Source of the DNA: Candidatus Saccharimonadales bacterium | GTDB taxonomy: Bacteria; Patescibacteriota; Saccharimonadia; Saccharimonadales; JANWIN01 | Assembly (NCBI GenBank): GCA_038231155.1 | Contig: JBBRLY010000013.1 | Span: 196,305-260,304 of the forward strand | Length of the DNA: 64,000 nucleotides | Direction of reading: 5' to 3' | Notes under the pieces: model-generated | Database searches by the model: none | What the model was told of the DNA's origin: nothing | Seen by the model: only the letters and a program-made list of their open reading frames with translations | In this document: one piece after another, positions 1 through 64,000 of the stretch | Numbering within the stretch: position 1 is the stretch's first letter | Layout of the letters: every line of letters begins with the position of its first letter | Position numbers and translations under genes: made by a program

Positions 1-83
1 CCGTCCAAAGTAGGCAATATAACCTCGTACGCATCTTCATCAAATTTTATACCATCGAGTGTTATGAGCTGCAGGTGTATCAC
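1..83 (-). CDS. atpC: F1 ATP synthase epsilon subunit, N-terminal fragment (runs off window)
   Basis: Not in the ORF track because it is truncated. The reverse strand from GTG at 83 reads (M)IHLQLITLDGIKFDEDAYEVILPTLDG, an epsilon-like N-terminus. It starts 8 nt after the atpD stop, the expected operon position. Confidence 0.6.
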   Translation of the reverse strand, partial: MIHLQLITLDGIKFDEDAYEVILPTLD

Positions 84-91
84 TAGTCTTC

Positions 92-2139
<2,048 letters not shown>

Positions 2140-2141
2140 AG

Positions 2142-3011
2142 TTATCCTTTTATGGCCTCGGCGCCACCGGTTATCTCAGCTAGTTCTTGAGTAATTGCGG
2201 CTTGGCGGGCGGTATTAAATGCTAGTGTTAGATCGTCAATCAAGTCCGAGGCATTATCGGTAGCATTTTTCATAGCCAACATACGCATAGAATGCTCGCT
2301 AGCTATGCTTTCAAGAAGAGCCTGCCACAGTTGCACTTCTAGTAGGCGAATAGTGACATTATCCAACACCGCCTCGGCAGACGGCTCAAGTGTAACGTTA
2401 TCTAATGTAGCGTCATTTTCAGTTTGATCAACTTGTGCAGGCAATATAGACAGTTGGGTAGCAATTTGGCTCAAGTTAGATTTAAATTGAGTATAAAGTA
2501 GCAGTACGCTATCGACCTTCTCAAGAGTGAATAGCTCAATAATGGTGTCGAGTATCGGGCGAATATCGTTAGCGCTAGGATGATCATCAAATGCTGGATA
2601 GGCTGCAATTAATTCAACACCTTTTAAACGACGAGCAAAGTTTGTTGCTTTACTGCCAATAGCAATTATTTGAGTGGTAATTTTTTGCTGAACGTCTTGC
2701 TGTAAATTGCGCGTCAGTAACCGTAAAATATTGGCATTATAGGCACCAGCCAGTCCTCGACTACTACTAATAACTATAAAAAGCCTAGTTTTGACTGGTC
2801 GCTTTGTAAAAAGCGGATGTTCTTTAGCTTCAGTCAAACCACTAAGTCTTAAGAGTAAAGAATAGGCAGCTTCACGGTAAATCCGGCCACTAATTGCATG
2901 GTCTTGAGCCCGGCGCATTTTACTAGCGGCTACAAGTTCCATAGCCTTAGTGATTTGGCGCGTATTACGAACCGAACCAATCCGTCGCTTAAGAGTGGTT
3001 GTATTAGCCAT
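2142..3011 (-). CDS. atpG: F1 ATP synthase gamma subunit
   Basis: 289 aa. N-terminal LKRRIGSVRNTRQITKAMELVAASKMRRAQ and C-terminal ITQELAEITGGAEA are gamma hallmarks. Confidence 0.93.
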   Translation of the reverse strand: MANTTTLKRRIGSVRNTRQITKAMELVAASKMRRAQDHAISGRIYREAAYSLLLRLSGLTEAKEHPLFTKRPVKTRLFIVISSSRGLAGAYNANILRLLTRNLQQDVQQKITTQIIAIGSKATNFARRLKGVELIAAYPAFDDHPSANDIRPILDTIIELFTLEKVDSVLLLYTQFKSNLSQIATQLSILPAQVDQTENDATLDNVTLEPSAEAVLDNVTIRLLEVQLWQALLESIASEHSMRMLAMKNATDNASDLIDDLTLAFNTARQAAITQELAEITGGAEAIKG

Positions 3012-4583
3012 TTAGTTTAGGCTTTCGTCATTTACCAAGGTTTGTTCAACTGGTTTATATGAACTGGCGACTTTGCTGGCTATATCAGTAATAAGTTTCT
3101 TCGTTTGGTCATCTGGTTCGTCGCCATTATTAATCATTTCTACTAACTTAGGCTGATCATGCTTTAGCTCTCTGAGTAAACTATTCTGTGCAGATTTGAT
3201 TTTATCAAGTGGGACACTATCGAAACAACCTTCAGTAGCAGCAAGTAAAGTTGCGTACATCTGCCATACGGCATAGGGACTAAACTGCGGTTGTTTAAGT
3301 AATTCTGTCAAGCGTTGACCGCGTTCAATGCGCTGACGAGTCTCAGTATCAAGATCAGTAGAAAATTGACTAAAGGCCGCAAGTTCCCGAAATTGGGCCA
3401 GGTCAACACGTAAACTTTTGGCAACACTTTTAATAGCTTTGGTTTGAGCATTACCACCAACTCGGGATACTGATAAACCAACTGAGATTGCCGGGCGAAT
3501 ACCTTGATAAAACAGGTTAGTTTCTAAAAATATTTGACCGTCAGTAATTGAAATTACATTTGTGGGGATATAGGCACTAATATCTCCGGCTTGGGTTTCA
3601 ATAATTGGAAGTGCAGTTAGCGAACCAGCGCCCATGTCATCACTTAATTTGGCAGATCTTTCAAGTAGTCTTGAATGTAAATAAAATACATCGCCAGGGA
3701 AGGCTTCGCGACCAGGTGGACGACGAAGCAGTAGTGACATTTGTCTATAGGCAGCCGCATGTTTAGTGAGATCGTCATAAATAATCAAGGCGTGTTGTTT
3801 ATTATCTCGGAAATATTCTCCCATGGTTGTTGCCGCATAAGGAGCAAGGTATTGCATACTGGCCGGATCAGCAGCGCTTGTAGCAATAACAATAGATTGA
3901 TCCATTACCCCCTCACGCTTTAATCTATCTATTAAGCGAGCGGTTTTACTAGACTTTTGGCCTATGGCCACATATATATTAATAACACCAGTGTTCTGAT
4001 GGTGCTGATTGATCATCGTGTCGACCGCAACGGCAGTTTTACCTGTTTGACGATCACCGATAAGCAGCTCTCGCTGACCACGACCAATAGGTACCATGGC
4101 ATCAATAGCAGAAATACCGGTCATTAGTGGCTGATGTACGCTTTTGCGGTCCAACACCCCTGGTGCGGTTTGTTCAACTTGGCTGGTTAATTTGGTTTTT
4201 AAGGGACCTTTACCATCTAAAGTTTCTCCCATCGGATTAACTACGCGTCCAATAAGTTCCGGTCCGATAGGCACTTCCAAAACTTTTCCAGTTAATTTAG
4301 CAGTAGCTCCAGCTTTAATCAGCGTATCATCGCCCAATACTACGGCACCAATTTCTTCTTGACCCAAGTTAAAGGCAAAAGCCGTAATGGCTTCACCGGC
4401 GATGTTATCAATTTCTATCATTTCGTTATAACCACAATTTGTAAGGCCATATACCCAAGCAACTCCATCACCAACCCTAGTTACTACACCGACTTCTTCA
4501 ATTTCAGGACGGTCTTTCAGATGAGCGATAGCCTCGCGGATTTCTTCTGAAAGTTCTTTTATCGATAGTTCTAATTTAGGCAT
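3012..4583 (-). CDS. atpA: F1 ATP synthase alpha subunit
   Basis: 523 aa with Walker A GDRQTGKT and alpha-type motifs (IYDDLTKHAAAYRQMSLLLRRPPGREAFPGDVFYLHSRLLER). Confidence 0.96.
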   Translation of the reverse strand: MPKLELSIKELSEEIREAIAHLKDRPEIEEVGVVTRVGDGVAWVYGLTNCGYNEMIEIDNIAGEAITAFAFNLGQEEIGAVVLGDDTLIKAGATAKLTGKVLEVPIGPELIGRVVNPMGETLDGKGPLKTKLTSQVEQTAPGVLDRKSVHQPLMTGISAIDAMVPIGRGQRELLIGDRQTGKTAVAVDTMINQHHQNTGVINIYVAIGQKSSKTARLIDRLKREGVMDQSIVIATSAADPASMQYLAPYAATTMGEYFRDNKQHALIIYDDLTKHAAAYRQMSLLLRRPPGREAFPGDVFYLHSRLLERSAKLSDDMGAGSLTALPIIETQAGDISAYIPTNVISITDGQIFLETNLFYQGIRPAISVGLSVSRVGGNAQTKAIKSVAKSLRVDLAQFRELAAFSQFSTDLDTETRQRIERGQRLTELLKQPQFSPYAVWQMYATLLAATEGCFDSVPLDKIKSAQNSLLRELKHDQPKLVEMINNGDEPDDQTKKLITDIASKVASSYKPVEQTLVNDESLN

Positions 4584-4586
4584 ATT

Positions 4587-4994
4587 TCATGCACCGCCGT
4601 TATTTACAGTAAATTGTTTAAATTTATTCAGCCTAGATCTTACGGTTAAATCCAATTGTTTATCGGGAAGATTTAATTTAACGCCACCGATTTCATTACT
4701 ATCCTGAACTTGATCAATCATTAAAGACTTGAGCTTAGGATATTCAGTTTTTAGGATAGATTTAATATCGTCAATGTCTTTAGGACTTAAATTATGGGCA
4801 CTAATTGTCGATGCTTCGACTATTCCATTTTTAATCCGGTAGGCGATTATATCTCTGATTAAAGAATCTAAAATATTAGTTTGATTTTGGTCCATTAAGT
4901 AAGCTGCTATTTCTTTGGCTAGCCCCTGAACATCTTGAATATGTAGGGATTTTTCAGCGATAATTTGAGCTAATTGTTGTCTGGTGGTATTCAT
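4587..4994 (-). CDS. atpH: F1 ATP synthase delta (OSCP) subunit, short form
   Basis: 135 aa between atpF and atpA, with a 4-nt overlap with atpF. The call rests on position plus weak delta-like C-terminal features. Confidence 0.7.
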   Translation of the reverse strand: MNTTRQQLAQIIAEKSLHIQDVQGLAKEIAAYLMDQNQTNILDSLIRDIIAYRIKNGIVEASTISAHNLSPKDIDDIKSILKTEYPKLKSLMIDQVQDSNEIGGVKLNLPDKQLDLTVRSRLNKFKQFTVNNGGA

Positions 4995-5524
4995 TTTTTA
5001 AGTCTACCTTTTAAAATAATATCGATTAGTTCAGCATCTTTTTTAGGGTCAACTTTTTCTCCAACAATTGCTTCAGTTGCTTCAGAAATTAAGCCTACAA
5101 TATCTTTTTCTAGGGCCCGCTTGGCTCTTTCCGATTCCTCATTAACTCGAACTTCGGCGTCTGCCAAAATTGTCTCAGCTTTACGCTGAGCCGACTTCTC
5201 AGCTTCGCGCACAACTTCACGGGCTTCTTTATGTCCTGTGGCAATAATATGATCAGCTTCAGTGCGAGCTTCACGAATAATTTTAGCTACTTCAATATCG
5301 AACTTAGCTCGTTCTGCTGCTAGAGTTTCACCCATCTTGACGCCGTCATCAATAACTTTACGGCGTTCCCCGAGCATTTTAATAATTGGCTTAAATGCAT
5401 ACTTTTTAAGTAATAAAAACACTAACACAAAGGTTAAAAGTTGAATAATGAAAGCACTAAAACTTATGCCTAATGCACCAATGCCGGACGTACTATCACT
5501 TACCGCAAATAACGTAAGTATCAT
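4991..5524 (-). CDS. atpF: Fo ATP synthase subunit b
   Basis: One N-terminal TM helix followed by a long charged coiled coil. I moved the start to MILTLFAV (ATG at 5524), which has AAGGAG 9 nt upstream. The track start at 5569 would overlap atpE. Confidence 0.8.
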   Translation of the reverse strand: MILTLFAVSDSTSGIGALGISFSAFIIQLLTFVLVFLLLKKYAFKPIIKMLGERRKVIDDGVKMGETLAAERAKFDIEVAKIIREARTEADHIIATGHKEAREVVREAEKSAQRKAETILADAEVRVNEESERAKRALEKDIVGLISEATEAIVGEKVDPKKDAELIDIILKGRLKK

Positions 5525-5543
5525 GTATAAAAACTCCTTGACT

Positions 5544-5780
5544 CTACTTGATAATAAACACTGAGGCAAAGACTAGCAGAGCCATAAGTTCAACAATGGC
5601 AACAAACACTAAGATTTGACCCAGGAACTTAGCACTTTCAGGATTTCGACCAACAGCATTCATGAAAGCGTTTCCAATTAAACCGACACCAATTCCTGGG
5701 CCAATCATACCGGCGCCCAGCATAATGCCTTTGCCTAGTACTTCGACATTACCAGTTACCTGCGCTAAATAATAAACCAT
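5544..5780 (-). CDS. atpE: Fo ATP synthase subunit c
   Basis: 78-aa helical hairpin with a Gly-rich helix 1 (GAGMIGPGIGVG), an RNPE loop and a carboxylate in helix 2 (AIVELMAL). Confidence 0.9.
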   Translation of the reverse strand: MVYYLAQVTGNVEVLGKGIMLGAGMIGPGIGVGLIGNAFMNAVGRNPESAKFLGQILVFVAIVELMALLVFASVFIIK

Positions 5781-5833
5781 ATTATTTTATCTCCTTTTCT
5801 GGTTTGATTGTTGTTAGCTTAAGATATCTCACA

Positions 5834-6661
5834 TTAAACTCCCTTAGCTGGCATAGAATCAGCAGTTAAATCATCTTGTTGGTGATCATCACCATGTTTT
5901 ACCGATAACGATAAATAGGTGATTGATAGCATAACAAAAATATAGGCTTGAAGTAAGCAGACACCTATTTCCAGTACCACGAACGGTAGGGCAGTAAGTG
6001 GCGCTGCAAATTTACCCAAAAAAGCAAAAACCAAAATAATAATCTCACCAATTGCTACATTTAAAAATAACCTAAGTGCTAAGCTGAATATCCGAATAAA
6101 CTCATTAAAGATTTCATATATACCAGCCAAATAGGTCAGCGGGTTATATAGTTTACCACTAAAATAATGCCTTAAATGTCTGACAAATCCAGATTCTCTG
6201 ATTGCATAATATTGAATCGCTGTCATTGATATAACTGCAGCAGCCAAGGTTGCATTAAGATCAGCCGTAATAGCCCTAAACAATGCAATTCCGTGTAATG
6301 TCACTGCTTCACCTACGCCAGGGAGCAAACCAAATAGATTACTAAAGGCAATAAAAAAGAATACTGTTACAAAAAATGGAGCATACTTCAGAGCAAGTTT
6401 TCTGTCACCCATGCTATTTTCCAAAGTATTAGTAATAAAATCGGTACCAATTTCGACGATTTGGGTAAAACCGCCTTTAGGTCTCAAAGTCATATTTTTG
6501 GCCACTCTAATAAAAATGACAATTAATATTACCGAGCAAATCCATCCAAACAAAATAGAGTTTGTAATAGTCCAGCCAAAAATACTAAATAAGCCGCCTG
6601 GCGCAATATGCACTACAGGTGAAGAATCAGTGGCTAATTTTGTCCACATACTGTTAAACAC
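5834..6661 (-). CDS. atpB: Fo ATP synthase subunit a
   Basis: 275-aa polytopic protein with the essential Arg context FSLALRLFLNV. GTG start, overlapping the upstream stop by 1 nt. Confidence 0.88.
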   Translation of the reverse strand: MFNSMWTKLATDSSPVVHIAPGGLFSIFGWTITNSILFGWICSVILIVIFIRVAKNMTLRPKGGFTQIVEIGTDFITNTLENSMGDRKLALKYAPFFVTVFFFIAFSNLFGLLPGVGEAVTLHGIALFRAITADLNATLAAAVISMTAIQYYAIRESGFVRHLRHYFSGKLYNPLTYLAGIYEIFNEFIRIFSLALRLFLNVAIGEIIILVFAFLGKFAAPLTALPFVVLEIGVCLLQAYIFVMLSITYLSLSVKHGDDHQQDDLTADSMPAKGV

Positions 6662-6972
6662 TACGATTTCTTTCCTTTATTATTTGAAACTTGAGTGGCG
6701 CTTACACCACGCAAGCTTTTATAAACTACGCCACCAGCCATAAACACAGCTAGGAACAAAGCGGTCAATGTCCATGACGGCGACGAATGATAATGATCAT
6801 CCAATTTGACGCCAATTATGACCGGCACGATGATAGTTACCGCTAATTGCCAGCTCATATTTATAGCTGCGCTCATAAATTGGGTTTTAGCATCAGCAAT
6901 TTGGGCCAGCTTATCAAACCCACTCTCAGCAACGGGGGTCGTCACTTTACTCCTAGTGGCGGCTCTCTTCAT
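6661..6972 (-). CDS. AtpZ/AtpI-like small membrane protein at the head of the atp operon
   Basis: 103 aa with two TM helices, placed first in the operon as AtpI/AtpZ genes are. Confidence 0.55.
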   Translation of the reverse strand: MKRAATRSKVTTPVAESGFDKLAQIADAKTQFMSAAINMSWQLAVTIIVPVIIGVKLDDHYHSSPSWTLTALFLAVFMAGGVVYKSLRGVSATQVSNNKGKKS

Positions 6973-7029
6973 CCTCGGCGATTATAACAATTTTAAGCGA
7001 TTACCTCAAGAGTTTGCTAGAATATAGTA

Positions 7030-7269
7030 ATGGTAACCGTTTATTCTGCAAGTTGGTGTGCTTTTTGTCATGCCGCTAAACAATACTTTGACCACCTTGG
7101 TGTTAAATATACAGATAAAGACGTTGAAAAAGATGTGATGTTTGCTAATGAGGCTATAGGCAAATCTGGCCAAATGGGTGTGCCGGTAATCGATATTGAT
7201 GGCGCAATAGTTGTTGGCTTTGATCGTCAGAAAATTGATGCTACTTTGCGTGAAAAAAAGCTTATCTAG
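7030..7269 (+). CDS. glutaredoxin-like (YruB/NrdH-type) thiol-disulfide protein
   Basis: 79 aa with a CAFC redox motif after beta1 (VYSASWCAFCHAAKQYF) and the GVPVIDIDG cis-Pro region. Confidence 0.8.
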   Translation: MVTVYSASWCAFCHAAKQYFDHLGVKYTDKDVEKDVMFANEAIGKSGQMGVPVIDIDGAIVVGFDRQKIDATLREKKLI

Positions 7270-7334
7270 TGTTTGCTTGCATTATGTTGGCACCATATCT
7301 GGTATAATATTCTATGAAACCTTGAGGTGCAGAA

Positions 7335-8033
7335 ATGACGGAGGCTACAGATTTTAGTTATTTTGGTGGTCCACCGGAATATGTCATTCCGGAATCTTTT
7401 TCTGCTTTAAGCGAAATACCTGATAAAATTTCAATTTTCACAGCCGTTCGTGACGAAATGAGTAGCGAAACTAAAATTGAGCAATTAACTGAATTGGCTA
7501 AACAGTCTGACAACGGTGGAACTTTACTTATTGAAATTTTAGCAGAGATTGGTGTTATCGATCCTTTACATGTAGTTGCCAAGTATCGGAGTGATATTAT
7601 GCTGCAGGCTGCACAAAGAGACTCACTAGATTACAAACAACAATCAACCAGCCTAACAAAGGCTGAGTTGAATCACTTACGCAGCTTAAACCAATCCGTA
7701 GATGCCCTACATATAAAGGTATTACCTTTATATGATATGGATCAGCGTTTAAGTAAAGCAAAAAGCTATTATGATTTTGCAGTAATGCACACAAGTGCTG
7801 CAGAAAGTACCGATCCGGGCTATTCTTTACTGGAAGAAATTTATGATGGTACAGCTGAATTCGACAATACCGGTGTCCTTAAAATTATTAGTTCAATCAA
7901 AGACAAACTGCCCAAACATTTTGATTTTAACCATCGGCGGCAAACTACCCAAGCCGAGCAAAAGATTGTCGAAGCCGAGAGATTAGTAAGAATATTAATG
8001 TTAGAGGAAACCGATCAAATATCATTTGATTAA
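7335..8033 (+). CDS. hypothetical protein
   Basis: 232-aa acidic soluble ORF with no recognisable motif. Confidence 0.5.
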   Translation: MTEATDFSYFGGPPEYVIPESFSALSEIPDKISIFTAVRDEMSSETKIEQLTELAKQSDNGGTLLIEILAEIGVIDPLHVVAKYRSDIMLQAAQRDSLDYKQQSTSLTKAELNHLRSLNQSVDALHIKVLPLYDMDQRLSKAKSYYDFAVMHTSAAESTDPGYSLLEEIYDGTAEFDNTGVLKIISSIKDKLPKHFDFNHRRQTTQAEQKIVEAERLVRILMLEETDQISFD

Positions 8034-8061
8034 GTAATCTTACAGCCTGTAAGCTAAAACC

Positions 8062-8631
8062 ATGGGACTAGAAGATTTTAAAACAAAAGAGTCTGTAGTA
8101 ATTGTTTATACTGGGGAGAGCAAGGGTAAAACCAGTGCTAGCTTAGGACTATTAACCCGTGCTTTAGGCAATAGATGGAAAGTTTCCTTTATCCAATTTA
8201 TAAAACACTGGGGAACTGGAGAACATGTATTTTTAAGAGATATTGAGCCGTTGTTTAAGGATCAGCTGTTTTTTTATAAAGGCGGTAAAGGTTTTTACAA
8301 GGCCGGCGACCTAAGTCCACAACACATCAGTGACGATCAACATAAAAAAGCTGCTACTAAAACTTATTCGGAAGCCTTAAAAGCTGCAACTAATGCTAGG
8401 TTTGATCTAGTGATCTGTGATGAAATTAATAACGCTGTTCATGATGGTCTGATCACAAAACAGCAGTTAAAAGAATTAATCGAAAAACGACATCCAAAAA
8501 CTAGCTTATGCCTGACGGGTCGTAATTTCCCCAAAGATTTATTGCCATTAGTAGATATCGCCACAAATATGACTAAAATTAAACACCATTTTGATGATAA
8601 ATTCCTGGCCAATAGAGGTATTGATTTTTAG
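8062..8631 (+). CDS. cobO: cob(I)yrinic acid a,c-diamide adenosyltransferase-like P-loop protein (CobA/CobO/BtuR family)
   Basis: 189 aa with YTGESKGKTSASLG, QFIKxxxxxGE, DLVICDEINNAV and LTGRNFP, all family-typical blocks. Confidence 0.72.
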   Translation: MGLEDFKTKESVVIVYTGESKGKTSASLGLLTRALGNRWKVSFIQFIKHWGTGEHVFLRDIEPLFKDQLFFYKGGKGFYKAGDLSPQHISDDQHKKAATKTYSEALKAATNARFDLVICDEINNAVHDGLITKQQLKELIEKRHPKTSLCLTGRNFPKDLLPLVDIATNMTKIKHHFDDKFLANRGIDF

Positions 8632-8676
8632 ACTAGATCATATTGGCACATGAAATGATAGTATATTTTTCTCTAA

Positions 8677-8835
8677 AGCTCGGCTACCTTTTACAAGCAA
8701 GTGGTATTGCCTAAAAACTCCGACTTAGGTAAAGTAAATGCTGACTTTAGCGATGGCTTCTTAAAAGTAGCAGTGCCGTTTAAAGCTCTGCCAAAACCTA
8801 AGAAAAAAGCTATTTCTGAAGCCAAAAAGAAATAA
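8677..8835 (+). pseudogene. Hsp20/alpha-crystallin C-terminal remnant
   Basis: A 53-codon open frame with no start codon reads TFYKQVVLPKNSDLGKVNADFSDGFLKVAVPFKALPKPKKK. This matches the last strands of small heat-shock proteins (xLP..vd...i.A.f.dGvL.i..PK). An in-frame TAA lies directly upstream. Confidence 0.5.
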
Positions 8836-8851
8836 AACACACAGTCTTTTT

Positions 8852-8890
8852 AAAAAAGTACATGCTATAAAACTCAGCATGTACTTTTTT
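8852..8890. terminator. bidirectional rho-independent terminator
   Basis: Perfect 15-bp stem AAAAAAGTACATGCT / AGCATGTACTTTTTT with a 9-nt loop. It has an A-run on one side and a T-run on the other. Confidence 0.6.
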
Positions 8891-8914
8891 AATTAGGCGT
8901 CGTACGCTAATTAC

Positions 8915-9442
8915 ATGCCAAAAACTCTTTTTTTAATGCTTGGATATCCTGGAGCCGGTAAAACAACCACTGCAAAAATTATTCACGAACTTACTGGAGC
9001 TGAGCATTTATGGGCAGATCATATTCGCCGGGAAATGTATAAATTACCGTCTTATACCCACCAAGAAAACATGCATCTTTATAGCAAGTTAAATGAAATG
9101 ACCAAACAACTATTAGAATCCGGGAAAAGTGTTATTTTTGATACAAATTTTAATTTTTACAAAGATCGACAGCGTTTAAGGGATATAGCTAGTAACAAAA
9201 AGGCAAAAACGATAATTATATGGGTACAAACACCATTAAATGTAGCCAAACAGCGTGCCACAATAGATGCGCTTTTGCATGCTAATACAAGAGTTTTGGG
9301 TAATATGCCCGTAGAACACTTCGAGAGAATATCCAATAATCTGGAAGATCCAAGACCAAATGAGCCGCATATTGTTATTAAAGGAGAAAAAATAAGCCCC
9401 GAGTACGTTCGCGAACAGCTACAAACAAATGATATTTTATAG
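8915..9442 (+). CDS. P-loop kinase/ATPase (AAA_33 / zeta-toxin-like fold)
   Basis: 175 aa with Walker A GYPGAGKTT at the N-terminus and the size typical of small nucleotide/sugar kinases. Confidence 0.65.
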   Translation: MPKTLFLMLGYPGAGKTTTAKIIHELTGAEHLWADHIRREMYKLPSYTHQENMHLYSKLNEMTKQLLESGKSVIFDTNFNFYKDRQRLRDIASNKKAKTIIIWVQTPLNVAKQRATIDALLHANTRVLGNMPVEHFERISNNLEDPRPNEPHIVIKGEKISPEYVREQLQTNDIL

Positions 9443-9505
9443 GTTTGCTAGTCTACACTAAAAGCAAAAGTATTGATGTGTTTTGACACTTGATGAAAAC
9501 TACTT

Positions 9506-10369
9506 CTAATCTTCAATTTTGTTACCGGTAACAAGATTGATAACTTCTGCCACGGGCCACATAAGAAAAGAGTAGATCGCGAAAATAGTAACCGAAAAAA
9601 CACCTATTAATATATATGGAAGTGTTTGCCAAAAACTTAATCTTCGAAAATTTTCTTTATTATAAGTACCGATTTGTTTATGATGATTTTTGGTTTTAAT
9701 ACAGCGAAGGAAATATTCTATAAAATTCGGCCAATAAATATAGCGACGCCCAGACGCCTGCACTAATAGGTGCCTATGGAGTTTTACAATTCCACCATTA
9801 CCAGCAATAAGTAGTGAAAGATCTTGATCTTCGTGAACTTGACGATAATCTTTGGCGGAATCATTTCTAATCAATTCCCAAATGTCTTTTGTAATGGCCA
9901 TATTACCGCCCCACATAATGACTGTTCTGAAATAAGCTTGATAAGTCATCAAAAATATACTTGACCATAGTGTCGAATACCAGATATTAATACCCCAAAT
10001 AACATTATTTCTACCTATTCCTCCAAGTCCCGTTAAGTCTCGATTGTTAAAAGCTTTTTTTACTGTTTCAACCCAATCGGCAGCTAAAATACTATCGCCA
10101 TTAATTCTGCCGAGTATATTTCCCCTAGCTGCATTAAAACCTCGGTTACGAGCCGGTATATAGCCTTTTTTGGGCTCAATAATTAACTTAACAAAATTGT
10201 ACTGTTCGGCAATTTTTACTGAGTCGTCCGTTGAATTATTATCAACTATAATAACTTCATCAGGTGCAACAGTTTGACAAGCAATGGCGTCTAAACACTC
10301 CTTTAAATGGCTTTCTTCGTTATATACTGGTATAACTATGCTAAGCGTTAACGATTTGTTATCTGGCAC
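9506..10369 (-). CDS. family 2 glycosyltransferase with C-terminal TM segments
   Basis: LSIVIPVYNEE, VIIVDNNSTDDS and a DxD-like GDS region. GTG start; an in-frame stop lies directly upstream. Confidence 0.85.
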   Translation of the reverse strand: MPDNKSLTLSIVIPVYNEESHLKECLDAIACQTVAPDEVIIVDNNSTDDSVKIAEQYNFVKLIIEPKKGYIPARNRGFNAARGNILGRINGDSILAADWVETVKKAFNNRDLTGLGGIGRNNVIWGINIWYSTLWSSIFLMTYQAYFRTVIMWGGNMAITKDIWELIRNDSAKDYRQVHEDQDLSLLIAGNGGIVKLHRHLLVQASGRRYIYWPNFIEYFLRCIKTKNHHKQIGTYNKENFRRLSFWQTLPYILIGVFSVTIFAIYSFLMWPVAEVINLVTGNKIED

Positions 10370-10399
10370 TTACATAGTTTATAACAGGCAACTCAAGTA

Positions 10400-11551
10400 G
10401 TGGGAAATTTAAAGACAAGAAAGAAAAAAATTAAATCCAGTACGCTAGGCAGAAAGCATAAAGCTTTACTTTTTCGCATACTAGGGAAAATTTGGCTTTG
10501 GATTACAAGTCGCAGTTGGTGGCAAAAGATACTTTTAGTAATAATGGCATTTTTGTTGCTTCTTATTGGAGTGATGTATTCGATTGCACAATGGTATATT
10601 TTTAGCCAACGTAATAAACCATATCAATTTGGCGTCACATTCATTCCTAGTTACGCCGAATATTTAGGTGTTGATCCAGATGAAACCTTAAATGCTATTT
10701 TGAATGATTTGGGTGCTAAGCGCGTACGATTAGCAAGTTATTGGGATAAAATTCAGCCGACTCAAAATGGTCCTTATGATTTTAGAGAACTGGATAAAGA
10801 CTTTTCTATGATTCAGGCAGCTGGTGCCAAAGTGACTTTAGCTATTGGACTGCGTCAACCGCGATGGCCAGAATGTCATATGCCCGACTGGGCTATGTCT
10901 CAACCTAAAAGCGTCTGGTATCCTGAGCTTAAACAATTTATGCAAGCTGTCGTGGAGCACTATAAAAATCAGCCAGCTCTGATAAGTTATCAGTTAGAGA
11001 ACGAGTACTTATTAAAAGTCTTTGGTAAGTGTACGGACTTTAGCCGTGATCGACTAATTGATGAATTTAACTTTGTTAAAAGTTTGGATTCAAATCACCC
11101 TATTATTGTCAGCCGTAGCAATAACTGGGTCGGTTTGCCTATTGGACAACCCAGACCTGATGAATTTGGAATATCGGTTTATAAAAGAGTCTGGGATAGA
11201 ACAATTACCAAACGTTACGTTGAATATCCTTATCCAGCCTGGTACTACGGCTTTTACGCAGGAGCTGGCAAATTACTGACTGGTAAAGATTTAATGATAC
11301 ATGAACTTCAAGCCGAACCCTGGATGCCAGATGGAATAGAAATGCCTAAATCTACTACTGCCGAGCAATATCAATCTATGAGCCCGCAACGCCTAAAAGA
11401 CCGTTTTGAATATGCTAGAGCCACTGGTATGCACACTATCGATTTCTGGGGAGTTGAATGGTGGTACTGGCGAAAAGTACACTTTAACGATCCAGAGATC
11501 TGGAATATTGCTAAAACTGAATTTGATAAAGCTAACTCTAGTACTAGATAA
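10400..11551 (+). CDS. membrane-anchored glycoside hydrolase (clan GH-A TIM barrel, cellulase/galactosidase-like)
   Basis: 383 aa with an N-terminal TM anchor, a catalytic-acid-like QLENEY block and an LQAEPW nucleophile-like block. GTG start. Confidence 0.6.
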   Translation: MGNLKTRKKKIKSSTLGRKHKALLFRILGKIWLWITSRSWWQKILLVIMAFLLLLIGVMYSIAQWYIFSQRNKPYQFGVTFIPSYAEYLGVDPDETLNAILNDLGAKRVRLASYWDKIQPTQNGPYDFRELDKDFSMIQAAGAKVTLAIGLRQPRWPECHMPDWAMSQPKSVWYPELKQFMQAVVEHYKNQPALISYQLENEYLLKVFGKCTDFSRDRLIDEFNFVKSLDSNHPIIVSRSNNWVGLPIGQPRPDEFGISVYKRVWDRTITKRYVEYPYPAWYYGFYAGAGKLLTGKDLMIHELQAEPWMPDGIEMPKSTTAEQYQSMSPQRLKDRFEYARATGMHTIDFWGVEWWYWRKVHFNDPEIWNIAKTEFDKANSSTR

Positions 11552-11602
11552 TCTTTTATTACTATTGTCTATACCGATTAGGTTCGTTAAAATAAGGTTA
11601 CC

Positions 11603-12067
11603 GTGAAAAAGAAGCAATCCAACCAGCATAAGTTAATATCTAACAGACGAGCCAGGCATGATTACCAACTTGGTGATAGTTTTACTGTAGGTATTGTTCT
11701 TAGTGGTGCCGAAACTAAAGCATTAAGAATGGGTCACGGCCAACTTCGTGGTGCCTATATAACAATAATAAATGGTGAGCTATGGCTAATAAACGCTACT
11801 ATATCGCCCAGTTCTGGTATCCCAATATCAGAATCAGATCAAACGCGGACTCGTAAATTACTTGCTAAACATCGAGAGATTGAGTCAATGGAACAAGTTA
11901 AAAAGCAGGGAAATACAATTATACCATTAGAAATATTAACTAGTGGAAGGTATATAAAACTTCGAATTGCTACCGGAAGAGGCAAAAAAATGTATGACAA
12001 ACGCCAAATCTTGAAAGCGCGTGATGAACAACGAAGTATTACAAGAGTCCTTAAAAGTCGTAGATAA
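11603..12067 (+). CDS. smpB: SsrA-binding protein
   Basis: 154 aa with NRRARHDYQL, VLSGAETKALR and a basic C-terminal tail. GTG start. Confidence 0.92.
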   Translation: MKKKQSNQHKLISNRRARHDYQLGDSFTVGIVLSGAETKALRMGHGQLRGAYITIINGELWLINATISPSSGIPISESDQTRTRKLLAKHREIESMEQVKKQGNTIIPLEILTSGRYIKLRIATGRGKKMYDKRQILKARDEQRSITRVLKSRR

Positions 12068-12114
12068 GGTTTGCGACTCTTATACATCTTCGTATATAAT
12101 TCGGCAGTCACTAT

Positions 12115-12189
12115 TCCGGAGTAGCTCAATGGTAGAGCAGTGCCCTGTTAAGGCAATGGTTGCCGGTTCGAGTCCGGCCTCCGGAGCCA
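12115..12189 (+). tRNA. tRNA-Asn (GTT), CCA encoded
   Basis: Hand-folded. Acceptor TCCGGAG/CTCCGGA, D arm GCTC-AATGGTA-GAGC, anticodon loop CT-GTT-AA, T arm GCCGG-TTCGAGT-CCGGC, then G-CCA. Confidence 0.9.
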
Positions 12190-12208
12190 AATTAAGCTAT
12201 TGATAAAG

Positions 12209-12262
12209 TTCGAAGAGCGTTCACGACTGCGAGCCATATCGCTTATGCTTTTATGATAAAAT
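12209..12262 (+). repeat. junction repeat C: left module L2 + right module R2
   Basis: TTCGAAGAGCGTTCACGACTGCGAGCCA matches 14174-14201 at 23/28. It is followed by a TAT-CTTAT-GCTTT-TATG promoter-like block. Confidence 0.6.
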
Positions 12263-12268
12263 TTCGTC

Positions 12269-12565
12269 ATGCAAAGTCAGCATAGCAAAACGATACACAT
12301 GTCCGCACTCATATTTTTTATTGGTGCGCCGATATTATATATCATAGGCCTTACAAGTCTATTTCCTTTTAACGATTCGGTATATTCAATAGCTGTTAGT
12401 ACAGAATTGATATTATTTGCAATAGGCATAGTACTTTTTGGGATTGATCACTATAACAATAGTCATTCAATCATCAAAGCCATACTTACTACTGGCTTGT
12501 GGACAGCATTGATCTTAGTAATTACCTTTATAACTTTTTTAATAATAGGTTTTTCAGCCATATAA
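12269..12565 (+). CDS. small integral membrane protein
   Basis: 98 aa with three hydrophobic helices. A -10-like TAAAAT ends 6 nt before the ATG. Confidence 0.55.
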   Translation: MQSQHSKTIHMSALIFFIGAPILYIIGLTSLFPFNDSVYSIAVSTELILFAIGIVLFGIDHYNNSHSIIKAILTTGLWTALILVITFITFLIIGFSAI

Positions 12566-12592
12566 TCACTTTTCAAAAGCTCGAATTGCAAA

Positions 12593-12680
12593 GGTTCTAA
12601 CTTCCATCGCTACGGAGAGCCAAGGTTAGAACCAATATTTACAGAGGCAACGAGACTCTTTTGTCGCTTTGGGATATAAT
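12593..12680 (+). repeat. junction repeat A: left module L1 + right module R1 (contains a 9-bp inverted repeat)
   Basis: GGTTCTAACTTCCATCGCTACGGAGAGCCA matches 13094-13122 at 28/29. The following AGGTTAGAACCAATATTTACAGAGG... matches 14202-14250. GGTTCTAAC (12593-12601) is the inverse of GTTAGAACC (12625-12633). Confidence 0.65.
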
Positions 12681-12686
12681 TTTTGT

Positions 12687-13094
12687 ATGGCAAAAGATCT
12701 TATTGAAAATATAGTTCCGGAGGACTACAAGACCCGAGGTAGTTACACGCCAGCCAAAAAAATTGATATGGGTAAATTTTATCTCATATTTGTATCTGGT
12801 GTACAAGCTCCAAAAGATGACAATCACAAAGTGGTAACTGACGATGTCGAAGAACAAACCAAATTAGTGTTTGAAGATATTTCAAAGGTGCTGCGGCGGG
12901 CTGGTGCGAGTCTTGATGATGTAGTAAAAGCAATCATCTACATCACTGATATGAAAGATTTCGATCAGATTTCCAAAATTAGGGGTGAATACTTCAAGAA
13001 TGCAATGCCAGTTAGTACACTTGTTGAAGTCAACAGGATGACAAGAGTTGGTGCTAAAGTTGAGATTGAAGTAACTGCGGTTGTTGCAAAGTAG
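12687..13094 (+). CDS. ridA: RidA/YjgF/L-PSP family protein
   Basis: Family blocks FVSGVQA, EEQTKLVFEDISKVLRRAGASLDDVVKAIIYITDM and VEIEVTAVV. I moved the start to ATG 12687, which lies 6 nt after TATAAT at 12675-12680. Confidence 0.85.
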   Translation: MAKDLIENIVPEDYKTRGSYTPAKKIDMGKFYLIFVSGVQAPKDDNHKVVTDDVEEQTKLVFEDISKVLRRAGASLDDVVKAIIYITDMKDFDQISKIRGEYFKNAMPVSTLVEVNRMTRVGAKVEIEVTAVVAK

Positions 13095-13153
13095 TTCTAA
13101 CTTCCATCACTACGGAGAGCCATATTGACTTATTAGCTTTATTATGTTAATCT
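13094..13153 (+). repeat. junction repeat B: left module L1 + right module R2
   Basis: GTTCTAACTTCCATCACTACGGAGAGCCA, then TTGACT-N17-TAATCT. The L1 copy begins at the last base of the ridA stop codon. Confidence 0.6.
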
Positions 13154-13159
13154 AATTCA

Positions 13160-13654
13160 ATGGCCTTCCCAGTTGAAGATACTTATATCAGACCTTTGTT
13201 TTATGAAGCCTTAACTGGTGAATTTAAACCTCCATCTGATCCAGAAAAGCGAGTACACACGTTAGGTAAAATTACTATTGCTACATTTACAAAAGGTACC
13301 TTAATAAGGGGTTTTTCGGATGAATGGCACGTTGGGTATGAATATAATCTTTCTTGGGCACCTAAAGTACATTCAAGAGTTATCTGTCTAGAGGATATGG
13401 ACCATCTTAAAACAAATTTATCTCAACTAGTGCTAAACACTGAGTCAGAAGAGTTGACTTTTCAAGATGCTCTTAACAATAGTGAGTCAGAGAGCAGTGG
13501 GATTGTGATAGTTTCAAGTGGGAAAAGGATCGTGGAGCTTCCACTATGGCTTGGTCCTGAACTTGAAATAGCAAAAGAAGCAATTACCAACTCTGCACAA
13601 TCATTTTTCAATCGTCAAAGAGATTTACTCCATTATCAACGCGAACCCTCTTAA
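13160..13654 (+). CDS. hypothetical protein
   Basis: 164-aa ORF whose ATG lies 6 nt after the -10-like TAATCT. No recognisable motif. Confidence 0.55.
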   Translation: MAFPVEDTYIRPLFYEALTGEFKPPSDPEKRVHTLGKITIATFTKGTLIRGFSDEWHVGYEYNLSWAPKVHSRVICLEDMDHLKTNLSQLVLNTESEELTFQDALNNSESESSGIVIVSSGKRIVELPLWLGPELEIAKEAITNSAQSFFNRQRDLLHYQREPS

Positions 13655-13747
13655 AATTGTGGAGTAAGTCCACTGGGTGGGAGTACGAATTTATCTCTGT
13701 TAATTTTTTTACGCATACCAAATTTCGAACTTTGATATTATTTATAT

Positions 13748-14164
13748 ATGCTCAGGAGTTGGAATGGCAGGTCACAAAACCCAATCATTGATGCTTTAAG
13801 AAAGTTTGGTATTAAAACTGATAGTATCAACTTATTAAAATATGAGGGATTAACCCCGGACAGTTTTATCTGGTATTTCAATATTACAAATTCAAAGAAA
13901 TATTCTTCCTATTGCCTATATGCAGAAGACTATGTACCTTCACTTAAACACGTTGAAGTCGCCATGAAGCGGCACCTTCCCCTGTGGAATAATGATGACA
14001 AATATACCCTTGTCCCCGTACAAGAAGCTGAAAAATGGGATATGGCGAGCCCAGTCAAAGCGGCATCAACTTATAACCCTCCCAATAAAAAAGATGAGTT
14101 TATGAAATACGCTGCTAGTTCGGGCATAGATTTTGTCTTTCTGGGTAAATCTACAAAGAATTAA
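13748..14164 (+). CDS. hypothetical protein
   Basis: 138-aa ORF with no recognisable motif. Confidence 0.5.
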   Translation: MLRSWNGRSQNPIIDALRKFGIKTDSINLLKYEGLTPDSFIWYFNITNSKKYSSYCLYAEDYVPSLKHVEVAMKRHLPLWNNDDKYTLVPVQEAEKWDMASPVKAASTYNPPNKKDEFMKYAASSGIDFVFLGKSTKN

Positions 14165-14173
14165 TATTTTTAT

Positions 14174-14250
14174 TTCGCAGACCGTTCACGACTATGAGTC
14201 AAGCTTAGAACCAAAATTTTCAGAGGTAAAGTATCTTTTTTTGCTATAAT
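14174..14250 (+). repeat. junction repeat D: left module L2 + right module R1
   Basis: TTCGCAGACCGTTCACGACTATGAGTCA, then AGCTTAGAACCAAAATTTTCAGAGG...TTGCTATAAT. Confidence 0.6.
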
Positions 14251-14279
14251 TTAGTATTGAATTATAGAGGAAGAACGAT

Positions 14280-14822
14280 ATGTCAGTAATAAGTTTTAAA
14301 ACTGAACTATTCAAGATCAGCTCGTGGACTATTCTGGAGCTACCTAAAAGCGCAAGTGCGAAACTTCCATCTCGAGGCATTGCAATGGTAAGAGGAACCA
14401 TCAATGGTTTTCACTTTCAAACCGCGCTTGAACCGGACGGCAAGGGAAGTCACTGGTTCAATCTCGACAAAACTATGCGCAAAGCATTTAGAGCTAACGC
14501 AGGTGATACGGTTATCCTGAAGATTGAGTCAACAAGAGAATGGCCTGAGCCTAAAGTGCCAGAAGATATAATGAACACTATTGCATCCGATAAGAAGGCG
14601 CACACCCTATGGATGGATATCACACCAATGGCTCGTTGGGAATGGATCCGTTGGATACGAGCAACCAATCGATTGGAAACACGTAAGCGTCGAATAGAAG
14701 TGGCGCGCTCAAAGCTTAAGGCTGGAAGCCGAAGACCGTGTTGTTTTAACAGTAACATGTGCACTGAGCCCTCCGTATCTAAAAATGGAGTACTACTTGA
14801 GCCGACACTATCAAAGGCCTAA
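14280..14822 (+). CDS. DUF1905 + YdeI/OmpD-associated family protein
   Basis: The N-terminal block WTILELPKSASAKLPSRGIAMVRGTINGFHFQTALEPDGKGSHW is DUF1905-like. The C-terminal block WEWIRWIRATNRLETRKRRIEVARSKL is YdeI-like. Confidence 0.72.
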   Translation: MSVISFKTELFKISSWTILELPKSASAKLPSRGIAMVRGTINGFHFQTALEPDGKGSHWFNLDKTMRKAFRANAGDTVILKIESTREWPEPKVPEDIMNTIASDKKAHTLWMDITPMARWEWIRWIRATNRLETRKRRIEVARSKLKAGSRRPCCFNSNMCTEPSVSKNGVLLEPTLSKA

Positions 14823-14975
14823 AAACGTATGTAGTGTTTGTGAAAATTCTTGAAACATATTTATAGGTGATGCTGAAGAAATGATGTAATAAATTTACAA
14901 TTACATATTAATGATAGTCCAATCATATTATGCTTATTTAGATATAGCCCTTTGTGCTAAGGTTAAGCTAGCAAG

Positions 14976-15548
14976 ATGTATGATACTGACTACTACAAAC
15001 AGATAAATGAAGAAGAGGCTGAACAAGCTGGACGCTTAGCTGATTTATTAATCTGGATTTACAAACCTAAATCAGTTATAGATATCGGTAGTGCTACAGG
15101 ATTATACTTAAGGCCGTTTGCCGATAAAGGTATTACCGTCACTGGAATTGATAATTCAAAGTCAGTAATTGCTAAAGAGGTTGTTCAAATACCACGAAAA
15201 TTCATTAAGCTCGTCGATATTACAAAACAACCGATTGGCAAGTCAGCTGATTTGGCACTTTGTATTGAGGTACTTGAGCACATTGATGCAATAAACACGG
15301 TCAAAGCCATCCATCATATTGCCGAAACTTCAGACATAATATTTTTTACGGCTGCTCAACCGGGTCAGGGTGGTTTAGGACACGTAAACTGCCAGCCAAA
15401 GGAATATTGGGAAGCTCACTTTCGAAATGAAGGTTTCCTGCGTAACTACCAAGACGAAGAATACATCCGTATAGTCATGAACTCCGGCTACCATATGGGT
15501 TGGTTAATAAATAACCTGATGGTTTTTAAGAGAAATTCAACAAATTAG
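14976..15548 (+). CDS. class I SAM-dependent methyltransferase
   Basis: 190 aa with motif I VIDIGSATGLY, an acidic post-I GIDNS and motif II/III ADLALCIEVLEH. Confidence 0.8.
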   Translation: MYDTDYYKQINEEEAEQAGRLADLLIWIYKPKSVIDIGSATGLYLRPFADKGITVTGIDNSKSVIAKEVVQIPRKFIKLVDITKQPIGKSADLALCIEVLEHIDAINTVKAIHHIAETSDIIFFTAAQPGQGGLGHVNCQPKEYWEAHFRNEGFLRNYQDEEYIRIVMNSGYHMGWLINNLMVFKRNSTN

Positions 15549-15630
15549 TTTGAGTTTTCATCTTTTTATAAAAGACGCAAGGGGTCTTCAGCTTTAAACA
15601 GCTCGGAGGCTCTTTTGCTATGATGTACAT

Positions 15631-16860
15631 ATGAAATCGTCAAACTGGCGAAAATCAACATCAAGTATCTCGCGAATATCAGTCATTTCTATATTGGCTT
15701 TTGGTGCTGTTTTTGCAATTTTGCAGGTTCGAAACTTAAATAATAGTAAGGCAGCTACATCCTTATGCTACGGTCACCCTGGTACGCAGACTGTAGTCGC
15801 CCCGACTAGTGTGATACCTGGCCAAAGGTTTAAGCTTACCAATATTAGCGGAACCGGCAATACCGATATTGCTACTGTAAATGAAGTCAGTAATACTTGG
15901 ACAATAAGTGGGGCATCACCGACTTCTGTAAACGAAAAATGGGCCGGTGGGCCGGTCCATGGTGATTTCATTACGACGTTTAACGATATAAGTCTCACAG
16001 CAAATGGACCGGTTGGTAGCCAAATCGATGTTAACTTAATATCGATTACTGCACAAACACTCGTAAGTGGAGTAAGCGTTAATGTCGTATGTTCAGTTGC
16101 GAATGGGCAACTACTTGCAAATAACCCTGGTGAATCATTAAGACTGGCGACAATTAATATAGTTGCACCGCCGCCAAGTCCTAAACCAACGCCAACGCAA
16201 TCATCTACGCACTCAGCTCCGACTACTTCACCAAGTTCTAGCCCTTCGAGTAGCCCTAATAACACCACCAGCAATCAGTCTATTACTCAGAACACTTCTA
16301 CGGCGGCACTAGCTAACCAACAAATTACTATAACCGTACAAGATCACAGTGGTAAGCCAATTCAAGGAGCTCAAGTTGTGCTCGATTCACAGCCAAAAGC
16401 TAACACCGACAGTGCAGGTAAAGTTAGCTACAAAAATGTAAGTATAGGTAGTCATAACATAAGTGTGACAGCCGAAGGGCATACCATAACGCGTGAGGTC
16501 CAAGTTACGGCGCAACCGAATGGTAATGTACTTGGCTTGCAAGTCCAATTACCGGGACCAAAACAGGCTGCCAAGAAGTCAATAATTGGCATAATAGCTG
16601 GGTTGTTAGTGTTAGGCTTATTAATCATTTGGTTGATCAGACGAAGTAGGGCAAAGAAACAACTTGCTCCACCAACATTATCCACACCACTCGTTATATC
16701 ATCCCCAGTAGACCCGGGTACTTCATCTGCAGGCCAGATAATTATTCCGACGCCGGCAAGCCCTCCAACAGATACAGTTGCACCGACTATGCCGTCCAAT
16801 CCACCAAAAACCACTAATATTGAACAACCTAACCATCAGGGACCAAGCACACCTGTGTAA
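15631..16860 (+). CDS. secreted, C-terminally membrane-anchored surface protein
   Basis: 409 aa with a signal anchor, a Pro/Ser/Thr linker (PPPSPKPTPTQSSTHSAPTTSPSSSPSSSP), a CarboxypepD_reg-like beta-sandwich (ITITVQDHSGKPIQGAQVVLD...GSHNISVTAEGH), a TM helix and a Pro-rich tail. Confidence 0.7.
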   Translation: MKSSNWRKSTSSISRISVISILAFGAVFAILQVRNLNNSKAATSLCYGHPGTQTVVAPTSVIPGQRFKLTNISGTGNTDIATVNEVSNTWTISGASPTSVNEKWAGGPVHGDFITTFNDISLTANGPVGSQIDVNLISITAQTLVSGVSVNVVCSVANGQLLANNPGESLRLATINIVAPPPSPKPTPTQSSTHSAPTTSPSSSPSSSPNNTTSNQSITQNTSTAALANQQITITVQDHSGKPIQGAQVVLDSQPKANTDSAGKVSYKNVSIGSHNISVTAEGHTITREVQVTAQPNGNVLGLQVQLPGPKQAAKKSIIGIIAGLLVLGLLIIWLIRRSRAKKQLAPPTLSTPLVISSPVDPGTSSAGQIIIPTPASPPTDTVAPTMPSNPPKTTNIEQPNHQGPSTPV

Positions 16861-16911
16861 ACGTTTGCAATAATGCTATAGTTTAAGCAAAAGAGGAATC
16901 AACTTACAGAT

Positions 16912-19137
16912 ATGTTTGCCCTGATTGGTCTTCTGATTATCTTATTATGCTACTTGGCATTGGGCTTGATAGTTTTGCTTAAAAACCGACGTAATTTTAC
17001 AAATATTTCTTTTGCTATTTTTACTTTTATTATGGCTCTATGGGTTGCCAGCGGTTTTTATAGCCATAACGCTTTATTGAGCCATTTAAGTTACCGACTA
17101 TCACTTGATATTAACCGAACTATGCTCGCGTTGTTAGGAATAGGTCTGTACTTTTTATTTTTATTTTGTTTGGAATTTAGTCGTATAGCTCATCGCTACT
17201 TTAGACAAATAGCAATAATAGCTGGACTTATTATCTTAGGGGCATCTAGTCTTTGTTTTACACCGCAGGTCGTAGCCGGTATCGCTCCAAGTTTTCTGAC
17301 TGTAGTGCTTAAGTTTGGACCTTTGATATGGGTTTACTTGATCTCAGTTATTAGCTTATCGGCAGCAATCATTGTAGTTTTGGCGCTGTCTATATTTAAG
17401 TTGCATGGGCCGGCCCAGAATCGGGCTAAGATAATGACAATTAGTTTATTACTATCTTTATCGGCAATCGTAACCGCTAATCTGATACTACCGATCGTCT
17501 TTAAGAATTATTCATTCATATTAGGCGGACTGTTGGCATCATCAATAATGGTGGTTGGTTTCACCTATGCCATTGTTCGACATGGACTATTTTTTATTCG
17601 TATCATCGTAACTAGGTCAATTGCTTACTTAATGGTATTAGTAGCACTGGGTGCAAGTTATGCCTTTATTAGTATCAAAATCGGGGGGGCACTTTTTAAA
17701 AACTCTCGGATATCGACATTGCAGCAAATCTTTGGTGTTTTTGCGACACTGGTGCTGGCACTAACGTTCCAGCCACTAAAGCATTTATTTGAAAAAATAA
17801 CGGATAAGATTTTCTACCGCCACAACTACGACTCCCAAAAATTGATTAACGATGTTAGCCATATTTTGGCATCAGAAATTGGTCTGGTTGAACTTAGCCA
17901 TAAAGTCAGACAAACACTAGTGCAAAACATTCGCGCTAGGCAAGTCAATATTGTGGTACTTGATGACAATAAACTATTTGTCGAATCTGGTCAGTACCAA
18001 GTCAGCCGATTAGAGGGGTTAGTCCATGACTTAGGTAGGGTGCAAGGTGATCTACTTGTTACCGAAGAGCAACCTGAAGGTCAGCAACTGGAAATTTTGC
18101 ATAAATACGGTATTAGCGTAATGGCGGTGTTACGCACTCAGGATGAGAAGATAGGTTATTTACTATTTGGTGAAAAACTTAATGGCGACATCTATACGGG
18201 TACTGATATACGCGTCATTACAACTATCGCCGACGAACTTGCCTTAGCTATTCAAAATGCTAGGGCTTACGTTCAAATCCAACAATTTAACCAAACACTT
18301 CAAGCTAAAGTAAATGACGCTACTAAACAACTTCGCCAGGCCAATAATACTCTGCAGCAATTAGATCAAGTAAAAGACGAATTTATATCAATCGCCTCAC
18401 ATCAACTACGGACACCGCTGACTATTGTTGACGGTTACTTAGCCAATATATTAGAAGGTATATACGGATCATACAACGATCGGCAAAAACAGACCTTTAA
18501 ACTGATACAAAATCGCGTACGGCTGACTGGCAGCTTAGTCACTGATATGTTAGACCTAAGTCGGATGGAAGCAGGACGATTTTTTATAGACAACGAACCA
18601 GTAGATTTGGGCAAAATCGTACCTGAGGAAATCGAGCTACTTAAATTGAAGGCCAAAGATCACGAGACAAATTTAATATATTCAACCCCTCCAATTGCTA
18701 TACCGATTTTAAACATCGACGAGCAAAAAACCCGTCAGGTAATTATGAATTTAATAGATAATGCAATTACCTATACACCTAAAGGCACAGTCACTGTTAG
18801 TCTTGAAACAGTTGGCAATCAAGTAATGTTTAAGGTTATAGATAATGGCATTGGTGTACCAGACCAGGATCAAGCCAGGCTGTTTAATAAATTTTTTCGG
18901 GCCGCAAATGCCAAACGCTTACGCCCAGATGGTACAGGAATTGGACTTTATTTAGTAAAACGTATTATAGAACAACAAGCTGGTACTATTATCTTTAACA
19001 GTAAGATCGGTGGTGGTTCAACCTTTGGATTTCGTATACCAGTTTTAGCTGAAACGCTTAGCCAAGAAAAGCCCCTGCCACAACCAACCGTTGAATCTAA
19101 TCCCAATGCTCAACATATTGAAATAAATAAACATTAG
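16912..19137 (+). CDS. sensor histidine kinase (multi-TM sensor, GAF-like, HisKA, HATPase_c)
   Basis: 741 aa with about 8 N-terminal TM helices, H-box SIASHQLRTPLT, N-box NLIDNAITYT, G1 DNGIGV and G2 GTGIGL. No response regulator is adjacent. Confidence 0.88.
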   Translation: MFALIGLLIILLCYLALGLIVLLKNRRNFTNISFAIFTFIMALWVASGFYSHNALLSHLSYRLSLDINRTMLALLGIGLYFLFLFCLEFSRIAHRYFRQIAIIAGLIILGASSLCFTPQVVAGIAPSFLTVVLKFGPLIWVYLISVISLSAAIIVVLALSIFKLHGPAQNRAKIMTISLLLSLSAIVTANLILPIVFKNYSFILGGLLASSIMVVGFTYAIVRHGLFFIRIIVTRSIAYLMVLVALGASYAFISIKIGGALFKNSRISTLQQIFGVFATLVLALTFQPLKHLFEKITDKIFYRHNYDSQKLINDVSHILASEIGLVELSHKVRQTLVQNIRARQVNIVVLDDNKLFVESGQYQVSRLEGLVHDLGRVQGDLLVTEEQPEGQQLEILHKYGISVMAVLRTQDEKIGYLLFGEKLNGDIYTGTDIRVITTIADELALAIQNARAYVQIQQFNQTLQAKVNDATKQLRQANNTLQQLDQVKDEFISIASHQLRTPLTIVDGYLANILEGIYGSYNDRQKQTFKLIQNRVRLTGSLVTDMLDLSRMEAGRFFIDNEPVDLGKIVPEEIELLKLKAKDHETNLIYSTPPIAIPILNIDEQKTRQVIMNLIDNAITYTPKGTVTVSLETVGNQVMFKVIDNGIGVPDQDQARLFNKFFRAANAKRLRPDGTGIGLYLVKRIIEQQAGTIIFNSKIGGGSTFGFRIPVLAETLSQEKPLPQPTVESNPNAQHIEINKH

Positions 19138-19314
19138 TGACATTTCTCACATAATATTATACTGTGGTTTTATATACTTATGCTTAGTAGGTCGTGACTT
19201 TGATACATTATGGAAGGGAATGTACCCAAAACTCTCGGATGCGGATCACTAAGGTAGGTATTAAAAATAGATAGCATTTATTAAGGTAGTAAATTTTAAA
19301 TTGGAGGGTATTTC

Positions 19315-20241
19315 ATGATAAAAATGGCAAAACGGTTAATTATAGTAAGCTCGTCTTTAGCAACAGTGGGATGTTTGAGTTTGAGTGGTATTGCATCAGC
19401 AACAAGTATTAATAATACGGGTCCTGGCTCATTTAATTTAATTAGCAGCAGTAATAATAACCGGTTTAGTTTTTCGGGAAGTTTCGTTACCGAACGTAAT
19501 GATCGTAGGCAAGACAACGATCGAGAACATGAGTCTAGACTCATTTCAAAAAACGATGATCGAGATTTCAGAAACGTTAAATTTGTAAGGTCAATTAGTT
19601 GTGATCCGATGATTTGGCATCAAAATGTTAAAAGCCAAGGATTTATGGATTGGTGGATGAAACACTGTAGTGCCAATATTCACTGCAATATAGATGCAAT
19701 TGCCAGAGGTAATGATGTGCCCCGGGTAAGCTTTACAGCTCACGCTACCATAAGTGATACTGGCCCAGATTCAACTAATATAATTCGGGCAGGTTCTGGG
19801 AATAGCTTTCGTAGCACAAATAACAATAATGTGAGCCTAATCAACAGAAGTAGTCAATCTGCTCGCAGCGGTAACGCTACAGTTAGTGACAATACTTTTG
19901 GTGGATCAGCAGTATCCGGTAATGCTAGCAACAACAATAGTACTTCTACTAACGTTCAGATTTCAAATCCTAGCAATAGTCTCGATAATAATAGAAGCTT
20001 TGGTAATGACAATGGCTCTATTAACAATACCGGACCAGATTCTAGGAATGAAGTTCATTCATTTTCGCGAGACGGTAGCTCGATGACAAACAATAACCGC
20101 GTAAATGTTTCAAATAGCAACTTCCAAATGGCAAGTAGTGGAAGTGCAAGAGTAAGCCACAACACTTTTGGTGGAGACGCTGTAAGTGGTTCAGCTTCAA
20201 ATTGGAATTCAACATCAACAAATGTTGATATTTCCAATTAA
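19315..20241 (+). CDS. secreted Asn/Ser-rich repeat protein
   Basis: 308 aa with a signal peptide. Two roughly 73-aa repeats lie at nt 19750-19968 and 20020-20238: I(S/N)(D/N)TGPDS.N ... Q.A.SG.A.VS.NTFGG.AVSG.ASN.NSTSTNV.ISN. A partial third copy is near the N-terminus. Confidence 0.7.
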   Translation: MIKMAKRLIIVSSSLATVGCLSLSGIASATSINNTGPGSFNLISSSNNNRFSFSGSFVTERNDRRQDNDREHESRLISKNDDRDFRNVKFVRSISCDPMIWHQNVKSQGFMDWWMKHCSANIHCNIDAIARGNDVPRVSFTAHATISDTGPDSTNIIRAGSGNSFRSTNNNNVSLINRSSQSARSGNATVSDNTFGGSAVSGNASNNNSTSTNVQISNPSNSLDNNRSFGNDNGSINNTGPDSRNEVHSFSRDGSSMTNNNRVNVSNSNFQMASSGSARVSHNTFGGDAVSGSASNWNSTSTNVDISN

Positions 20242-20272
20242 TCAACACAAAAAGTAATCCTTAAATTAAGAT

Positions 20273-20299
20273 AAGAGAGAGCCGATGCTCTCTCTTTTT
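20273..20299. terminator. bidirectional terminator between convergent genes
   Basis: Stem AAGAGAGAGC / GCTCTCTCTT with loop CGAT, followed by a T-run. It overlaps the sortase stop codon. Confidence 0.6.
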
Positions 20300-20951
20300 A
20301 TTCAAGAGTAGTAAATACTACCAGACGATTTGAAAAAATATGTCGGCTGCTATCCCATTTACCATCGCAAGTAATAAGATTAAGGTATTTTCCGTCGTCT
20401 TTATTGAATACTTCAAGTGGTTTATCATTGGGACCATAGTTATGGCTTGATTGCACAATAAACGTTAGTGAGGTTAACTTATCTATTTCAATAATTATTT
20501 TGTCACCTTTTTTAAGCAAATCTATTTTATTAAATGCGGCTTGAGAATGGTCTATGGTGCTGACGTGTCCTGCTAATACAGCGCTGCCTTTTTGTCCTGG
20601 GAAGGTTCCCAACTTATACCAACCGACGCTAGCAGCCACATTAGGTACAGCCATCGCTCCAGTTTTTGTCAAACCTTCTCTAACTATTGGCGCATTTACA
20701 TTAATGCTTGGAATTACCAAAAGCGGATAATTCGTCTTTTTAAAATTCGTTATAACTACACTTTGAATTGACTTGCCAGTTTGATTTACATGCCTTTGAT
20801 AACCATTAGCTATGGAAGTCGGCCTTAAAATAAATAATGCAGTAATGACTGATGGAATTATGAATAAAGTAGTAATAGCGTGCCGAGATCGACTGGCACC
20901 TTTTAAAATTGTATATTTTCTTATCTTTTGTTTTTTTAAGATGTAAACCAT
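20298..20951 (-). CDS. sortase (transpeptidase)
   Basis: TM anchor, LVIPSINVNAPIV, His in LAGHVS, catalytic Cys in LNLITCDG and a downstream Arg. I moved the start to MVYILKK (20951), giving a 16-nt overlap with the upstream LPNTG gene. Confidence 0.85.
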   Translation of the reverse strand: MVYILKKQKIRKYTILKGASRSRHAITTLFIIPSVITALFILRPTSIANGYQRHVNQTGKSIQSVVITNFKKTNYPLLVIPSINVNAPIVREGLTKTGAMAVPNVAASVGWYKLGTFPGQKGSAVLAGHVSTIDHSQAAFNKIDLLKKGDKIIIEIDKLTSLTFIVQSSHNYGPNDKPLEVFNKDDGKYLNLITCDGKWDSSRHIFSNRLVVFTTLE

Positions 20952-22390
20952 TTGTATTTTTTTACAACTGCGTAAGCCAGAACCCCACTGGATATTAAAA
21001 TTGTTGAAGTTATTAACCACCATTTGTTTTGTTTTCCGATACCGACTCCAGTATTTGGAAGCGTTGGGACTGAACTAAAAGTACATGACAAATTTCCAGC
21101 AGGTACTAAGCCAGTGTCACGGTCAAAACTCCACAATACTCCAGCATCACCCAAACCGAACATGCATATTCCATTTGCGGCATAACCATAATCACGAGTA
21201 TTGCCTCCGTTTACAGGTATGCCGCCGTCAGATCCGTCCCATTTTTTAATACCCCCTGAACCAAAACCGGTACAGCGAGCTTGAATGCTAAAGTCATAGC
21301 ATGCAGCCATCCCTTGGCTGGCTGTGGCTCCCTGGAAATTAATCACTGAGAAAAGCGCAAAGTAGGACTTATTGCCAATAGGTAACTCTTCGGCTACGGT
21401 TACTGGTTGCGCAGCACCGATGTTTGAAAATAATCCAGGCGGGGGACTGACAGTCAATTGACTGTTAAGGTCCCAACATTGAACTGGATTTACATCCAAC
21501 TGGGCAGTACAAATGGAGGTAGATTGACCACTAGTATTTGGAAATTCAAAAAGCGTAAGCGAATACGATTGTGCAAAACTACCTGGTAACACCTCTAAAC
21601 TGCTCCAGCCAGCACAGCGATCATTAGTATTAGTGTCAAAACAAGATATACGGGCATCAGCCTTGGGATTATTAAAATTATAATTAACTAGAAAATAAAT
21701 TTTAGTACCTATAACTTGTCTTGAGGCCCGCCCCCAAGCTGAAGTTGGCATTTGAGCCGTGATGCCAGTATTTACAGCATAAGGTTGTCCAGCACAGGCC
21801 ACTGGAGTAGACGGAAGGGTAATGTCCAAACAGTAGAAATTAATATCATCGCCGATTCCAAAAAGTCGATTACCAACTCGTTCAATGCCTTCCATATGTT
21901 CTGGGTCAAAGCCGCCGGTATTTGTTAAACTACCTAGAGCAAAATAGCCGCAGTTAGTTCCGTTATCTAAGTCAAAACAACCCATGCCGTTATCACCGCT
22001 ACGAAGCGCAGGGTAAAAAAGCTGGCTTCCTTGGATTACAGCTTGTGGCATGTTAGGTGTAAGAATATCAGCTATACCTGCCGTCCCCGTATCTAGACGA
22101 CCACTTGAACCAAGGGTTGAGCTGAAATACCTAGGATAATTTGGACAAATCGCCTGAGTCACTGTGTCAATACAATTAATATCATAATTAGGGTTGTTCG
22201 GATTTCCAGAGGGCACCCGGTGATGGAAGATGTTAAACACCTTTGTTTTATAAATAATCGGTATGAACCCGTCACCACCAGTTATGGTCACAGAAGCTTT
22301 TGCAGAAGCTGGGATCAATACATAACATAGCGATGCTAAAAATGCAGCTATAAACACACTAAGCTTTTTTTTGTAAAATTTTTCTTTCAT
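20936..22390 (-). CDS. LPNTG-anchored, Cys-paired beta-propeller-like surface protein (sortase substrate)
   Basis: 484 aa with a signal peptide. The C-terminal sorting signal is LPNTG (encoded at 21047-21061), a hydrophobic helix and a KKYKWFTS tail. It has repeated C(F/Y/W)D....C.G(F/W) blades. Confidence 0.8.
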   Translation of the reverse strand: MKEKFYKKKLSVFIAAFLASLCYVLIPASAKASVTITGGDGFIPIIYKTKVFNIFHHRVPSGNPNNPNYDINCIDTVTQAICPNYPRYFSSTLGSSGRLDTGTAGIADILTPNMPQAVIQGSQLFYPALRSGDNGMGCFDLDNGTNCGYFALGSLTNTGGFDPEHMEGIERVGNRLFGIGDDINFYCLDITLPSTPVACAGQPYAVNTGITAQMPTSAWGRASRQVIGTKIYFLVNYNFNNPKADARISCFDTNTNDRCAGWSSLEVLPGSFAQSYSLTLFEFPNTSGQSTSICTAQLDVNPVQCWDLNSQLTVSPPPGLFSNIGAAQPVTVAEELPIGNKSYFALFSVINFQGATASQGMAACYDFSIQARCTGFGSGGIKKWDGSDGGIPVNGGNTRDYGYAANGICMFGLGDAGVLWSFDRDTGLVPAGNLSCTFSSVPTLPNTGVGIGKQNKWWLITSTILISSGVLAYAVVKKYKWFTS

Positions 22391-22503
22391 GAATGCAGGT
22401 ACAACCTCGCCCTATTTATCCGTATATTACCACTCATTTAAGCATAAGTAAATAGCGCTACAATCATGTCATTATGTTAAAATATATATAGGTAACAAGA
22501 ATT

Positions 22504-22926
22504 ATGCATAGACAACAAATTGTTAGTTTAATAATAGTTGGTATAGTTGCGATTGGTGGTATTGCTTTTGCTAAAGTAAGTCTAGTTCATCATGTCAATG
22601 ACTCATTGCAAAGTACCAAGACTTCTTCTAACGACCCAAAACAGTCGCAACCTAGAGTTAAAGCTGCAACAATAGGACCAAGTAAAGTAAATGATCAATC
22701 CGGTAACTGTAATAAAAATATTTCCGAGACTAATAATACCAGTGGTACTAATGTAAGTAATTCTAAAACTACAGTTGTTCAGTGTAAAAGCGTTAGCCAA
22801 AACGGTACTACCTCGGTCAATATAACTAACGATAACAACCAGTCAGCTCATACTGGGTCTAGTGATGGCCAAACAGGTACGGCAACAAACACAGACACTA
22901 CAAACATAAACGTTGGCAATAATTAA
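22504..22926 (+). CDS. secreted Asn/Thr-rich protein with one copy of the Q-S-A..G...N repeat
   Basis: 140 aa with an N-terminal TM/signal. The C-terminal NNQSAHTGSSDGQTGTATNTDTTNINVGNN resembles the repeat ends of the 19315-20241 protein. Confidence 0.55.
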   Translation: MHRQQIVSLIIVGIVAIGGIAFAKVSLVHHVNDSLQSTKTSSNDPKQSQPRVKAATIGPSKVNDQSGNCNKNISETNNTSGTNVSNSKTTVVQCKSVSQNGTTSVNITNDNNQSAHTGSSDGQTGTATNTDTTNINVGNN

Positions 22927-23049
22927 ATCCATCGACGTTAAAAAATCTAACGGTATCATCTAAATTGTTTAATTCATAATTAGCATAGTTTAGAGATGTT
23001 TAAGTATTATCAATAGCTATAAATTGGATAAATTAATCGGGCTCTAAAA

Positions 23050-23766
23050 CTATTGTCCTGGAGTCACAATTTGAGCCGGTGGTGGTAAGTTTTGATCCTT
23101 TTTGCGTCGGCGTTTAAAGAATAGCAATATAAATATCAGTAAGCCAACAATTATTAAAATAAGCGAAATAATTAACAGCCAATGATTATGATGTGGGGTA
23201 GCGGCTAGAGCTGTCGGTGCCGCTTTGGGGATAGTTTTAGGTTCAGATGATAAAGCTTTAAAGTTTAACGATACTTGGTCTTGAGTTAGGCTATCTAAAC
23301 GGATTTGGATATCATTTTTACCATCACCATTGGCATCAAACGCCATTGTAGAATTTAGGTATAAAGTATAGTCCTTGGCATTTGGCGAAAACGTCAGGAC
23401 CACAAAATTCGCGCCAATTTGTTTTACTGTAATGCTGAATCTTTGAGTAACACCATTAATTGTCAGTTCGTAATATACAATTTGACCAACTTTTAGAGTT
23501 AAGGTGACACCCTGGTCAGTAAAAAATTGAGAGTAATCATTTAGTAAAACTATCGAAGCTGGTTGGGCGGTCAGTGGAGCTGATGGGGAAGTGCCTGTAC
23601 TACTTGATGAACAGCCCTGCGAGTATTTGCAGGCACCATAGTTACCACTACCATAAGTCGATGCTAGTGCCCGTGCCGGAAGAACAATTAAGAATACCGA
23701 AAATGCATATATAAAAACATTTTTGATATTTTTATTAATGTTATGGCGTGATTTATTAAAAAGCAT
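23050..23766 (-). CDS. secreted protein with a C-terminal TM anchor
   Basis: 238 aa with a signal peptide (ARALAS), a beta-rich middle, a TM helix, a KRRRKKD stop-transfer segment and a Pro-rich tail. Confidence 0.6.
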   Translation of the reverse strand: MLFNKSRHNINKNIKNVFIYAFSVFLIVLPARALASTYGSGNYGACKYSQGCSSSSTGTSPSAPLTAQPASIVLLNDYSQFFTDQGVTLTLKVGQIVYYELTINGVTQRFSITVKQIGANFVVLTFSPNAKDYTLYLNSTMAFDANGDGKNDIQIRLDSLTQDQVSLNFKALSSEPKTIPKAAPTALAATPHHNHWLLIISLILIIVGLLIFILLFFKRRRKKDQNLPPPAQIVTPGQ

Positions 23767-23822
23767 TTACATTGTGCATTTTACCATTTATACTGAGATT
23801 TGAATTAAAAAAGGTAGAGGGT

Positions 23823-23996
23823 ATGTTTGGTAAAACAGAAGACTTAGTAATTGTTCTCCTAATCATCTTGCTGCTTTTTGGCGCTAAGAAGATTCCAGAT
23901 TTGGCTCGAAGCATTGGTCAATCTGCCAGGGAAGTCCGTAAAGGCTTTAATGGCGATGACGAAGTAAAGAGTGACACCGACAAGAAAAAAAGCTAG
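23823..23996 (+). CDS. tatA: twin-arginine translocase TatA/E
   Basis: MFGKTEDLVIVLLIILLLFGAKKIPDLARSIGQSAREVRKGF shows the canonical TatA TM helix, hinge and amphipathic helix. I moved the start to the ATG at 23823. Confidence 0.85.
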   Translation: MFGKTEDLVIVLLIILLLFGAKKIPDLARSIGQSAREVRKGFNGDDEVKSDTDKKKS

Positions 23997-24036
23997 CTTA
24001 AGTGGTTAATATTTAAGAAAACATTAGGAGTGGGAA

Positions 24037-25011
24037 GTGGTAAACTCACAAACATTCCACGACCACGTTAAAGAGCTTCGGCGAAGAACCTTGTGGGTCG
24101 TTGTAGCAATTGGCATAAGCGCTGGCATTTCTTATGCTCTGCGGGTTAGGATTATTAGTGTTTTGCAACGTCCGCTGGGGGCACCATTATTTTATACATC
24201 ACCAGCTGGCAGTTTTAATTTTGTTATAAAGTTGTCGATGATAATCGGCATGTTCATTACCTTGCCAATAATTATTTATCAGTTACTACGCTTTATTGAG
24301 CCAGCCTTGCCAAAGCGAATCAATAAAAGTTTTATGATGAAAGTGATTGGGGCTTCTTTCCTATTAGCACTTGCCGGAATTGCATTTGGCTATTTTTATA
24401 TGATCCCACTGTCACTAAAATTCTTTGCAGGTTACTCTACAAAAGTTATCAAACCACTTATTTCAGCTAATGAATACTTATCATATGTGAGCAATAATCT
24501 GATTATATTTGCACTAGTTTTTCAAATACCATTAATTATTTTATTTATCAACTGGATCAAACCGATTAAGCCCAGTCAGCTTCTTAAATATCAACGGCAC
24601 GTGGTTGTGGGGGCATTTGGCCTAGCGATCGTTTTACCGTTTACTTATGACCCATTATCACAGTTTATTGTAGCTATTCCAATTGTCGTGCTTTACTACA
24701 TTTCAGTTGTATTATTGCTAGTAGCAAACCGAGGTCATAAAAAATTCGCTGAAACATTGATGCCAGAACCTCTTGCGCCAGCTCAACTCGTCTTTGCCGC
24801 CAAACCACTGGTTTCAATGGCAGTTCCACAACCGACTCCGCTTCGACCTCGACTCTCTAGTATAGATGGATTTATTAGACCAACATCATCTCCGGTCATG
24901 AAACCAGTAACTCCTGTAGTAGTAAGTGAGGCAAAAGTAATACCAACTATAAAACGACGGCAATTAAACGTCGATGGAATAATTCGTCCACTGCCTTATA
25001 GCCCGGCTTAA
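24037..25011 (+). CDS. tatC: twin-arginine translocase TatC with a Pro-rich C-terminal extension
   Basis: 324 aa with FHDHVKELRRR at the N-terminus and six TM helices. GTG start 6 nt after AGGAG. Confidence 0.88.
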   Translation: MVNSQTFHDHVKELRRRTLWVVVAIGISAGISYALRVRIISVLQRPLGAPLFYTSPAGSFNFVIKLSMIIGMFITLPIIIYQLLRFIEPALPKRINKSFMMKVIGASFLLALAGIAFGYFYMIPLSLKFFAGYSTKVIKPLISANEYLSYVSNNLIIFALVFQIPLIILFINWIKPIKPSQLLKYQRHVVVGAFGLAIVLPFTYDPLSQFIVAIPIVVLYYISVVLLLVANRGHKKFAETLMPEPLAPAQLVFAAKPLVSMAVPQPTPLRPRLSSIDGFIRPTSSPVMKPVTPVVVSEAKVIPTIKRRQLNVDGIIRPLPYSPA

Positions 25012-25029
25012 ATCAAACCATAATCGCTG

Positions 25030-25059
25030 TTGACAGACCAAGTTGTTTTCGCTTATGAT
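25030..25059 (+). promoter_or_regulatory. candidate sigma70-type promoter
   Basis: TTGACA (25030-25035), an 18-nt spacer and TATGAT (25054-25059), upstream of the 67-aa gene. Confidence 0.35.
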
Positions 25060-25096
25060 ATGGTTAACATAAGTTAGACACTAATCGAATAAAAAC

Positions 25097-25300
25097 ATGG
25101 CAAATAACAAAAATCTGCAAAAGCTGTTTGATAAGGAGATGAACCGCAAAGAATTCCTGGCTCATTTAGGAGCTGCAGGCCTGACTATTGTTGGTGTTAG
25201 CGGCTTATTAAAGAGTTTGTTGAATTATAGTAGCAAACCCCGCCAACACGTATCAGATGGCTATGGCTCATCTTCTTATGGTGGCGGACGTAAACGCTAA
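25097..25300 (+). CDS. small protein with a Tat-signal-like N-terminus (RK variant)
   Basis: 67 aa. MNRKEFLAHLGAAGLTIVGVSGLL resembles S/T-R-R-x-F-L-K plus an h-region. Only about 30 residues follow, and they are Gly/Ser/Tyr-rich. Confidence 0.5.
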   Translation: MANNKNLQKLFDKEMNRKEFLAHLGAAGLTIVGVSGLLKSLLNYSSKPRQHVSDGYGSSSYGGGRKR

Positions 25301-25431
25301 AGCAGTACGTTTTAATGCCATAAAAGAGACTTCAGATTTGAGGTTTTCCAAAGCACAACCATTTACATTGGTAACAGAGTAATTTATACTCAAACTAAAC
25401 TATAAAACCAGAGGAAATATAAGCAGCACTT

Positions 25432-28400
25432 ATGGCCCGATTACCACAGCCAGGGGGTGACGACGGAGATTGGGGGATTATACTCAATGATTTCTTAGAT
25501 GTTGCTCATAATCCCGATGGCAGTCTTAAAAATGTTGTTAGTTTAAACACCAGCCAATCTATTAGCGGCGCGAAGACGTTTTCAGTCTCGCCGACTGTAC
25601 CAACACCTGTACTAAGTGGAGATGCTACAACTAAAGCTTACGTGGACAGCACTGCCGGAGCTGGGACGACTGGGGCAACAGGCCCTGCTGGAGCAGCTGG
25701 TGCTACTGGTGCTGGTGTAACTGGTGCTACTGGCCCTATTGGTACAGTTGGAGCAACGGGATCACAAGGCACAACTGGCGCAACCGGATCAGGAGGTAGC
25801 CAAGGAGCAACCGGAGCTACTGGACCGACCGGAAGTACTGGAACGCAAGGTTCTACAGGAGCAACCGGAGCAGGCGTAACTGGAGCTACTGGACCTGCTG
25901 GAACTGTTGGAGCAACAGGTTCACAAGGCACAACTGGCGCAACCGGATCTACCGGCACGCAAGGTACCACTGGTGCGACGGGACCGACTGGGACAACAGG
26001 TACGACAGGCGCCACCGGGACAACAGGTGTACAAGGAGCTACTGGATCAACAGGAAATCAGGGCACTACCGGAGCGACGGGTCCGACTGGGACTACTGGA
26101 ACTACAGGAGCAACCGGTAGTCAAGGTAATGCCGGTGCTACCGGAGCAGTTGGGGCCAGTGGCGCTACTGGGCCTAGAGGTTTTGCTGGTGGTGATACTT
26201 TTACTTATACCTTCGATACAGGCACAACTGATGCAGACCCGGGTTCGGGCAAACTAAGATTTGATAACGCTACTGTTTCCTCGGTCACGCATATTTATGT
26301 AGACGTATTAGATAGTAATGGGACTGATGTTACAACTTGGCTCAACAATATGGGTGGTGGTGTTGTTAAGTTATTTAATAACTCAGACCCCACCAAGTTT
26401 GCTATTTTTACTGTTGGTTCAGTTACCAGCGTCGCTGGATATGATAAGTTAAATGTAACTTATACCACAAATGCTGGGACGCTTGGCACTACGGCCGCAG
26501 ATCTAGTATTAACTTTTGCTCCGCCTGGACCGACCGGTCCGCCAGGCAACGCAAGTACTCAGGGAGCTACCGGAGCTACAGGACCGATTGGTGCTGATGG
26601 AGCAACCGGTGCTGGAACCACAGGAGCCACCGGCTCAGCCGGGGCTTCAGGTTCGGCTGGTGCAACTGGTGCAACCGGAAGCAGTGGTCTCGGTTTTGGT
26701 AACGTAGTTACTAAAACAACTAACTACACAATTGTTTCAGGAGACAATGGCACAGAAATAACATTTAATGGATCTAATTTAACGGCTAAGCTACCAGCCA
26801 CAGCCCCAGCTCAGCCCTGGATGGTAACTGTTATTAATTTAAATGCCAGTAGCTTAACCTTAGATCCTAACGGCCTCACCTTAAATGGTTCAGTAAGTAC
26901 TAGCTCAATAGCTCAAAACCAAAGCGTTTTTGTTTGGTCAGACGGTACTAACTACAATTATGGTACCGGCCCCCAAGGTGCCACCGGACCTACTGGGACA
27001 ACCGGGGGACTAGGTAATACGGGGGCTACAGGTAGTGCTGGTAGTCAAGGAGCTACTGGTTCTGTAGGAGCTACAGGTTCTAGTGGTGGACAAGGGGCTA
27101 CAGGGTCAACTGGTACAACCGGAGTAACCGGTGCGACTGGACCTGCAGGTCAGTTTGGTTTAGCGAGAACTGGTGTTAAAACAGCTAACTATAGTGCTAG
27201 TGTAGGAGACTTAGTTCCTTGTGATACTAATACAACTGGTGCCTTTACGGTAACGCTACCTGATGCCCCAGCAGATAAATCTACTATTGGCATAAAGCTT
27301 ATTATTCAAGGTGCGACTAATACTGTTACTGTAGTCACTCATGCTGATGCTGGAGCTAGTGGTGGAGCAACTGGTTCTGATGTATTTAATAAAGCTGGCG
27401 GTGCAACCAGCTTAACACTTAGTCTACTTAATCAAGGAGTTATCTTAGAATACACGGCTGCATCAGCCATTTGGACAGTGCTAGCCGATGATTTGGCTTT
27501 ATCTCAACTGGATGCACGTTTTATTGCCAGTGGAGGAGCAGCCGGCGGTGACTTAACTGGCACTTATCCAAATCCGACGGTCAGTTCGACAGCTAACTTT
27601 AAGACTCAGGTTGAAACTGTACGTCTTGATCAAATGGCAGTTCCTACAGCTTCAGTTAGTCTTAATTCTCAGAAGATAACTAACCTAGCTAATGGTACTG
27701 CTGCCAGTGATGCTGCAGCCTTTGGGCAAATACCAACTGGGTTACCGCCTACAGGAACAGCCGGTGGTGACTTAACGGGTACTTATCCGAACCCAACTAT
27801 CAAGTCTGGTGTCAGTCTAACTACTCCAAATATTAATGTCGCTACTGCAACTTCTATAAACAAAGTTGCAATTACCGCTCCAGCTACTTCATCAACTTTG
27901 ACTATAGCTGATGGTAAAACACTTACAGTTAACAACTCATTAACATTTGCCGGAACCGATGGTACTACCATGACGTTCCCAAGTACATCGGCCACAATCG
28001 CCCGTACTGATGCTGCAAATACTTTCACCGGTGTCCAGACGATGACCTCGCCAGCTCTGACAACTCCAGCTATAAATGGTATTTCAACCGGAACAGGTGT
28101 AGCTACAGCCGCAACTGCTAGTACATTATTGCTACGAGATACCAATGCCAATGCCACGGCTAATAATTTTATTGAATCATATGCAACTACTACCACAGCT
28201 GCTGGTACTACCACTCTGACCGTAGGTAGTGCTATGCAACAGTACTTTACAGGCAGCGCAACCCAAACTGTTACTTTACCGGTTGCCAGTACCATGGTTC
28301 TTGGCCAAGGCTTTGCATTTACTAACAATAGTACTGGCGCAGTTACTATTAATTCATCTGGTGACAGCGCGGTTCAAGTTATGGCAGCATCATCATCTGC

Positions 28401-37557: not shown

Positions 37558-39837
37558 CTAGAATTTTACTGTTACAGGTATAGATCTATTTGTTGTAGAA
37601 CTATTACCGAATTGACCATAAAAGTTATCACCCCAGCAATTAACAGTACCGTCCGACATAACTGAGCATGTATGAAAATCACCACCAGCAAGATTTATAG
37701 CCCCGGTTAAATTACCAACCATAATGGGTTTTGAATCTGGTATTCCGGTTGGGTCACCTGTCTGACCCGTGTAATCATCACCCCAGCACTCTACTGAAGA
37801 GTTGCTTTGTAAGGCGCAGCTATGAGAGCCACCAGCTTTAACAAGTGTCACCTCGCTAAGATTACTAACTATAGCCGGTATCGATGAGTTAATTTTCGTG
37901 CCGTTTCCTAGCTGACCATAATAGTTATTACCCCAACATCTAACAGTTGTATCAGTTAATACTGCACAACTATGTGAGTCACCAGTCGTAATGGTAGTAA
38001 CACCACTTATTCCACTAACTGTAACCGGCAACGATGAATCGGCAGTTGTACCATTTCCAAGTTGCCCAGAATCATTTTTACCCCAACATTTGACAATACC
38101 GCTAGTAAGTAAGGCACAAGTGTGTGCACCTCCGCTAGAAATAGCACTCACATTACTTAAGCCATTAACTGAAATCGGTACTAAGGAATTGTTTGTAGTC
38201 CCATTCCCAAGTTGCCCGAATTTATTACTACCCCAACATTTAACTGTGCTACCGGCCAACAAACTGCATGAGTATGATTCTCCAGCAGTAACAGCCCTTA
38301 CACCGCTTAAACCGGTTACCGCTACCGGTATAGATGAATTAGTTGTATTCCCATTTCCAAGTTGCCCAGAATCATTTTTGCCCCAACATTTGACTGTATT
38401 ACTTAGCACAACTGTGCAAGCATGATAATAGCCCAAGTCAATATTTGAAACGTTTGTTAAGTTACTAACACCGACAGGAATTGACGAGTTAACATTGGTA
38501 CTATTTCCTAGTTGGCCATAGGTATTAATACCCCAGCAATTGACAATACCTCCACTAATCAAAGCACATGTGGACTCGTTACCAGCGGAAACTGCAGATG
38601 CTGTTTGTATATTACTAACCAAACGTGGAGAGGAAGTGTTGGTGGTGGTGCCATTTCCAAGTTGTCCAAAAAAGTCATATCCCCAACATTTGACGGTAGC
38701 ATTATCACTAAGCAGAACACAGTTGTGTGCACTCCCCGTAGTAATAGAACTAACACTGGTTAAGCTGTTTATCTTAAACGGAACAGTAGTGCTAGAGGTG
38801 TTACCATTACCAACTTGTCCGAAGAAATTACTACCCCAACATTCAACACCGCCAGTAGTTAACAAAGCACAAGAATTTGTACCTCCACCAGATATTGATT
38901 TAACTCCACTCAAAGAACTTACTGTAACAGGTGTCGAGGAGTTATTAGTAGTACCGTTTCCTAATTGTCCAGATGCATTAATACCCCAACATTTAACCGT
39001 TCCATCGTTTATTAGGGCACAAGAATGATATAAAGCTCCAACCATGAAAGTTACATTACTCAAGTTTTTTACTAATACTGGAAATAATGAGTTTGTTGTC
39101 GTACCGTTTCCTAGCTGACCAGAATCATTCTTACCCCAGCATTTAACCGTTCCGGCTGTAAGCAGGGCGCAAGTGTGAGCAATATTTCCTGATAATCCAA
39201 GAGCCTTAACTCCATTTAAACCACTCACCGGTACCGGTATCAATGAGTTAGTAGTCGTACCGTTTCCTAGCTGACCAGAATCATTTTTACCCCAACATTC
39301 GACAGTTCCTGTTGTGAGCAGGGCGCAAGTGTGAGAATCTCCAGCTCCAATAGCTATTACACCGCTTAATCCGCTTACCAATACCGGAACTAAAGATTTA
39401 TTTGTTGTGCCATTGCCAAGTTGGCCGGAAAAATTATAACCCCAGCACTTGACTGTCGTATCACTTATTAGGGCGCAACTATGAGCACCGCCTGTAGCTA
39501 TGGCAATTGCTCCGCTCAAACCACTAACCGCTACTGGCACTGATGAGTTTGTTGTAGTACCATTTCCCAACTGACCGAAAACATTACGTCCCCAACATTC
39601 GACAGTACCCGAACTTAATAAAGCACAGGAGTGTACACCACCGCCAGATATTGAAGATATTACCTGTAAAGAACTTTTAGATAAAGATTGGGCTGAATTG
39701 TTACTTGGTATTACGCCCGACAAAATAATAAGCGCAGTAGCAACTAAAAGACCACTTGATAGAATTAATTTATGAACAAATCCCCAGTTTTGTCTTTCAT
39801 TATATATTCGGTGAAAATAGTCTTTTATTGACGGCAT
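37558..39837 (-). CDS. membrane-anchored RCC1/BLIP-II repeat protein (14 blades)
   Basis: 759 aa with an N-terminal TM anchor, then 14 units of CWG.N..GQLGNGTT.NS..PV.VS.LS.V..I..G..H.CAL. Confidence 0.9.
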   Translation of the reverse strand: MPSIKDYFHRIYNERQNWGFVHKLILSSGLLVATALIILSGVIPSNNSAQSLSKSSLQVISSISGGGVHSCALLSSGTVECWGRNVFGQLGNGTTTNSSVPVAVSGLSGAIAIATGGAHSCALISDTTVKCWGYNFSGQLGNGTTNKSLVPVLVSGLSGVIAIGAGDSHTCALLTTGTVECWGKNDSGQLGNGTTTNSLIPVPVSGLNGVKALGLSGNIAHTCALLTAGTVKCWGKNDSGQLGNGTTTNSLFPVLVKNLSNVTFMVGALYHSCALINDGTVKCWGINASGQLGNGTTNNSSTPVTVSSLSGVKSISGGGTNSCALLTTGGVECWGSNFFGQVGNGNTSSTTVPFKINSLTSVSSITTGSAHNCVLLSDNATVKCWGYDFFGQLGNGTTTNTSSPRLVSNIQTASAVSAGNESTCALISGGIVNCWGINTYGQLGNSTNVNSSIPVGVSNLTNVSNIDLGYYHACTVVLSNTVKCWGKNDSGQLGNGNTTNSSIPVAVTGLSGVRAVTAGESYSCSLLAGSTVKCWGSNKFGQLGNGTTNNSLVPISVNGLSNVSAISSGGAHTCALLTSGIVKCWGKNDSGQLGNGTTADSSLPVTVSGISGVTTITTGDSHSCAVLTDTTVRCWGNNYYGQLGNGTKINSSIPAIVSNLSEVTLVKAGGSHSCALQSNSSVECWGDDYTGQTGDPTGIPDSKPIMVGNLTGAINLAGGDFHTCSVMSDGTVNCWGDNFYGQFGNSSTTNRSIPVTVKF

Positions 39838-40026
39838 AGTTTTTAGATAATTCGTAAGTAATAGCTCAGTTGGTTATCAAATTTAATATAACATGATTTT
39901 TTATTTGTCAATAACACTATTTAATATTTTACACCATTATGTACTTAGCATAAAAGCGATTTCTAAAAATATCAGCGTTTAAGTCGCTTTTATACAAGCT
40001 TAGCTTTAGTTATACTTTAGTCTTAG

Positions 40027-40743
40027 ATGGTTATGGATAAACCGAATATGGAAAGTACCTCCAAAAAAAAATTACTGAGCTTCTTAAGTACTAGGTTAGA
40101 TGTAGATACTAAACAACTTAGGATGTTATTGCAGCCTTCTACATCAAGCACTATAAGCGTAATTATTCTGAGCATATTAATTTACGTTGTAGCAATATTA
40201 ACTTATGCAACTAAAAGCGGATTGATATATCGTTATTTATTTGGGCCGAATAGTTCTGCTGAGCTAATTAAATCCTCCCATGATACGGTCTCGGCACTTA
40301 ATAATACGGTCTTTGGCAACCCAACCCTTAATAAAGTCCTTTATTTTGCCATGTGGATGTTACTTGGATTAATTGTTTATATTATCCTGTTTAGTTTTAT
40401 TAGAAGTGTATCCAGCGCGGCCGAGGACATAGAAGAAACTACATATACCAATATTGACCCAAAGGGTGGCTGGCATGCTATCGCCCTGCGAGCCGGAATT
40501 AGAGCAGCTATTATCGTATTTTGGCTGATTTACTGGATTTTTTTTATCAGAATTTTAGTACCGTTTTCGGTGCTGTCAGCAAAGATTGGAGTTGGCAACA
40601 TGCCTCATGCTACGGGATTTATTTATAGTTTATTGGGAATAATCGTGCTGATATTAAGCTTGCATCTTCATGTTATTTGCATGCGGCTGATAGCACTTAA
40701 AGTCAGACTTTTTGATTCAGCAGATATCACTGAAGCACCGTAA
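40027..40743 (+). CDS. integral membrane protein
   Basis: 238 aa with 4 predicted TM helices and no recognisable motif. Confidence 0.55.
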   Translation: MVMDKPNMESTSKKKLLSFLSTRLDVDTKQLRMLLQPSTSSTISVIILSILIYVVAILTYATKSGLIYRYLFGPNSSAELIKSSHDTVSALNNTVFGNPTLNKVLYFAMWMLLGLIVYIILFSFIRSVSSAAEDIEETTYTNIDPKGGWHAIALRAGIRAAIIVFWLIYWIFFIRILVPFSVLSAKIGVGNMPHATGFIYSLLGIIVLILSLHLHVICMRLIALKVRLFDSADITEAP

Positions 40744-40749
40744 TTGACA

Positions 40750-41232
40750 TTAAAATTTATAAATGTGCCATTTTTGATCAGTTTTGACTGGTTTTAGGCC
40801 AGGTAATACGAAGATGTAGCTAATTAATTGAGAGCCTTGTTTCATTTGGCTTTTGGCTTTTATAGCCAAACGGGGCATTGTTCTAGGGATTAAAAATGCT
40901 ATTACTAAATCGGCTCCTGATATATCTTTATTCCAAAAGCTGCCAAACTTAACCTTGGCAATTGATCGATAGGGTAGGGTTCGAAGGGCAGATATTAGAT
41001 ATAGCAGTGGATTAATCTCATAGCCGGTTACTTTTACTCCGCGTCTAGCTACAGCAACCACGATTCGGCCATCACCACAACCAAGTTCAACTACTGAATC
41101 AGACTTTTTTAAGTGTACCTCGTCAAATAAGTGATCAATGTCAACTTTACGGGCAGGTACCCATGGTGCGCCGCTGATGCCGGCTACCAAAAACCCAACT
41201 AGCAAAATACAAACAGTTAAAAGTATTATCAT
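40750..41232 (-). CDS. small membrane-anchored SAM-dependent methyltransferase
   Basis: 160 aa with an N-terminal TM, motif I VVELGCGDGRIV and GYEINP post-I/II blocks. Confidence 0.7.
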   Translation of the reverse strand: MIILLTVCILLVGFLVAGISGAPWVPARKVDIDHLFDEVHLKKSDSVVELGCGDGRIVVAVARRGVKVTGYEINPLLYLISALRTLPYRSIAKVKFGSFWNKDISGADLVIAFLIPRTMPRLAIKAKSQMKQGSQLISYIFVLPGLKPVKTDQKWHIYKF

Positions 41233-41313
41233 TTACCAATCGTATTATAGCGATTAACGTCAATCTCGACTTAGTGTAGTTTTGTTAGCAGTATGCGATA
41301 ATTAGCATAACCA

Positions 41314-42714
41314 ATGTCAGAGAAAAAGACACCGAAACAAAAAGACATATTTACTAAAGGTTTTGAAGCACCGGCCCAAATGTTAGAGCAGACTATTGAT
41401 GCGGCTGGTAAAGTTGCCCAAGTATTTCCGACCGAACAAGCTTCTAACGCAGTTAGAAAGACTCGTGGCTATTGGCATTCGCTTGGCCCTGGGTTGACAA
41501 CCGGTGCTTCAGACGACGATCCATCCGGTATTGCTACCTATTCCCAAACTGGCGCCCAGTATGGAATCCAACTACTGTGGTTAGCCGTTTTTACATTTCC
41601 GCTGATGGCCATCGTTCAAGAAATGTGTGCTCGAATTGGCATGGTAACAGGGCGAGGACTAGCTGGGAATATTAGAACTTTCTTCCCACGCAAAGTGCTT
41701 TACATCTCTACAATTTTACTTTTTGCAGCCAATGCCTTTAATATTGGCGCCGACCTTGGAGCCATGGCTAAAGGTGTGCAACTGCTTAAGCCATCTCTAA
41801 ATTTCGCGGCATTAGTTGTCGGTATTTCAGTTTTTAGTTTAGGTATGCAAATTTTCACTCCTTATGCCCGTTATGCTAAATATTTAAAATGGTTAGCATT
41901 AGTACTTCTAGCTTATGTATTTTCAGCTATTCTAGCTCATCTACATTGGAGTACAGTCATATCGCATGCCTTTATACCAACTGTTAAATTCAATAAAGAC
42001 CAGCTGCTGCTAATTTGTGCCATTTTAGGCACTACAATTTCACCATATCTGTTTTTTTGGCAAACGTCTCAAGAGATTGAAGAGCAAGTAGAGAAGGGTA
42101 AAACATCTATTGCTTCGCGAAAAGGCTCGACTAAAAAGGCAATCAAATCTATGCGTATTGATGTTTGGAGTGGTATGTTACTTTCAAACATTGTAATGTT
42201 CTTTATTATTGCCGCTTGTGGAGCAATATTATTTAGTCATGGCATTACTAAAATACAGACCGCTGCTCAAGCCGCTGAAGCCTTACGACCATTTGCTGGA
42301 AATTCCACTTATTGGTTGTTTGCTATCGGCATTATCGGTACTGGGTTACTAGCGATCCCGGTGTTGGCAGGATCCAGCAGCTATGCCTTAGCTGAAAGCC
42401 TAAATTGGCGCGGTGGACTTAACCGTAAACTTAAACAAGCCTACGCTTTTTATGGGGTTATTATTATTTCAATGTTAATAGGGCTAGGGCTAAATTTTAT
42501 CGGGTTGGACCCCATTAAAGCCTTGATTTACTCAGCTGTTGTCAATGGCTTGGTAGCACCAATAGTTCTGCTATTGATAGTCCTAATAAGTAGTAATAAA
42601 AGAGTTATGGGCGAGTGGGTAAATAAACCGGGAACTACTTTTATGGGCTGGGTGATTACCTTAATAATGTTAGCGGCTGGTGGTGCAGCAATTTTTTCAT
42701 TGTTTTATTCATAA
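41314..42714 (+). CDS. NRAMP/SLC11-related transporter with a non-canonical metal site
   Basis: 466 aa with about 11 TM helices. TM1 reads DDPSGIATYSQTGAQYG where canonical family members have DPGN. TM6 reads TTISPYLFFWQ where they have A-x-I-M-P-H. Confidence 0.8.
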   Translation: MSEKKTPKQKDIFTKGFEAPAQMLEQTIDAAGKVAQVFPTEQASNAVRKTRGYWHSLGPGLTTGASDDDPSGIATYSQTGAQYGIQLLWLAVFTFPLMAIVQEMCARIGMVTGRGLAGNIRTFFPRKVLYISTILLFAANAFNIGADLGAMAKGVQLLKPSLNFAALVVGISVFSLGMQIFTPYARYAKYLKWLALVLLAYVFSAILAHLHWSTVISHAFIPTVKFNKDQLLLICAILGTTISPYLFFWQTSQEIEEQVEKGKTSIASRKGSTKKAIKSMRIDVWSGMLLSNIVMFFIIAACGAILFSHGITKIQTAAQAAEALRPFAGNSTYWLFAIGIIGTGLLAIPVLAGSSSYALAESLNWRGGLNRKLKQAYAFYGVIIISMLIGLGLNFIGLDPIKALIYSAVVNGLVAPIVLLLIVLISSNKRVMGEWVNKPGTTFMGWVITLIMLAAGGAAIFSLFYS

Positions 42715-43937
42715 CGTAGGGCATCAATCGGATCTTTACTAGCTGCTTTAGCAGCAGGTGCTAAGCCAAATAAAACTCCTACGACTATAGCTACTAGGCT
42801 GGCAGCAATTACTATTGGCAAAGTAATAATTGGCTGCAGATGAGTAAAAACTCTTACTCCCGCAATAACTAATGAGGAGATGATTAGTCCAATTGCGGCC
42901 CCAACACAGCTTAATACTAAAGCTTCAATTAAGAACTGGCCAAGAATTTGGCTATTAGTAGCACCAATGGCTTTTCGTATTCCAATTTCCCGGGTTCTTT
43001 CACTAACTGAGACAAGCATTATATTCATAATGCCAATCCCGCCGACCAATAGAGAAATAGCCGCGATACCAGCAACAAAAGCAGTTAGAATGTTCAAAAT
43101 ATCACTAGTCACTTGCAGATTCTCATCTTGACGTAAAATAGTGAAATCTTTCTGCTGGCCATGGCTATTGAGTAGCTGTTGGTTAAGATTAGCGATAGTT
43201 TGTGTCGTCTGATTTGGATTACTAGGCTTAACCAAGACTTGGACCAGCTGGCTATTACCGCCAGTTAACTTCTGAGCCATACTATAAGAAATAAAAATAG
43301 CATTATTCAAATCCGGACCAAAAGCTAGTGGTGATGACCCAAATCTGTCTAAAATTCCACGGACAATAAAATCTTGACCGCGAATTGTTATTGTTCGGCC
43401 AACCGGTACGTTTTCATCAAATAATTTATTAACTACATTGTAACCGACTACGGCCGATGGAATATCGCTATCCGGTTCAGACACAAATTCGCCGTATAGT
43501 ACTTTTTGTTTAAGAATTTCTGGTAGTCCGGAAGTAGTTCCTATAATATAACCGTCGTTATAATCTCGACCACTGGCCCTGGCCGATGAAGTGATAATAC
43601 TTATCGGAACGGCTAGTTTTACACCAGCGGTTTTTTTAATTGAGGATATATCATTAGTCGGCAGACTGCCACTACTAAAATTATAGCCATTTATGACGTT
43701 CACTTTAGTAATCCGACCTTCAGCATCACGGTTTACAATATTCCCGGGTCTAATAGTAATCACATCGCTTCCTAATCGGTTAATTTGTCCAATGACCTGA
43801 TGTTTAATTCCTTCTCCTAGACTTACTGTAGTAACTACCGAAACAACACCAACAATTATGCCGAGCATAGTAAGCAAACTACGCCATTTAGCCGTTTTAA
43901 CAGCAGCTAATGCAATTTTGAAATTACCTTTTAACAT
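42705..43937 (-). CDS. ABC transporter permease, MacB/FtsX type
   Basis: N-terminal TM, a large periplasmic MacB_PCD-like domain and a C-terminal FtsX 3-TM bundle (REIGIRKAIGAT). I moved the start to MLKGNFKIAL (43937). Confidence 0.85.
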   Translation of the reverse strand: MLKGNFKIALAAVKTAKWRSLLTMLGIIVGVVSVVTTVSLGEGIKHQVIGQINRLGSDVITIRPGNIVNRDAEGRITKVNVINGYNFSSGSLPTNDISSIKKTAGVKLAVPISIITSSARASGRDYNDGYIIGTTSGLPEILKQKVLYGEFVSEPDSDIPSAVVGYNVVNKLFDENVPVGRTITIRGQDFIVRGILDRFGSSPLAFGPDLNNAIFISYSMAQKLTGGNSQLVQVLVKPSNPNQTTQTIANLNQQLLNSHGQQKDFTILRQDENLQVTSDILNILTAFVAGIAAISLLVGGIGIMNIMLVSVSERTREIGIRKAIGATNSQILGQFLIEALVLSCVGAAIGLIISSLVIAGVRVFTHLQPIITLPIVIAASLVAIVVGVLFGLAPAAKAASKDPIDALRYE

Positions 43938-44802
43938 TACTTCGCTTCTTTCTAGGGCGGCGTTTTTTGGCTTTAGTCTGGCGAACTTTGGGTCGTTTTT
44001 TTTCAACTTGTTTGTCTGGTATGGCATGCATTAGAGCCGACACACCAGCTGCGTCGTCTTCTTCAGTTTTTCGTGGGAACAAATACATAACTCGACGAGC
44101 CAATCGTGGGACTTGGCCAATTGGTGTTTGCTCGTCATGAATAATACTGCCATCGTGCATATACAGCACTCGACTGGCATAACGCGTTAACTCAGGGTTA
44201 TGCGTAACCATTAAAATTGTATTACCAGATTGATGAACCTCACTTAGTAACTCCATAACCACCAAACTGGCATTGCTGTCTAAATTGCCGGTTGGTTCAT
44301 CTGCAATGATAATATTCGGATCATTAATTAAGGCTCTGGCGATGGCAGCCCTTTGAATCTGACCACCGGATAATTGTTTGGGCATAAAATATTCGCGGTC
44401 TTTCATGCCTATTTGGTCCAGCATGTGGCTGGCTCGTTTTAATCTCCTAACCGGAGATACACCTTTATAGGCTAGTGGTAAAGCCACATTTTCAACCACA
44501 TTAAGTTTTGGAAGCAAATTGTAAGACTGAAAAACAAAGCCAATTCTATCGCGGCGGATTTTAGCCCGGCGATTGCTATTCAATCTTGCAACATCGCGAC
44601 CGCTTAAGCTGTAGCTGCCATGGCTAGGTCGATCAAGCAGCCCGATAATATTCATTAAGCTAGATTTACCCGATCCACTTGGTCCCATAACCGCTATAAA
44701 TTCACCTTGGTCAATTTCAATATTAATTTCATCAAGGGCGACCGTTGTAGCATCGCCCAGACCATACAGTTTTGAAACGTCCTTTAAGACAATAACTGGC
44801 AT
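43924..44802 (-). CDS. ABC transporter ATP-binding protein (MacB/LolD-like) with a basic C-terminal tail
   Basis: Walker A GPSGSGKSS, signature LSGGQ and Walker B IIIADEPT. The roughly 60-aa C-terminal extension ends KKRPKVRQTKAKKRRPRKKRSNVKR. Confidence 0.9.
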   Translation of the reverse strand: MPVIVLKDVSKLYGLGDATTVALDEINIEIDQGEFIAVMGPSGSGKSSLMNIIGLLDRPSHGSYSLSGRDVARLNSNRRAKIRRDRIGFVFQSYNLLPKLNVVENVALPLAYKGVSPVRRLKRASHMLDQIGMKDREYFMPKQLSGGQIQRAAIARALINDPNIIIADEPTGNLDSNASLVVMELLSEVHQSGNTILMVTHNPELTRYASRVLYMHDGSIIHDEQTPIGQVPRLARRVMYLFPRKTEEDDAAGVSALMHAIPDKQVEKKRPKVRQTKAKKRRPRKKRSNVKR

Positions 44803-44842
44803 ATTTTTATATTCCGCTTATGGTTTTTGCTTGAGTTACATA

Positions 44843-44880
44843 AGAGGTGTGTCCCCATCGGAACACACCTCTCTAGTTTT
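44843..44880 (+). terminator. orphan terminator-like hairpin
   Basis: 10-bp stem AGAGGTGTGT / ACACACCTCT (extendable by CC/GG with a bulge), followed by CTAGTTTTT. No plus-strand gene lies directly upstream. Confidence 0.35.
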
Positions 44881-44971
44881 TACGAATGTCTCTAAGATAG
44901 TTTAAACCTAGAGTTGCTAGACCTGCAAGACACTAGTTGTAGTAATTTTTTAGTATAATCATAGTCGACGC

Positions 44972-45062
44972 GGAGGGATCGCATAGTTGGTCTAGTGCGC
45001 CATCTTGGAAAGGTGGTATGGGGGTAACTCCATCGAGGGTTCGAATCCCTCTCCCTCCGCCA
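44972..45062 (+). tRNA. tRNA-Ser (GGA), CCA encoded
   Basis: Hand-folded. Acceptor GGAGGGA/TCCCTCC, anticodon loop TT-GGA-AA, long variable arm, T arm GAGGG-TTCGAAT-CCCTC. TATAAT at 44954-44959 lies 12 nt upstream. Confidence 0.9.
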
Positions 45063-45116
45063 GGTTTTGTGTGAAATGTAATATTTTATTAACTAAGAGA
45101 GAGGTATAACTTGAAT

Positions 45117-45755
45117 ATGAAAATAACAAAATATGAGCATGCTTGTTTAGTAGTCGAGGACGGAAATCGCTTACTAGTTATTGATCCGGGATCTTTTACT
45201 ACATCATTACCGAAAGATCTAAAAAACGTTGAAGCTATCGTTATCACTCATGTTCACGGGGACCACTTGAACCAAAAGAATATAGCCAATATCGTTAGAA
45301 ACAATCCAAATCTTATAGTTTTTGGCACTCAAGAAGTTGCCGATCAACTTTCCTCACTTAAGGTTCAAGTTGTAAGTGGAGGCAGTAAGGCTAAAGCTGG
45401 GCCATTTAAATTAGCATTCTTTGGCGGTGAACACGCCATAATCCATGAATCCTGGCCAAAAAATCAAAACGTCGGACTATTAGTAAATGACCGGCTTTAT
45501 TATCCAGGCGATTCATTTACAGTACCCCAGGTTAAAGTGAGTGTGCTAGCTCTACCAGTCAGTGCACCTTGGTTAAAATTGGCAGAATCCATGGATTTTT
45601 TAACTGCAGTAAGACCAAAAATCGCATTTCCAACGCATAATGCGCTACTATCTGAAATAGGTGAGAACTTAAATGAAAATATTCTTGGTGGAGTTGCGAA
45701 AGCTCTTAACTGCAAATTTCAAACATTAAACCCAGGGTCCTCGATAGACATTTAG
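45117..45755 (+). CDS. MBL-fold metallo-hydrolase
   Basis: ITHVHGDH (HxHxDH) and later His/Asp ligands. I took ATG 45117 as the start because it lies 6 nt after TATAAC at 45105-45110. The track start is TTG 45111. Confidence 0.8.
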   Translation: MKITKYEHACLVVEDGNRLLVIDPGSFTTSLPKDLKNVEAIVITHVHGDHLNQKNIANIVRNNPNLIVFGTQEVADQLSSLKVQVVSGGSKAKAGPFKLAFFGGEHAIIHESWPKNQNVGLLVNDRLYYPGDSFTVPQVKVSVLALPVSAPWLKLAESMDFLTAVRPKIAFPTHNALLSEIGENLNENILGGVAKALNCKFQTLNPGSSIDI

Positions 45756-46459
45756 TGATTAATTAGCGTGCCGATAGACTGACCTTTTATAATCTTTTGT
45801 AAGTTATCTTTTTCGAAAGCGTTAAACACTATTAACGGCATGCTATGTTCCATAGCCAAGCCTAAAGCCGCTTTATCGATAATCTTAATGTTTGAATTTT
45901 CAATGGTCTTTTGAAAGCTTAAGCTGTCAATTTTTACGGCACTTTTATGCTGATTAGGATCTTTATCGTAAACCCCATCGACTTTGGTAGCTTTAAGTAC
46001 AGCCTGGCAATCCAGTTCAAGTGCTAAATTAACTGCAGCAGTATCGTGCGTAAAGTAGGGACGTCCGATTCCACCGGCCACAATTACAACTCGGCCATGT
46101 TCTAAATGTTTTATAGCACGGCGGTTAGAATAAGCCTCGGCAACTTGATCGGCAAAAATATTACTTAAACAGCGTGTTGGAATTTTATGAGCTTCTAATA
46201 TATCGGTCATTGCCATAGAATTGATTAAACCGCTTAGCATACCCATTTGGTCTCCTGTGACTCGTCTGATACCTTGCAGTGCAATTTCGGCCCCTCTTAC
46301 TATATTGCCACCTCCAACAACTAAGACTATTTGGCAGCCCGACGTGGCAGCTTTCTTAATTTCATCTGCTAAAAAATTAGCTACTTTGGTATCAATACCG
46401 GTTTCAAACTGACCAGCAAGTTGTTCGCCGGATAGTTTTAACAGTATTCGCTTATACAT
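45752..46459 (-). CDS. pyrH: UMP kinase
   Basis: 235 aa with ILLKLSGE, VVGGGNIVRG and the amino-acid kinase fold blocks. Confidence 0.93.
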   Translation of the reverse strand: MYKRILLKLSGEQLAGQFETGIDTKVANFLADEIKKAATSGCQIVLVVGGGNIVRGAEIALQGIRRVTGDQMGMLSGLINSMAMTDILEAHKIPTRCLSNIFADQVAEAYSNRRAIKHLEHGRVVIVAGGIGRPYFTHDTAAVNLALELDCQAVLKATKVDGVYDKDPNQHKSAVKIDSLSFQKTIENSNIKIIDKAALGLAMEHSMPLIVFNAFEKDNLQKIIKGQSIGTLINH

Positions 46460-46491
46460 TAATAGCTATTTTATCAGCTATAATGATGCTA

Positions 46492-47292
46492 ATGAAAATA
46501 TATAGTTGGAATGTCAACGGGATTAGGGCTGTCTGGAATAAAGGATTGCTGCAAAAATTCTTAGCTGATCATCAGCCGGATATTTTAGCACTTCAAGAAA
46601 CTAAAGCTGTACAGGAACAATCTGAAGTGGATGCGCCACAATATAAAGAGTATTGGAATTCAGCTGAAAAGAAAGGCTATTCTGGTACAGCTATATTCAC
46701 TAAGGTCAAACCCTTGCAGGTCATTAATGGATTCCCAGAAGCTATAGTTAAGAAATATAAAGTCACTGGTGACGTCTATGGTGATCCAAATAAAGAAGGT
46801 CGAGTAATTGCTGCAGAATTTGACAAATTTTATCTTTTAACGGTCTATACACCCAATGCTAAGGATGATCTAAGTCGAGTACCGCTGCGTCATAAGCACT
46901 GGGATCCAGCTTTTTTGTCATACGCTAAACAACTAGAGAAGACAAAACCAGTGATTTTCACGGGCGATCTAAATGTTGCTTACACTCCCGATGACTTAGC
47001 TCGTCCCAAAGAAAATGAAGGTAAAAAGGGTTATACTAAAGAGGAAAGGGAAGGATTTCAAAACTTCATTAATGGCGGCTTTATTGACACATTTAGGCAG
47101 TTCAAGAAGGGAAATGGTTATTACAGTTGGTGGACTCACTGGGCAAATGCGCGGGCCCGGAACATTGGTTGGCGGATTGACTATATTATGGCCAGTAAGT
47201 TACTAAAAGAAAAAATTATATCAGCCCAAATTCACACAGATGTTATGGGCTCTGACCATTGCCCAATAAGCATTGAACTTTCTATTGACTAA
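46492..47292 (+). CDS. xth: exodeoxyribonuclease III (AP endonuclease)
   Basis: MKIYSWNVNGIR, LQETK, GDLNVA and SDHCPI. ATG 46492 lies 7 nt after TATAAT at 46479-46484. The track starts at 46483. Confidence 0.9.
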   Translation: MKIYSWNVNGIRAVWNKGLLQKFLADHQPDILALQETKAVQEQSEVDAPQYKEYWNSAEKKGYSGTAIFTKVKPLQVINGFPEAIVKKYKVTGDVYGDPNKEGRVIAAEFDKFYLLTVYTPNAKDDLSRVPLRHKHWDPAFLSYAKQLEKTKPVIFTGDLNVAYTPDDLARPKENEGKKGYTKEEREGFQNFINGGFIDTFRQFKKGNGYYSWWTHWANARARNIGWRIDYIMASKLLKEKIISAQIHTDVMGSDHCPISIELSID

Positions 47293-47322
47293 ATCTAATC
47301 TCTATGTATTACTATAGAACTT

Positions 47323-48003
47323 ATGATACTATCTGTAGAAACCGAGAGTGCGGCGCCTGGTCCTGAATTTGTTGGAAGCGTAACAGGTAATGTTTTTGAT
47401 ACACTTGCCGATCAAATACAACCAGGAAAAGAGCTTGAAGGTAGATGCAGCCCAGAATTTTTATTAGATCCTCCCTATAAAACAGTTAACAATAGTGCCG
47501 CTAACAAAGTTATCCAAACAATAGTTCCAATTTCTCAAGCGGCATTGAGTTTTTATGATAATCAACTGGGTTATAGCTCAACTGAAGTAGAATATTCTAT
47601 TTCTAATCTTAAAGGGATTAAGCCTTTTTTCCGTTCAAATAGTGTTTGGCATAGAGATCTTAATTTCCCGACTGAGCTTACATTTGTTTCAGCTAATATT
47701 CGCCCAACTCAGTTTGCAGAAGGTCGTGGTATCAATGGACTGGAAATTACACCTAACTGTATACTACCAATACTGGTAAATGGTTTGATAATGGCTGGAA
47801 GACTTCACGTGACCCAAGCCAGTGCCGGAGACATATTGGCTTTTGACTCTTTTGCAATTCATAAGCGACCAACTGTTCACGATAATACCGACAGTCCCAA
47901 TATTAGAATAAATATGCGAGTACACTCAACTCCAGAAACAAATAATATTTTAAACAGTTACCAACGTAGGCAATTTTTATTTGGCTATAAAAAGTATCAA
48001 TAA
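47323..48003 (+). CDS. hypothetical protein (possible Fe(II)/2OG-dioxygenase-like fold)
   Basis: 226 aa. WHRD (HxD) and a distal FAIHKRP could form a facial triad. This is a weak call. Confidence 0.45.
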   Translation: MILSVETESAAPGPEFVGSVTGNVFDTLADQIQPGKELEGRCSPEFLLDPPYKTVNNSAANKVIQTIVPISQAALSFYDNQLGYSSTEVEYSISNLKGIKPFFRSNSVWHRDLNFPTELTFVSANIRPTQFAEGRGINGLEITPNCILPILVNGLIMAGRLHVTQASAGDILAFDSFAIHKRPTVHDNTDSPNIRINMRVHSTPETNNILNSYQRRQFLFGYKKYQ

Positions 48004-48026
48004 ATTATAGTGCTAAACTAAAAGAT

Positions 48027-48746
48027 ATGGTAACGGGGCGCAGATTTGCTGTTTTTGATATCGATGGAACTTTAGTTAGATGGCAATTGTACCATGCCGT
48101 AGCTGATGCTCTAGCAAAACAAGGTTTAATTGATTCTAAAACTTACCGGGTCATTCTTAACGCTCGCATGCAGTGGAAGCAACGCTCCCATAAAGAAGCC
48201 TTTAAAGACTATGAACGACAATTAGTCAAGGTCTACGAGCAATTATTAAAAAGCTTGAGTATCGAACAGTTTAATTCAGCGACTAATAGCGTATTTGAAG
48301 AATATAAAGACCAGGTTTACACCTACACACGCAATCTTATTAGTCAGCTTAAACAAAATGGTTACTTGTTATTTGCGATCTCCGGATCCCAGACTGAAAT
48401 TGTCGAAAAAATCGCAAAGTATTATGATTTTGACGACTATGTTGGTAGTAACTATGAACGCCAAGGCAGTGGTTTCAGTGGTCAGAAAATTACTCATCTT
48501 AGCGATAAACATAAAGTATTAGAAGATTTGCTGTCTAAACATCAAGTAACTTGGGCTAAAAGTATTGCAGTAGGTGATAGCGCCAGCGATATATCGATGC
48601 TCGAAATGGTAGAAGAACCGATTGCCTTTAACCCCGAAAAGAAATTATTTGACCAGGCCCGCCAAAAAGGTTGGAAAGTTGTAATTGAACGTAAAAATAT
48701 GGTATATGAATTAAACTTAAGACATGGGAAATACCTACTGGCATAA
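48027..48746 (+). CDS. HAD-superfamily hydrolase (SerB-like subfamily IB)
   Basis: Motif I FDIDGTL, motif II ISGS, motif III/IV K...GDSASDISML. Confidence 0.8.
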   Translation: MVTGRRFAVFDIDGTLVRWQLYHAVADALAKQGLIDSKTYRVILNARMQWKQRSHKEAFKDYERQLVKVYEQLLKSLSIEQFNSATNSVFEEYKDQVYTYTRNLISQLKQNGYLLFAISGSQTEIVEKIAKYYDFDDYVGSNYERQGSGFSGQKITHLSDKHKVLEDLLSKHQVTWAKSIAVGDSASDISMLEMVEEPIAFNPEKKLFDQARQKGWKVVIERKNMVYELNLRHGKYLLA

Positions 48747-49518
48747 ACAGATCGATGAAAAGCCGCTATTTCCAGACTTACTTTGGAGTAAACCCGAAAC
48801 TAGACGCACCGCTGGTAAGCTATTAATTATCGGTGGAAATGTCCATGGCTTTGCGGCTGTCGGTCAAGCTTATACGCAGTCTGGTGCAGCTGGTGTCGGT
48901 GTGGTTAGGGTAATTCTGCCAGATGTGCTTAAAAAAACTGTTAGTCTATTGCTACCCGAAGCTAACTTCGCGGCTTCTACCCCAAGTGGTAGCTTCGCTC
49001 AACAAGCTTTAGCGCAGTTAATAGATCAAGCAACTTGGGCTGACGCAGTACTACTGGCAGGCGATCTAGGTCGTAATAGTGAAACAGCTATACTACTTGA
49101 AAAACTTATTAGTAAATATAGTGGCCAATTAACAATAACAAAAGATGCCATGGACTATTTTACAAGCTCACCCAACAGTCTGGTATACCGTAGTAATACT
49201 ACACTTGTCTTAACTATGGCTCAATTGCAAAAGCTTGGTCGATCGGCAAAATTTGATACGGCGTTTAAGTTCGATATGGATGTCATTCGACTAATTGAAA
49301 GTTTGCATGACTTTACTCTACAATTTAAATCGCATTTAATAATAAAACAGTTAGATACAATATTTGTAGCCGTCGATGGTCGGGTCTCTACCACTAAAAC
49401 TAAGTTAGGCCCAGAAGATGTTTGGCGACTTCCAGTTGCTGCTAAAGCTGCGGTTTGGTGGTTACAAAACCCAACCAAAGCATTTGAAGCACTAACAACT
49501 TCAATTGTCGATCATTAA
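48724..49518 (+). CDS. YjeF C-terminal / NAD(P)H-hydrate dehydratase-like carbohydrate kinase family protein
   Basis: GKLLIIGGNVHGFAAVGQAYTQSGAAGVGVVRVILP, AVLLAGDLGRNSET and ITKDAM resemble family blocks. It overlaps the upstream gene by 23 nt. Confidence 0.55.
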   Translation: MGNTYWHKQIDEKPLFPDLLWSKPETRRTAGKLLIIGGNVHGFAAVGQAYTQSGAAGVGVVRVILPDVLKKTVSLLLPEANFAASTPSGSFAQQALAQLIDQATWADAVLLAGDLGRNSETAILLEKLISKYSGQLTITKDAMDYFTSSPNSLVYRSNTTLVLTMAQLQKLGRSAKFDTAFKFDMDVIRLIESLHDFTLQFKSHLIIKQLDTIFVAVDGRVSTTKTKLGPEDVWRLPVAAKAAVWWLQNPTKAFEALTTSIVDH

Positions 49519-49519
49519 A

Positions 49520-49606
49520 TGGTGGGCAGGGAGGGACTTGAACCCTCATGTTGTTGCCAACACTGGATTTTGAGTCCAGCGCGTCTACCAATTCCGCCAC
49601 CCGCCC
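49520..49606 (-). tRNA. tRNA-Leu (CAA), CCA encoded
   Basis: The reverse complement folds with acceptor GGGCGGG/CCTGCCC (one G-U pair), anticodon stem-loop CTGGA-CTCAAAA-TCCAG, a long variable arm and T arm GAGGG-TTCAAGT-CCCTC. Confidence 0.9.
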
Positions 49607-49682
49607 GAATGGTTTACCTCTGTATAGTCGTAGTAGAACAGAGATAATTATAATATACTTATGGTGAACTCTCTAGCAACTC

Positions 49683-50903
49683 ATGGATCCCAAAGACAAA
49701 ACCACCCAGCAGTCTAATCGCGACCAAGAAAAAGCTCAAGCTCAGCAGGCCGCTAATTTAATACGTCAAAAACTAGATAGCTTGTATGACGACGAACCTG
49801 ACGCCAAGCAAGAAGCAAAGGAGGCAGACCAGGCTAAGCACCGTTCTAAACATCAGCAATTTATTTATCATCTAACAAATTCTGGGAAAACTTTAGCTGA
49901 AATTCAAACCAAGTGGCATGAGTACTATACAAACTTGAGTGATCTAGAAAAACAACAAGTTTGGGATGAGTTTTACCAGCAAAACCAACACGCCAAACCG
50001 GTAGTGCAGCATCAGCCGGTAATGCAGCTTCCCGTCGCGACAACCGATAAAGCCCATGTTTTTGACACTGGACCAGAAACTATCGATACTACTAAACCAC
50101 ATAAATACCAACCTGCGCACCGAAAACGCACAGTTACTCAGGTAAAGCGGCAACTACTGGGTGCCGTCGATGCAAGACATAAGCTAAAGGCTAAGCAGCA
50201 TTTCCAGTCCCTAGTCTTCGGGTTAGGCATGGGGGCGCTTGTAATACTAATCTTGTTATTTAGTTTCTTTAACGAACGCTTTATTGCGCCTTTTATAACA
50301 CCTAGCCGTCACGTTAGTTCGACGCCAATTATTGTTGATCCTGGTTCGGTCGCTGTCGGTCCAAATCCAGAAGTTATTATTCCCAAAATAAACGTTGAAA
50401 TACCTGTGGTCTACGACGAGCCATCAATCGCTGACGCGGCTGTACAAACAGCTCTGCAAAGAGGTGTAGTGCACTATGCTACTACCCCAAGCCCTGGCGA
50501 AAAAGGCAATTTAGTAATTTTTGGACACTCAAGTAATAACATATTCAATCCTGGTAAATATAAATTTGCTTTTGTTCTACTGAGTCGATTAAGTAATGGT
50601 GATCTTTTTTATTTAACTAAGAATGGTAAACTGTACGCTTATAAAGTTTACAAAAAAGAGATTGTCGAACCAAACGACGTGGCGGTACTTACAAGTTCAG
50701 ACAGAACAGCCTCAGCCAGCTTAATAACTTGTGATCCACCTGGCACATCGCTTCATCGACTAGTAGTTACTGGTGAGCAAATTAGTCCTGATCCAGCTGC
50801 TGATTCAACTAGTACAGCTATTAGAACTAACGTCCAACCAGCTGTCTTACCGAGTAATGCTCCGTCGTTATGGAGTCGATTTAAGGGTTGGTTAAGTCAC
50901 TAA
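49683..50903 (+). CDS. sortase with a long charged N-terminal cytoplasmic extension
   Basis: 406 aa. About 185 aa of Gln/Lys/Asp-rich sequence, a TM helix, then a sortase domain (IIPKINVEIPVVYD, VIFGHSS, LITCDPPG, HRLVV). Confidence 0.8.
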   Translation: MDPKDKTTQQSNRDQEKAQAQQAANLIRQKLDSLYDDEPDAKQEAKEADQAKHRSKHQQFIYHLTNSGKTLAEIQTKWHEYYTNLSDLEKQQVWDEFYQQNQHAKPVVQHQPVMQLPVATTDKAHVFDTGPETIDTTKPHKYQPAHRKRTVTQVKRQLLGAVDARHKLKAKQHFQSLVFGLGMGALVILILLFSFFNERFIAPFITPSRHVSSTPIIVDPGSVAVGPNPEVIIPKINVEIPVVYDEPSIADAAVQTALQRGVVHYATTPSPGEKGNLVIFGHSSNNIFNPGKYKFAFVLLSRLSNGDLFYLTKNGKLYAYKVYKKEIVEPNDVAVLTSSDRTASASLITCDPPGTSLHRLVVTGEQISPDPAADSTSTAIRTNVQPAVLPSNAPSLWSRFKGWLSH

Positions 50904-50904
50904 T

Positions 50905-52383
50905 TTATTTAACGATCATCTCAGTACGAACTAAGGCGTAGCGATTTGGTGCACTAATCGATGGAGCAATATTGTACAGGGCGTCGTAATTACGGTTAAA
51001 GTATGGGTCAAAACTAGCTAACGACGGTGATAACTGTTTCTGATTAATACCATCAAAATCATAGACCAGCGTTTTATTATCGGCCACCAGCATTAAACGG
51101 TGACCATCCATCCAGGTTGCTTTACTGGTAATTGGTACACTCTCTGGTAGTTTATAACGAAATCGACGGTCTGTATCAATATCGTAAACTGTAAAATTCG
51201 GGCCATTTTGAGCCGCAATAAACCTAGTATTTGCCGAAAAAGAGATGAACTGTGGGTTAATTATTTTAAGCACTCTAAACGGAAAAGCATTATGACCGCT
51301 TTTGGCTAAACTGAGTGGGTTTGAATAAATATAAACTTCCCCAGCTGAGTCAGAGCTTATAACACCGTAGGTTGTTCCATTATAATTTGCCATATTGAGC
51401 TGGTAGTTACCGGTAGCAGGATAATTGTGTAGTAAATAACTTTTACTTCCATCCCACAATTTAATTGAGTACTTTCCCTCGGGGCTATTCAGACTAGTTA
51501 AGTACAGCAATGTATCGGCACCATAGGCTTTAAAGGTAATGATTTTATCTAAAATAGGCACGACTTGTTTATTTTTTAGATCTGCAGTTGATAAAACCTG
51601 AGTTTTAGCATCATATAAATAAAGACGATCAAAGCGTTTATCCCGTAGACTTATATCCGACGGATTAACGGCTAATAGTTTATTAATATTGATAGAATCT
51701 GCGGGGCTGGCTCTATCTACCATTATAAATTCATAGGTACCATTAAAACTATGTTTAAGTACCAGGTGCCGATTATCCGTTGACCATTCAACTACGGATA
51801 GACTTTGCGGGCCCGATGCTGAACTCAATAAATCTGTCGGCAAATCAAATTGACTCTGAGTATTTTGAGTTTGGGAAATATCATATTGATCAAAGTGATT
51901 CAAGTTACCTGGGAGTTGATCTAATAACCAATGGCGGTCTGGGCTTAAACTAGCTAGAACTGGAGGGCTTATATACAGCTGTTGATCGGCTGATACTAAT
52001 TTTGAAGGGAACAAAAAAGGGTAGACAAGTTGTTCAATACTACCGCCTACTAAACTTACGGTCTTGGACCAAGTTTGATAACCAGCTTGTTTTAGCTCAA
52101 TAGTATAGTTTGCTGCTGGCATTACTAGTTTCAGTGATGTGCGGCCTTTACTTACTCCATTGACAGTAACTTCGGCCGATACGGGGTGAGAGTCTAAAAA
52201 TACCAGTCCGTTTTGAATAACCTTGCCAGTCCGCCGATCCACGTCATAACCATAAGACTGCAGAAGCAAAATTAGAGATGCCAGTGAAATAGCAATTGCT
52301 ACTAAAATATAGCCTAAGAAGAGTCTTATATTTTGAGATCTTTTTTTTGAGGGATCTAAAAAATCCATAGTTAACCTATTCAA
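50905..52383 (-). CDS. PEGA-domain protein with a beta-propeller-like C-terminal region
   Basis: 492 aa with an N-terminal TM and a PEGA block (VSAEVTVNGVSKGRTSLKLVMPAANYTIELKQAGYQTW), followed by repetitive beta-rich sequence. Confidence 0.68.
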   Translation of the reverse strand: MNRLTMDFLDPSKKRSQNIRLFLGYILVAIAISLASLILLLQSYGYDVDRRTGKVIQNGLVFLDSHPVSAEVTVNGVSKGRTSLKLVMPAANYTIELKQAGYQTWSKTVSLVGGSIEQLVYPFLFPSKLVSADQQLYISPPVLASLSPDRHWLLDQLPGNLNHFDQYDISQTQNTQSQFDLPTDLLSSASGPQSLSVVEWSTDNRHLVLKHSFNGTYEFIMVDRASPADSININKLLAVNPSDISLRDKRFDRLYLYDAKTQVLSTADLKNKQVVPILDKIITFKAYGADTLLYLTSLNSPEGKYSIKLWDGSKSYLLHNYPATGNYQLNMANYNGTTYGVISSDSAGEVYIYSNPLSLAKSGHNAFPFRVLKIINPQFISFSANTRFIAAQNGPNFTVYDIDTDRRFRYKLPESVPITSKATWMDGHRLMLVADNKTLVYDFDGINQKQLSPSLASFDPYFNRNYDALYNIAPSISAPNRYALVRTEMIVK

Positions 52384-52561
52384 TATTCTATAGCATAAAC
52401 AAGAATTTAGAAGTTTGTAAATAATTTAGCTTGAACCTTTTGAAATAAAGGGGATTCAAACTTTTTTAAAGACTATTTTTAGCTTGTTATTTAACCATTA
52501 GGATAGTAATATGACTAGAGATTAGATAAGGCCTGGGCTTACTAACAGGTAATAAATCAAA

Positions 52562-53686
52562 ATGGGCAAACAAAATTCAATAGCGTTAAATGGCAAGTCG
52601 TTCGACGTAATTACCGGGTTACCTATCGGTAAGACAGTTGATCAGTCCGTTAAGCATTCGGACCAACTCAAATATATTGACGGGGTGCGAAGAACTTCTG
52701 TAATTAACCAGAATCAGATGTCAACTAAAAAGGATTTAAAGTTAGACAAATCTAGTGTATTTGTAAAACATTTAGGGCAAAATTCTGGTAAAGTTCACTT
52801 GGGTCGCGAACACACTAAAACCCTTATGCGTTCTAGTGTTTCTAGACCTAAGTCTGTTGGACCTAAAAGCCTAGCAACTAGGCTTGACGCCGACAATAAA
52901 GCTATAGACCCAAGCTCTGGTATCATAAGCTTAACTTCAAAAATTGTGGCCAATCGATACAGGCGCGCTAAAGACATTCCAAAAAACAAACATATCAGTC
53001 GATTCAAAGACCTAAATTCTGAACCAACTTTAGTTAAAAAAACAGCTGTTTTAGATGTGCAGACGCAGTCTCACCAGACCCCGAGTAGTCACATTACACC
53101 ACTAGCTGAACTATCTGTTAGTCCGGCTAGCGATCTATTTACAAAAGCTTTAGCCCAAGCAAATTCCCATGAGCAAAAGTTATCAAAGTCAAACCACTCA
53201 GCTTATAAAGCTAACAAGAAGAGCATGACTAAAAAAATTGTAAATATTGGTGCACCAATACTAATTGTTGTATTACTGGGGGGTTTTATAGCCTACCAAA
53301 ACGTAACAAACATTGCTATGCGCGCCGCTGTTAGTAAAGCCGGGATTCATGCTTCCTTGCCTGGTTATAGTCCTTCAGGCTTTGCAATTAGCCGGCAGAT
53401 TAAAGCTACGCCAGGACAAATTGTCATCAATCTTCATTCCAATAGTGACGATCGTAATTTCAGCATTAGCCAAACGGCCTCTAATTGGAATAGTCAGACG
53501 CTATTAAATGACTACGTGGCAACTAAAGACCAAGGCTTTGAGCAGCATAATCAAGCAAATGGAAAGACTATATTTACGTATGGTGACGCAAACGCTACTT
53601 GGGTAGATGGAGGCATTTGGTACAAAATTGAAGGAAACTCAACACTTAATTCTGACCAGTTACTTAAAATCGCCAATAGTTTTTAA
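52562..53686 (+). CDS. single-pass membrane protein, function unknown
   Basis: 374 aa with a basic disordered N-terminal half, one TM helix (IVNIGAPILIVVLLGGFIAY) and a roughly 130-aa extracytoplasmic domain. Confidence 0.55.
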   Translation: MGKQNSIALNGKSFDVITGLPIGKTVDQSVKHSDQLKYIDGVRRTSVINQNQMSTKKDLKLDKSSVFVKHLGQNSGKVHLGREHTKTLMRSSVSRPKSVGPKSLATRLDADNKAIDPSSGIISLTSKIVANRYRRAKDIPKNKHISRFKDLNSEPTLVKKTAVLDVQTQSHQTPSSHITPLAELSVSPASDLFTKALAQANSHEQKLSKSNHSAYKANKKSMTKKIVNIGAPILIVVLLGGFIAYQNVTNIAMRAAVSKAGIHASLPGYSPSGFAISRQIKATPGQIVINLHSNSDDRNFSISQTASNWNSQTLLNDYVATKDQGFEQHNQANGKTIFTYGDANATWVDGGIWYKIEGNSTLNSDQLLKIANSF

Positions 53687-53790
53687 CGAAAGCACTAAAT
53701 TATAGGAATTTTTCATTATATTAGGTAGAAAGCGAAGCTAACACATAGGTTCGCATACAAACAATTACAATCTGTTAGAATACTAATTAT

Positions 53791-55248
53791 ATGAAAGTGG
53801 TTAGAACTCGCTTTGCTCCTAGTCCAACTGGCTTTTTACATGTCGGTGGAATTCGAACAGCCTTATTTAATTACTTACTTGCAAATCAAAGAGGCGGACA
53901 ATTTATTCTACGATTAGAAGACACTGATCGCCAGCGGTTTGTGCCAGAAGCTATTGAACAGATTGTGGATGGCTTGGCTTGGCTAGGCTTAAAGCCTGAT
54001 GATGGATTTTGGATAAGCGGAGGAACGCCTCAAAATATTGACTACATTCAATCTAACCGACAAAAGAGCGGAACTTACCAAAAACTTGCTGATAAGTTGG
54101 TAGGTGACGGATTGGCTTACTACTCACCAACTACTACTAAAGAGTTAGAAAATTTAAGACTCCAAGCTAGTAAAGCCAAAAAACCATTTTTATACCGACG
54201 AGTTATAGATGGTAATAATTCCGATAAACTATTGCCAAACGTACCAATTCGTTTAAATATTGAGGCTCTTAAACGGACAAATGTTGAATGGCAAGATGAA
54301 ATCCGTGGTAAGTTTGCCGATTCTTTGACAAACATTGAAGACTTTATAATTATCAAAAGTGATGGATTCCCAACTTATAATTTTGCCAATGTAATTGATG
54401 ATCACCAAATGAACATCAGTCATATTATCCGCGGTGAAGAATTTATTAGCTCTACTGGTAAATATGGCTTACTGTATGACATTTTTAAATGGAACCGACC
54501 AAAATTTATTCATTTGCCGGTTATTAATGGATCAGATGGTAAGAAGTTGTCCAAACGAACTGGCGATACTAATGTGCTGGAATATAGGGACAAAGGTTAT
54601 TTACCAGAGGCTCTACTAAACTTTTTGGCTCTTTTAGGTTGGAATCCAGGTGATGGCAGTACTCAAGAAATATTTTCGAGAGATGAATTGGTTAAAGCTT
54701 TTAGTCTTAAAGCTGTTAATAAAAGTCCAGCAATCTTTGATCAGAAAAGACTTGATTGGATAAACGGGCAATATATTCGTCAGCTGACTATAGACAAGTT
54801 ATTTGTTTTAAGTCAGAGCTTTTGGCCAAAGCAATCAAAACATTTTGACGACAGTTATAAAAAAGCAGTTTTGGCGTTAGTTCAGGAGCGCTTAAAATTT
54901 CTAGCAGAACTACCGCAACTTACAAATTTCTTTTTTGAAGATCTGCCGATTGACCACAAATTAATTACAAATCATAAACAATTAAGCAAACTTTCTAAAG
55001 ACGAACTAAAAAGCTTTCTACGCAGTGCTAAGCAAATACTTTTAAAAAGTGATTTTTCAGTTACCGACTTAACAAACAAATTAAATGAACTATTAAAGAT
55101 AACTGGTCAAAAACCTGTGGTTTTATTTAGTCTAATTCGGATTGCTAGCACCCAAGCTTCAGCTTCACCTCAACTTGCTGATACCTTGGCAGTTTTAGGC
55201 AAAGAACGTAGCCTTAAGCGTATTGAAAGTACAGTTAACGAAGTCTAA
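53791..55248 (+). CDS. gltX: glutamate--tRNA ligase
   Basis: RFAPSPTGFLHVGGIRTALFNY (HIGH region) and KLSKR (KMSKS). 485 aa. Confidence 0.93.
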   Translation: MKVVRTRFAPSPTGFLHVGGIRTALFNYLLANQRGGQFILRLEDTDRQRFVPEAIEQIVDGLAWLGLKPDDGFWISGGTPQNIDYIQSNRQKSGTYQKLADKLVGDGLAYYSPTTTKELENLRLQASKAKKPFLYRRVIDGNNSDKLLPNVPIRLNIEALKRTNVEWQDEIRGKFADSLTNIEDFIIIKSDGFPTYNFANVIDDHQMNISHIIRGEEFISSTGKYGLLYDIFKWNRPKFIHLPVINGSDGKKLSKRTGDTNVLEYRDKGYLPEALLNFLALLGWNPGDGSTQEIFSRDELVKAFSLKAVNKSPAIFDQKRLDWINGQYIRQLTIDKLFVLSQSFWPKQSKHFDDSYKKAVLALVQERLKFLAELPQLTNFFFEDLPIDHKLITNHKQLSKLSKDELKSFLRSAKQILLKSDFSVTDLTNKLNELLKITGQKPVVLFSLIRIASTQASASPQLADTLAVLGKERSLKRIESTVNEV

Positions 55249-57754
55249 TGACTGTTTCATCTTCTGACTGAGCTGAACCTACAGTATTTGGTACGGCTTC
55301 TGCTGAACCGCCTCTATGGCTTCTGTGGCGTCGACGGCGTTTTTTAACCGGCTCCTCCGCCATTTGAGACAGTTGAGGTGTTGAAGATTGACTTAGTTTA
55401 TGATTAGCTTCAGCTGGTTTAGCTGAATTCGGACGAACTTTCTTAATAGCATTTGAAATAATGCTGGCTTCTTTTGGTATTGTCAGGTGGGTAGGTTGTG
55501 ACTTTTGACTAGGGTCGATGTAGCGTTCTTGAACAAATGATTCTATATGACCACGATTAACGGCATATAGATTTCGACTATTCTGAATAATTTGGTCTGT
55601 TTGATCTGCAAATTGGTCTGGTAAATCAAGTGTTATTGCTGAGAATGCTTGAACCTTTTCGCCTTCAATTGTCATGCTAATCACAAAGTGCCGGTTGTGC
55701 ATGTGAACTAAGTCAAACTCCTCAAACTTAGGCTCAAAGTAACGTTGCATGCCCCGAGCATCATCGGCACCCATTCTAAAGGCAATGATAGAGCCAACAT
55801 TTCCAAATACGGCATCTTTGACTTCCTGACTCATTTGAGCGATGTACTGATTAGCAACCGTTAGGTTAAGGGCATACTTACGAGCCTCCGATAAAATAGT
55901 TGCAAAACTATCTGTAGCAAAGTTTTGAAATTCGTCAACATATAAATAAAAGGGTATGCGTTGATCGACAGGCATATCAGCCCGACTCATAGCACCCATT
56001 TGAATTTTAGTTACAAGTAGTGCACCTAGCAGCGCAGCATTATCTTCACCGATAAGACCTCTTGATAAGTTGACTATCAGAATTTTACGTTGATCCATAA
56101 TTTGTCGAATGTTAAAACTACTCTTAGGCTGTCCTATGATGTTGCGTACTGTCGGGTTGGCCGTAAAAGCACCAACCTTGTTAAGTACTGGCGCCACAGC
56201 TTCAGCTGCAAATTTATCATTCCAACTGGCAAACTCTACAGTCCAGAAATTTTTTACAACCGGGTCTTCAACATAACTTAAAACATCTTGCCGAAATTTT
56301 TTGTCAGTTAATATGCGGGTTATGTCGAGCATTGTGGAGTCCGGATAATCCAGTAGCGCCAATAGGCTATAACGTAAGATATATTCAAGTCTTGGTCCCC
56401 AACTTTCAAACATCCGTTTAAGAACACCGATTAGTTCTGAGGCCGTGTGTGACTTAAGTTTATTATCATAAACTTCCATCGGGTTAAAGGAGATGGGGAA
56501 GTCTGTGTCTGCTGGATTAAAGTAAATAACGTCATTAGCTCGTTCGGCGGGAATCCGCCGCAGTACGCTTAAAGCATAATCACCGTGTGGATCAATTACC
56601 GCAAAGCCGAACGGACTCTGAATATCTGAGATTGTCAAAAGCTCAAGTAAAGCTGATTTACCGACACCAGTTTGACCGATGATATAAAGATGCCTGCCGC
56701 GATCGATGCGCGGCAATCCAAATGGAGTGTTTTGACCTCTAAAATTGGTGGCAGCCATCGGACTAATCTCTTGCGTCGCACCGGGTACATAAATAGGAAG
56801 GTTAGCTGGTGGTTCAGCAGTTTTTGAATTAGCCCATAAAATATTAGGTGTCTCAACATTAGTGTGAGGGAGGTGATATAGACTGGCAATTTCTTCAATA
56901 TTGCAAACAAAAACCTTACGACTCATATAACGGTTCTGGTAAGCCGAGACAAAGCGCGGATCATCGGTAAAGTGTTGCGTAAAACCATTTAAATAAGTTG
57001 TATTAAACTGCTTAAACGTACCAGTTATTGCCTGCAATCGCATACGCGCCTGGCTAGGTCCCGATTGGCCCCGATAAATAACCCTCATAGCTACTTCGTA
57101 AGCTAATTTGTGACTTTTTTCTTCTGCAGCGTTAGCTCGGGTTGATTCATATTCTGCTAGTTTGGGGGTTTCAGTTTTAGCTTGAGGTGGCGCCCAAAGC
57201 ACATTAAGTAAACCACTTCGGGATGTCCCACCACGAATATTAGCAGCATAGCGTTCGCTTCTTTTATACCAGGCGTTGGGAGCGGGTCGAATAACCACCT
57301 GTAGCCAGGCTTCCTCTTGATCATTAAATTGGGCAAGGGTGGCGGTAATACCAGCTAGGGGATCGACTTCAAAGCTTGGAAATGTTTTAATCGGCAAAGC
57401 CTCATGAGCTGTTAGTTTAAGTTCAGCACCTAAAGTGGTGGCATGGTTTAAATCAGATTCTTTTGTATAATCCGGTACTTCAGTAATATTTACTGTCGGA
57501 TATTGCGCATAAATTTGTTCTTCCACGAAACTTTTTAAATGTTCCGGCACCCAAACATAAAATCCAATCTGGTGATTTTTAACAGCAATCTCAAAACTTA
57601 TATGAGAACGGGTTTTTTTATCTGCCAAAAGTCCATGCAAACTTGCGAACATTTGCTCGGCGGCTAGTTCTTTTTTTTCGTTGGTCCGGGGAACCTGCAG
57701 CAGCAGTACCGTACCCTCGCTTTGGATAATGGGTTGCTTTTTTAAAAAAGCCAT
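55235..57754 (-). CDS. soluble VirD4/TraD- or HerA-like P-loop ATPase with a large unknown N-terminal domain
   Basis: 839 aa with Walker A GQTGVGKS and Walker B LYVDEFQNF. The roughly 340-aa N-terminal domain has no TM helices, and there is an Arg-rich C-terminal tail. It overlaps gltX convergently by 14 nt. Confidence 0.68.
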   Translation of the reverse strand: MAFLKKQPIIQSEGTVLLLQVPRTNEKKELAAEQMFASLHGLLADKKTRSHISFEIAVKNHQIGFYVWVPEHLKSFVEEQIYAQYPTVNITEVPDYTKESDLNHATTLGAELKLTAHEALPIKTFPSFEVDPLAGITATLAQFNDQEEAWLQVVIRPAPNAWYKRSERYAANIRGGTSRSGLLNVLWAPPQAKTETPKLAEYESTRANAAEEKSHKLAYEVAMRVIYRGQSGPSQARMRLQAITGTFKQFNTTYLNGFTQHFTDDPRFVSAYQNRYMSRKVFVCNIEEIASLYHLPHTNVETPNILWANSKTAEPPANLPIYVPGATQEISPMAATNFRGQNTPFGLPRIDRGRHLYIIGQTGVGKSALLELLTISDIQSPFGFAVIDPHGDYALSVLRRIPAERANDVIYFNPADTDFPISFNPMEVYDNKLKSHTASELIGVLKRMFESWGPRLEYILRYSLLALLDYPDSTMLDITRILTDKKFRQDVLSYVEDPVVKNFWTVEFASWNDKFAAEAVAPVLNKVGAFTANPTVRNIIGQPKSSFNIRQIMDQRKILIVNLSRGLIGEDNAALLGALLVTKIQMGAMSRADMPVDQRIPFYLYVDEFQNFATDSFATILSEARKYALNLTVANQYIAQMSQEVKDAVFGNVGSIIAFRMGADDARGMQRYFEPKFEEFDLVHMHNRHFVISMTIEGEKVQAFSAITLDLPDQFADQTDQIIQNSRNLYAVNRGHIESFVQERYIDPSQKSQPTHLTIPKEASIISNAIKKVRPNSAKPAEANHKLSQSSTPQLSQMAEEPVKKRRRRHRSHRGGSAEAVPNTVGSAQSEDETVIRLR

Positions 57755-57983
57755 ATTTATATAACTATATTACATTTTGTCAAAATTTGCAAGCATAAGA
57801 AGTGCTTGGGCCGGAGATTAAGCTAAAAAATAGTAACAATAATCTAATTTGCGTCGATCACTATTCTTAATCTATATAAAGTATTGCCAGAATGCATCTT
57901 AACGGTTAATGATTTTAGATCATTGTTGTTCATCTATATTCTATGAGTTGGACTAAAGCGTAAGCGTTGATACAATAGACAGC

Positions 57984-59147
57984 ATGGATAATTTAACTCC
58001 ACCTAGTCCGGTGGACACTAATATAAATGTTTCTAAAAGCAACACACCAAAACAATCAGTACCACCTCATAAACGATTAAAATGGATATTCTTCAAACCA
58101 GAACACGTTTCACGCAAAAAATGGTTGTTAGTTGACGCCGCTATAGTCTTACTTATCGGATTAGCAACGGTTAGTGCAATAGCACTTTATAAGCATTTAA
58201 CCCGTGTACCAAAAAATACACCAGTAGCTAAGGTAGCCCGAGTACCGAAGACACCAGCGGTAGTGCCATCAAGACTTACAGGCTTACCGGTGGCCGCGAA
58301 TCTAAACGATCGCCCAATTACTGGGGTTATGATTGAGAATAGTCCAGATGCGAGGCCTCAATCTGGTCTTCTTGAAGCCGGTATAGTTTACGAAGCAATT
58401 GCAGAAGGTGGTATTACTAGATTTATGGCTCTATATGAGGAAGCTCAACCTGACTACATCGGTCCAGTACGAAGTGTTCGTCCATATTACTTGGAATTTG
58501 CTTTACCTTTTCAGGCATCAGTAGCCCATGTTGGTGGCAGCCCAGAAGGCTTATCTCAAGTCAAATCACTGCATATTAGGGATTTAGATGAATTCGCAAA
58601 TGCCGGAGCCTATCAGAGGATAAGCCAGCGATATGCACCGCATAATGTTTATACCAGTTCGGCCAAACTTGATGCTCTAGAAAAGACTAAGGGCTACGAT
58701 AAAAGTACTTTCACAAGTTTCCCCCGTAAAAAAGATCAACCATCAGCGGCACCAACAGCCAAATCAATCGATATGGCCATTTCTAGCTTTTACTACAATG
58801 CCCATTATAGTTATGATACAAAAACCGATAGTTACTTTAGGTCTGAAGCTAGTACACCTCACATTGATGATCGAACTCACAAACAATTAAACCCCAAAGT
58901 AGTCATTGCTTTGGTGATGAAGTACTCAATAGAAAGTGATGGTAAGCATAGTCAATATCAAACAACTGGAACCGGCACAGCCTATATCTTTCAAGATGGA
59001 GTAGTGTATATAGGTACATGGCGCAAGGATAGTAGTGCGTCACAAATAAGTTTTGTTGACGGTAGCGGTAAACCAATTAGTTTGAACGCTGGCCAAACTT
59101 GGATCTCCTTAGTTGGGCAAAACAGCAATGTAATCTACAAACCATAG
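57984..59147 (+). CDS. DUF3048 (YerB-like) domain protein, membrane-anchored
   Basis: PITGVMIENSPDARPQSGLLEAGIVYEAIAEGGITRFMALY and VRSVRPYY are DUF3048 blocks. An extended -10, TGATACAAT, ends 7 nt before the ATG. Confidence 0.75.
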   Translation: MDNLTPPSPVDTNINVSKSNTPKQSVPPHKRLKWIFFKPEHVSRKKWLLVDAAIVLLIGLATVSAIALYKHLTRVPKNTPVAKVARVPKTPAVVPSRLTGLPVAANLNDRPITGVMIENSPDARPQSGLLEAGIVYEAIAEGGITRFMALYEEAQPDYIGPVRSVRPYYLEFALPFQASVAHVGGSPEGLSQVKSLHIRDLDEFANAGAYQRISQRYAPHNVYTSSAKLDALEKTKGYDKSTFTSFPRKKDQPSAAPTAKSIDMAISSFYYNAHYSYDTKTDSYFRSEASTPHIDDRTHKQLNPKVVIALVMKYSIESDGKHSQYQTTGTGTAYIFQDGVVYIGTWRKDSSASQISFVDGSGKPISLNAGQTWISLVGQNSNVIYKP

Positions 59148-60680
59148 ATGGATCACTTTGCACGCCTTAAGCGGCAAATATGGAAATACATATTTGCAAT
59201 ACTTCTAATCAATAGTGCCGCTTTGTTGGCCAGTTGGTGGGTACTTGAGAAAGTTCTTCACCCACGGCAGTTTGAAGTTTTAATTATCTTATCCTTTGAA
59301 GCCATAGTTTTGGCATTCATCATTGTTAGCCAAGCAATTAGTTACGTAACTGAACCAGTAAAGTTATTATGGTTATCAATTTTGCATGTCTCGCCAAACA
59401 ATAAAAGTTCAGAAGCACCTAATTTAGATAAAAGCCGAGTTGGTAGGGAATTGGTCACTAGTTTAGCTATGCAAGTTTATCAATTGGCTAACACTAGTAT
59501 CACCAGATCTTCGCAAAGTTCTGTACTGCAACAGCGAGCTCAAATCATAGCCACTAACTTGCCCTTACCGCTACTAGTTATGGATAAAAATCAAACTATA
59601 ATATTTTCAAATGATGCGGCAAGTAAATATTTAAACTTAGCTAAAGACGGGCTAGTAGGCAAAAACTTGTATAACGTTCTACCGATGTCCTTTTCAAGTC
59701 AAGATACCTTTGATAAATGGTTAGCCGAGGCTAGGTCCCAGACTATAATTTCATCACACAGCTGGGAACGTGTTCGACTGACCCAAGTTGATCACCCCAA
59801 ACCGCTGTTATTTGATATGGCAGCTTACTACAGTAAACAAAGTTCCACAGATATTGAAACAATTGTCACTTTGTTTGACCACACTGCTACCTATAGTCAG
59901 GACGATGATGCTGTTAGTTTCGTAGCCCTGGCGGTTCATGAACTTCGTATACCACTGACGTTACTGCGCGGCTATATTGAATTATTTCAAGAAGAATTTA
60001 CCGGAAAATTAAGTCCTGAACTAGCTGGTTTTATGAGTAAAATGGAAGATTCGGCTGAAAAGTTAACAGTTTTTGTTAATAATATTCTAAACCTTGCTAG
60101 AGTAGATTCTGATCAATTAATACTTTCGCTTCATCAAGAAAGCTGGAATGATGTCGTAACCACGGTCGTTAAAGATTTACAGCTTAGAGCTTCGGTTCAA
60201 AATAAACAAATTGAGGTGCAACTCGCGCCAAACATACCACCTGTAGCCGTTGATGAGGTTAGTATGTATGAGGTTTTAGGTAATCTTTTAGATAATGCTA
60301 TAAAGTACGGGGGTGCAAACCCAAAAATTATTGTCAAAACATCCTTAGGAAAAGATGGATTAGTTGAGACAGATGTCCAAGACTTTGGTGTAGGTGTTCC
60401 TCAAAACGTTGTACCGCACTTATTTGAAAGATATCAACGCAACTATCATACCAGCCAACAAATTGGTGGTACTGGGCTAGGTCTATACCTAAGTAAAGCG
60501 ATTGTTACTGCACATGGTGGCAATATTTGGATTCGCAGTAAAGAAAATCAAGGAACTGTGGTAGGATTTACGCTAAAACCTTATGCTCAAGTTGCAAACG
60601 AGCTTAAATCAAGTGAAAATAAAGAAATTACCCGACAAGCCCACGGCTGGATTAAAAATCACTCACTTTATCGCAGGTAA
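59148..60680 (+). CDS. sensor histidine kinase (2 TM, PAS-like, HisKA, HATPase_c)
   Basis: H-box LAVHELRIPLT, N-box NLLDNAIKYG, G1 DFGVGV and G2 GTGLGL. Its ATG directly abuts the upstream TAG. Confidence 0.88.
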   Translation: MDHFARLKRQIWKYIFAILLINSAALLASWWVLEKVLHPRQFEVLIILSFEAIVLAFIIVSQAISYVTEPVKLLWLSILHVSPNNKSSEAPNLDKSRVGRELVTSLAMQVYQLANTSITRSSQSSVLQQRAQIIATNLPLPLLVMDKNQTIIFSNDAASKYLNLAKDGLVGKNLYNVLPMSFSSQDTFDKWLAEARSQTIISSHSWERVRLTQVDHPKPLLFDMAAYYSKQSSTDIETIVTLFDHTATYSQDDDAVSFVALAVHELRIPLTLLRGYIELFQEEFTGKLSPELAGFMSKMEDSAEKLTVFVNNILNLARVDSDQLILSLHQESWNDVVTTVVKDLQLRASVQNKQIEVQLAPNIPPVAVDEVSMYEVLGNLLDNAIKYGGANPKIIVKTSLGKDGLVETDVQDFGVGVPQNVVPHLFERYQRNYHTSQQIGGTGLGLYLSKAIVTAHGGNIWIRSKENQGTVVGFTLKPYAQVANELKSSENKEITRQAHGWIKNHSLYRR

Positions 60681-60686
60681 ACTTAT

Positions 60687-61076
60687 ATGGATGAACCACA
60701 CCAAACCTCTAGCCGACGCAAAATCTTGTTTTTAGAAGACGAGCCATTTATTGGCGAGATTTACTCTAGAGCTTTAGTTAAGGCCGGTAACGAAGTTAAC
60801 TTAATAAAAGACGGTCATCAGGGATTTGAACAAGCTAAAACAGGCACTTACGACATTATTCTTTTAGATCTAATGATGCCTAATATGCTGGGGCTAGATA
60901 TACTTCGTCGGCTGCGGACTGAAGTACCGAACCTAAAGTCTAAAATTATTGTGACGACAAATTTGGAATACTCTAAAGAGCGACGAGCAGAGATTGAAAA
61001 GCAGGCCGACGGTTACCTTATTAAAGCCGCTATTACGCCTCATCAGCTAGTGGATTTTCTAAGCAACGTTAAATAA
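60687..61076 (+). CDS. stand-alone receiver-domain response regulator
   Basis: 129 aa with acidic pocket LEDE, phospho-acceptor ILLDLMMP, and the T (VTTN) and K (YLIKA) positions. No output domain. Confidence 0.85.
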   Translation: MDEPHQTSSRRKILFLEDEPFIGEIYSRALVKAGNEVNLIKDGHQGFEQAKTGTYDIILLDLMMPNMLGLDILRRLRTEVPNLKSKIIVTTNLEYSKERRAEIEKQADGYLIKAAITPHQLVDFLSNVK

Positions 61077-61200
61077 TGACTTCTGGGGTTTTTCATTTAA
61101 AAGTCAGAGCTCTTCCAAGGCTTGAAATAGAAAACAAAATGGCTTCACATGTTTAAAGGCTAGTGCTACTATAGCTATAGTCATGTGAGTATGAGCCCTT

Positions 61201-61229
61201 TTGGGCCATCTACTTACAGGCTTTATAAT
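61201..61229 (+). promoter_or_regulatory. candidate promoter inside the long non-coding gap
   Basis: TTGGGC-N17-TATAAT (the -10 is at 61224-61229). It would give a roughly 170-nt 5' UTR for the small-protein/polymerase operon. Confidence 0.35.
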
Positions 61230-61406
61230 CCAAGCAGGCAAGCATACCTCGGTCACTGTGCGCCTTATCCAAATCTAAGTTACTCGCGCCACAGGAAGTG
61301 TTAAAAGAACGGTTAATTCTTTCTAGCGAGCAGCTCTTGTCAAAATCCGTTCACTGGCAATAACTTTTGTCAGATCTCTTAATTATTACCTCAAAGGAGC
61401 TTGGAT

Positions 61407-61661
61407 ATGAACAATCTACTCAATAAAGAAGTTGAAATTAACTCATTTGCTTTTATTAATCGACAAGGGCTTTGGAGCGTACCACGCTCCATAACAGTCG
61501 ATAACAAGCAGTATTCGTTTGTTGACTTAGGATTACGTTACTTAATTCAAAAAGGCCAACATCTGATCAGTTTATTTGATATGAGCGACGGTCAAAACAT
61601 TTATCGCCTCAAAAACGAAGACGACCAGTGGACACTAGTAAGCATCAAGACCGCCTCTTAG
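61407..61661 (+). CDS. small protein A (84 aa), paralog of the next gene
   Basis: ATG 61407 lies 7 nt after AGGAG. The pattern LNKEV...P..I...NK.Y......G......G..L.......D....Y.L.......WTL is shared with protein B. Confidence 0.6.
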   Translation: MNNLLNKEVEINSFAFINRQGLWSVPRSITVDNKQYSFVDLGLRYLIQKGQHLISLFDMSDGQNIYRLKNEDDQWTLVSIKTAS

Positions 61662-61678
61662 GCAGTCAGGCGGTAATT

Positions 61679-61945
61679 ATGCGTGAAAAGATTAATCAAG
61701 AGGTGAGTGTAGTTGCGGTGTTTAGTGCCAAGCAGAAAGTAGCTGCGCCATATCTAATAAGCTGGCAGAATAAAGACTACCAGTTAGATAAAATTGGCTA
61801 TCATCACATCATCCACAGAGGCAAGACCCTGCATCATATCTACGAACTAGCAGATAGAGATAGCAGTCTATACTTTCGCCTTAATCTAGATACCAGCAAT
61901 TTGCATTGGACGTTGGAGGTTGTCAGTGATGGTCTCCCGTCTTGA
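61679..61945 (+). CDS. small protein B (88 aa), paralog of the previous gene
   Basis: I moved the start to MREKINQEV (61679). The shared pattern is INQEV...P.LISWQNKDYQLDKIG....HRGKTL.......D...LYFRL.......WTLEVV. Confidence 0.6.
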   Translation: MREKINQEVSVVAVFSAKQKVAAPYLISWQNKDYQLDKIGYHHIIHRGKTLHHIYELADRDSSLYFRLNLDTSNLHWTLEVVSDGLPS

Positions 61946-61993
61946 ACCCAAAACTATTTTTGGACTGTTTACAGAGACGGGTAAGGGTTGGTA

Positions 61994-63235
61994 ATGGAAA
62001 TCCCGATTAACTACGCCCAGCCAATGATTATGCATATTGATTTGAATTCCTGCTTTGCAATTATTGAGCAGCAAGCTAACCCCTTAATCCGCAATAAGCC
62101 GGTAGCTGTAGCGGCTTACGATACACCCGGTGGCATGGTACTAGCATCCAGCTATGAGGCCAAAAGTCTAGGTATAAAACTGGGTCTTAACGTTGGTCAG
62201 GCCAGAGAAATTTGTAAAGATATTATTGTACTGATGCCTGATCCGGCTAAATACCGTGATGCCCACCGTCGTTTCCGTGACGTATTACTTAATTACACCA
62301 GTGAGGTTACACCTAAATCCATAGATGAATTTATAATTGACTTTAATGGTGCTCCAGCTTTGCGTCAAGGTCTGAACTTAACCAACATTGGTTATCAGAT
62401 CAAAGCTGATATTAAAAAGTCCTTAGGCGAATACGTTACCGTTAATGTAGGCATCTCTACCAATCGAACCTTAGCTAAAACGGCTGCTAACTTGCAAAAG
62501 CCAGATGGGTTAAACGTGATTGAGGCCCGTAACCTGCGTCAAACTTTGACCAGGTTAGAGCTACTTGATCTACCGGGCATTAATATACGTTATGAAGCCC
62601 GCTTGAATATGAGCGGCATTTACACTCCACTGCAGTTTATGGATGCCGATGGCAATTTTTTAAAAAAACAGGTATTTAAAAGTAAGGTTGGTATGGATTG
62701 GCATTACCGTCTTCACGGCTGGGAAGTAGATGACGTTACTTGGGGACGCAAAAGCTTCGGCCATCAATACGCCTTGTACGACAAAACCACTGATAGGCAA
62801 AAACTGTCACAGCTGCTCATGAAGCTATGCGAAAAAACCGGTCGGCGTTTACGCCAAGGTGGTTATACGGCCAGTGGTATTCGTCTATGGCTGACTTTCA
62901 CTAACCACCAATACTGGGCACAAGGTAAAGATACCAAAAATCAGATGTACAGCACCCAAGATATTTATTTTCAAGCTCACAAGCTATTAAATATGATAAC
63001 TCTGCCAGCTGGCGTGGCTCATATGGGTGTAACAGTGTTTAAACTTCTGCCTAGCTATCCGGAGCAACTAGGTTTATGGGACGGTACGCGAGCCGATACT
63101 AAAGCCTTAGCTCGGGCAGCTGACGAAGTGAACGACAGGTATGGTGAATTCACTGTAGTGCCTGCCATAATGGCTAATATGGATGGTTTGATTCTAGACC
63201 GTATCGCTTGGGGTAATGTTAAAGATTTATACTGA
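61994..63235 (+). CDS. Y-family DNA polymerase (DinB/UmuC-like) with catalytic residues present
   Basis: MHIDLNSCFA (catalytic Asp), SIDEFIID (Asp-Glu) and ISTNRTLAKTAANLQKP (HhH / little-finger region). The ATG start is 6 nt after AAGGG. Confidence 0.85.
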   Translation: MEIPINYAQPMIMHIDLNSCFAIIEQQANPLIRNKPVAVAAYDTPGGMVLASSYEAKSLGIKLGLNVGQAREICKDIIVLMPDPAKYRDAHRRFRDVLLNYTSEVTPKSIDEFIIDFNGAPALRQGLNLTNIGYQIKADIKKSLGEYVTVNVGISTNRTLAKTAANLQKPDGLNVIEARNLRQTLTRLELLDLPGINIRYEARLNMSGIYTPLQFMDADGNFLKKQVFKSKVGMDWHYRLHGWEVDDVTWGRKSFGHQYALYDKTTDRQKLSQLLMKLCEKTGRRLRQGGYTASGIRLWLTFTNHQYWAQGKDTKNQMYSTQDIYFQAHKLLNMITLPAGVAHMGVTVFKLLPSYPEQLGLWDGTRADTKALARAADEVNDRYGEFTVVPAIMANMDGLILDRIAWGNVKDLY

Positions 63236-63369
63236 GTCCTCACCAGTTGAACTGGCTATTTTTTCAAGTTGTAATTATGCGACAAGCTTTATATCTGGTT
63301 TCATTATTGTTAAATTTAAATAAATCCTTGTATTTAACAATTATGTCAGTCCTTTTATTAGTAAAAATA

Positions 63370-63391
63370 GAGCGCGGACAAAACCGCGCTC
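63370..63391. terminator. bidirectional terminator between convergent genes
   Basis: GC-rich 8-bp stem GAGCGCGG / CCGCGCTC with loop ACAAAA. An A-run lies upstream and a T-rich stretch downstream. Confidence 0.65.
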
Positions 63392-63442
63392 GTATATTTG
63401 TGACAAGAATTTTAGTTAGAAAATATTGCTACAGATTTATCG

Positions 63443-64000
63443 TCAGCAGTTAAAGCCGCAGAACGTTCCACCGGTCACCGTATTGTTTGAGAATGAGTTA
63501 CCAAGGTTTTGGCCTTCGTTTGGACCGTCGCTATCATCTTCAAAATATCCAGTCTTGTCTGAGTTGGAAATGGTGTTGTCGTGAACACTGGTACGAGCAT
63601 TTTCACCACACAATACATTCGTTGGACATTCTCTGCCGACATCACCAGTCGAGTCTCCATCTGCCAGAGCGATACCGGCGCAGTTGCCGCTTAGTGTATT
63701 GAAGCTAATGTCGATTGGTCCTTGCGATCCGGAAGTAGTGCCACCGCTATCGGCTACGAAGATACCTGCGCCAAACGGTGCTCCACATTGGATGTGGAAT
63801 CCGTTGCCTGTTACGGTGTTGTGTGTGATTGTCGCAGACCGAGAGATCTCCCACATAATACCGTTACCATCGTTGTTAGTAACAGTGTTATTGGTGATTA
63901 GACCACCAGTTGAGTTTATGTCGGCCCATAATCCCATGCACAAGTTATCGTGGACATTGGAGTTCTTTACTGTGATATTGTCAGCAACCCATTTAAAGCC
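63443..64000 (-). CDS. right-handed parallel beta-helix (NosD/pectate-lyase-fold) repeat protein, C-terminal part (gene continues past the window)
   Basis: Repeats of N.I.~N...GI / TVTGNG / NTISNS type. The frame stays open upstream of the track start through base 64000 (GFKWVADNITVKNSNVHDNLCMG...). Confidence 0.7.
   Translation of the reverse strand, partial: GFKWVADNITVKNSNVHDNLCMGLWADINSTGGLITNNTVTNNDGNGIMWEISRSATITHNTVTGNGFHIQCGAPFGAGIFVADSGGTTSGSQGPIDISFNTLSGNCAGIALADGDSTGDVGRECPTNVLCGENARTSVHDNTISNSDKTGYFEDDSDGPNEGQNLGNSFSNNTVTGGTFCGFNC

What the first reader, a model, noticed from the sequence alone, without database searches (positions are those of the whole stretch)
12209..14250. 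Four intergenic junctions built from two left and two right modules in all four combinations, flanking small accessory genes next to smpB/tRNA-Asn
Seen: left module L1 (GTTCTAACTTCCATC(G/A)CTACGGAGAGCCA) occurs at 12593-12622 and 13094-13122, with 1 mismatch. Left module L2 (TTCG.AGA.CGTTCACGACT..GAG.CA) occurs at 12209-12236 and 14174-14201, at 23/28. Right module R1 (AG(G/C)TTAGAACCAA.ATTT.CAGAGG...CTTTT..TG...TATAAT) follows at 12623 and 14202. A looser right module R2 (TAT..CTTAT..GCTTT..TATG..TAA) follows at 12237 and 13123. The junctions are therefore L2|R2, L1|R1, L1|R2 and L2|R1, and the switch always comes right after GAG(C/T)CA. tRNA-Asn, immediately upstream, ends in GGAGCCA. The intervening genes are unrelated to one another: a small membrane protein, RidA, two hypotheticals, then DUF1905/YdeI. 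Inference: the right modules are promoters and the left modules are 3'-end elements. The complete 2x2 mosaic with a fixed breakpoint suggests recombination at a short shared core, producing cassette-like gene shuffling or serial integration beside a tRNA. Convergent reuse of regulatory modules is the alternative.
Basis: partly seen in the sequence, partly recalled or inferred. Interest (0 to 1): 0.62.

Follow-up and report, generated by a model that had tools for sequence, protein, structure and literature searches.

The report
Serine-recombinase cassette array beside tRNA-Asn
The repeated "left" and "right" modules are most likely the two halves of attachment sites for large serine recombinases that insert small gene cassettes one after another at the 3' end of tRNA-Asn in Saccharibacteria, giving an integron-like variable gene array made by a different enzyme.

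Summary
The repeats are real. L1 (28/29), L2 (23/28) and R1 (46 nt, 78%) are far beyond chance; R2 is weak (z=2.4). L occurs nowhere else in the 64 kb.

The window is from a Saccharibacterium. Synteny with 80 other genomes holds up to smpB and tRNA-Asn, then stops at the tRNA 3' end.

L-like 29-mers ending in GAGCCA recur downstream of tRNA-Asn, co-oriented with it:
- in about 22 other Saccharibacteria genomes, up to 12 per locus;
- in 95 metagenome stretches.

In three genomes a large serine recombinase (LSR) gene lies against tRNA-Asn. Its reading frame crosses the junction and ends in the antisense of the tRNA (…WLRRPDSNRRPRS*). Other LSR homologues, one on a circular 8.3-kb element, end instead in tails such as WLPLKDLF…. 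These match the antisense translation of L (window: WLSVVMEVRT).

My reading:
- L is the P arm of attP.
- The tRNA 3' end is the B arm of attB.
- R1 is a P' arm.
- Junctions in the array are P|P' hybrids left by serial integration.

L is 5 nt longer than the matching tRNA segment, as published for LSR attP versus attB half-sites.

No LSR lies in the window, so its cassettes are non-autonomous. The exact crossover position is unresolved. This is a new variant of tRNA-anchored islands.

The parts
11603..12067 (+). smpB, the last gene of the conserved left flank
   Evidence: Pfam SmpB, E=2.7e-42. Syntenic in 81 loci.
12115..12189 (+). tRNA-Asn(GTT). Its 3' end (GTTCGAGTCCGGCCTCCGGAGCCA) is the inferred B arm of attB.
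   Evidence: ARAGORN and Rfam tRNA at 69.8 bits. LSR reading frames in L004, L036 and L059 run into the antisense of this segment.
12190..12236 (+). L2a with its 18-nt lead-in: a solo P arm abutting the tRNA, with no cargo. Antisense reading: WLAVVNALRTLSIA*.
12237..12268 (+). R2a: junction-proximal sequence carrying an extended -10 box (TGaTAAAAT, 12254-12262) that ends 6 nt before the ATG
   Evidence: Sequence reading. Only weak similarity to R2b.
12269..12565 (+). Cassette cargo: small membrane protein of 98 aa
   Evidence: No homologue in 80 related loci.
12594..12622 (+). L1a: A-type P arm. Antisense reading: WLSVAMEVRT…
12593..12633 (.). Dyad GGTTCTAAC-N23-GTTAGAACC spanning L1a|R1a, which looks like a native attP-type site
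   Evidence: Folds at -16.1 kcal/mol, z=-4.0. The same L+R1 pairing occurs in L099, L125/L159, L139, L146 and L158, and as tRNA|R1 … L|terminator in L088/L138.
12623..12686 (+). R1a: P' arm (AGGTTAGAACCAATATTT), decayed terminator hairpin, then TATAAT at 12675-12680
12687..13094 (+). Cassette cargo: RidA / L-PSP
   Evidence: Pfam, E=8e-29.
13094..13122 (+). L1b: A-type P arm that starts in the RidA stop codon. Antisense reading: WLSVVMEVRT…
13123..13159 (+). R2b: promoter (TTGACT 13125-13130, 17-nt spacer, TGtTAATCT ending at 13153), 6 nt before the ATG
   Evidence: Sequence reading. Similar junction-proximal promoters occur in L109, L025, L031 and L052.
13160..14164 (+). Cassette cargo: two hypothetical genes (164 aa and 138 aa) with no L between them
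14173..14201 (+). L2b: decayed P arm. It ends GAGTCA, which gives a stop codon in the antisense frame.
14202..14279 (+). R1b: P' arm (AGCTTAGAACCAAAATTT), decayed hairpin, TATAAT at 14245-14250, and a Shine-Dalgarno-like AGAGGAAGA
14280..14822 (+). DUF1905/OmdA gene. No L follows it. Homologues lie in the variable regions of L031, L043 and L053.

Best explanation
**What the modules are.** The array is a stack of small integrated gene cassettes bounded by half-sites of large-serine-recombinase (LSR) attachment sites.
- The 3' end of tRNA-Asn is the left (B) arm of the chromosomal attB.
- Each L module is the left (P) arm of an element's attP.
- R1 is a right (P') arm.

**How integration works (inferred).**
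- An element integrates by attP x attB exchange inside or at the edge of the shared core that ends in GAGCCA.
- This leaves tRNA|P' at the tRNA side and P|(whatever lay downstream) at the far side.
- Repeated events push older cassettes outward. Internal junctions are therefore P arms of one cassette joined to P' arms of the next, which is the L x R mosaic.

**The recombinase reading frame.**
- In complete elements the recombinase gene sits next to P' on the opposite strand, and its reading frame crosses the site.
- In the free (attP) state its last 15-35 codons are encoded by the P arm. That is why L shows codon-like conservation on the minus strand.
- After integration the frame ends in the antisense of the tRNA instead.

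**This window.** Its four cassettes carry their own promoters and no recombinase. They are non-autonomous. They could be moved or reshuffled only by an LSR encoded elsewhere, or by homologous exchange between the repeated arms.

**Shown:**
- the repeat family and its restriction to this locus;
- LSR genes spanning the junction in relatives;
- a circular LSR element whose attP resembles L;
- cassette content that varies between related arrays.

**Inferred:**
- that these particular cassettes arrived by LSR recombination;
- where the crossover lies;
- whether the cassettes are still mobile.
For: 1. **Locus restriction.** L occurs four times here and nowhere else in 64 kb. In 80 smpB loci, 51 of 54 L hits lie on the smpB strand downstream of tRNA-Asn. 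They come from about 22 genomes, with 12 copies in L025, each following 1-3 small ORFs.
2. **Hypervariability.** GT2, GH and smpB are syntenic in 63-81 loci. Six of the genes after the tRNA have no homologue in any locus, and 551 downstream ORFs fall into 409 clusters.
3. **LSR genes at the junction.** LSR genes (Resolvase + Recombinase + Zn_ribbon_recom) abut tRNA-Asn in L004, L036 and L059. Their frames cross the junction and end …WLRRPDSNRRPRS* or …WLGRPDSNRQPRS*.
4. **Two kinds of tail.** Of 120 homologues, most end W-L/G-x3-DSN (tRNA antisense). A minority end in other tails after the same W: WLPLKDLFIN, WLPLIDTFRTY, WLALVDYVGTY. These resemble the antisense translation of L: WLSVVMEVRT, WLPLVDELRN, WLTVADELRT, WLTTIEEVITAIKQD.
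5. **A circular element.** P0083, which has such an alternative tail, lies on a circular 8.3-kb element: two contigs from two samples are exact circular permutations. Its P arm, TTGATGAATAAGTCCTTTAGGGGGAGCCA, is 21/29 identical to C-type L.
6. **L117.** An LSR-like ORF reads straight through an A-type L: …INAK|WLSVVKDVRTIITVQ*.
7. **Codon-like variation.** In B-type L, variation concentrates at third codon positions of the minus-strand frame (entropy 0.74 against 0.31 and 0.39).
8. **Junction equivalence.**
   - In L038 the same sequence follows the tRNA CCA and three L CCAs.
   - A block of about 570 nt shared by L023 and L049 starts exactly after GAGCCA, with a different left partner in each.
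9. **Geometry.**
   - GTTC…CCA spans 29 nt in L and 24 nt in the tRNA.
   - The native A-type + R1 site is a dyad.
   - Its outer motif lies 5 nt (left) and 4 nt (right) further out than in the tRNA|terminator site of L088.
   - This fits the published 5-bp shift of the zinc-ribbon-domain motif between attP and attB (PMC3783163).
10. **Independent data.** 159 L copies occur in 95 metagenome stretches. The only tRNA there is tRNA-Asn, upstream of and co-oriented with L in 12 of 14 loci.
11. **Cassette turnover.** L091 and L130 share a cassette at 96% identity up to L plus its hairpin, then differ. The next cassette of L130 lies 6.2 kb further along in L091.
Against: - No LSR gene lies in the 64-kb window or within 10 kb of most arrays. 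Only one LSR fragment was found in 421 kb of metagenome arrays.
- LSRs are reported not to recombine attP with attL (PMC3783163 abstract), so how a second cassette enters next to a first is unexplained.
- The crossover position is inconsistent between lines of evidence. Dyad symmetry points to about 10 nt before the CCA end. The mosaic junctions in the window, L038 and L088, and the need to keep the tRNA intact, point to within GAGCCA.
- Right-arm symmetry is not evident for the attP of L117 or of the circular element.
- Positions -9 to -7 of the window's L copies (GGA, TGC, TAT) do not match its own tRNA (CCG).
- The first unit, an 18-nt lead-in plus L2a directly after the tRNA, is not a product expected from a simple attP x attB event.
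- Some shared blocks end at terminators or promoters rather than at L, so other recombination also shapes the region.
- No strain variant of this very array was found.
Confidence: 0.75

Rival explanations
1. Fossil array. The modules are relics of past LSR-element integrations whose recombinase genes were later deleted. Nothing moves today, and the similarity among L copies reflects recent common descent or gene conversion rather than function.
For: - No LSR lies in the window or in most arrays.
- The R1 hairpins in the window are decayed.
- L2b carries GAGTCA, and L037 holds a clearly eroded L.
- Truncated LSR C-terminal fragments are abundant in candidate phyla radiation (CPR) genomes.
Against: - The 29-nt core is almost invariant at the DNA level across genomes whose SmpB proteins are only about 65% identical, and across 10 or more cassettes of one contig. 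The adjoining tail-coding sequence varies freely.
- Cassette order differs between related arrays.
- A clean loss of a 1.5-kb recombinase gene from nearly every cassette, while about 15-45 nt of P' is kept, is hard to explain by decay alone.
Confidence: 0.3
2. Homologous recombination only. L and R are repeated untranslated elements, and cassette shuffling results from RecA-type exchange between them with no site-specific enzyme.
For: - Repeats of 80-100 nt at 90-100% identity flank cassettes in the large metagenome arrays, and their breakpoints cannot be resolved inside the repeat.
- Some block ends lie at terminators or promoters.
Against: - In the window the repeats are only 29-46 nt, and L types differ by about 35%.
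- The breakpoint between the tRNA and L partners falls at a 6-nt core.
- Homologous exchange does not explain the LSR frames crossing the site, the link to tRNA-Asn, or the strict single orientation.
Confidence: 0.1
3. Displaced tRNA 3' fragments left by tyrosine-integrase islands, the classical mode of tRNA-gene integration.
For: - L aligns loosely with the tRNA-Asn 3' region.
- True tRNA-3' copies do occur in some arrays, at L049 about 12060-12090 and in L038.
- Serial integration at tRNA genes is a known pattern (bioRxiv 10.1101/2020.12.28.424599).
Against: - L is 5 nt longer than the tRNA segment and only about 50% identical to it.
- L types are conserved between genomes independently of the host tRNA.
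- No tyrosine integrase appears among the recurrent families in 124 downstream ORFs.
- The recombinases actually found at the junction are LSRs.
Confidence: 0.05
4. Integron or attC-like array driven by an IntI-type recombinase acting on folded single-stranded sites.
For: - The array is unidirectional and made of small cassettes, each ending in a conserved site.
- GTTCTAAC and GTTAGAAC resemble the inverse-core and core motifs of integron sites (own recollection, not tested).
Against: - No IntI-like gene lies within 10 kb on either side (Pfam lists).
- L is not palindromic, and only one of the four junctions folds.
- The cassettes have their own promoters.
Confidence: 0.03
5. Plain regulatory modules: a terminator and promoter consensus reused by convergence.
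For: R2b and several other R sequences are good promoters, and many R sequences are terminators.
Against: - L has no hairpin or T-run.
- L is absent from the other ~60 kb of the window.
- In every other genome examined L is tied to one locus.
Confidence: 0.03

Closest known systems
Large serine recombinases / phage serine integrases (A118-LI, Bxb1, phiC31) and their attP/attB sites
   Same: - Same domain set (Resolvase, Recombinase, zinc ribbon).
- Short att sites with little attP-attB identity.
- The distal motif lies about 5 bp further out in the P-type arm than in the B-type arm.
- One homologue sits on a circular element in its attP state.
   Different: - The target is the 3' end of a tRNA gene.
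- The recombinase reading frame crosses the site, so its C-terminal tail changes on integration.
- Sites occur as arrays of up to 12 or more, bounding cassettes of 0.4-2 kb that lack the enzyme.
- Serial entry next to an attL-type site conflicts with the known strict attP x attB pairing.
Tycheposons and other tRNA-anchored genomic islands (Prochlorococcus; bioRxiv 10.1101/2020.12.28.424599)
   Same: - Successive integrations at one tRNA push older elements into an island.
- Repeats separate the elements.
- Degenerate remnants and cargo-only units are present.
   Different: - There, 910 of 937 elements use tyrosine recombinases, and the repeats are partial tRNA copies.
- Those elements are larger and often carry replication genes.
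- Here the repeats are P arms that differ from the tRNA, the enzyme is an LSR, and the units are one- or two-gene cassettes.
Integrons (IntI, attI, attC cassette arrays)
   Same: It works in a similar way: a fixed primary site, a one-directional stack of small accessory-gene cassettes each ending in a recombination site, and hybrid junctions between neighbours.
   Different: - No tyrosine IntI is present.
- The sites are not folded attC palindromes.
- The cassettes carry their own promoters.
- The primary site is a tRNA gene end.
- This is not a member of the integron family.
SSV-type archaeal integrases whose gene spans attP (own knowledge, not checked here)
   Same: The recombinase reading frame overlaps the attachment site, the target is a tRNA gene, and integration alters the gene.
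   Different: Those are tyrosine recombinases, and integration splits the gene into two fragments. Here only the last 13-35 codons are swapped.
Non-autonomous att-flanked elements (CIMEs/IMEs) built up by accretion in streptococci (review PMC5704250, listed but not read here; details from own knowledge)
   Same: Integrated units flanked by att sites lack their own recombinase, lie in tandem with other units, and are thought to be mobilisable in trans.
   Different: They belong to different recombinase families, hosts and scale, and they do not form long arrays of single-gene cassettes.

Membership tests
LSR attachment-site system (attP/attB/attL/attR) | A large serine recombinase gene (Resolvase + Recombinase + zinc ribbon) linked to the site | tested here: inconclusive
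   Met in the relatives L004, L036 and L059 and in circular element L184/L185. Not met in the window itself: tblastn finds no LSR in 64 kb.
LSR attachment-site system (attP/attB/attL/attR) | An imperfect dyad around a central crossover dinucleotide | tested here: inconclusive
   The A-type L + R1 site has a 9-11 bp inverted repeat (z=-4.0). No clear dyad is seen in the attP of L117 or of the circular element. The dyad centre (-10) disagrees with the junction breakpoints, which fall within GAGCCA.
LSR attachment-site system (attP/attB/attL/attR) | The distal (zinc-ribbon-domain) motif lies 5 bp closer to the centre in attB than in attP | tested here: met
   GTTC…CCA spans 24 nt in the tRNA and 29 nt in L. 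TTCGA at -23 and TAGAA at +1 in the L088 attB-like site compare with TTCTA at -28 and TAGAA at +5 in L+R1. The rule is taken from PMC3783163.
LSR attachment-site system (attP/attB/attL/attR) | Recombination products observed (excised circle, empty site) | not testable with these tools
   Only indirect evidence: a circular homologous element and cassette presence/absence between related arrays. No reads were available for this sample.
Integron | An intI tyrosine recombinase next to attI | tested here: not met
   No such family appears in the Pfam listings for 10 kb on either side or among recurrent families in 124 downstream ORFs.
Integron | attC sites: 57-141 nt imperfect palindromes at each cassette end | tested here: not met
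   L is 29 nt and not self-complementary. Three of the four junctions do not fold better than shuffles.
tRNA-gene islands made by tyrosine integrases | Flanking repeats are copies of the tRNA 3' segment | tested here: not met
   L differs from the tRNA 3' end in length (+5 nt) and in about half of its positions.
tRNA-gene islands made by tyrosine integrases | A hypervariable island that begins at the tRNA 3' end | tested here: met
Genome-wide terminator/promoter or REP-type repeats | Dispersed copies next to unrelated core genes | tested here: not met
   No copy outside the array in 64 kb. In other genomes the copies are confined to the tRNA-Asn locus. Whole genomes were not available.

The most novel reading that the evidence does not exclude
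Saccharibacteria, and probably other candidate phyla radiation (CPR) lineages, may run a serine-recombinase counterpart of the integron. In this reading a trans-acting LSR captures, stacks and reshuffles promoter-bearing one- or two-gene cassettes at the 3' end of tRNA-Asn. Each cassette would need only about 30 nt of P arm and about 15-25 nt of P' arm. The recombinase's own C-terminal tail would switch between an attP-encoded and a tRNA-antisense-encoded form, acting as a built-in marker of integration state.
Probability: 0.3. Interest if true: 0.82.

Novelty: new variant of a known kind. Interest (0 to 1): 0.66.

Why it matters
- **Source of gene flux.** Saccharibacteria and other CPR bacteria have tiny genomes, few recognisable mobile elements and no genetic tools for most lineages. 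Where their accessory genes come from is poorly understood. A conserved, recombinase-defined landing pad at tRNA-Asn that collects small accessory genes (RidA, NUDIX, HAD, GNAT, APH, Fic, DUF1905) would explain a main route of gene flux in these organisms.
- **Genetic tools.** It would also supply ready-made attB/attP pairs and enzymes for engineering them.
- **Mechanism.** Arrays of P|P' junctions challenge the strict attP x attB rule of serine integrases. A reading frame whose tail depends on integration state is a testable regulatory idea.
- **Annotation.** The many 'hypothetical' 130-240-residue ORFs next to tRNAs in CPR genomes can be re-read as recombinase remnants.

Tried and rejected
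- **Known RNA families.** Rfam searches of the window region and of five related loci found only tRNA and, in some genomes, a group I intron. No family covers L or R.
- **L as a tRNA or tRNA-like gene.** ARAGORN finds only tRNA-Asn. L cannot be threaded onto a T-arm plus acceptor of normal length.
- **L as a terminator.** The consensus scan finds none, and the folds are no better than shuffles.
- **L as the start of minus-strand genes.** The frame has no start codon and stops after 8-60 codons.
- **Phage origin.** A-type and B-type patterns give 0 hits in 2.9 million viral contigs.
- **Clean cassette boundaries.**
  - L039/L037 share a cassette, but the L in L037 is eroded and the left boundary falls at the promoter.
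  - The L023/L049 right boundary falls at a terminator, not at an L.
- **Locating the crossover by symmetry.** The answers conflict: about -10 by symmetry, but within GAGCCA by junction breakpoints.
- **Full-length recombinases with A-type tails.** The search returned only C-terminal fragments.
- **attR of the L004 and L036 elements.** Not found within the 10 kb available.
- **Literature.** No paper in the library describes this locus in Saccharibacteria.
Full report
**1. The observation**

The region reads as described.

| Module pair | Positions | Similarity | z against shuffles |
|---|---|---|---|
| L1 | 12594-12622 / 13094-13122 | 28/29 | 17.8 |
| L2 | 12209-12236 / 14174-14201 | 23/28 | 11.7 |
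| R1 | from 12623 / from 14202 | 46 nt at 78% | 9.7 |
| R2 | from 12237 / from 13123 | loose, needs three gaps | 2.4 |

- For R2, 3.5% of shuffles score as well, and the repeat finder did not report it. The mosaic is therefore real for L1, L2 and R1 and soft for R2.
- All four L copies belong to one 29-nt family that ends in GAG(C/T)CA. A weight-matrix scan finds no other copy in the 64 kb.
- The gene calls are confirmed: smpB, tRNA-Asn, a 98-residue membrane protein, RidA, two hypotheticals, and DUF1905/OmdA.

**2. Context in other genomes**

- The SmpB protein retrieves 80 loci, nearly all Saccharibacteria. The closest is 74-76% identical.
- The glycosyltransferase, glycoside hydrolase and smpB genes are syntenic in 63-81 loci, and smpB is followed by tRNA-Asn.
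- In five genomes ARAGORN missed the tRNA because it carries a group I intron.
- Downstream of the tRNA, synteny stops. Six window genes have no homologue in any locus, and 551 downstream ORFs form 409 clusters.
- A matrix built from the four L copies, then iterated, finds 54 further copies in these loci. Of these, 51 lie on the smpB strand downstream of the tRNA, in about 22 genomes.
- L025 has twelve copies, each after one to three small ORFs.
- L falls into subfamilies shared by distant genomes:
  - A: GTTCTAACTTCCATCACTACGGAGAGCCA (the window's L1);
  - B: GTTATAACTTCCTCTATCGTGGTGAGCCA;
  - C: TTGCGAAGTACGTCCACTAGGGGGAGCCA;
  - D: GTTCGCAATTCGTCTGCTACCGTGAGCCA.
- R sequences also form families that combine with different L types:
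  - R1;
  - an AGCATAAGC type;
  - simple terminators;
  - a conserved terminator that also follows tRNA-Asn directly in several genomes, and so looks like the native tRNA terminator.

**3. The recombinase**

- Clustering the downstream ORFs exposed three ORFs of 356-518 residues on the opposite strand, directly next to tRNA-Asn, in L004, L036 and L059.
  - The L004 and L036 products carry Resolvase, Recombinase and zinc-ribbon domains.
  - The shorter L059 product carries Recombinase and zinc-ribbon domains only.
- These proteins are only 24-28% identical to one another. Yet all three reading frames cross the junction and finish in the antisense of the tRNA: …N|WLRRPDSNRRPRS*, …I|WLRRPDSNRRPRS*, …S|WLGRPDSNRQPRS*. 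TGG-CTC is the antisense of GAGCCA.
- A search with the L036 protein gave 750 relatives. Among the 120 listed (Saccharibacteria, other Patescibacteria, Chloroflexota), most end W-(L/G)-x3-D-S-N-x2-P, the antisense of a tRNA T-loop and acceptor end.
- A minority continue after the same W with other tails: WLPLKDLFIN…, WLPLIDTFRTY…, WLRELDQIRTF…, WLALVDYVGTY….
- Translating every L on the minus strand from TGG-CTC gives the same kind of peptide:
  - WLSVVMEVRT and WLSVAMEVRT for the window's L1 copies;
  - WLAVVNALRT for L2a;
  - WLPLVDELRN (C type), WLTVADELRTAS (D type) and WLTTIEEVITAIKQD (B type).
- In the B family, which was selected by DNA and not by translation, variation is concentrated at third codon positions of that frame.

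**4. Direct links between L and the recombinase**

- P0083 is a full-length LSR with the tail WLPLKDLFINKK….
  - It is carried by two contigs from two samples that are exact circular permutations of one about 8.3-kb molecule.
  - It is therefore in the attP state.
  - Read in L orientation, its site is TTGATGAATAAGTCCTTTAGGGGGAGCCA|AGCAGAACGACTG. This is 21/29 identical to C-type L, and the following AGAAC motif resembles the P' arms R1 and the L059 junction.
- In metagenome stretch L117, an LSR-like ORF runs straight through an A-type L: …AFASINAK|WLSVVKDVRTIITVQ*.
  - Relatives of that C-terminal segment form a second family across the candidate phyla radiation (CPR).
  - They show the same two kinds of ending: tRNA antisense, or WLRIVDDVRT…IP(D/E)L.
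  - All retrieved members are C-terminal fragments, some truncated by insertion sequences.

**5. Reading of the modules**

- L is the P arm of attP.
- The tRNA 3' end is the B arm of attB.
- R1 is a P' arm.
- The conserved terminator after the tRNA is the native B' arm.
- Single-cassette loci fit this scheme. L088/L138 have tRNA|R1 … cargo … A-type L|terminator. L034 has tRNA|terminator-type R … A-type L|native terminator.
- A-type L followed by R1 recurs in at least six independent stretches and forms a dyad, GGTTCTAAC-N23-GTTAGAACC. This is also the window junction at 12593-12633.
- The segment GTTC…CCA is 24 nt in the tRNA and 29 nt in L.
- In L088 the outer motifs of the tRNA|terminator site lie 5 nt (left) and 4 nt (right) closer to the centre than in L|R1.
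- This matches the published finding that the zinc-ribbon-domain motif occupies half-site positions 16-24 in attP and 11-19 in attB (PMC3783163).

**6. Junction tests**

- In L038 the sequence after the tRNA CCA is the same as after three B-type L copies, while the sequence before GAGCCA differs.
- L023 and L049 share a block of about 570 nt at 88% identity that begins exactly after GAGCCA. A B-type L precedes it in one genome and a tRNA-like 3' copy in the other.
- In the large metagenome arrays, L091 and L130 share one cassette at 96% identity up to L plus its terminator hairpin, then diverge. The next cassette of L130 lies 6.2 kb further along in L091.
- Other boundaries fall at promoters or terminators. 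Site-specific exchange is not the only process at work.

**7. Independent data**

- An A-type pattern found 95 metagenome stretches, and the matrix finds 159 L copies in them.
- One 27-kb contig holds at least 13.
- In the 30 stretches scanned, the only tRNA found is tRNA-Asn, upstream of and co-oriented with L in 12 of 14 cases.
- Viral contigs have none.
- In the large arrays the 29-nt core is nearly invariant at the DNA level, while the adjoining tail-coding part varies in all codon positions. The hairpin after L shows compensatory changes. This pattern suggests constraint on a protein-binding site and on a hairpin, not simple decay.

**8. What remains unsettled**

- The window has no LSR, and only one LSR fragment occurs in 421 kb of metagenome arrays. 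The cassettes are non-autonomous at best.
- Serine integrases are reported not to pair attP with attL, so the route by which cassettes stack is unknown.
- The crossover is not located.
  - The dyad centres about 10 nt before the CCA end.
  - Junction breakpoints and tRNA integrity place it within GAGCCA.
  - Positions -9 to -7 of L sometimes match the host tRNA (L100, L101, L110, L135) and sometimes do not (window, L088, L119).
- The 47-nt unit directly after the window's tRNA is a P arm with no cargo and is not a simple product.

**9. Comparison with what is known**

- The enzyme and site logic are those of large serine recombinases.
- The island-building logic is that of tRNA-anchored islands such as tycheposons. 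There, successive integrations push older elements outward and leave partial tRNAs and remnants. However, 910 of those 937 elements use tyrosine recombinases.
- The array works like an integron but fails both integron membership tests: no IntI and no attC.
- Three literature searches found no description of this locus in Saccharibacteria.
- I rate it a new variant of a known kind.

**10. Verdict**

- Its regulatory reading of L is replaced.
- Confidence that L and R1 are LSR attachment-site arms and that the array arose by serial integration at tRNA-Asn: about 0.75.
- Confidence that the cassettes are still mobile through a recombinase acting in trans: about 0.3.

Noticed in passing
window 12254-12271, 12675-12689, 13148-13162, 13736-13750: Four cassette genes have a -10 box that ends exactly 6 nt before the ATG, with no Shine-Dalgarno sequence. 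This suggests leaderless transcripts. The DUF1905 gene instead has a roughly 30-nt leader with AGAGGAAGA.
   Followed up: partly
L031 10573-11200; also L023, L014, L016, L032: In five Saccharibacteria genomes tRNA-Asn is interrupted in the anticodon loop by a group I intron (Rfam 69-101 bits). In L031 the intron carries an ORF with an HNH-like CxxCH motif. ARAGORN misses these tRNAs.
   Followed up: partly
L038 10660-10890, 11610-11740, 12455-12590: Repeated units of about 200 nt contain an inverted pseudo-copy of the tRNA-Asn 3' part (TGGCTCGCAAGACTCGCTCAAATTGGCAACC). They also contain a direct copy with about 49 nt inserted in the T-loop (GGTTGCCAGTTCG…CTGGCCTCCCGAGCCA). No Rfam family matches them.
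   Followed up: partly
L015 about 11075-11125, L023 about 14750-14800, L049 about 12550-12600: A 45-nt hairpin-like element (TTGAAGGCTCGGCAGTGCTGTAATGCACAGGTTCTGAACCTTC plus a T-run) is identical in three genomes, while the flanking gene is only about 88% identical. It may be a small RNA or a regulatory hairpin.
   Followed up: no
L091, L093, L111 (contig Ga0315274_10002551, 27 kb); L130/L162; L143: Very long arrays occur in sediment metagenomes. Units of L plus GCAAACCAAGCG-hairpin recur every 0.6-4 kb, and most cargo genes lie on the strand opposite to L, the reverse of the window's arrangement. The host organism was not identified.
   Followed up: partly
P0121-P0219; loci L178-L183: ORFs of 100-240 residues annotated as hypothetical are common next to tRNAs in CPR genomes. 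They are C-terminal remnants of serine recombinases, and one was truncated by an insertion sequence (L182).
   Followed up: partly
L094 1809-1837 and L140 1787-1815: An A-type L lies about 1.8 kb upstream of tRNA-Asn in the opposite orientation. These are the two exceptions to the co-orientation rule.
   Followed up: no
L001 / L002 (Logan SRR19962015 contigs): In the public assembly that holds proteins identical to the window's, the contig breaks exactly at the tRNA-Asn 3' end, with a 30-nt overlap at 12160-12189. This fits a graph branch at the tRNA but is expected for any conserved tRNA.
   Followed up: no
L022, L028, L032, L040 (about 10530-11850): In some genomes a roughly 425-residue gene lies between smpB and tRNA-Asn. 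The tRNA is therefore 1.5-2.5 kb further from smpB than in the window.
   Followed up: no
L184/L185 (circular 8.3-kb element): The circular recombinase-bearing element carries an N6/N4 DNA methyltransferase and a ResIII helicase-like gene (a restriction-modification-like cargo), plus a small helix-turn-helix (HTH) gene.
   Followed up: no

What the first reader, a model, noticed from the sequence alone, without database searches (positions are those of the whole stretch)
61407..63235. Y-family polymerase cassette preceded by two tandem paralogous ~85-aa proteins
Seen: the operon order is small protein A (84 aa), small protein B (88 aa) and a 413-aa Y-family polymerase with intact catalytic Asp/Asp-Glu residues (HIDLNSCFA, SIDEFIID). 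A and B align over their full length: (L/I)N(K/Q)EV ... P..I...NK.Y......G......G..L.......D....Y.L.......WTL. They are therefore a tandem duplication. Known: translesion or mutagenic polymerases are usually partnered with small accessory proteins encoded just upstream, such as UmuD with UmuC, YolD-like proteins with Bacillus UmuC homologs, and ImuA/ImuA' or small DUF proteins with ImuB. The W/Y-rich beta pattern of A and B reminds me of the small proteins found upstream of ImuB-type genes. I cannot confirm that relationship here. Inference: this may be a non-canonical accessory pair, perhaps a heterodimer, that regulates or targets the polymerase. That would make it a compact mutasome-like module in a reduced genome that shows no lexA, recA, umuD or dnaE2 in this window.
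Basis: partly seen in the sequence, partly recalled or inferred. Interest (0 to 1): 0.62.

Follow-up and report, generated by a model that had tools for sequence, protein, structure and literature searches.

The report
Translesion polymerase cassette with RNA leader
Two small related proteins encoded ahead of an error-prone DNA polymerase in a tiny-genome (Saccharibacteria) bacterium are divergent versions of a known but untested polymerase accessory domain (ImuB-C), and the cassette sits behind a conserved structured RNA that matches no catalogued RNA family.

Summary
A (84 aa, 61407-61661), B (88 aa, 61680-61945) and a catalytically intact Y-family polymerase (413 aa, 61994-63235) lie in one direction. 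A and B are homologous: hhalign gives 97% probability.

Broad profiles, gene context and predicted strand order place A and B in the ImuB-C/DUF6504 superfamily. This is the small all-beta protein of known lexA-imuB-C-polY operons. Pfam does not recognise either protein.

B is the constant partner. It was directly upstream of this polymerase in 42 of 42 readable species-level loci. Other CPR lineages show LexA-B-pol, and SRAP lies divergent next to B in 18 of 46 loci.

A is an ancient paralogue, not a recent tandem copy. It was near B in only 12 of 46 loci. Elsewhere it heads UmuD/UmuC-like cassettes or stands alone.

An extra finding is a roughly 210-nt structured leader RNA at 61176-61392. 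It has a promoter-like site, covarying helices, a likely pseudoknot and a terminator-like hairpin. It precedes A here and precedes A or B in most relatives, and it has no Rfam match.

The protein module is a new variant of a known kind. The RNA may be a new regulatory class.

The parts
61144..61172 (+). Promoter-like site of the leader: -35 TTCACA (61144-61149) and TG-extended -10 TACTAT (61167-61172)
   Evidence: Found by the consensus scan. The -10 hexamer aligns with a conserved TATAAT/TATAGT that lies 7-10 nt upstream of helix P1 in relatives. Function is inferred.
61176..61270 (+). Leader RNA, 5' domain: P1 (61184-61191 with 61211-61218, with an inner hairpin) and P2 (61236-61247 with 61252-61265, with a conserved asymmetric internal loop)
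   Evidence: Covariance model R1 scores 70.9 bits, E 4e-17, and this is the only hit in the window. On 33 sequences, 91.6% of cells are paired and 10 of 14 pairs show compensatory changes. There are 59 double-change cells against 21 +/- 4 in shuffles (0 of 500 as high) and at most 13 when the partners are slid. No Rfam hit appears even at E <= 10.
61278..61352 (+). Leader RNA, 3' domain: P4 (61278-61287 with 61326-61335) encloses a hairpin carrying GAACGG (61307-61312), which pairs with CCGTTC (61347-61352) as a pseudoknot (P3)
   Evidence: On alignment A8 of 22 leaders, 8 of 10 P4 pairs show compensatory changes. P3 is 99% paired, being invariant or changed to G-U only. Overall 85.6% of cells are paired against at most 52% when slid. 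A single-sequence fold recovers P4 and the inner hairpin, and the centroid shows P3.
61354..61388 (+). Terminator-like hairpin (CTGGCA 61354-61359 with TGTCAG 61368-61373) followed by a U-rich tract, about 20 nt before the ribosome-binding site of A
   Evidence: Recovered in the minimum-free-energy fold. By eye, the arms change together between loci: CTGGT/ACCAG, CTGAC/GTCAG, CCGAT/ATCGG. This was not formally counted.
61407..61661 (+). Protein A, 84 aa: A-type member of the ImuB-C-like small beta-protein family
   Evidence: The A family aligns with the B family at 97.4% probability in hhalign. An A-type gene lies downstream of the leader RNA in 19 of 19 evaluable loci recovered with an RNA-only pattern.
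61680..61945 (+). Protein B, 88 aa: B-type ImuB-C-like (distant DUF6504) small beta-protein and the constant partner of the polymerase
   Evidence: The model has six beta-strands and pLDDT 87. The broad B-type profile aligns with DUF6504 at probability 81%, E 1.2e-5, score 33.7, against 9.5 +/- 2.2 for shuffled controls. B is immediately followed by the polymerase in 42 of 42 loci.
61994..63235 (+). Y-family DNA polymerase, 413 aa, with catalytic motifs intact, a QLGLW clamp-binding-like motif, a RecA-N-terminus-like motif (KALARAADEVNDRYGEF) and a conserved C-terminal tail
   Evidence: Pfam IMS and IMS_C match. NCBIfam Pol IV models match but stay below their cut-offs, best 185 bits against 399. 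The C-terminal motifs are conserved across 45 orthologues. The C-terminal profile aligns to RecA residues 6-22, with 3 of 1000 shuffles as good.
63243..63265 (+). Terminator-like hairpin (CCAGTTGAACTGG) plus T-run, 8 nt after the polymerase stop codon
   Evidence: Found by the consensus scan. The only other + strand terminator-like site between A and the polymerase stop is a weak one inside the polymerase gene (62267-62282). This is consistent with one A-B-pol transcript, which is an inference.

Best explanation
This is a translesion-synthesis cassette of a Saccharimonadia (CPR/Patescibacteria) bacterium. The 413-aa protein is an active-type Y-family polymerase. Its C-terminus carries a beta-clamp-binding-like motif, a RecA-N-terminus-like motif and a conserved tail. 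Protein B is this lineage's highly divergent version of the standalone ImuB-C (DUF6504-type) small beta-barrel protein. In other bacteria that protein is encoded in lexA-imuB-C-polY operons. B is always made together with this polymerase. It most likely binds the polymerase, probably together with RecA, as a small regulatory or targeting subunit of a multi-subunit error-prone polymerase. Protein A is an ancient paralogue of B with looser ties to this polymerase. In other lineages A-type genes head UmuD/UmuC-like cassettes. Here A is the first gene behind a roughly 210-nt structured leader RNA. That leader has a promoter-like site and a terminator-like hairpin, and it probably gates transcription of A-B-pol. 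In this lineage no lexA is encoded in the cassette.

Shown: homology of A and B, the linkage of B to the polymerase, the gene contexts, the remote similarity to DUF6504, the conserved polymerase motifs, and RNA structure conservation with covariation.

Inferred: physical binding of B or A to the polymerase or RecA, co-transcription of the three genes, and the regulatory role and trigger of the RNA.
For: 1. A and B are homologous.

2. B is followed directly by the polymerase in 42 of 42 readable species-level loci. The gene calls overlap by 14-20 nt, which suggests translational coupling.

3. Distant B-type members in Gottesmanbacteria and another CPR lineage sit in LexA(S24)-B-pol operons. This is the order of the Geobacter lexA-imuB-C-polY operon (PMC6511836; PMC3765255). 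SRAP lies divergent next to B in 18 of 46 loci. SRAP is the other partner reported for ImuB-C.

4. The D. deserti standalone ImuB-C is annotated DUF6504 and matches Pfam DUF6504 at E 6.3e-7. The broad B-type profile aligns to a DUF6504 alignment end to end: probability 81%, E 1.2e-5, score 33.7. Reversed controls score 8.7-9.6, and 60 column shuffles give 9.5 +/- 2.2 with a maximum of 17.7. The family consensus has DUF6504 as its best Pfam hit, E 0.0018.

5. The B and DUF6504 models both have six strands in the same order with similar lengths. Neither has a PDB fold match. This agrees with the report that ImuB-C is a novel beta-barrel fold (PMC12926913).

6. A C-terminal Trp is invariant, as described for ImuB-C.

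7. The polymerase C-terminus carries conserved QxxLF-like and RecA-NT-like motifs and a conserved tail. These are typical of PolYs that pair with ImuB-C.

8. The leader RNA is supported.
Against: The similarity to DUF6504 is remote. No single family member reaches the Pfam gathering score; the best is 18.9 bits against 24.2.

Narrow profiles give only E 0.01-0.04. The A-type profile alone is not significant against DUF6504 (E 0.019).

The DUF6504 reference alignment comes from Deinococcus only. Models could be compared only by strand order, not by superposition.

No complex prediction or experiment links A or B physically to the polymerase.

In the window, B and the polymerase are separated by 48 nt rather than overlapping.

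Loci were sampled through B, so polymerases of this clade that lack B would have been missed.

In SRAP-type loci the RNA 5' domain is separated from B by an antisense gene. That does not fit a simple leader.
Confidence: 0.68

Rival explanations
1. A and B belong to the ImuB-C superfamily but are not stable polymerase subunits. Instead they act as non-catalytic sensors or binders of damaged DNA that recruit the polymerase and other repair proteins. This is the proposal of Aravind et al. (2013).
For: The proposal is in PMC3765255. ImuB-C also occurs with Ku/ligase, SRAP alone and photolyases. A-type genes occur with two different polymerase types and also alone. That fits a more general factor. 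The wider B-type consensus is basic, with pI 9.5.
Against: The window's A and B are near-neutral, with pI 6.5 and 7.0. B is strictly and tightly coupled to one polymerase clade, with overlapping genes. AlphaFold models in PMC12926913 place ImuB-C in protein-protein contacts.
Confidence: 0.18
2. A and B are UmuD'- or YolD-like SH3-barrel accessory proteins.
For: They hold the same genomic position as umuD or yolD, upstream of a Y-family polymerase. They are of similar size and all-beta.
Against: Neither the window proteins nor 58 family members hit Pfam Peptidase_S24 or YolD-like at E <= 1. PADLOC and PHROGs were not searched. The model has six long strands, not an SH3 barrel, and no PDB SH3 or UmuD match. 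In related cassettes a true UmuD-like protein is encoded in addition to A.
Confidence: 0.04
3. The conserved RNA is not a cis-acting leader. It is an independent small RNA gene, either protein-binding or trans-acting, that is merely syntenic with translesion cassettes. Protein A might be its binding partner.
For: It has its own conserved -10 box and a hairpin with a U-run. In SRAP-type loci only the 5' domain is present, convergent with SRAP and about 700 nt from B. In some B-only loci only the P2 module is kept.
Against: In A-type loci the hairpin ends only 20-35 nt before the ribosome-binding site of A, which leaves no room for a separate promoter. An A-type gene follows in 19 of 19 evaluable loci found by an RNA-only search. 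L007 carries two copies, each oriented toward a family gene.
Confidence: 0.25
4. A and B are unrelated hitch-hiking or spurious small ORFs with no role in polymerase function.
For: No database annotates them.
Against: There are hundreds of conserved homologues of fixed length. The fold prediction is confident. Adjacency to the polymerase is invariant across CPR classes.
Confidence: 0.02

Closest known systems
Geobacter sulfurreducens SRAP-lexA-imuB-C(GSU0042)-polY operon, and 'PolY + standalone ImuB-C (+RecA)' modules in general (Aravind 2013; Timinskas & Venclovas 2019; NAR 2026)
   Same: A small all-beta protein with a conserved C-terminal Trp is encoded directly upstream of a catalytically intact Y-family polymerase with a RecA-NT-like motif. 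LexA lies upstream in CPR relatives and SRAP is a neighbour.
   Different: The sequence is too divergent for Pfam DUF6504. Two paralogous subfamilies exist. No lexA is encoded in the Saccharimonadia cassettes. A structured RNA lies upstream instead.
Deinococcus deserti lexA-imuY-DUF6504-dnaE2 operon (plasmid 1)
   Same: It combines a standalone DUF6504/ImuB-C protein with a Y-family polymerase. The predicted six-strand order matches that of B.
   Different: The small gene lies downstream of the polymerase. DnaE2 is present. The protein has a W-rich GGRWWLGE motif that A and B lack.
ImuA-ImuB-DnaE2 mutasome (Mycobacterium, Pseudomonas)
   Same: It contains the ImuB-C beta-barrel domain, which follows a RecA-NT motif and mediates subunit contacts.
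   Different: There the domain is fused to an inactive polymerase and binds DnaE2. Here it is free-standing, the polymerase is active-type, and no dnaE2 is seen in the cassette.
[quoted passage not shown]
   Same: The logic is the same: a small beta-rich accessory gene upstream of a Y-family polymerase that also uses RecA.
   Different: Those accessories have a different fold (SH3-type core) and UmuD undergoes autoproteolysis. No S24 or YolD signature is present here. A-type genes co-occur with a separate UmuD-like gene.
Terminator-type riboswitches and attenuator leaders
   Same: There is a promoter-proximal conserved multi-helix RNA with a likely pseudoknot, followed by a hairpin, a U-run and then the ribosome-binding site.
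   Different: It matches no Rfam 15 family. The trigger is unknown. Some loci keep only the 5' domain.

Membership tests
ImuB-C / DUF6504 superfamily (proteins A and B) | Significant match to the Pfam DUF6504 model at its curated threshold | tested here: not met
   The best results are E 0.039 for 1 of 58 members and 18.9 bits for the family consensus against a gathering score of 24.2. Twenty distant members gave no hit.
ImuB-C / DUF6504 superfamily (proteins A and B) | Remote homology by profile-profile comparison | tested here: met
   The B-type profile of 107 sequences aligns with the Deinococcus DUF6504 alignment at probability 81%, E 1.2e-5, over 83 columns end to end. The score is 33.7 against 9.5 +/- 2.2 for shuffles (maximum 17.7) and 8.7-9.6 for reversed controls. 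A-type is linked only through B-type; its direct comparison gives E 0.019.
ImuB-C / DUF6504 superfamily (proteins A and B) | [quoted passage not shown] | tested here: met
   The B model has six beta-strands and no helix. W77 is invariant across 58 A and B sequences. The feature is as described in PMC3765255.
ImuB-C / DUF6504 superfamily (proteins A and B) | [quoted passage not shown] | tested here: inconclusive
   The B-type consensus has W-K-x-R-x-Y and F-R-L, and one Arg aligns with a conserved DUF6504 Arg. No basic residue is invariant across both A and B.
ImuB-C / DUF6504 superfamily (proteins A and B) | Operon association with Y-family polymerase, LexA and SRAP | tested here: met
   B is followed by the polymerase in 42 of 42 loci. 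LexA-B-pol occurs in L052-L055. SRAP is adjacent in 18 of 46 loci.
ImuB-C / DUF6504 superfamily (proteins A and B) | Same three-dimensional fold as ImuB-C | tested here: inconclusive
UmuD / Peptidase S24 | S24 Ser-Lys peptidase domain | tested here: not met
   Neither A, B nor 58 relatives give a Pfam or NCBIfam hit. A phmmer search with CPR S24 proteins finds nothing in the window.
YolD-like (PF08863) | Match to the YolD-like profile and an SH3-like core | tested here: not met
   No hit appears at E <= 1, and the model is not an SH3 barrel.
Y-family DNA polymerase (impB/mucB/samB) | IMS catalytic domain plus little-finger domain, with catalytic Asp and Asp-Glu residues | tested here: met
   IMS matches at E 4e-33 and IMS_C at E 3.5e-11. 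The motifs DLNSCF and SIDE are present in the sequence.
DinB / Pol IV equivalogs (NCBIfam) | Score above the curated equivalog cut-off | tested here: not met
   The best match is PRK01810 at 185 bits against a cut-off of 399. The polymerase is therefore a distinct Y-family clade.
Any Rfam RNA family (leader RNA) | Covariance-model match | tested here: not met
   No match appears at E <= 10 on 300-nt slices of the window and of L032. The whole window gives none at E <= 1 or at gathering thresholds.
Riboswitch | Direct, specific ligand binding that changes gene expression | not testable with these tools
   Only the structure, its covariation and its position upstream of genes are shown.

The most novel reading that the evidence does not exclude
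The roughly 210-nt leader is a previously uncatalogued regulatory RNA class dedicated to translesion-synthesis cassettes in Saccharibacteria. Those cassettes are A-type ImuB-C with UmuD/UmuC, or B-type with PolY. The RNA would act as a riboswitch-like or protein-gated attenuator that takes over the role LexA operators play elsewhere. It might sense a damage-related metabolite, or the A protein itself.
Probability: 0.35. Interest if true: 0.85.

Novelty: new variant of a known kind. Interest (0 to 1): 0.6.

Why it matters
PolY-ImuB-C modules have been predicted by comparative genomics, but no function has been shown for ImuB-C.

This work extends them to the candidate phyla radiation through two divergent subfamilies. 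A joint profile of the two finds at least 436 clusters at 50% identity, and current domain libraries miss them. The strict B-polymerase pairing in very small genomes argues that the small subunit is needed for polymerase function. That makes these compact pairs good material for biochemistry and structure work.

The A/B split shows that one accessory fold serves two polymerase types, with A linked to UmuDC-like cassettes and B to DinB-like cassettes.

The leader RNA, if regulatory, would be an RNA-based control of mutagenic polymerases in a lineage whose cassettes carry no lexA. It would be a concrete handle on how ultra-small episymbionts regulate damage tolerance and mutagenesis.

Tried and rejected
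- Pairwise BLASTP of A against B was not significant (E 0.81). Global alignment with shuffles and profile comparison were needed.
- Pfam and NCBIfam gave no family for A or B.
- The PDB sequence profile search gave nothing for the A/B family or for DUF6504.
- The combined A+B alignment was too diverse for a locus scan, so the B-only alignment was used.
- hhalign with narrow alignments against DUF6504 was weak. Only the broad profile worked.
- The supplement of PMC3765255 was cut before the ImuB-C alignment. The D. deserti plasmid operon was located instead.
- tblastn of the polymerase and of the family consensus against plasmids gave no ImuB-C-type neighbours. A Methylophaga lexA-polIV-146-aa ORF gave no Pfam hit.
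- The window's own contig could not be extended, because the exact products were not on record.
- No LexA-box-like palindrome shared by the upstream regions was evident by eye.
- RNAalifold on MAFFT alignments missed P4 and the terminator hairpin. P4 and P3 were tested with a hand-specified structure.
- The RecA-NT similarity is only weakly supported statistically.
Full report
**Observation**

- A runs from 61407 to 61661 (84 aa), behind an AAGGAG ribosome-binding site.
- B runs from 61680 to 61945 (88 aa). Its ORF can also be read from a GTG at 61628.
- The Y-family polymerase runs from 61994 to 63235 (413 aa) and contains HIDLNSCFA and SIDEFIID.

Pfam finds IMS (E 4e-33) and IMS_C (E 3.5e-11) in the polymerase. 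NCBIfam Pol IV models match it, but all stay far below their curated cut-offs. The best is 185 bits against 399, so this is a distinct Y-family clade.

A and B look unrelated to BLASTP (E 0.81). Three other tests show they are related:
- Profiles of the two families align end to end at 97.4% probability, E 9.4e-12.
- P24, G48, W77 and L79 are invariant across 58 sequences of both families.

**Who carries these genes**

All close homologues of A and B are unannotated proteins from Candidatus Saccharimonadales or Patescibacteria assemblies. None has a Pfam domain. A has 22 close homologues and B has 254. An exhaustive profile search finds 436 cluster representatives at 50% identity, nearly all 80-95 aa and single-domain. 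They fall into a B-type and an A-type subfamily (121 and 29 of the best 150). A and B are about 22% identical, and each subfamily is itself old and diverse. The duplication is therefore ancient, not a recent tandem event.

**Linkage to the polymerase**

A scan of one genome per species with the B alignment returned 46 loci. In every locus with readable downstream DNA (42 of 42), B is followed directly by an orthologue of the window polymerase. Gene calls overlap by 14-20 nt, which suggests translational coupling. In the window the two genes are 48 nt apart.

An A-type gene lies within 4 kb in only 12 of the 46 loci. It is sometimes separated from B by another gene or sits on the other side of the polymerase. 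B-pol is the conserved unit and A is optional.

Distant B-type members show the same pairing:
- In Gottesmanbacteria (50% identical to B) and in another CPR lineage, the operon is LexA-like S24 protein, then B-like protein, then polymerase.
- A further distant member overlaps a polymerase N-terminus.
- In 18 of the 46 Saccharimonadia loci, an SRAP (YedK-type, N-terminal MCGRY) gene is divergently adjacent to B.

**What A and B are**

The gene orders LexA-small protein-PolY, and SRAP next to it, are the ones published for standalone ImuB-C proteins. [quoted passage not shown] ImuB-C is described as all-beta, with a conserved C-terminal Trp and no catalytic signature. A 2026 survey models it as a beta-barrel of novel fold that mediates subunit contacts (PMC12926913).

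I located the D. deserti operon lexA-imuY-(80-aa gene)-dnaE2. Its small protein is annotated as a DUF6504 family protein and matches Pfam DUF6504 at E 6.3e-7. This ties the Pfam name to a standalone small protein in a lexA-PolY-dnaE2 operon of the ImuB-C type.

Sequence tests gave the following:
- No single A or B family member reaches the DUF6504 threshold.
- The family-wide consensus has DUF6504 as its top Pfam hit, E 0.0018 and 18.9 bits against a gathering score of 24.2.
- Narrow profiles are weak against a Deinococcus DUF6504 alignment, E 0.01-0.04.
- The broad B-type profile aligns end to end over 83 columns at probability 81%, E 1.2e-5, score 33.7.
- Controls for that comparison score 8.7-9.6 for reversed profiles and 9.5 +/- 2.2 (maximum 17.7) for 60 column shuffles.

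Structure models agree:
- B (pLDDT 87) has strands 2-16, 21-29, 32-46, 49-59, 65-71 and 76-83.
- DUF6504 (pLDDT 94) has strands 2-13, 16-22, 25-38, 49-56, 59-66 and 73-79.
- Neither model has a PDB fold neighbour.

I therefore file A and B as divergent branches of the ImuB-C/DUF6504 superfamily that Pfam does not recognise. Two caveats apply: the homology is remote, and the fold comparison rests on strand order only. UmuD/S24 and YolD-like membership were tested and not met.

**The polymerase C-terminus**

Across 45 orthologues the C-terminal region is conserved. It contains a Q-L/M-x-L-F/W clamp-type motif (QLGLW in the window) and a block sLa.AaD.vNdrYGEF. A tail M.NM..il.RvAFG follows.

A profile of this region aligns to RecA residues 6-22 (HKALQTAMSQIEKQFGK). 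Only 3 of 1000 shuffles scored as well. This is weak support for the RecA-N-terminus-like motif that Timinskas and Venclovas report in PolYs that pair with ImuB-C.

By analogy with UmuC-UmuD', YqjW-YqjX and ImuB, the most likely mechanism is that B binds the polymerase C-terminal region, and possibly RecA, as a small regulatory subunit. This step is inferred, not shown. The window's A and B have near-neutral pI (6.5 and 7.0). That gives no particular support to a DNA-binding role, which remains a rival reading.

**A conserved structured RNA upstream**

The 330-nt spacer before A is conserved across divergent loci. The aligned leaders show these elements:
- a conserved -10 box (TACTAT at 61167-61172 with TTCACA at 61144-61149 in the window);
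- helix P1 with a variable inner hairpin;
- helix P2, which has a conserved asymmetric loop and is capped by a UUCG loop in many relatives (CUCG in the window);
- a long-range helix P4 that encloses a hairpin presenting GAACGG;
- the complementary CCGUUC outside P4, which makes a pseudoknot (P3);
- a hairpin plus U-rich run that ends 20-35 nt before the ribosome-binding site of A.

Covariation supports the structure.
- For the 5' domain on 33 sequences, 91.6% of cells are paired and 10 of 14 pairs show compensatory changes. There are 59 double-change cells against 21 +/- 4 in shuffles (0 of 500 as high) and at most 13 when partners are slid.
- For P4 plus P3 on 22 sequences, 85.6% of cells are paired against at most 52% when slid. 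Eight of 10 P4 pairs covary. P3 is invariant or changed to G-U only.
- The window sequence alone folds into P1, P2, P4 and the terminal hairpin, with z = -2.1.
- No Rfam 15 family matches, even at E <= 10 on 300-nt slices.
- I found no description of it in the paper library.

**Distribution of the RNA**

- The 5'-domain model hits the + strand upstream of the cassette in 38 of 46 species-level loci at E <= 0.01, using the model's rough E-values. This includes loci with B only.
- It hits the window once.
- It gives no hit in the LexA-type loci.
- L007 has two copies. One lies upstream of SRAP/B/pol and one directly upstream of its opposite-strand A gene.
- The solo A-type loci L061-L063 also carry it.

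A metagenome scan used a pattern taken only from the RNA and returned 21 loci. In 19 of the 19 evaluable loci an A-type gene follows 150-190 nt downstream.
- In six of these loci the order is RNA, A-type, a UmuD-like S24 protein of about 127 aa, then a polymerase.
- In five more loci the contig ends after the S24 gene.
- In the examples scanned, the S24 protein matches the NCBIfam UmuD subfamily at E 1e-17. The polymerase matches UmuC at 352 bits and is only about 28% identical to the window polymerase.

So A-type proteins belong natively to a second cassette of Pol V type, and the RNA is tied to translesion genes generally.

Two observations complicate a simple leader model. In SRAP-type loci only the 5' domain is present, convergent with SRAP and about 700 nt from B. 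In some B-only loci only the P2 module is kept. An independent small RNA is therefore a live rival reading.

**Verdict**

Corrections:
- The conserved pair is B plus the polymerase.
- A is an ancient paralogue with its own associations.
- The duplication is not recent.
- UmuD and YolD do not apply.

The protein module is a new, highly divergent variant of a known but experimentally uncharacterised kind, PolY with standalone ImuB-C. The most novel element is the uncatalogued structured RNA at 61176-61392. It may regulate translesion cassettes in a lineage whose cassettes lack lexA.

Noticed in passing
window 61144-61392 (+): A conserved structured RNA of about 210 nt lies upstream of A. It has a promoter-like site, covarying helices, a likely pseudoknot and a terminator-like hairpin. 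It has no Rfam match. In relatives and metagenomes it sits upstream of A-type or B-type genes.
   Followed up: yes
L064, L071, L075, L078, L080, L081 (e.g. L081:6533-8803): Loci found through the RNA pattern alone carry RNA, then A-type, then a UmuD-like S24 protein (about 127 aa), then a UmuC-like polymerase. This is a second, Pol V-type cassette that uses the A-type protein.
   Followed up: partly
L052-L055 (e.g. L052:3398-5510): In Gottesmanbacteria and another CPR lineage the operon is a full-length LexA-like S24 protein, then a B-like protein, then the polymerase. No leader-RNA hit was found there.
   Followed up: partly
18 of L004-L049 (e.g. L005:3310-3981, minus strand): An SRAP/YedK-type gene (N-terminal MCGRY) is divergently adjacent to B, with only about 30 nt between the start codons. 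The RNA 5' domain overlaps the 3' end of SRAP on the opposite strand.
   Followed up: partly
L007:3220-3298 (+) and L007:6276-6388 (-): One locus has two copies of the RNA 5' domain. One lies upstream of SRAP/B/pol and one directly upstream of an A-type gene on the other strand.
   Followed up: partly
L062 and L063: 5001-5703: A widespread A-type gene (seen on 65 contigs) is followed by a 73-aa ORF with a weak IMS hit and a 74-aa ORF. This may be a decayed polymerase. A heliorhodopsin gene lies just upstream.
   Followed up: no
window 61680-61945 (protein B): Residues H43, H52, H53 and H76 are invariant and H42 is nearly invariant in Saccharimonadia B proteins (motifs IGYHH, TLHHI, NLHW). These His residues are absent from A. 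They could form a metal or interaction site.
   Followed up: no
window 57984-61076: A DUF3048-like protein, a histidine kinase and a response regulator lie directly upstream. DUF3048 is syntenic with the cassette in L001-L003.
   Followed up: no
window 25432-36262: This stretch has clearly higher G+C (0.47-0.54 against about 0.40 elsewhere). It carries very large ORFs of 1790 aa and 1080 aa and has no rRNA by Rfam. It may be acquired DNA or giant surface proteins.
   Followed up: no
L059:3367-5646 (Methylophaga thalassica plasmid NZ_CP143310.1): The best plasmid match to the polymerase sits in lexA, then Pol IV, then an overlapping 146-aa hypothetical gene with no Pfam hit. This may be another uncharacterised polymerase accessory.
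   Followed up: no
L047-L049: The most divergent B-pol pairs (B 46-49% identical) come from assemblies labelled Gammaproteobacteria, one on a 1.57-Mb contig. They have no leader-RNA hit and show a repeated AAACCCAAATA motif upstream. The taxonomy may be a binning label, or the pair may have been transferred.
   Followed up: no
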